Positions 1 to 26,165 of a stretch of DNA of 26,165 nucleotides are shown here, piece after piece. A model generated the notes under the pieces. The model did not search any database, was not told the DNA's origin, and saw only the letters and a program-made list of their open reading frames with translations. This DNA comes from a virus (Duplodnaviria; Caudoviricetes): positions 1 through 26,165 of IMG/VR virus record IMGVR_UViG_3300031566_000313, one strand, 5' to 3'. Positions within the stretch are counted from its first letter, which is position 1. Each line of letters begins with the position of its first letter. The position numbers and the translations under genes were made by a program.

Positions 1-4
1 AATA

Positions 5-535
5 TTATTTTTCATTAACAATTGTTTTTATTTCCTTATAGTATGCATCGGTGTATTTAACTGATTTAATTTCCCAACTATCAACATCTTCTTTGGTAAA
101 TATCCAGTAATTGGCTGTTGTTGTGTCTGTACCATTATTGGGATTCATTAGTGGTTGTACAAACCAGTAATGTGTGATGTTTTTATTTTTTTCATGAGCG
201 TCTTTATTCACTAATAAATCAGGTGCTCCATCTTTAATTGCCTTCACATCAATTCTCAGGTCTTCTCCGATAAAAATATCAGCACTTCCCACTGGTTTAT
301 TTGAAAGGATTTCACTATATCTAAAAGAAATATCGTTTTGAAACAAGAAATTCTGAACAGCTAATTCACCCTTAATTCCAAGGATGTTAACGAATTCACT
401 TAAATCACCTCTTTTATATTTGGGGTTTTTCAGATTTAACTCCACATTATATAAATCACGGAGTTTACCCATATAAATAGACACAACATTTATATAATCA
501 GGATATTTGATTACACCAAATTTATTGAATTTCAT
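5..535 (-). CDS. PD-(D/E)XK restriction-endonuclease-fold protein
   Basis: 176 aa; GIKGELAV helix, then SADIFI...RIDVKA (GxxGE...D...DxK catalytic pattern); has its own host-type promoter. Confidence 0.6.
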   Translation of the reverse strand: MKFNKFGVIKYPDYINVVSIYMGKLRDLYNVELNLKNPKYKRGDLSEFVNILGIKGELAVQNFLFQNDISFRYSEILSNKPVGSADIFIGEDLRIDVKAIKDGAPDLLVNKDAHEKNKNITHYWFVQPLMNPNNGTDTTTANYWIFTKEDVDSWEIKSVKYTDAYYKEIKTIVNEK

Positions 536-559
536 ATTATCTACAGTTTAATGCAACTG

Positions 560-590
560 CAAACTTAATGATTTAAAACCGGAAAGACAA
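560..590 (-). promoter_or_regulatory. Bacteroidota housekeeping-sigma promoter (-33 TTG / -7 TAAGTTTG)
   Basis: Minus strand TTG(590-588)-N20-TAAGTTTG(567-560), 24 nt upstream of the nuclease ATG. Confidence 0.6.
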
Positions 591-596
591 GGATTT

Positions 597-908
597 TTAA
601 GTTTTAAACAGCTTAAGTGCCGAGTCGTAATCGGTCTTGGCTCTGATTAGTGGAAACGGAATTCGAATTAATGCGTTATCCGGTATATCAAATTCTGTAA
701 GATAGATATTATTTGCATATAAAATCAGGAAATCATAAAAAGGATTTCCATAATATTTCATGCTTAATTTATCTAATCTACTGAAATTCGTGTTCCAGTA
801 CTCATACTTATCGCTCACACTAATACTTATGTTGATAAATGGCATCATATTGATTGTACCATTATCATTTTTTAGTGGCTGATATCTATCGTAATCTTTA
901 TATGGCAT
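597..908 (-). CDS. Baseplate wedge protein, LysM-like (T4 gp53 / P2 gpX-like)
   Basis: 103 aa; RLDKLSMKYYGNPFYDFLILYAN...DIPDNALIRIP pattern; overlaps the stop of the upstream baseplate gene. Confidence 0.7.
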   Translation of the reverse strand: MPYKDYDRYQPLKNDNGTINMMPFINISISVSDKYEYWNTNFSRLDKLSMKYYGNPFYDFLILYANNIYLTEFDIPDNALIRIPFPLIRAKTDYDSALKLFKT

Positions 909-3900
909 TATTTATCTCCTTCTCTTAATTTATATGGTTCTGTTTGTAAATACGCAGCAGTTAATGTATCACTTTTTTTAGTTAGAATACCCTTAATATA
1001 ACTAGCTTGTTTACTTGCTTCTTCTGCTGGTCTATTATACAGACCCTTATCTGTGAAATTTGAATTCGCATAATAATTGAACGTAGTTGCGTTCTGAAGT
1101 GCATCAATTGGTCCCTTAAGTGATTGACCACCTATTAACTTCATCTGTAACGTTACCTTGGCAATCATGGGTTGCATACCAAAACCTTCCGGGTTCATAT
1201 CCCAAGTCGTATCATTATAGTCGATAGTAACGTTTTCAATAACTACTTTCGTGTGGAAGAAATCACCAACCCTTAAAATACAAATCGGTTGTTTTCCGAA
1301 AACACTGTTTCTTGCTCTAAGTGTTCCATATTGGTCCGCTTTCATGTCGTAACGCTTCGCAGAACCCTGTCTGGTACATTGTTGTAAGAAAGTCAGTCTT
1401 CGATGGAAATCTTCGGGTGTTTGACTATGAAATAACGGATAATATTTATCACCACTTATTGATTCAAAACCCTCTAAAATTGCTCTATCTCTTTGATTTA
1501 AAACATTATCATTCACAACATTAAGTTGTTTTGCTGTTTTAATTTTTAATTCCAATACCTGAATTTGTCTCTGAATTTCAGCAAGGTCATCTTTTTGTTT
1601 CTGATTTGTATCTTGTACTTTATTTTCAACACCTTTAGTACTTCTTTCAATCGCTATTGTTGCACTTCTTTCTTCTTTAACGCTTTTTTCATGCATATTA
1701 ACTGACAAAGCACCAGCATCACTATTACCCGCACTACCAGTACTAGTCACTTCTATTATTTCGATGTCACTAACATTTAAATCGGGAAACATTGCCGTTA
1801 ATCTGCTTCGAATCAGTTTTGCTGCTGCTCGAACACGTCTGTTACCAAGTGCTTCGTTATAGGCTTTCTCGTTAGCACTTAAATATAGTTTCGATGCCTC
1901 ACCAGTAATGGTAATTTTATAATATTTTCTATTATCGGGATTACTATAGATATCAAATAAATCCTTATTTAAAGTACTAAAACCTATTTGGTCAATAGTA
2001 CCTACAGAATTATATTGGTCTGAAATACCAGTTAATCCGAATCCGGTAATTACAGAAGTTCCAGTAAGACCTGTTCTAAAGTATATATTACCATTTAATC
2101 CAAAACCATTTCCATCCTGTGCTGATTCCAAACCAGTAATAATTTCGTAATGATTTGGATTATCATACATGGTTTGGATAATCGTATCGACTTCGCTTTC
2201 AGTTGGTCTGTCATTTTGGAAGAAAATAGTAACAGGTTTTCTTTTTATTGGTGCAGGTTCTGCTTGGTCAACCGGACCTTCGATTTCCGGTTTTTGATTT
2301 TCAAGGTCTTGGATTTGTTTTTCCCAGATATCAATATTTGCTGCATCAGGTAATGCCTCACCACCAAATGCGAAGAAGTCCGCAATCACTTTATTTCTAT
2401 CCTCACCCCTTAAATATTTATTTCTTAGTTGTTCAGGATAATCAATAAGTAAGGTAAAAGCAAGAACAGCCGTTCTTTCTGAATTCATGTAGTTATACAT
2501 TGGTTCATTTCTACCAACCATAACAGTTGACTCGTATTTAGCTATTGCTACTTCATTAATTTGTATATCATATGGTGGGAACCACATCTGTCGTCCACCA
2601 AACTGACCAACTTCACTTAATGGAATGGCTGTTGCATATTCATCATCAATAACACCATATGTTTCTCTTTTAATTGTACCAATAGCAAGATTTTCGATAC
2701 TAAACATCAGGTTCTTGTTATCAAGTACACCATTTTGCATAGTTGGGTGAATTCTAGGTAAAACTGTTTTATTAACCACAGATTCCGTTGGACCTTTATA
2801 CACATAATTACCTTTAAATCTAATTGACTTAGTAAAATTATCATATGGGTCTAAAACCGTGTGTTGTCTCACTCCGGTCTTATTAGCGTTTAGACTTGCT
2901 CTTGAATACGTGGTATTATTTCCTCTCCAAAGTGGAGAACCGTTGAACCCAACATAATTATCACCGTCTTTAAATACTTTTCTTGTTATGTCAACAAAGT
3001 TACCTTCACTTGCATTTAATAGATTTCTAGTATATTCCAATAATCCGGTTTTTATATTTAATTCACTAAATATTTGATTATCAGGATTGTCATTCATTGA
3101 ATCGTCATCACCACGCAGATTACTAATATATGTTGTTGCTTCAGTACCCAGACCATCTCTACCCCAAACCAACCTCTTATCACTATTATCTTCAGTAAAT
3201 ATTGATTTTAAACCAACCTGATTATCGATTTCAGTTCTATCAGCATCTGGTTTCACGACATCACCAAAATTATCTTTAATATATTGATAATATGGGGCGT
3301 ATTCCTGAACAGTTCCACCACTCCCAAGATAACTCGACACCATATTTGCATTTGCATTCGCTATTGCAGTTGTTGGGTTGATAGTTAACGGTCTTCTAAA
3401 ATATGGACTCTCTCGGTAATCCATGAAATTAAAGAATGTTCTACCGTTTGCAATTACAGTATTATTTGATGATAATAATGGAACACCAACCTCTTCACTA
3501 TGCTCACGCAACACGGTAGTATAATTATCATTTCGTTCCGGGTTAATGGGTTTATATGGATTCATATTAACTGCCTGAAAGAAACGTGTTAATTGTGCTT
3601 GACCAGTATTTTTTATATAATCTCCGGGTGTCGGGTTTTTTGTAAACGGATTGGCATCACCAAATACATCATATGTTTCGATTCCCAGATATTTATTAGC
3701 AAATCCACCAATCTTTTCTAAAAAAGTTTTGTCGGCACTATCTTTTACAGTAACGGTCCAATCCTTATTTCTCTTAAAAATACCTTTCAAATTACCTTTA
3801 AGTGCCTGAGATATATCAATACTTGGGAGAAATTCGGTTGCTAAATTACTTGCCGAATTATACGCCATTTGTTTACCCAACATAACCAAACCTATTCTTG

Positions 3901-4180
3901 CAAGTGCTGACTGGTCACTTCCAAAAGCATCAATTGTGTTGAATACAATATTTGCACTGGTGTTAAGACGGTTGTATTGAGGAATAACGTTTAATATCGT
4001 TGATATACTACTGGCAACATTACTTTCATTATTTTTTGAAAATAAACTCGTGTTTTCATACTCATTATAAGCATTATATAAATTACGAGCAGATATCATA
4101 CTTCGATATTCTTCAATGGGAATATACCCACCTTTATAATAGATGTCACCGGATGATAATCTTGAAGGTTCGTCAGCCAT
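908..4180 (-). CDS. Large baseplate / tail-tube-initiator protein with inserted OmpA-like domain
   Basis: 1090 aa; tube-initiator-like motifs FPPYD..GRNEPMYNYMNSERT and PICILRVGDFFHTKVVIENVTIDY..WD..PMIAKVTL; OmpA-like ITGEAS..YNEALGNRR between them; lies between the tape measure and LysM-like genes. Confidence 0.6.
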   Translation of the reverse strand: MADEPSRLSSGDIYYKGGYIPIEEYRSMISARNLYNAYNEYENTSLFSKNNESNVASSISTILNVIPQYNRLNTSANIVFNTIDAFGSDQSALARIGLVMLGKQMAYNSASNLATEFLPSIDISQALKGNLKGIFKRNKDWTVTVKDSADKTFLEKIGGFANKYLGIETYDVFGDANPFTKNPTPGDYIKNTGQAQLTRFFQAVNMNPYKPINPERNDNYTTVLREHSEEVGVPLLSSNNTVIANGRTFFNFMDYRESPYFRRPLTINPTTAIANANANMVSSYLGSGGTVQEYAPYYQYIKDNFGDVVKPDADRTEIDNQVGLKSIFTEDNSDKRLVWGRDGLGTEATTYISNLRGDDDSMNDNPDNQIFSELNIKTGLLEYTRNLLNASEGNFVDITRKVFKDGDNYVGFNGSPLWRGNNTTYSRASLNANKTGVRQHTVLDPYDNFTKSIRFKGNYVYKGPTESVVNKTVLPRIHPTMQNGVLDNKNLMFSIENLAIGTIKRETYGVIDDEYATAIPLSEVGQFGGRQMWFPPYDIQINEVAIAKYESTVMVGRNEPMYNYMNSERTAVLAFTLLIDYPEQLRNKYLRGEDRNKVIADFFAFGGEALPDAANIDIWEKQIQDLENQKPEIEGPVDQAEPAPIKRKPVTIFFQNDRPTESEVDTIIQTMYDNPNHYEIITGLESAQDGNGFGLNGNIYFRTGLTGTSVITGFGLTGISDQYNSVGTIDQIGFSTLNKDLFDIYSNPDNRKYYKITITGEASKLYLSANEKAYNEALGNRRVRAAAKLIRSRLTAMFPDLNVSDIEIIEVTSTGSAGNSDAGALSVNMHEKSVKEERSATIAIERSTKGVENKVQDTNQKQKDDLAEIQRQIQVLELKIKTAKQLNVVNDNVLNQRDRAILEGFESISGDKYYPLFHSQTPEDFHRRLTFLQQCTRQGSAKRYDMKADQYGTLRARNSVFGKQPICILRVGDFFHTKVVIENVTIDYNDTTWDMNPEGFGMQPMIAKVTLQMKLIGGQSLKGPIDALQNATTFNYYANSNFTDKGLYNRPAEEASKQASYIKGILTKKSDTLTAAYLQTEPYKLREGDK

Positions 4181-4195
4181 TAATAACTTTTTTTA

Positions 4196-4203
4196 ATAAA
4201 TAC
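4196..4203 (-). promoter_or_regulatory. Putative phage late promoter GTATTTAT
   Basis: Recurrent motif, 15 nt upstream of ATG 4180. Confidence 0.65.
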
Positions 4204-4410
4204 TTGCAGATTAATTTTGAAATACCTATTTTTACCTTGGGAAAATACGGACAATCCCCAAAAACGTGATAATATTCTTTTATATCAAAACATTATTGGG
4301 TTATGAATAGCAAGTTTATTGAATTTCTCTATTTAATTAGAATATTAGATAGTCTATTTTATTTCGTCAGAAATAAACATAACTATCCCATAATGTCGAG
4401 ATTTTTCTTA

Positions 4411-4464
4411 GATTCGCAGAAGTTAAGAACCAAACTTGTGACTTTGTTGATTGATTCGCAGAAG
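4411..4464. repeat. 12-bp direct repeat GATTCGCAGAAG x2
   Basis: Exact copies at 4411-4422 and 4453-4464 in a 379-bp non-coding gap. Confidence 0.7.
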
Positions 4465-4559
4465 CGATAAAGAGTTTGTGAACTTGAGAAAAAACTTTTC
4501 AAAGTTACAAAAAATAAATGACAATTCCTAGTATTTTTCAGAAATCAGATAAAAAAAAA

Positions 4560-7088
4560 TTATCTTCCCTTTCCAATTCTTAGACTTTCTTGCATTTGGA
4601 TTGCAATTTCTGGGTCATATATTTTACGCATGAATGTTGTTTTATCGATATCTAGTGTAATATCGTTATGTAGCATAACATTACCCTTTGCAAATTCGAC
4701 TTGAAGTGGTTTTCTCAATAGTCTTGCAAGGTCTGCAAGCATTCCACCACCTTTGGTATTCATATTCGATATACTTTCAACGGCATTTTGAACCGCAATA
4801 AAATCATCTCTACTACCGGACATAACTGTTTGAATATTTTGAAATGCTGCACCTACTTTTACGAGGTCATCAGCATGTTTTCCGATTTTACTAATAGCAA
4901 AACCCAGACCTATTGCAGCAGGGAGGGCAATTGTTGCTGTTGTTAGGACTGCCATCATTCCCGCTAAACCCGCAGTAACTTCACCAATATTTTCAACACC
5001 TTTTATTGAATCAAATAATGTGGCGAATCCTTTTGCCATGAATCCAATTCCACCAGCAGCAATACCAATAGCACCACCCATCATTAATAAAGCAGCACCT
5101 AAAGCCAAAAGTGGAATTGCTGCTGGTGCTGCTACCGCAGCTACAATACCAATACCAATTGCTGCAAGTGGAAATGTAACAGCTAATGTCATAGCGATAC
5201 TTTTTAGAATTTCTGCTTGTTCTGGTGTTAATTTACTCATTGAATCAGCAAGTTTAGATATTCCGACAGCAGCTAATCCAACACCTGCACCCATACCGAC
5301 AGCAGCAGCACCAATAGCACCACCAGTAGCCAGACTTTTCATTCCTTTTGCTTTATGGAGTCCAGCAGCACCTTTACGAATTTGACCAGTTCCGGTGTAA
5401 TCCGCTCCACGCCCAATTATAGCACCACCAGCACTCTTTCCAGCAGCAGAACCCTTTCCACCTAACATACCACCTAAGAAACCTTTTCCACCACCTTCAG
5501 CAATCCATTTTGTTCCTAATCTACCTAATCCACTGGTGACACCTTTCCATAAAAGTCCAGCACTCATTAATGCAGCAGCAGCCGTAACAGCACCACCCCA
5601 TCCTTTAGCAGCAAAATTAGCGATTGGTTTCATGAATTTATCAAGCATCCAATTAACTCCTTTTAATAATGGAAGTAATGCCGATTTTAGAATTTCGATG
5701 GTTGCTTTGAATGTTTCATCGAATGTCATAGCCTCAGTTGCACGGTCTTTCAATAAAAGTTGTTCTGTTTTAAATGCCTTGGCTTGGTCTTTTGTTAATT
5801 CACCTATATTTAACATGGTTTCACCAAGTTGGACTTGGAATTTTCCTGCTTTCTGGTCCCATAGCGCAGCACCTTCAATAACTTCTTTTTGTTCAGCACT
5901 TAATCCCAGACCACTCATTTGTTGACGCATTTTCTGTACTTCAGCCTGTCTTTCAGCAATTACTACCATCGAACCCGCTTCCATATTCAATGATTTCTCA
6001 ACAGCAAACATTCTATCACGGTCAGCAGGACTGATGAATTTTTCCATAACACCTTCTGAATTTTTTCTGAAGGTCACAAGACCTTTAGTCATATCAGCAA
6101 GTTTTTCCTGCATTTTTGCCGGGTCATTACGACCAAGATATAAGAGTTCAAAAGGGTCGGTTTTAGCAAATTCACCACCCATAACTTGTAATTGTGCTGA
6201 TAAGTCAATTGCACCTTCAAGAGTACGTGCAACATCAGCAGCATTCAGTGCATCTCCGATATCAATTTTAAATTTTTCGGCATACATTGCCATTTGAGCA
6301 AAACCCTTAACACCTTGTTGGAAAGTATATGTGTTTAATTTTTTGAAATTATCGTTAACATTTTTCAGAACCTTCGTAGTATTAACACCCATTCTTTCGC
6401 TAGTATCCACGACACCTTGAACATAATCTACCATTCCTTTAGCACTATACCCCATTAGTTCGAATTGTGCTCCGAGTCTGGTTGCTTCAGCAATTCCGAG
6501 ACCAGTACCTTTACCAATATCGGTAATGTCTTGAACCATCTCTGCCGTCATAACACGAGCACGACCAGTTTCATCAGCATAACCCTGCATTACACCTTGA
6601 ATGTCACCAATAGTTCCACCTAATCTTAAAACGTATTTCGAAGATTTTTCAAAAGCGTCACGCATCATGACGGCTTTATTTCCACTCATACCGAGATTAA
6701 GATTAGTAGTTTTTATAATCTTATCTTGCTCTTGTAGATATTTCCAACCAATTTTTAATTGAGCACCTAATTCTTTGGCGAGATTGACTTGTCTCGTTCT
6801 CCTTTTAATACCTTCATCAAGTTGTTTATTAAGGTCTTTTTCGGTTTTAACTAGTTGTTGCTGTTCGACTTGAAGTTTCTCGATTTGTGCAATATTATCA
6901 ATACCTTTGTCGAGTTGTTCTTTTTTTAAATCAGTGATGACTTTTTCGTAGTTACTAATCTTTTCACCAAGAAGTGCTCTTTCTCTATCGACATCATTAG
7001 TCGATTTAGCCAAATCAAGCTGTTTCTGAATTGAATCGTTTAAAAGTTTAAGATTTTTTATTCTATCTGCTGAGTCACCAGTTGCCAT
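4560..7088 (-). CDS. Tail tape measure protein
   Basis: 842 aa; N-terminal coiled coil, helical Ala/Gly/Lys-rich body, hydrophobic GA-rich C-terminal segments; directly downstream of a frameshifted chaperone gene. Confidence 0.85.
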   Translation of the reverse strand: MATGDSADRIKNLKLLNDSIQKQLDLAKSTNDVDRERALLGEKISNYEKVITDLKKEQLDKGIDNIAQIEKLQVEQQQLVKTEKDLNKQLDEGIKRRTRQVNLAKELGAQLKIGWKYLQEQDKIIKTTNLNLGMSGNKAVMMRDAFEKSSKYVLRLGGTIGDIQGVMQGYADETGRARVMTAEMVQDITDIGKGTGLGIAEATRLGAQFELMGYSAKGMVDYVQGVVDTSERMGVNTTKVLKNVNDNFKKLNTYTFQQGVKGFAQMAMYAEKFKIDIGDALNAADVARTLEGAIDLSAQLQVMGGEFAKTDPFELLYLGRNDPAKMQEKLADMTKGLVTFRKNSEGVMEKFISPADRDRMFAVEKSLNMEAGSMVVIAERQAEVQKMRQQMSGLGLSAEQKEVIEGAALWDQKAGKFQVQLGETMLNIGELTKDQAKAFKTEQLLLKDRATEAMTFDETFKATIEILKSALLPLLKGVNWMLDKFMKPIANFAAKGWGGAVTAAAALMSAGLLWKGVTSGLGRLGTKWIAEGGGKGFLGGMLGGKGSAAGKSAGGAIIGRGADYTGTGQIRKGAAGLHKAKGMKSLATGGAIGAAAVGMGAGVGLAAVGISKLADSMSKLTPEQAEILKSIAMTLAVTFPLAAIGIGIVAAVAAPAAIPLLALGAALLMMGGAIGIAAGGIGFMAKGFATLFDSIKGVENIGEVTAGLAGMMAVLTTATIALPAAIGLGFAISKIGKHADDLVKVGAAFQNIQTVMSGSRDDFIAVQNAVESISNMNTKGGGMLADLARLLRKPLQVEFAKGNVMLHNDITLDIDKTTFMRKIYDPEIAIQMQESLRIGKGR

Positions 7089-7107
7089 TTTTATTTCCGT
7101 GTTTTAT

Positions 7108-7115
7108 ATAAATAC
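7108..7115 (-). promoter_or_regulatory. Putative phage late promoter GTATTTAT
   Basis: 19 nt upstream of the tape measure ATG. Confidence 0.65.
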
Positions 7116-7145
7116 AAAAGACCGAGTTTTTTACTGTCCCGGTCT
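7116..7145 (-). terminator. Probable intrinsic terminator after the chaperone extension ORF
   Basis: Minus-strand stem AGACCGGG/CUCGGUCU (one G-U pair) followed by a U run; the stop codon lies in the loop. Confidence 0.5.
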
Positions 7146-7310
7146 AAAGTTATTTTTGTTTCGTGCCTTCTCATGCATTTTCTCAATCTCATCATTCTCT
7201 TTTTCTAAGAGAAATAAGAAATGTCGTCTACGATATATTGGTAATTTTTCTACATAATCTGCTTGAAACTTAGCGTGTTTGGTCAGGATGTAGATTTCCT
7301 CATCGACCAT
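7131..7310 (-). CDS. Tail assembly chaperone C-terminal extension (gpT-like / gp51-like), 59 aa, not in ORF track
   Basis: MVDEEIYILTKHAKFQADYVEKLPIYRRRHFLFLLEKENDEIEKMHEKARNKNNFRPGQ*; frame stays open back through the T9 slippery site in the -1 frame of the upstream gene. Confidence 0.75.
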   Translation of the reverse strand: MVDEEIYILTKHAKFQADYVEKLPIYRRRHFLFLLEKENDEIEKMHEKARNKNNFRPGQ

Positions 7311-7327
7311 TTTTTTGTACTCACCCG

Positions 7328-8263
7328 CTAAGTGTTTGGGAAAAAAAAATCTATCCCTATACTTAAATCAGCTTTAAATTTATAACCATCTTTGGTCTGG
7401 AATTCATAAGCCATATCAACATCAGGACTTACTTCCAGAACTTTTCTACGAATAGTTAAGGCATCCATTGCTGGCATCGCATCAACGAATTTACTAATAT
7501 ATGTTCTATCGGTTTTCTCACCAATACTGACGATATGTGATTTTAATTTAAGTGTACTGTATTCACTAAATTCTTCACCACTAGCATCTTTAAAGGCTTC
7601 GGCTTTTTTAAATAAAATGTTTTCTTCACCACTGGTCAGTAGTTTAAATTTAACAGTTTTCTTACGCATTGGTAATTCAACACTGAAAAACCCATTCTCA
7701 TCAGGTTCTTGACTGACTTTCTTATATTTCAATTTATTTAAATCAACCTTTGTTTTAAATAAAATATTTGTTCTTGGGTCCGGTACTTGTACTGCATAAT
7801 CAGAACCATAACTTGAACTACGAAGGAATAAAATAATAGCACTTCGGTCACCAACCAATAAATCGTTGGCATTAACACCGGGAGTTTTAATTTTTCTTCT
7901 TAACAACACATCGATTACCGTACCATTTTCAATTAAAGATGGTGTGGTTAGAATATCTTCATCTTTCGATGTCATATATTCAACACTAAGTTCTTTAAGC
8001 CCGTTTTTATAAAACTTACCTTTTGATGGTAATTTGATGATTTCATATGAAGTCATTAAATCTGGGTCGGTTTCCTGTGACATTGCTGCTTGATAATCAT
8101 GAGGATTAAAACTACTAGCTGCTGGTACTGCATCAGTCATTACCTGTTGTGGTGATGGAGGTGCTAATGGAGTTTTTTCAGTACCGTGTATTTTTTTGTA
8201 TTCATTTAATACGTCTCCAATCGGTCTTTTCTCAGGGACTTGTTCTTGATTCTGGTTTTCCAT
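7328..8263 (-). CDS. Tail assembly chaperone / baseplate hub assembly protein (T4 gp26-like)
   Basis: 311 aa; LPSKGKFY, MTSKDEDIL, LLVGDRSAIILFLR, LPMRKKTVKFKLLT, ending IDFFFP; upstream of the tape measure gene. Confidence 0.7.
   Translation of the reverse strand: MENQNQEQVPEKRPIGDVLNEYKKIHGTEKTPLAPPSPQQVMTDAVPAASSFNPHDYQAAMSQETDPDLMTSYEIIKLPSKGKFYKNGLKELSVEYMTSKDEDILTTPSLIENGTVIDVLLRRKIKTPGVNANDLLVGDRSAIILFLRSSSYGSDYAVQVPDPRTNILFKTKVDLNKLKYKKVSQEPDENGFFSVELPMRKKTVKFKLLTSGEENILFKKAEAFKDASGEEFSEYSTLKLKSHIVSIGEKTDRTYISKFVDAMPAMDALTIRRKVLEVSPDVDMAYEFQTKDGYKFKADLSIGIDFFFPNT
7340..7349 (-). other. Programmed -1 frameshift slippery site (GAT TTT TTT TTC)
   Basis: T9C run three codons before the stop; the -1 frame reads F-P-K-H-L-A-G-E-Y-K-K-M-V-D... 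to 7131. Confidence 0.7.
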
Positions 8264-8290
8264 GAATTTATAATTTTTTATACTTTTTTA

Positions 8291-8298
8291 ATAAATAC
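8291..8298 (-). promoter_or_regulatory. Putative phage late promoter GTATTTAT
   Basis: 27 nt upstream of ATG 8263. Confidence 0.65.
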
Positions 8299-8372
8299 TC
8301 GAAAAAAAATTTTTTGACATTCAAGATTTTTAATTAAAACTCGTATTACCATATATAAGAATAATTGTTATT

Positions 8373-8660
8373 ATGGAAGAAGAATATAAATTAATTGTGG
8401 TATATGCCGGGGTGCAAGGTATTCGAAGTGAAGATATTGAGGAATTCGTACATAGGCTATCAAAAAGAATCGCACCAACCAGTATAAAAGGTGAGATAAT
8501 TATGATTCCAACACAATCACCGGATACGAGGATTGAATGTATTAATCCAAAATATATCACAGATGCTGAATTACTTAATGAGCATACTGAGATGATGAAA
8601 AAATTAAGAGAACATCTCCAAAATCAGTTGGAGCAAATAAAAGAAGAAAATAATGGGTAA
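8373..8660 (+). CDS. Hypothetical protein
   Basis: 95 aa; first gene of a tightly packed operon, overlapping the next start. Confidence 0.75.
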   Translation: MEEEYKLIVVYAGVQGIRSEDIEEFVHRLSKRIAPTSIKGEIIMIPTQSPDTRIECINPKYITDAELLNEHTEMMKKLREHLQNQLEQIKEENNG

Positions 8661-9393
8661 ATTAAAAGTTGGGATAGATATAAATGAGGTTCTAAGAGCT
8701 AGATGGGCAGCATTTGATAGATTCTATCTTGAAGAATTTGGTGAAGAGAATATGCCAGAAGAAGCAGTTCCATATATATATGATTTCTGGAAAAAGTATA
8801 GTTGGAAAGACACTGTAGAAGAAGTTAAGGAAATGCGTGAACCCGAAGAAACGCCAGACACAATCAATCCAATAGATTATCAGGTTGATGAAAACGGGGA
8901 AGCACCTGCCGATTTTATGTTGTTCAAACCAGCAGAAAAAGTAACACTAACAGCAAGAGAAGTTTATAATAGATTCATGTATGAAGATTATCTGTTTGAA
9001 ATCCACGGAGCAGCACCAAAACTCTATCCCCAATTGGATTTAGACGTAAATAATTTCTTACAAAAGTATGAAGACACCGTAGATTTTACAGTAATATCTA
9101 TTGAAAACCGTTTCAGTATCCCACCAACTCTTTTCTTCCTAAGTAAGATTTCAAGTAGATTTAGAGACTATAAATTTCTCGATAATTCAGTTGATATGTG
9201 GAAACACGTGGATGTCCTAATTACCACAGACCCTGAAATCATAAAACTTGGTGCGCCTTGGGGTAAAAAATTAATTAAATTAAAACGACCATACAACGTA
9301 GATTTAAAAGAAGGTACGCTGGATGCACTACAAGTTGTTGATTTAATCGAAAATAAAGATTTTCAAAAAATAATTAAATATAAAAGTAAATAA
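8653..9393 (+). CDS. HAD-superfamily 5'(3')-nucleotidase-like protein with degenerate motifs
   Basis: VGIDINEVLR (motif I, DxN), DVLITTDP (motif IV lacks DD), KRPYN C-terminal motif typical of NT5C-like proteins. Confidence 0.6.
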   Translation: MGKLKVGIDINEVLRARWAAFDRFYLEEFGEENMPEEAVPYIYDFWKKYSWKDTVEEVKEMREPEETPDTINPIDYQVDENGEAPADFMLFKPAEKVTLTAREVYNRFMYEDYLFEIHGAAPKLYPQLDLDVNNFLQKYEDTVDFTVISIENRFSIPPTLFFLSKISSRFRDYKFLDNSVDMWKHVDVLITTDPEIIKLGAPWGKKLIKLKRPYNVDLKEGTLDALQVVDLIENKDFQKIIKYKSK

Positions 9394-9394
9394 A

Positions 9395-10567
9395 ATGAGC
9401 GAAGAATTACAGAAGTCAGCCGAACAAGCTGAATTAGAAAAGATTGAGAAAATTAAAGTATCTCTCAATAAAATCGCAACCAAAAAATCAAAATTTCTAT
9501 TTGCAGTACCGGAATCAATGAGTCCTGTTGCAAGTGTATATGAAATATATTTCCATGCAAGTGTTGCAAAAAATATGGGATTTGAAGTTATTATGATGGT
9601 TGAAAAGGGCGATTATGTCGTACCAGCTTGGATTGAAAAAGAACTTACTAACCATCCACACATGCCAATGGCAGACCCAAAACTAATGGTTGGTCCCGAA
9701 GATGTTATGGTTATTCCTGAAGTTTTCACAAATGTAATGGAGCAGACAAAAAATCTACCATGTGTAAGGGTTGGATTATTACAATCTGTTGATTACATGA
9801 TGAACTCACTGATACCGGGAACCGATTGGGCAGCATTTGGTGTTAATGACATCATTACTACCTCAGAAACTCTTAAAACATGGGTGGAAACCTTTCATGG
9901 TGAGGGTAAATATAATATCATGGTCTATAATGTTGGTATTCCAGATTATTTCGAAAAATCTACTCTACCACAAAAACCAATAATTTCGGTTATTGGTAGA
10001 AATGCTAACGAGATTTCGAAATTCGTAAAACTGTTTTTCAGTAAATATCCTCAATATAGCTGGATAACTTTTGACCCAATGGTAACAAAAAGTAAACCAC
10101 CACAACCAATGAGACGTGTTGATTTCGCTAAGAGGTTGAAAGAGAATTTTGCTGCAATCTGGATTGATAGAATTGCGTCTTTTGGTACTTTCCCACTGGA
10201 ATGTATGAAATCAGGCACAATTCCTATTTGTTTGAAACCCGATATCATGCCAGAATACATGGTCGAAAGAGATGAAAACGGCAAGATTGATAAAGTTGTT
10301 GATGGTGGTGGAGTTTGGACTGAAAATTACTACGACCTTCCATTATTGGCTGGTGAAGTATTAGTTAAGTTCCTAGATGATGGAATTAAAGATGAGCTTT
10401 ATGAAAACATGGATAAGATTGTAGTTAAATACAATCAAAAAGACAGTGAAATTAGATTAACTGAAATCTATGAAACTGTTCTTAAAGCCAGAACGGAATT
10501 ACTTACCAAAGCCGTTACTCCCGAACCGCCACCTGTCGAAGTATTTAATCCACCGCCAGTATTGTAA
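9395..10567 (+). CDS. GT-B fold glycosyltransferase (GT4-like)
   Basis: EDVMVIPEVF N-domain; ASFGTFPLECMKSGTIPI donor-binding motif. Confidence 0.75.
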   Translation: MSEELQKSAEQAELEKIEKIKVSLNKIATKKSKFLFAVPESMSPVASVYEIYFHASVAKNMGFEVIMMVEKGDYVVPAWIEKELTNHPHMPMADPKLMVGPEDVMVIPEVFTNVMEQTKNLPCVRVGLLQSVDYMMNSLIPGTDWAAFGVNDIITTSETLKTWVETFHGEGKYNIMVYNVGIPDYFEKSTLPQKPIISVIGRNANEISKFVKLFFSKYPQYSWITFDPMVTKSKPPQPMRRVDFAKRLKENFAAIWIDRIASFGTFPLECMKSGTIPICLKPDIMPEYMVERDENGKIDKVVDGGGVWTENYYDLPLLAGEVLVKFLDDGIKDELYENMDKIVVKYNQKDSEIRLTEIYETVLKARTELLTKAVTPEPPPVEVFNPPPVL

Positions 10568-10599
10568 AAATAATAAGAAATTTTAAAGAAAAATATAAA

Positions 10600-11460
10600 A
10601 TGAATATATCAGTAATCATACCAATACACGAATATAATGACGAGTTGTCTGTATTGGTTACCAGAGCAGTTGAGAGTGTCGAGAAACAAGAATTACCACT
10701 TATCGTTGTTGATGAACAGGAAGTTCCCGATTCATTAACACCAATAGTTCTTGTATATCCAACAGAACTTGACGAAAGTATGATTGGGTTGCGAGACTCA
10801 ATGATTCGTAAACATGAAAGTCTCACTCACGAGAACTTCGTTTTAATTAAAAATGATGGTGATACGAGTTATCAGTCGCAAGTCAATCTTGGTGTCAAAT
10901 CAGTAACTACCGATTATTTTTCGGTACTTGAATTCGATGATGAATACTCTGACACATATATTAAAAGAGCCACCGAATATGTTAAAGTCTATCCAGAAAT
11001 CGATGTGTTTCTCACAATGATGATTGAGGTAAACGCTGCGAATGAAGGAATTAAGTTGACAAATGAAACGGTTTGGGCGCAACAATTTGTTGGCGAGAAC
11101 GGAGAAATGGGTTATCTAAATGCTAACGCATTGAAACAATATACCGATTTTAAATTAAGTGGTGCTGTTATTAAGAAATCTGATTTCCAGAATCTTGGTG
11201 GATATAAAGTCAATATTAAGTTGACTTTTATGTATGAGTTTCTGCTCAGAGCATTAAATAATGCATCAAAAATCTTTAGCATTCCAAAAATTGGTTACAA
11301 ACACCTTGCAACACGTGAAGGTAGCTTATTCGATAATTATGGGAAAACAATGTCTGTCGATGAGAGAAAATTCTGGTTTGAAACAGCGACTAAGGAATCA
11401 AATTTTACTAACGATAGACCAATCGACCTAAGTAAAATGCAAAAAGTTGTTGTAAAATAA
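10600..11460 (+). CDS. GT-A fold glycosyltransferase (family 2)
   Basis: ISVIIPIH start, VNLGV..TDYFSVLEFDDEY, LGGY, YEFLLR. Confidence 0.8.
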   Translation: MNISVIIPIHEYNDELSVLVTRAVESVEKQELPLIVVDEQEVPDSLTPIVLVYPTELDESMIGLRDSMIRKHESLTHENFVLIKNDGDTSYQSQVNLGVKSVTTDYFSVLEFDDEYSDTYIKRATEYVKVYPEIDVFLTMMIEVNAANEGIKLTNETVWAQQFVGENGEMGYLNANALKQYTDFKLSGAVIKKSDFQNLGGYKVNIKLTFMYEFLLRALNNASKIFSIPKIGYKHLATREGSLFDNYGKTMSVDERKFWFETATKESNFTNDRPIDLSKMQKVVVK

Positions 11461-11482
11461 CTGTATTGTTAACAATATAATA

Positions 11483-12355
11483 ATGGCAGTTAAATCAACC
11501 ACACTTTATTTCGCTGAAAGGGAAGAACAGGCAGTTTTAGATTATATTCATTCTGATTCGCTGGAAGAAAAAAATAAACTCTATAACGAAATCCTGATTG
11601 AACCTTTTCGAAAAATGATACAGTCTATTTTAAGACGATATCCAATCCATATTGGAAATTATAATATGGAAGAAGTCGAAACCAACGCACTTGCTCATTT
11701 AATTGACCATATGGTTAAATATAAACCATTTATAATTGAACGTAAAGGTGAGAATCCCCCTACTGAAAAATGGACTAAATTGGGTGATGCCTATAGGTTC
11801 ATTCATATCGAAAACGCCTATGAAAAATTGGCTAATATGATTGAAAGTGAAGATGGATGTAAATATAGAATCTTTAACTCCAAAGCATTTAGTTATTGTC
11901 AGACAATTATTAGAAATTTCTATAAAGACCATAGTAAAAAGAGTTATACTGAAAAGAAAATTAATTTGAGTTTTGATGATTACGTTGATGAAATCAATGA
12001 AAACATCGAATACACATATGAGATGGAAAATGAGGAACAGCAAAAACTCGAAATGTTAATTCAAAGCGTTATTGAAAAAATTGAAGACCGGATAGATAAT
12101 GACCCGATAATTAAAAAGAATGAAATTATTGTTGGTGATGCGATTGCAAACGTGTTGAAGAACTGGCAGGTCTTGTTTATGGAAGACAGTCCAGAAGGAA
12201 AGTATAATAAAAGAGTGACAAATAAATTCGCTAAAAATAAAATTCTATTGTACCTGAAAGAACAAACTGGTCTGAGCACCAAAGAAATACGAATCGGTAT
12301 TAAACCATTCAAAGAAATTTATTTTCTGGAGAAAATGGATTACATGGAAGATTAA
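11483..12355 (+). CDS. Phage sigma-factor-like protein (candidate late sigma)
   Basis: 290 aa; sigma region-2-like ..PFRKMIQSILRRY..LAHL..KYKP..KAFSYCQTIIRN; C-terminal HTH-like LKEQTGLSTKEI. Confidence 0.55.
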   Translation: MAVKSTTLYFAEREEQAVLDYIHSDSLEEKNKLYNEILIEPFRKMIQSILRRYPIHIGNYNMEEVETNALAHLIDHMVKYKPFIIERKGENPPTEKWTKLGDAYRFIHIENAYEKLANMIESEDGCKYRIFNSKAFSYCQTIIRNFYKDHSKKSYTEKKINLSFDDYVDEINENIEYTYEMENEEQQKLEMLIQSVIEKIEDRIDNDPIIKKNEIIVGDAIANVLKNWQVLFMEDSPEGKYNKRVTNKFAKNKILLYLKEQTGLSTKEIRIGIKPFKEIYFLEKMDYMED

Positions 12356-12672
12356 TGGAAAAGTTTTTAATTAAGAATAAGGAAAACATCGAGAAGCTAG
12401 ATAAATACATCGATGAACACCGGGATGATATCAGAATGATGATAGTGTCACCTGAAATATTTGCTGCTTTTCGAGAATATTATGAACATACCGACTACGA
12501 AGAAAAGAATGAATTTCAAGAAGAACGAATGAAATATCGGGGAGTAAGAATGGTTCGGGATGTCTATTCACCAGCATTAGCACTATATTTCGTTAGAAAG
12601 TCTGAACACATTAAATTTAACATACCATGTATTTGTGGGGTTTATCAGGATGAGGGACATGAATTAAAATAA
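12355..12672 (+). CDS. Hypothetical protein
   Basis: 105 aa; TAATG overlap with the upstream gene. Confidence 0.7.
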   Translation: MEKFLIKNKENIEKLDKYIDEHRDDIRMMIVSPEIFAAFREYYEHTDYEEKNEFQEERMKYRGVRMVRDVYSPALALYFVRKSEHIKFNIPCICGVYQDEGHELK

Positions 12673-12674
12673 TT

Positions 12675-13049
12675 ATGAAAGAATATTGGACACCAGAAGT
12701 TGAAGAAAAACTTGCAGAATATGTTACTACCGAAGATATCGTTGAAAAGAATGAAATTTTTGATAATCATCTTTTTATTCCGTTTAGAAAACTTATTGAC
12801 GCTATTCTTGAACGATATCGCCTTCATTTTGTCGATGATGACGTGAGGCTTGCAATATTAAGTCACTTAGTACTGAATGTGGGTAGGTTTAAGCCTGACA
12901 CTGTGTATCCAAGTGGTAAGAAGGCAACTGGTAAGTCATATTGTATTGTTTTAATTAGGAGTTGGATGGCTGATTGGAAACTTAAATATGCTCGTCAACG
13001 AAAAAATATTAGTTTTGATGACTGGTATAAAGACAATCCAGAAATATAA
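12675..13049 (+). CDS. Truncated paralog of the sigma-like protein (region 2 only)
   Basis: 124 aa; aligns by eye with the N-half of 11483..12355 (PFRKLIDAILERY, LSHL..FKP, KSYC..IR, NISFDDW). Confidence 0.65.
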   Translation: MKEYWTPEVEEKLAEYVTTEDIVEKNEIFDNHLFIPFRKLIDAILERYRLHFVDDDVRLAILSHLVLNVGRFKPDTVYPSGKKATGKSYCIVLIRSWMADWKLKYARQRKNISFDDWYKDNPEI

Positions 13050-13055
13050 TAACCC

Positions 13056-13063
13056 GTATTTAT
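13056..13063 (+). promoter_or_regulatory. Putative phage late promoter GTATTTAT
   Basis: Upstream of the 13131-16565 operon ending in the spike gene. Confidence 0.6.
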
Positions 13064-13130
13064 ATGTACTAAAACTATAATTATGCTAAGACAATAGTAA
13101 ATAACCGAAAAAGAATAAAATTAAACACTT

Positions 13131-13523
13131 ATGTGTCCACGTCCTAAGAGAAAACAGTTAAAATTCGATGAAGAAAGTGTAAATAAACTTCTTCAGGAAA
13201 TATATGATGAAAGTCATAATATCAAAGCAAAAATTATCCGATTATATAATAAATGGGAAGTCAAAGTTAAAGAACCCGGTGAGGTTCAGGCAATAGGTGG
13301 TGAAATCATTAAATTGATTGCTGCCGAAGCCAAAAACCAAGAGCAGAAAATTATGATTCTCAAGTATTTAAAAGAGGTTGTCTTTGATAAGAAAGATGGT
13401 GCTGTTTTTGGTAAGACCGAAGCACAAGAAAAGGGTGAGTTGACAAGTGAAAGACAAAGCGAATTACTGGATATCGTTGCCAGAGGCACAGGTGTTAGTA
13501 ATGAAGAATTAGAAAATGAATAA
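13131..13523 (+). CDS. Hypothetical helical/coiled-coil protein
   Basis: 130 aa; basic N-terminus, helical body; coupled to the next gene. Confidence 0.7.
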   Translation: MCPRPKRKQLKFDEESVNKLLQEIYDESHNIKAKIIRLYNKWEVKVKEPGEVQAIGGEIIKLIAAEAKNQEQKIMILKYLKEVVFDKKDGAVFGKTEAQEKGELTSERQSELLDIVARGTGVSNEELENE

Positions 13524-14875
13524 TGAGTTTAGCTGACGACAAAAGAAATGTTTTTACTACAATTGGTTCCTATACTTCCTTAATTCAAGAAAGTAAGAAG
13601 CCATTGCAGACAGATTTATTCCCGTCAATCAATAATAAAAAGGACATCGTGCCCTTTTTACTTGACGTAATGAAAACTGTTGCTGGAACCGATGCATTGA
13701 AAGAGACTATTGGTGGTATGTTTACGGACCTAATCGATAATGTGGAGCCACAATTAAAGGATGTGTTGAAAAAACAATTCATTCAGTCAAATGCCGACAA
13801 TTTATTGCCTACAACCGGAAGCAATTTCAAGGATAACGGTATTACGTTACCAGTAAAAGACATAGATGTTGGTGGAAAGTTAAAAGTTAACCCCGCTACT
13901 GACCAAGGCAGTTTATTGTATGAAAAAGTAACACCAAACTTTGACCAAAGTGCTTATAATGCTATTTTAAATGAAGGTAGTGACGTGAATTTCAGTGTGT
14001 TTACGTTAAAATATAACGGCACAACCGATGAAATGCAAATAAGACCCACGACTGCTGCTAAATCTTTAAAAATTGGGGATTTCTTTACACAATATATTGA
14101 TGATGCCGTACTTATTGATAAAAAAGAAATTACGACAAAAGTAATGGATGCGTTTTATGGTACACTTGCAAAAAAACAAAATAAAACCGTAGAACAAAAC
14201 CACGAAGAACTAGAAGTTAGTTTACAACTTGAACAAGTACTTAATAATGATGATAGTTTTGAGATTCCTCCAGAGGATTTAGATGAGTTACTTAAAAAAG
14301 CACGTGAATTAACTGCTGGTATCGTGACATATGACTTGGGTTGTGGATTAATAGCACCAGAACTTCAGTTCGGTGACTTAGATAATATGATTCAAAATGT
14401 ATCAGGTTCAACGGACCCATTTTTTGTTGCTAACCAATTCGAAGCAACTATTGATGAAAGTACTAATGGTGACCCGACATTAGAAGATGCGACTAAAGAA
14501 AATAAGGAAACAATTAAAGACGGTTTTTTTCAGAAAATCATCAATGCCCTCACAATTAAAATGTTGGAAGCCGTGACAACTGCACCACAAGTACGAGTAT
14601 TATTGGGTATGATGAGTTCGTTACAAAATAATGGTGAGGTTAAAATTAATAAGGCAAGTGAAGACATGAAATACTTCAAAACCTGTATTAAGTGTATGGC
14701 AAAGGAAATAATGAGGCTGATTGCTGAATTCATTTTCGCATTAGCTGTTGCTTATTTAATAAAATTACTGAAACCAGTAATTATAAGAGTACTTAAAGAA
14801 AAAATAAACCAGTATACTGGTATTATAACAAGCCTAACGGGTGCGTTAGGGAAAGTTACAAATGTAATAACATAA
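13523..14875 (+). CDS. Hypothetical protein, probably virion-associated
   Basis: 450 aa; acidic body and hydrophobic/amphipathic C-terminal helix (IAEFIFALAVAYLIKLL); late operon with spike. Confidence 0.65.
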   Translation: MSLADDKRNVFTTIGSYTSLIQESKKPLQTDLFPSINNKKDIVPFLLDVMKTVAGTDALKETIGGMFTDLIDNVEPQLKDVLKKQFIQSNADNLLPTTGSNFKDNGITLPVKDIDVGGKLKVNPATDQGSLLYEKVTPNFDQSAYNAILNEGSDVNFSVFTLKYNGTTDEMQIRPTTAAKSLKIGDFFTQYIDDAVLIDKKEITTKVMDAFYGTLAKKQNKTVEQNHEELEVSLQLEQVLNNDDSFEIPPEDLDELLKKARELTAGIVTYDLGCGLIAPELQFGDLDNMIQNVSGSTDPFFVANQFEATIDESTNGDPTLEDATKENKETIKDGFFQKIINALTIKMLEAVTTAPQVRVLLGMMSSLQNNGEVKINKASEDMKYFKTCIKCMAKEIMRLIAEFIFALAVAYLIKLLKPVIIRVLKEKINQYTGIITSLTGALGKVTNVIT

Positions 14876-14880
14876 AAATC

Positions 14881-15057
14881 ATGATAGTAGACCAAAAATT
14901 AAACAAAAAATTCCTTGGCGTTTATCTAATAGATGGAGCGACTGACGGTACACAACTTGCTACAACTTCAAAACCTAACGGTTTTAGAAGAGTATGTACA
15001 AGATTATTCTTGGGTTGGGAATGGATTAGTATTAAAAAACTAAAGAGCCTAAATTAA
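14881..15057 (+). CDS. Small basic hypothetical protein (58 aa), not in ORF track
   Basis: MIVDQKLNKKFLGVYLIDGATDGTQLATTSKPNGFRRVCTRLFLGWEWISIKKLKSLN*; fills the gap between 14875 and 15059. Confidence 0.7.
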   Translation: MIVDQKLNKKFLGVYLIDGATDGTQLATTSKPNGFRRVCTRLFLGWEWISIKKLKSLN

Positions 15058-15058
15058 T

Positions 15059-15469
15059 ATGGCAGCGATTGATTTCAATAGTATCGATGCAATTATTGGG
15101 GGATTCGATAAAATATTGAACCTCTCATCAGTTGGTGGTCCACCACCCGTACCCACACCACTTATGTTAATAGGTGTGCCCCTACGTGCTGGGTTGTCAC
15201 CAACAAAAATAGCATCACGTATTATTGCGAGAAAATCTGAAGCTGGATTACCTGTTGGTGCGCTGCCTTCGGGAGCAATTAGTCCCGATGAAATAATGGA
15301 AAGAATCAGAATTGAAGAAATTGTTAAAGCACTTCAACAAGATGCACTTATTTCTGTGGCAATTCCACCGGGAATCACGTTGACAGCAGCAGGTATTTCA
15401 CCAACTGGACCCGTTTCGGTATTCGGGTCAACAATAACATTTTCAAAAGGTTATGGGGTAATACAATAA
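15059..15469 (+). CDS. Hypothetical Pro/Gly-rich protein, likely spike/baseplate-associated
   Basis: 136 aa; C-terminal beta-rich GITLTAAGISPTGPVSVFGST; two genes upstream of the spike. Confidence 0.55.
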   Translation: MAAIDFNSIDAIIGGFDKILNLSSVGGPPPVPTPLMLIGVPLRAGLSPTKIASRIIARKSEAGLPVGALPSGAISPDEIMERIRIEEIVKALQQDALISVAIPPGITLTAAGISPTGPVSVFGSTITFSKGYGVIQ

Positions 15470-15672
15470 TGGAAAATTTAAGTGGATATACACCAACACA
15501 GTTACTTAAAATAAGTAATGATATCTGTGTGAAACATGAAGCCTTGAAAAAGGAAATTATTGCCGATACCTATAAATTGGAGGAACTTGAAATAAATCTT
15601 AACGAAAAGGCACGACAGTTGGAAGAACTTGAAAAAAATTACGTGGAAATCATTGAAAAAATAAGTACATAA
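15469..15672 (+). CDS. Small coiled-coil protein
   Basis: 67 aa heptad pattern; TAATG overlaps on both sides. Confidence 0.7.
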   Translation: MENLSGYTPTQLLKISNDICVKHEALKKEIIADTYKLEELEINLNEKARQLEELEKNYVEIIEKIST

Positions 15673-16565
15673 TGCCATACGATAAGCCAATCATACAAAC
15701 CAGCAATCCTAATAAAAAGGAACATGCCAACATTCAAAGAAACAGAACCATTTTCTACGGTGAGGTTATAAGCATTGTTGATGAAACCGATGGTGGTATA
15801 ATTAAAGTTAGAATTCCTGAACTCGATAACAGAACAGGAGATAGTGATTTACCGGATTGCTACCCTTTACAACCCAAATTTTTCCATCTATATCCACAGG
15901 CTGGGGAAATGGTTAGGATTTTTGTTGAAGACAATAAATTTCCAGAAAGAAGTCGTTTCTGGTTAGGTCCAATTATCTCACAACCACAAAAAATCGGATT
16001 CGATTCGAGATTCAGTGCGCTTTCGACAACCAATCTCGGTTTAACTAAACCCCAGAAAGCACCTACAACATATCCCGATGCTGTTGGCGTGTTTCCAACA
16101 AAAGAAGATGTGGCGATTATTGGTAAAGTTAATGCTGATATCATACTCAAAGTAAATGAACTGCATCTCAGAGCAGGAAAACACGAAGATGGTGATATAT
16201 TAAGTCTCAATGTAAAGAATCCTGCACATATAGGATTAGTTTATGAGCCACTTGAAGGTAATAATGATGATTTTTACAGTAATACCATTATTCAAAGTGA
16301 TAAGATTGCCCTGATTACACATGAAGGTAATCCCAAGTTTAAAGCTGCTAGAATGACTCCAGAGGATAGAGTGAGGGTATTTGCCGAAGGACACCCATTA
16401 GCCCGTGCAGATGTCTTAATTGAAGCCCTAGAGGTCATTAGAATTGCATTACTAAACCACATTCATCCATATCCGGGTTTAGCAGCAGATAGAGCAGCCA
16501 TAATTAAAAAACTCGAAGAAATACAATTCGAAGCCATTCTACAGAAAAACGTTGTCACGAACTAA
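15672..16565 (+). CDS. Baseplate central spike (gp5/gpV/VgrG-like OB fold, HxH apex)
   Basis: GEVISIVD..GGIIKVRIPELD..P.CYPL..PQAGEMVRI..RFWLG OB-fold pattern; C-terminal NHIHPY. Confidence 0.75.
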   Translation: MPYDKPIIQTSNPNKKEHANIQRNRTIFYGEVISIVDETDGGIIKVRIPELDNRTGDSDLPDCYPLQPKFFHLYPQAGEMVRIFVEDNKFPERSRFWLGPIISQPQKIGFDSRFSALSTTNLGLTKPQKAPTTYPDAVGVFPTKEDVAIIGKVNADIILKVNELHLRAGKHEDGDILSLNVKNPAHIGLVYEPLEGNNDDFYSNTIIQSDKIALITHEGNPKFKAARMTPEDRVRVFAEGHPLARADVLIEALEVIRIALLNHIHPYPGLAADRAAIIKKLEEIQFEAILQKNVVTN

Positions 16566-16581
16566 AATTTTTGTATATTTG
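16552..16581 (+). promoter_or_regulatory. Bacteroidota housekeeping-sigma promoter (-33 TTG / -7 TATATTTG)
   Basis: TTG(16552-54)-N19-TATATTTG(16574-81), 5 nt before ATG 16587. Confidence 0.6.
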
Positions 16582-16586
16582 CTGCA

Positions 16587-17372
16587 ATGAACATCGAGGT
16601 TCCCAATAAATTTTTCACTTCATTTAACGAAGTCACGTTTCATGATGAACCACATAAATATTATGTGGATGGTAAAGAATTGGTGAGTGTTACTACATTA
16701 ATCCATCGATATCAGGAAGAATTTGACGAAGATTATTGGTCAGATTATAAAGCCAATGAATACACTCTTACTCAGAGAGAAGTGTTGCGTGCTTGGGAAT
16801 TTATAAACAAAAAGGGCACAATGAAAGGTTCGGCAATCCATGACTACGCAGAAAGATTGTTTTTAAATAAAATATTCCCCTATCCGAAACAACAGATTCT
16901 TGACGAATTCGGATTTGACCCGGTTTTACCGGAATACGAGATAACGAAAAAACATGTTGATAATTTCTATAACGATATTCAAGGAAAACTCATTCCGATA
17001 CGAACAGAGATGATAATATACGATAGAGAGTCATTAATTGGTGGAATGCTCGATATCCTATTTTATAACGTAAAAATGAAACAGTTCCAAATTTGGGACT
17101 GGAAAACCAACAAGAAATTCGATAAGGAAATGAAGTCCCGACATTTTCATGATGAATTATTTATGTTGGAAGACAGTGATTTGGAAATTTATTCGCTTCA
17201 ACTTGCCATGTATAAAATGATTATTGAGAAAAATACTGGTATAAAACTAGGAAAATCATATATTGTTTGGTTCAGTCATAATAACGAGAATTATGAAATA
17301 ATTGAGACCAAAGACAGAAGTTATTACACCAACATTATGATGAACAACAGAATCGCAGAATTAGCTGCATAG
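16587..17372 (+). CDS. PD-(D/E)XK exonuclease (RecB/lambda-exo-like)
   Basis: SVTTLI, KGSAIHDYAE, TE, GMLDIL, IWDWKT, YSLQLAMY motifs; no Fe-S cysteines. Confidence 0.85.
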   Translation: MNIEVPNKFFTSFNEVTFHDEPHKYYVDGKELVSVTTLIHRYQEEFDEDYWSDYKANEYTLTQREVLRAWEFINKKGTMKGSAIHDYAERLFLNKIFPYPKQQILDEFGFDPVLPEYEITKKHVDNFYNDIQGKLIPIRTEMIIYDRESLIGGMLDILFYNVKMKQFQIWDWKTNKKFDKEMKSRHFHDELFMLEDSDLEIYSLQLAMYKMIIEKNTGIKLGKSYIVWFSHNNENYEIIETKDRSYYTNIMMNNRIAELAA

Positions 17373-17379
17373 AAATCCC

Positions 17380-17410
17380 AACATTAACACCTAATTTAGT
17401 GGTTAATGTT
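17380..17410. repeat. Inverted repeat / hairpin
   Basis: AACATTAAC-N13-GTTAATGTT between the exonuclease and mini-sheath genes. Confidence 0.55.
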
Positions 17411-17427
17411 AGTAAAAACCAACAAAG

Positions 17428-17616
17428 ATGACAGAAGATAATAAGATTAGATGCGTTCAAAAAAAGATGGAAGTATCAAAGGAAAATGGTGAAATTTCAG
17501 ATTTTACAATTAAAGTTGAAGATGGAATTATAAACGTCTACGTGTTCCCAAAAACATCTCTTCAATACATCGTGTGTGATTTCGTAGTGACCCCCACTGG
17601 CTGCACCTTCCAATAA
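17428..17616 (+). CDS. Stand-alone tail-sheath C-terminal-domain-like miniprotein
   Basis: 62 aa; GEISDFTIKV..INVYVFPKTSLQYIVCDFVVTPTGCTF resembles sheath end GLTDFRVKM..GEIFLKPTRAVEFIGITFTITPSGASF. Confidence 0.65.
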   Translation: MTEDNKIRCVQKKMEVSKENGEISDFTIKVEDGIINVYVFPKTSLQYIVCDFVVTPTGCTFQ

Positions 17617-17643
17617 AAAAAGCCACCCGAAACGGATGGCTTT
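17615..17643 (-). terminator. Intrinsic terminator of the tail tube gene (possibly bidirectional)
   Basis: Minus-strand AAAGCCAUCCG-UUU-CGGGUGGCUUUUUUU. Confidence 0.8.
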
Positions 17644-17664
17644 AGATTTAGTAGTGTGTGTATC

Positions 17665-18162
17665 TTATAGGTTAAGGATACATCTCCAAGGTTGAATTTC
17701 TAGTGTAATGTTTGTCAGTTCATCATTTGTATAATCGTTATCACCAAAGTCAATACTTACGATTTGACATTGCTCCAAGAACCATTTTTCAACCTCAACA
17801 CCTGTTGGGTCTAATGATTTAAGTGTAATGTCTTTTTTATAACCTGCTGCGTATCCCATACGTCCTGTAAGAGATTCAGCATGTAAACGAACCCACTCCA
17901 TAAGTTGCTGTGAAGTAGACGGACCAATTGGGTCTAGGAATGTCACTGACATCGAATCCCAAGTATATCTACCAGCAACATAGTTTTGTTCGTTCATGTA
18001 CATAATTGGGACACTATTGATTTTCATCGAAGGTCTTTTGAACTTCTGAACTTTCCAAACCTGAATTCCTAATGAGTCGTCAAATACGGCAAAGAATCTA
18101 TTGACTCTTTTTGGTTCGTATTCGAACGGCATCGTTCTTATCATTGTTTCTTCTGCTGCCAT
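17665..18162 (-). CDS. Tail tube protein (T4 gp19-like)
   Basis: 165 aa; EPKRVNRF, AGRYTWDSMSVTFLDPI, YKKDITLKSLDPTGVEVEKWFL. Confidence 0.9.
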   Translation of the reverse strand: MAAEETMIRTMPFEYEPKRVNRFFAVFDDSLGIQVWKVQKFKRPSMKINSVPIMYMNEQNYVAGRYTWDSMSVTFLDPIGPSTSQQLMEWVRLHAESLTGRMGYAAGYKKDITLKSLDPTGVEVEKWFLEQCQIVSIDFGDNDYTNDELTNITLEIQPWRCILNL

Positions 18163-18204
18163 GTTATTTGAATGTTAATTTTCTGCTTATTTTTGCGTTT
18201 AATA

Positions 18205-18212
18205 ATAAATAC
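18205..18212 (-). promoter_or_regulatory. Putative phage late promoter GTATTTAT
   Basis: 42 nt upstream of the tube ATG. Confidence 0.65.
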
Positions 18213-18251
18213 TCTGGTATTTGAAAATCATACCGATAAAAACAAACAAAA

Positions 18252-18662
18252 TTATTTTGGCATAATACCTGTTCTCTGAAATAACCTTAGTTCAGCTTTT
18301 CCAAGACTTTTCAAAGTCCTTGGTGGCTTTTCTTCTTCTTCCTCAAAATCCCCGTCATCAACGTCTTCATCATCTGGGAGTTCATCTTGTAAAGGAACTT
18401 CAGTAGAAACTTCTTCAACGGGTTCTTCAAATACTTGTGGTGAAACTTTCTCCACCAACACTCTTTCAATATCGGGATTGTCAACATAATCCTCACCATA
18501 TACAAATCCTTTTTCTTCCACAGGTTCTTCAACCACTGGTGGTTCTGCCATAGGAACAACAGATTCTAATTCTGGTGCTAGTAATTTTGCAACTTCTTCT
18601 ACTTTAGGTGCTGGTGTTTGACCCAGAGCACTTTTTGTGGGTCTTCCTCTTCTATTTGTCAT
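18252..18662 (-). CDS. Acidic, probably disordered protein with basic termini
   Basis: 136 aa; RRGRP N-terminus, E/D/P/V-rich core, basic C-terminal helix; own late-motif promoter. Confidence 0.7.
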   Translation of the reverse strand: MTNRRGRPTKSALGQTPAPKVEEVAKLLAPELESVVPMAEPPVVEEPVEEKGFVYGEDYVDNPDIERVLVEKVSPQVFEEPVEEVSTEVPLQDELPDDEDVDDGDFEEEEEKPPRTLKSLGKAELRLFQRTGIMPK

Positions 18663-18694
18663 AATATTCTAATTTATCGTTATTATTATTTCAC

Positions 18695-18702
18695 ATAAAT
18701 AC
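18695..18702 (-). promoter_or_regulatory. Putative phage late promoter GTATTTAT
   Basis: 32 nt upstream of ATG 18662, immediately after the sheath terminator. Confidence 0.65.
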
Positions 18703-18710
18703 TCATAAAT

Positions 18711-18740
18711 GAAAAAGACCCACTAATCGTGAGTCTTTTC
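18711..18740 (-). terminator. Intrinsic terminator of the sheath gene
   Basis: Minus-strand AAAAGACUCAC-GAUUA-GUGGGUCUUUUU. Confidence 0.8.
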
Positions 18741-18758
18741 CTTACTTAAACCTTATTA

Positions 18759-21506
18759 TCAGCCACCTACGTCATCAAATGATGCACCAGATGGTGTGAT
18801 GGTGAATGTAATACCGATGAATTCAACAGCACGTGTTGGTTTCAAGAATATTTCACCATATAGCTCGTTTCTGTCACGAGTTTCGGGAGTGTTATTACTA
18901 TTGTCCATTTTAACCCTGAAGTCGGTTAGACCTCTTTCTCTCTTGATGCTATCAAGAATTGGGTTTACTTTATTTAAGAATTGGTCAATAGTTGCTTGGT
19001 CGTTCTGTTCGAATACAAGTCTGATTGCAACATTAGCAATAAGAACCTTGATTTGAAGCAGTAATCTACGAACATTGATTCTATCAAGTGCACTTTCTTT
19101 AACCTGAAGAGTCTTCTGACCAAAAATTGCAGTACCTGCATCAGCGAAATCAGCCATTGGGTTGATTCTACCTGCGTAGATAATATCACGTGCTTCCAGA
19201 GACAATTTATACATTGACTTCTTGGCGTTAGTTACACCACGATTCAGACCAGCAGGTGCGAACCAAGGGAATCTCACGTTATCGGTAAATGCCATCGCTC
19301 TTACAACTTCACCTGTTGGTGGAATATAAACGTTGACGTTATTCTGAGTATCACGCATCTGAATCCAAGGGAAGTAAGTACAAGTGTAGCTACTGTCGAT
19401 TTCTGTGTCTTCAAGTAATCTAACGATTTCCTCTGAAACAGTAACATCTTCTTTACCGCTTCCACCAACTGTTGGTGTAATAACACCAGCTAGTTCAGGA
19501 GAATCAATTACATATAAACTATCGGTTCTTTGCTGTTCAATCATATCGATTGTGTTCTGAACCAATGTTGTTTGGTCTGTCCAGTTAATACCGGGAGTTG
19601 AGAAAAGGTTAATTGTGACATTCTCAGGATTACTGAAAGTATCGATTGCCATTTCCCATGCTTGGAAGTCATTTGTTGGAACAACCAATGGTTGACCCGG
19701 ATGACCACTCTGTCTTCCACCTTGTACATAACCATCACCGTATGAACGCTCTCTCCTATTTACATCCCAACCATTAAAACCACCAGCAGGAACCAGTGTG
19801 AATTTCCTTGTTTTGATGTCATAATATGGATTTGTTGGGTCATCAGTGTCATTATATGTCTGGAATTTACCAGCACCACCATCAAATTCGCCTTCTGGAT
19901 AGAAAACGATACCAGTAACTCCAGAGTCCATATGGAATCCATGTGATTTTGTGAAATCATCAGGGTCTTGTCCACTATAGAAGTTAATGAAATTAAATAA
20001 GTTTTGGTTTATGCCGTCATTAGTATATGCGGTTTCTGAAATACCAAGATATGTTTTAATTATTTTATCGGTATCAGTATAACCAGTCTTATAGAAAATT
20101 TTTGGTGCAACACCTGAAGTACTACCGTCACCAGTTGCTGACATTGCGTAATTACTTTGTACGTACCCTTCAAAACCTGCTGGGAATACATCAAGAGGAA
20201 TATCATCACCCATTTCAACCATAACATATTTACTCAATAGACTGTATTCACCATCACTTGTACCGATACGCTGACCAATATAATTTGACTGACCCTTAAT
20301 CATTGTACATTTTTGGTAGGTTTCCAGTACACTTGGATTTGCGTCAGTATCGTAGAAAGCACGAACAGCAACATCGAATTCTCCTGAGTATGGGTCGATG
20401 TTTGCAATTGTTACTTTAATTTCTTGGTTTGCAGCATTACCATCTGAAATACTGATAAATTTGAACAATCTGTCAACACTATTACCCTTTAGTTGAGATA
20501 CAACCCAAGGTGTTTCTGGTGTCTGGAAAGTTGTTTCATAATCACTATATACACTAGTACTACCAGTAATCAGTTCAGTGTTAACACCGTAAGCAGAACC
20601 GTCATCATCGAGCTTCTTAATGAGGTCGGGATAAATCGCTTCAACCCAAATCATTGTTGTTTTGTCTTTCGGTCCATATCCAATAACATTAGGTAAGAAA
20701 CTGGTGTCATTAGGATTTAATGAAACCTGATATGTTCCGGTATTTGCTGTGCTTGAAGCAACCATTGTAAATGTTGCAAAAAGGTCACCAGTATCACTGA
20801 GTGTATTATTAATTGTAATATCAAGATTTGTTGTAGTAAATTCAGTAACCGGAACACTATCAACAGCAGTGTTTGAGTCACCTCTACTTCTAACTACTGC
20901 CAGAACCATATTCTCGTACTCAGTTAATGATGTACCAGTATATAGTGTCACTTCATCATAAGCAATTCCGACACCAGCAACATATGTAGTTGCAGTAAAT
21001 TCGTGAACATAATTTGTGAATACACCAGTTATAACGTTTTTAGTATAACCAGTATCAGATACACCAGTTGCTCCCAGAAATCCTAATGAAACACCCAGAT
21101 ATGAACTACCGCTAAATGGTGTGTTTCCAGTTGTTACCGTAGTTGCGGTTACTGAATCTAGGTCAACACCAGCATTTAATGTTATGTTCCAAGCATTACC
21201 TGCCTGATATCCACTAAGTCCCAATACTCTAGTTACCCAAAGTTGCTGTGCTTCTTCAAGGAAGGCATTAGCAACATAAGGTAATTGATATTGAAGTTGT
21301 CCGTCTGGAAATCTTTTAGTGCTTTGTGCCCCAAATCTTTCGAAGAACTGAGTTTGGTCTTGAATGAAGACTGGTTCGAAAGCTGGACCCTTTAATGTTT
21401 CACCAGCAAGACCTAGTGTTGTTATACCAACATTACGTGTTACGTAAGTCAAGTCTCTTTCTTTAAATTTTACACCCGGAGAGGTAAATACAAAATCTTG
21501 TGCCAT
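18759..21506 (-). CDS. Contractile tail sheath protein (T4 gp18-like)
   Basis: 915 aa; FTSPGV, GETLKGPAFEP, YFPW, PWFAPAGLNRG, FGQKTL, LDRINVRRLL, VFEQND, KPTRAVEFI. Confidence 0.95.
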   Translation of the reverse strand: MAQDFVFTSPGVKFKERDLTYVTRNVGITTLGLAGETLKGPAFEPVFIQDQTQFFERFGAQSTKRFPDGQLQYQLPYVANAFLEEAQQLWVTRVLGLSGYQAGNAWNITLNAGVDLDSVTATTVTTGNTPFSGSSYLGVSLGFLGATGVSDTGYTKNVITGVFTNYVHEFTATTYVAGVGIAYDEVTLYTGTSLTEYENMVLAVVRSRGDSNTAVDSVPVTEFTTTNLDITINNTLSDTGDLFATFTMVASSTANTGTYQVSLNPNDTSFLPNVIGYGPKDKTTMIWVEAIYPDLIKKLDDDGSAYGVNTELITGSTSVYSDYETTFQTPETPWVVSQLKGNSVDRLFKFISISDGNAANQEIKVTIANIDPYSGEFDVAVRAFYDTDANPSVLETYQKCTMIKGQSNYIGQRIGTSDGEYSLLSKYVMVEMGDDIPLDVFPAGFEGYVQSNYAMSATGDGSTSGVAPKIFYKTGYTDTDKIIKTYLGISETAYTNDGINQNLFNFINFYSGQDPDDFTKSHGFHMDSGVTGIVFYPEGEFDGGAGKFQTYNDTDDPTNPYYDIKTRKFTLVPAGGFNGWDVNRRERSYGDGYVQGGRQSGHPGQPLVVPTNDFQAWEMAIDTFSNPENVTINLFSTPGINWTDQTTLVQNTIDMIEQQRTDSLYVIDSPELAGVITPTVGGSGKEDVTVSEEIVRLLEDTEIDSSYTCTYFPWIQMRDTQNNVNVYIPPTGEVVRAMAFTDNVRFPWFAPAGLNRGVTNAKKSMYKLSLEARDIIYAGRINPMADFADAGTAIFGQKTLQVKESALDRINVRRLLLQIKVLIANVAIRLVFEQNDQATIDQFLNKVNPILDSIKRERGLTDFRVKMDNSNNTPETRDRNELYGEIFLKPTRAVEFIGITFTITPSGASFDDVGG

Positions 21507-21567
21507 ATTATCTATTATTTAAGTTTTTATTATTTATTCGTTTATAGCCGATGACTATTCTTTTCAA

Positions 21568-21575
21568 ATAAATAC
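21568..21575 (-). promoter_or_regulatory. Putative phage late promoter GTATTTAT
   Basis: 61 nt upstream of the sheath ATG. Confidence 0.6.
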
Positions 21576-21771
21576 TAAAAAATAATCGAAAAGGTGTTTT
21601 GAGGCAATTAATATCACGTTGTTATTCTTATCCATAAATCTGAATTCCGGTGGATTTTTCCTAAAATGTCCCAAATTTTCATAAATTAGGAAATAATTGG
21701 AATTTTTTGGTCTGGATTTCCGAAAAAAATTTTTTGAAAAAAATGAAAAAAGTTTGGTTTTTCTCGTATTA

Positions 21772-21779
21772 GTATTTAT
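21772..21779 (+). promoter_or_regulatory. Putative phage late promoter GTATTTAT
   Basis: 16 nt upstream of ATG 21796; divergent from the sheath promoter. Confidence 0.65.
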
Positions 21780-21795
21780 AGGAAACATTTTTATT

Positions 21796-23940
21796 ATGAA
21801 TAAATCCCAACGAATCTATTTTAGTACGGGTTACACTGGAAACCAGAATCTGGATAAATACGTGAAAGTAAAACTCGAACAAGATGTTGAAACACTTGAG
21901 TTCATGTCAATGAGTCTTGGTACTGCGGATGTGTATCAGAATTTTAATGCGGATTACGGTGTTTTAGTTGGTAGAGTAATTGCTAACGGTGGAATTGGAA
22001 TCCCAAATGCTAGAATAAGTATATTTATCCCCCTTACTGACGAAGATGCACTAAATCCTGAACTCTACAGCGTTTATCCATATAAAACACCAAGAGATGA
22101 AAATAACGAGGGAAAACGATATAATTTACTTCCACGAGTTTCAAAGAAAGACCCCATTACCGAAATAATAAAACCGAAACAACCATTTGGCAGCTTTCCA
22201 ATTAAAGAAGAGGTTGTGGCAAACCCACCATTTTTAGAAGCATATAATAAATATTATAAATATACTGCGCTTACAAATAAAGCGGGTGATTACATGATAT
22301 TTGGCGTACCAGTTGGCACAAAAACCGTTCACCTGAGTTGTGATATCACAGATATTGGTGAATACAGCATGAACCCGGCATCTATGGTAACAAATCTTGG
22401 TTATTCACCAAATCTATTTACCGATAATAACACCAGAATAAAACCAAGTAGAGATTTAGGTGATTTACCGAACATCGAAACACAAGAAATAACTGTTGAT
22501 ATTAGACCATTCTGGGGTGATGCGGAGATTTTTGAAATCGGAATCACTCGTCAGGACTTCAGAATTCGTTCAGTATTGACCAATACTTTCGTTATTTTCG
22601 GTAGTGTCTTTACTGATGGTGATAATACAATGTGGAGTAGTGATTGGGAAGGTGGCAAACATATTCGTGAATACTTCAGAGCTAGAGACCCATCGGAAAA
22701 TTTATTTGGGGTCTGGAATAAACGAGTTGGAGAAGTTACGGAAAAGATTTATTATTATCCAACAAATGTTAGCGATGAAAAAATTGACACTGGTGATGTT
22801 GAAGAAGATGGTAGTGATATGGTGCTTCTGGATAAAAGCGAGTATTCCGTATATAAACGTGATGGTGATTTTGTTGTTATAATAAATTGTAACAGAGATA
22901 AAATCATCACCAATGAATTAGGAAACCCGGTTTCTGTGGATAATGATAGTGTTCAGGGAATATTTACAAAATTCAAGGGGTTCTTGACATTAGAAGTTAG
23001 TGATGAAGTAGTTCCAATGAATTTTAGTTATGAGTTAGGTAATAATCTTACTGTCGTACCACTTAGATATAAATTAAAATTCCCACAATACGCTAATAGA
23101 AATCATGGACTTGAACCACCCAATGAATCAACTGGAGACGACACCAGCGATACTAATGCATGGAGACTTCAACATAAAACTTTTGAGGGTGGAAAATTTT
23201 ATAGTGTTGCTAAGTTTCATGGACTTACCTATAATGACCATGAAAATGATGCTGACCAAACTGAAGAAGATGGATTTATGGAATTTTCTGATAATAATAT
23301 TGCTACCAGAGACCCAAATTGGAATGTTAATATATTAATAACTGAAACCAGTGGAGAAAAACCTAATAGTGATTATCAGTTTCCAAGCAATGCAACGCTA
23401 GTTGGTCATGGTGACCTTGATGTGTTTGGGGCAGCGTGGTTAAATCTATGTGTTCATCTTCCACAGGTGGGATATAGTACAGATGGTTGGGAAGATGTGA
23501 GGTGGGTGAGAACGAATGATAATTTTTCTCATCAAAAAAGTAGAGAAGGTACTTTTGGTACAATATTTAGATATTTAAACAATTATTTCGTTGGGGGTAA
23601 TCAACAAACAATAGCTGCATTACAATTTAACACCAAATGGTTTGCTCGTTCTGATGCACATTGGACTGATATTATTGAGGTTCCTGTTACCGATATACTT
23701 ACAATGAATGATAATGTTCCCTCAAAAGGATTTACTGATGATATTATTACTTTAAGTGGTGCTGAATATCGTAATGGTGATTATATTCCCCCTGATTGGA
23801 CTGTAACTGATGCAGCACCAATGAATGGGCAGAAAGATGGTGGTGACCCTACTGCTGGTCCTGATGACACCAAATATTTTTATAAGGGTTGGGGTCCATC
23901 CAATTGCATTGCTTTTTTAGCAGACCTCGGAATAATATAA
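21796..23940 (+). CDS. Putative virion structural protein with carboxypeptidase-regulatory-like (transthyretin-like) N-domain
   Basis: 714 aa from MNKSQ (start revised from 21697); GVLVGRV..GIPNARISIF..TNKAGDYMIFGVPVG. Confidence 0.6.
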   Translation: MNKSQRIYFSTGYTGNQNLDKYVKVKLEQDVETLEFMSMSLGTADVYQNFNADYGVLVGRVIANGGIGIPNARISIFIPLTDEDALNPELYSVYPYKTPRDENNEGKRYNLLPRVSKKDPITEIIKPKQPFGSFPIKEEVVANPPFLEAYNKYYKYTALTNKAGDYMIFGVPVGTKTVHLSCDITDIGEYSMNPASMVTNLGYSPNLFTDNNTRIKPSRDLGDLPNIETQEITVDIRPFWGDAEIFEIGITRQDFRIRSVLTNTFVIFGSVFTDGDNTMWSSDWEGGKHIREYFRARDPSENLFGVWNKRVGEVTEKIYYYPTNVSDEKIDTGDVEEDGSDMVLLDKSEYSVYKRDGDFVVIINCNRDKIITNELGNPVSVDNDSVQGIFTKFKGFLTLEVSDEVVPMNFSYELGNNLTVVPLRYKLKFPQYANRNHGLEPPNESTGDDTSDTNAWRLQHKTFEGGKFYSVAKFHGLTYNDHENDADQTEEDGFMEFSDNNIATRDPNWNVNILITETSGEKPNSDYQFPSNATLVGHGDLDVFGAAWLNLCVHLPQVGYSTDGWEDVRWVRTNDNFSHQKSREGTFGTIFRYLNNYFVGGNQQTIAALQFNTKWFARSDAHWTDIIEVPVTDILTMNDNVPSKGFTDDIITLSGAEYRNGDYIPPDWTVTDAAPMNGQKDGGDPTAGPDDTKYFYKGWGPSNCIAFLADLGII

Positions 23941-23941
23941 A

Positions 23942-23967
23942 AAAACCCGCTCAGTTGAGCGGGTTTT
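23942..23967. terminator. Bidirectional intrinsic terminator
   Basis: Perfect AAAACCCGCTC-AGTT-GAGCGGGTTTT between convergent genes. Confidence 0.9.
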
Positions 23968-23970
23968 AAT

Positions 23971-24399
23971 TTATTGTAAAATAAAAACATCAAAATCGAA
24001 ATCCACATCTTCTAATTTCACTCCGCTTCCAGTATATAGAAGAATTTTAAATGTTCTTTCCACACCACTAACTTGTTTTGAATCGGTAAAAGTAATAAAT
24101 GCATCATCAAGTATAATTTCCTCGAATTGATATTTTCTTCTAATATTTTCATCAAGAGAATCTGTAACAGTCGCCACATTACCTTCAATTCTAATGTAAA
24201 GGCGGGGATAGGTTTCTTCAACTGGTTGATAATTGACATCATTACCATTGGTTGATACCCATGAGAGGTTCGACCATTCAGAATATTGTTCTTCGAGTGT
24301 CAGGTCGGGAACAACCGGGTCGTCTTCGCAACAACTGGTGCTCATCAGAACAACAGCAAACATAATCGTCAATAAATAAGTTACTTTTTTCATCATCAT
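23971..24399 (-). CDS. Lipoprotein (signal peptide II), lipocalin-like beta-rich domain
   Basis: MKK + hydrophobic core + STS-C, then acidic CEDD; mature part is beta-strand rich. Confidence 0.75.
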   Translation of the reverse strand: MMMKKVTYLLTIMFAVVLMSTSCCEDDPVVPDLTLEEQYSEWSNLSWVSTNGNDVNYQPVEETYPRLYIRIEGNVATVTDSLDENIRRKYQFEEIILDDAFITFTDSKQVSGVERTFKILLYTGSGVKLEDVDFDFDVFILQ

Positions 24400-24422
24400 A
24401 ATTTTTAGTTAAACATACTCAT

Positions 24423-24450
24423 TATACGAATTTCAGCAGAAATTGTTACA
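24423..24450 (-). promoter_or_regulatory. ECF-sigma-type promoter (TGTAAC-N16-CGTATA)
   Basis: Minus strand, 23 nt upstream of the lipoprotein start. Confidence 0.5.
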
Positions 24451-24471
24451 ATTTCAGAAAAAAATTTGCAG

Positions 24472-24479
24472 GTATTTAT
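24472..24479 (+). promoter_or_regulatory. Putative phage late promoter GTATTTAT
   Basis: 5 nt upstream of ATG 24485. Confidence 0.6.
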
Positions 24480-24484
24480 TATAT

Positions 24485-26098
24485 ATGGATAAAAAGATTG
24501 AAATATTACTCGGTAACCAGAAAAACATCAATTCTATTAATACTGACTCATATGATAAGATTGAATTATCAAGTAATAAGTCGGAAATCATGGAATTCGC
24601 TATTAATGATATTGTGGATTCCACATTGGTGTTTGATAACGAAAGACAAGATAATCCCATCTATAGAATATATGGTAGGATTGAATGGATGTCGTTATTA
24701 AATGGAATTAAACAAGGACATAATGATTTAGAAGATTTTTTCAATCCAATATATACCGGAAATTCAAAGAACATTCTCAATTCGTTCCAGTTTTATCTCG
24801 TAGCCCCACACCCAACTGATTCTTATGGTTCTATTGTTGGCACTGCTGGAACCCAACGTATAAGAAGTTTTATTGTAATTGCGGGTATGGACGATATTGA
24901 AATATATAATGCTGGGTTTAGTAATAATGTTTATGGTGAACAAGTATATTCATTTAGTTTCAAATCAGATATTGATGTCAGTAATCTCTTCGACTATTTT
25001 GGTTTCCCGGTAACTGAATTGTTTTTATATGCTCAATATATAAAGTCATCTAATATTGTCGAACAGATGTCACGAACTACATGGACAAGCTATGGTGTTA
25101 AAAGTAAAAATAACACATTCACAACAAAAGACCTGAATGTTGGTGACGATGTTGAAGACTATAATGGTAGTAATATTCACGATATAATCGAATACCAAAG
25201 AGAAGATTTTTATCAACAACAATTAGAAGAACAATTTTTTTACATCAGAACCAGATATAATGATGGTGGAAATAAATGGTTGGAGTGGAAATATAACCCA
25301 TTTATTCCTTTTAGGTTAAGATATCTTAGTGATGATTTGGATAGTACTAAAGCAAGTCAGGTTATTGAGAATACAACAACTCTTGATGTCATACCAATAT
25401 ATAGCCCCTCTAATGAATTTAATGGGACCAAATCACAAAAGCAAACATTAACAACAACCGCTAATGTAATCGAGAATTGGGATGCTAATACCACAACATA
25501 TTTTAGTTGGGATGAAGAAGATGGTTATTTACAATTTCAAAACAATACTTTCTATAACATTAGTTTCAAAACAAAAATATATTTACCCGAAGGTACTGAC
25601 CAATATATTGCTCAAACAGATATGCAAGAATATGTTGGAGGTATGTGGGTTACTATTGTAGGAACCACAAGAAAATACTTCTCAAATGATGACCCGGAAC
25701 AATCTGTGAATTTCAGTAAAGCATATCTCAGTGGTAATCGAATTAGAGTCAGAGTCCAATTAATTCCGAACCCCGGAGAAAGAAAAGTAGAAACAATACC
25801 AGATTATGCAACAATTCTCACAACTGAAGGAAGGCTTGTGTGGCGTGATATAAATCCACAAGGATATGTGGAACCCCTAACTGGCGTTGGTGTTGATTAT
25901 CCGTTTTTTAATGAAAGAAGATATTTATTTTCACCCGTCATATTGAATGTTATTCCTAATTTAACGGAAGATGTTAATTTTAAACACGACCCCACAAATC
26001 TGGTGTTTGAAGAAATTTGGTTTAGTCCTGATGCCACTACATTGGATATTACACCAACAAAAGATGATTTAAATAACGTAGATAAACCATGTCAATAA
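24485..26098 (+). CDS. Hypothetical protein, probably virion structural
   Basis: 537 aa from MDKKI (start revised from 24443); FDNERQ..YRIYG, WRDI..GY, DYPFFN; late motif upstream. Confidence 0.6.
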   Translation: MDKKIEILLGNQKNINSINTDSYDKIELSSNKSEIMEFAINDIVDSTLVFDNERQDNPIYRIYGRIEWMSLLNGIKQGHNDLEDFFNPIYTGNSKNILNSFQFYLVAPHPTDSYGSIVGTAGTQRIRSFIVIAGMDDIEIYNAGFSNNVYGEQVYSFSFKSDIDVSNLFDYFGFPVTELFLYAQYIKSSNIVEQMSRTTWTSYGVKSKNNTFTTKDLNVGDDVEDYNGSNIHDIIEYQREDFYQQQLEEQFFYIRTRYNDGGNKWLEWKYNPFIPFRLRYLSDDLDSTKASQVIENTTTLDVIPIYSPSNEFNGTKSQKQTLTTTANVIENWDANTTTYFSWDEEDGYLQFQNNTFYNISFKTKIYLPEGTDQYIAQTDMQEYVGGMWVTIVGTTRKYFSNDDPEQSVNFSKAYLSGNRIRVRVQLIPNPGERKVETIPDYATILTTEGRLVWRDINPQGYVEPLTGVGVDYPFFNERRYLFSPVILNVIPNLTEDVNFKHDPTNLVFEEIWFSPDATTLDITPTKDDLNNVDKPCQ

Positions 26099-26165
26099 AA
26101 GAGACGATAAAATTTAATGGTGCTGATACTTTCATAAAGTTACCTCTAAAAATTAGTGATGAGTT
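26089..26165 (+). CDS. Partial CDS running off the window
   Basis: MSIKETIKFNGADTFIKLPLKISDE..., ATG overlaps the end of the previous gene. Confidence 0.6.
   Translation, partial: MSIKETIKFNGADTFIKLPLKISDE

Follow-up and report, generated by a model that had tools for sequence, protein, structure and literature searches.

A 62-residue stand-alone mimic of the tail sheath handshake region encoded beside the tube gene of a tailed phage

In contractile sheaths, as described in passages of PMC10457771, PMC13450770 and PMC10329688, the C-terminal domain of each subunit contains a two-stranded sheet that is completed by the N-terminal arm and the C-terminal arm contributed by two subunits in the next ring; in the same passages the sheath initiator accepts arms and the terminator donates strands. 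Initiators (T4 gp25, PF04965; the initiator-sized chains of Mu and Milano) are baseplate parts of 130–150 aa, and the tail terminators or collars (XM1 gp5, phi92 gp129, E217 gp29) are, according to passages that describe them, larger hexameric core proteins (161 aa in XM1 gp5) that supply C-terminal strands to the final ring of the sheath. Small accessory proteins can act on the tail assembly of other phages: according to portions of the respective papers, Tab (PMC10884400) and Tai (PMC11364771) are carried by prophages and satellites and target the tape measure, the central fibre or the needle, and the word "sheath" is absent from the main text of PMC11364771. Tail proteins can also be read by host defences. 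Passages of a 2026 survey (PMC13581612) describe Avs sensors that read conserved cores of virion proteins, and in them the sheath figures as a candidate target that is yet to be demonstrated; part of PMC11087589 describes the phage protein DSAD1, which competes with the tail tube for the sensor DSR2, an instance of a phage blocking a sensor by rivalling its trigger.

The DNA analysed here, referred to as the window, comprises the 26,165 nucleotides of IMG/VR record IMGVR_UViG_3300031566_000313, a 26-kb virus record with tape-measure-like, tube and sheath genes; among the relatives identified via the tube protein are complete records of 321–363 kb. The window contains an intact 62-aa ORF (ATG to TAA) at positions 17428..17616 on the plus strand, which encodes the mini sheath-handshake protein (the mini). 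The gene occupies a slot anchored upstream by a PD-(D/E)XK exonuclease gene (16587..17372, plus strand; phrog_298, E = 1e-24) and downstream by the tail tube gene (17665..18162, minus strand; phrog_4542, E = 2e-25). The phage's own 915-aa tail sheath is encoded at 18759..21506 (minus strand; PF17482, E = 1.5e-8; phrog_23, E = 2.5e-65), and the mini gene is, as had been noted, on the strand opposite to both tube and sheath. A weak inverted repeat (17380..17411, plus strand; −8.7 kcal/mol, z = −1.9, 8 of 200 shuffles equally good) separates the exonuclease stop from the mini start and, among the loci searched, is present only in copies of the window's own genome. The called N-terminal extension of one family member (P0006) resembles translations of the hairpin region 17380–17411, and the element may precede a different mini subtype elsewhere. 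Where the mini and tube genes converge lies a terminator-like hairpin (17619..17643, found on the minus strand; z = −3.2, 1 of 200 shuffles) that likely serves both genes, and most syntenic minis have a similar hairpin downstream.

The original prediction held that this ORF resembles the end of the phage's own sheath and lacks its NNTPE loop, and both statements are borne out. BLASTP detected no likeness between the mini and the window's own sheath, Pfam and PHROGs scans of the single 62-aa protein gave no sheath match, and the DNA-level likeness to the own sheath gene did not exceed 14 nt. Smith–Waterman alignment placed the mini against residues 839–910 of the own sheath (window ~18777–18992) with a score of 54, reached by 0 of 2000 shuffled sequences (1 of 1000 in a repeat run), and with a 12-residue gap that corresponds to the loop. 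The sole PDB sequence match of the mini at E ≤ 10 was a tail sheath (E = 1.5), as were all six phage tblastn matches at E ≤ 10. A profile of the mini family matched the sheath C-terminal profile with a probability of 98% (E = 1.4e-13), and its top match in the PDB was T4 gp18 (E = 8.8e-4). When 17 family members were scanned, 10 matched phrog_23 (E ≤ 0.1), none matched the tail sheath family PF17482, none matched the gp25 family PF04965 at E ≤ 1, and no Pfam family covered them. Several foreign sheath ends scored higher against the mini (91, 84, 79) than the own sheath end did (62), in a comparison that is noisy and for which the foreign sheaths were chosen by the mini family profile.

The predicted fold of the mini consists of a helix (residues 3–19), a hairpin of strands 23–31 and 34–41, Pro41 and an extended arm (42–61). 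The best sequence matches, and those of the predicted fold, are to the C-terminal domain and arm of T4-type sheaths (T4 gp18; PF17482, phrog_23; PDB 3J2M, 9MKB, 9EV2), with which the mini shares the last helix, the beta-hairpin, the proline kink and the C-terminal donor arm. It retains a single acceptor hairpin together with a single donor arm; it is without the N-terminal arm, the body and the first helix, the loop is about 10 residues shorter, and the protein is unable to form a sheath. The equation of the mini with the sheath C-terminal domain consequently stands for the helix, hairpin and arm and not for the whole domain, as the first long helix is also missing (one helix in the model compared with two long helices in the complete domain). 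The loop is absent from all 15 syntenic minis with DNA context, and the syntenic minis, at 59–69 aa, are too short for the sheath N-terminal arm and outer domains. The span from Asp25 to Pro41 measures 16–22 residues in a 97-member mini alignment compared to 28 in the sheath, a figure that is partly circular as the alignment excludes loop-bearing, longer, fused and fragmentary matches. The best-conserved positions of this alignment fall in the arm and hairpin (Pro41 in 94 of the 97 sequences, Ile48 in 83, Ile23 in 77, Gly58 in 68, Phe52 in 66 and Phe61 in 62).

Like the initiators, the mini is a small stand-alone protein, and its predicted handshake fold may resemble theirs, whereas its arm is sheath-like and a separate gp25 is encoded in all five complete relatives. 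It resembles the terminators in keeping a donor arm, although its model contains only the helix, hairpin and arm and no ring-forming core. The mini lies outside the sheath, gp25 and terminator families as these are defined; it reuses a known domain for a role that has been partly foreshadowed elsewhere. A search of the open-access literature found no account of proteins of this kind.

A full profile search returned 139 clusters at E ≤ 0.001. Of these, 108 (counted from the listing) are at most 90 aa long, including a few loop-bearing sheath fragments, and their stand-alone character is judged from length and a non-sheath N-terminus. Several longer members (P0091, P0095, P0126, P0132, P0100, P0143) carry the module in fusion with Cys-rich zinc-finger-like parts or also retain the first helix, and such relatives form a graded series from the whole C-domain to the minimal form. 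The 484-kb phage LR756508.1 has two adjacent sheath-like frames of ~830 codons (204863-204934, 208271-208417). Presence in the slot is patchy. The exonuclease and tube genes are convergent in 66 distinct intervals, 14 of which hold an intact mini, 1 a truncated mini and 51 none (only intervals with complete gene ends were counted). A mini is present in 7 of the 13 intervals whose exonuclease identity is at least 80%, and a fifteenth copy is on a contig without a tube gene (L097). Two loci (L013, L028) carry remnants that look like deletions also cutting the neighbouring GIY-YIG gene. Three of the five complete relatives have no mini at all, and in the other two the mini belongs to another subtype, whose N-terminal part differs and whose gene is surrounded by small genes at a distance from the tail cluster. 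In this second subtype (69–80 aa; L145:1489-1731 (−), L146:1489-1698 (−), L175:4001-4237 (+), LR756500.1:49482-49661 (−)) the shared hairpin-and-arm end is preceded by a different, small N-terminal part, and the genes lie among small accessory genes away from the tail cluster. Two clusters of different subtypes, P0008 and P0031, both have a longest contig of 6043 bases and could be neighbouring tandem paralogues. The exonuclease–tube interval is an insertion hotspot in ten loci (L007, L027, L045, L048, L052, L079, L033, L129, L124, L133), where ORFs resembling GIY-YIG or other endonucleases lie behind the tube gene; in L133 a ClpP-like ORF precedes the mini, and all these names come from reading the translations.

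Selection was assessed from dN/dS in 15 mini pairs at ≥45% identity, which are not independent. Thirteen of the 15 had significantly fewer amino-acid changes than neutral (p down to 4e-12), with dN/dS of 0.05–0.24 in ten, 0.36–0.39 in two and an undefined value (saturated dS) in one; the remaining two (0.49 and 0.57) were not significantly below 1. These DNA-level values cover subtypes other than that of the window's ORF, within which the proteins are 71–82% identical. Within one subtype, dN/dS of the minis is close to that of flanking genes, and the pairs gave no sign of positive selection. The median identity among the 15 minis is 34%, compared with 92% for the sheath C-domains (10 loci), 90% for the tube and 78% for the exonuclease. 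Loci L020 and L021 have a tube dN of 0, yet their minis are identical at 22 of 62 positions with saturated dS; between L001 and L021, dS is ~3 for the minis compared with 0.4–1.1 in flanking genes. Between subtypes the dS of the minis is saturated and that of the flanks is not, and the diversity of the minis therefore stems from old, long-diverged alleles that were exchanged or sorted in one slot.

A candidate Bacteroidota-type primary-sigma promoter, consisting of TTG, 19 nt and TATATTTG, is located at 16552..16581 (plus strand), 5 nt before the exonuclease start. It is the sole plus-strand match to the two-part pattern in the window, and of 63 distinct regions upstream of exonuclease genes, 53 contain TTG-N19-TATATTTG. 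Because this pattern matches the Bacteroidota −33/−7 consensus, given in part of PMC6847099, the host is likely a member of Bacteroidota. The candidate promoter likely drives both the exonuclease and the mini gene, and the overlap of the mini with the exonuclease stop in L020 and L043 suggests a single transcript. The proposal that the mini follows a host-promoter-driven exonuclease is thus corroborated at the level of motifs, and TATTTAT does not occur within 100 nt upstream of the mini gene, also as predicted, or of the exonuclease gene; the pair is preceded by the host-type motif and not by the motif found before structural genes. The sequence GTATTTAT occurs 22–74 nt before 7 of the 27 genes examined, sheath and tube among them (window 4196, 7108, 8291, 18205, 18695 and 21568 on the minus strand, 13056 on the plus strand), and is likely the phage's late promoter. 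A search covering tyrosine integrases found one in none of five relatives compared with 14 of 14 controls, and for this reason phages of this group are probably lytic; one relative is classed as a provirus.

The mini is neither universal nor does it follow the phage's own sheath, and it is therefore unlikely to be a virion part or an essential chaperone; with selection acting on its relatives, it is hardly a relic either. With these set aside, a trans-acting mimic in a conflict remains, and the mini is likely a decoy in a conflict with host immune sensors or with rival phages, a host sensor and a rival sheath both being partners that fit. We favour the former, with a probability of roughly 0.38: as a decoy, the mini would keep a host immune sensor occupied and thereby prevent it from recognising freshly synthesised sheath. 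It would be made early from the host-type promoter and bind this sensor through its exposed strands; binding would not trigger the sensor, since the first helix, loop and body are missing, and different alleles would answer different sensors. DSAD1, as partly described in PMC11087589, similarly occupies the site where DSR2 binds a tail protein, although that case concerns the tube and a known sensor, whereas the mini is a recognisable sheath homologue and its sensor is hypothesised. In favour of the decoy are the patchy presence of the mini, the selection in relatives, the long-diverged alleles of the slot, the higher scores with foreign sheath ends, the host-type promoter motif, the probably lytic lifestyle and the precedents of DSAD1 and Avs. 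Against it, the retained portion coincides precisely with the assembly interface, as would be expected just as well of a protein that binds sheath; a mimic of the trigger could activate the sensor; the pairs gave no sign of positive selection, two of them having dN/dS near 0.5; and no sheath-sensing defence was found in the open-access literature.

The closest competitor, which we consider rather unlikely, is a dominant-negative poison, as had been proposed, of other contractile sheaths, whether those of a co-infecting myophage or those of an injection system of the host. Lacking the N-terminal arm and body, the mini would either insert its arm into the groove left open on a growing sheath or soak up the arms of free subunits, and the lattice would stall; the own sheath would be spared through poor affinity or late excess. 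The retention of both donor arm and acceptor hairpin (from the alignment and the predicted fold), the capping of sheaths by C-terminal strands of terminators (passages of PMC10457771 and PMC13450770), the higher scores with foreign sheath ends and the allele exchange in the slot are all in its favour, and blocking tail assembly is a known strategy, as described for Tab and Tai in portions of PMC10884400 and PMC11364771. Those two proteins, small and accessory like the mini, act from prophages or satellites, however, while the phages considered here look lytic, so that a benefit would need co-infection; strand pairing is presumably in part backbone-driven, which brings a risk of self-poisoning, and the slot holds no evident counter-gene. 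An anti-immune decoy, which the original prediction did not include, accounts at least as well as a poison for the host-type promoter, the swapping of alleles and a lifestyle that looks lytic, and we prefer the decoy because the phages look lytic, the promoter is host-type and a poison would endanger the phage's own tail, a weighting that draws on general knowledge of phage accessory genes.

An optional regulator of the own sheath, shielding the handshake strands of free subunits and limiting off-pathway polymers until baseplate and tube are ready, is improbable. It would agree with the location of the mini, which in this clade is separated from the sheath gene by ~1 kb, with its expected production before the sheath and with the selection on it, and is contradicted by the 51 of 66 intervals without a mini, by the conservation of the sheath domain (81–98%) that the minis do not share, and by the second subtype far from tail genes; the delay of premature polymerisation that had been proposed is disfavoured as an essential function in that most relatives build tails without the mini and the own sheath is not tracked. 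Slightly less probable still is a repurposed module whose donor and acceptor strands form a dimer or ring of its own, with a target unrelated to sheath recognition; relatives fused to other N- or C-terminal parts (including L145, L146 and L175) are as expected of a portable module, against which stands the conservation of the sheath-specific arm end (Ile48, Phe52, Gly58 and Phe61). A virion part, whether sheath cap, terminator aid or second initiator, is very unlikely given the separate gp25 genes, the complete relatives without a mini and the missing structural-gene motif upstream, and the suggestion of a cap or terminator is accordingly disfavoured. A decaying duplicate of the sheath 3′ end, to which the two deletion remnants might point, is the least credible of all and is largely refuted by the purifying selection in relatives and the identical loop loss in all syntenic copies, along with the DNA likeness of at most 14 nt.

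These results support a stand-alone mimic of the sheath handshake region that is not a pseudogene. They lead us to propose, tentatively, that large myophages maintain an exchangeable repertoire of minimal sheath mimics as decoys against undiscovered receptors of the handshake strands, in bacteria that here are likely Bacteroidota; it would be equally new if a lytic phage used such a protein as a dominant-negative chain-stopper against the contractile tails of its rivals. If the decoy reading is true, minis could be used as bait to find sheath-reading receptors. Myophage tails, tailocins, extracellular injection systems and T6SS all share the handshake sheet, and a natural protein of 60 residues with donor and acceptor strands only would either serve as a probe for sheath-sensing immunity, not yet found according to passages of the 2026 survey (PMC13581612), or be a naturally occurring inhibitor of the way sheaths assemble.
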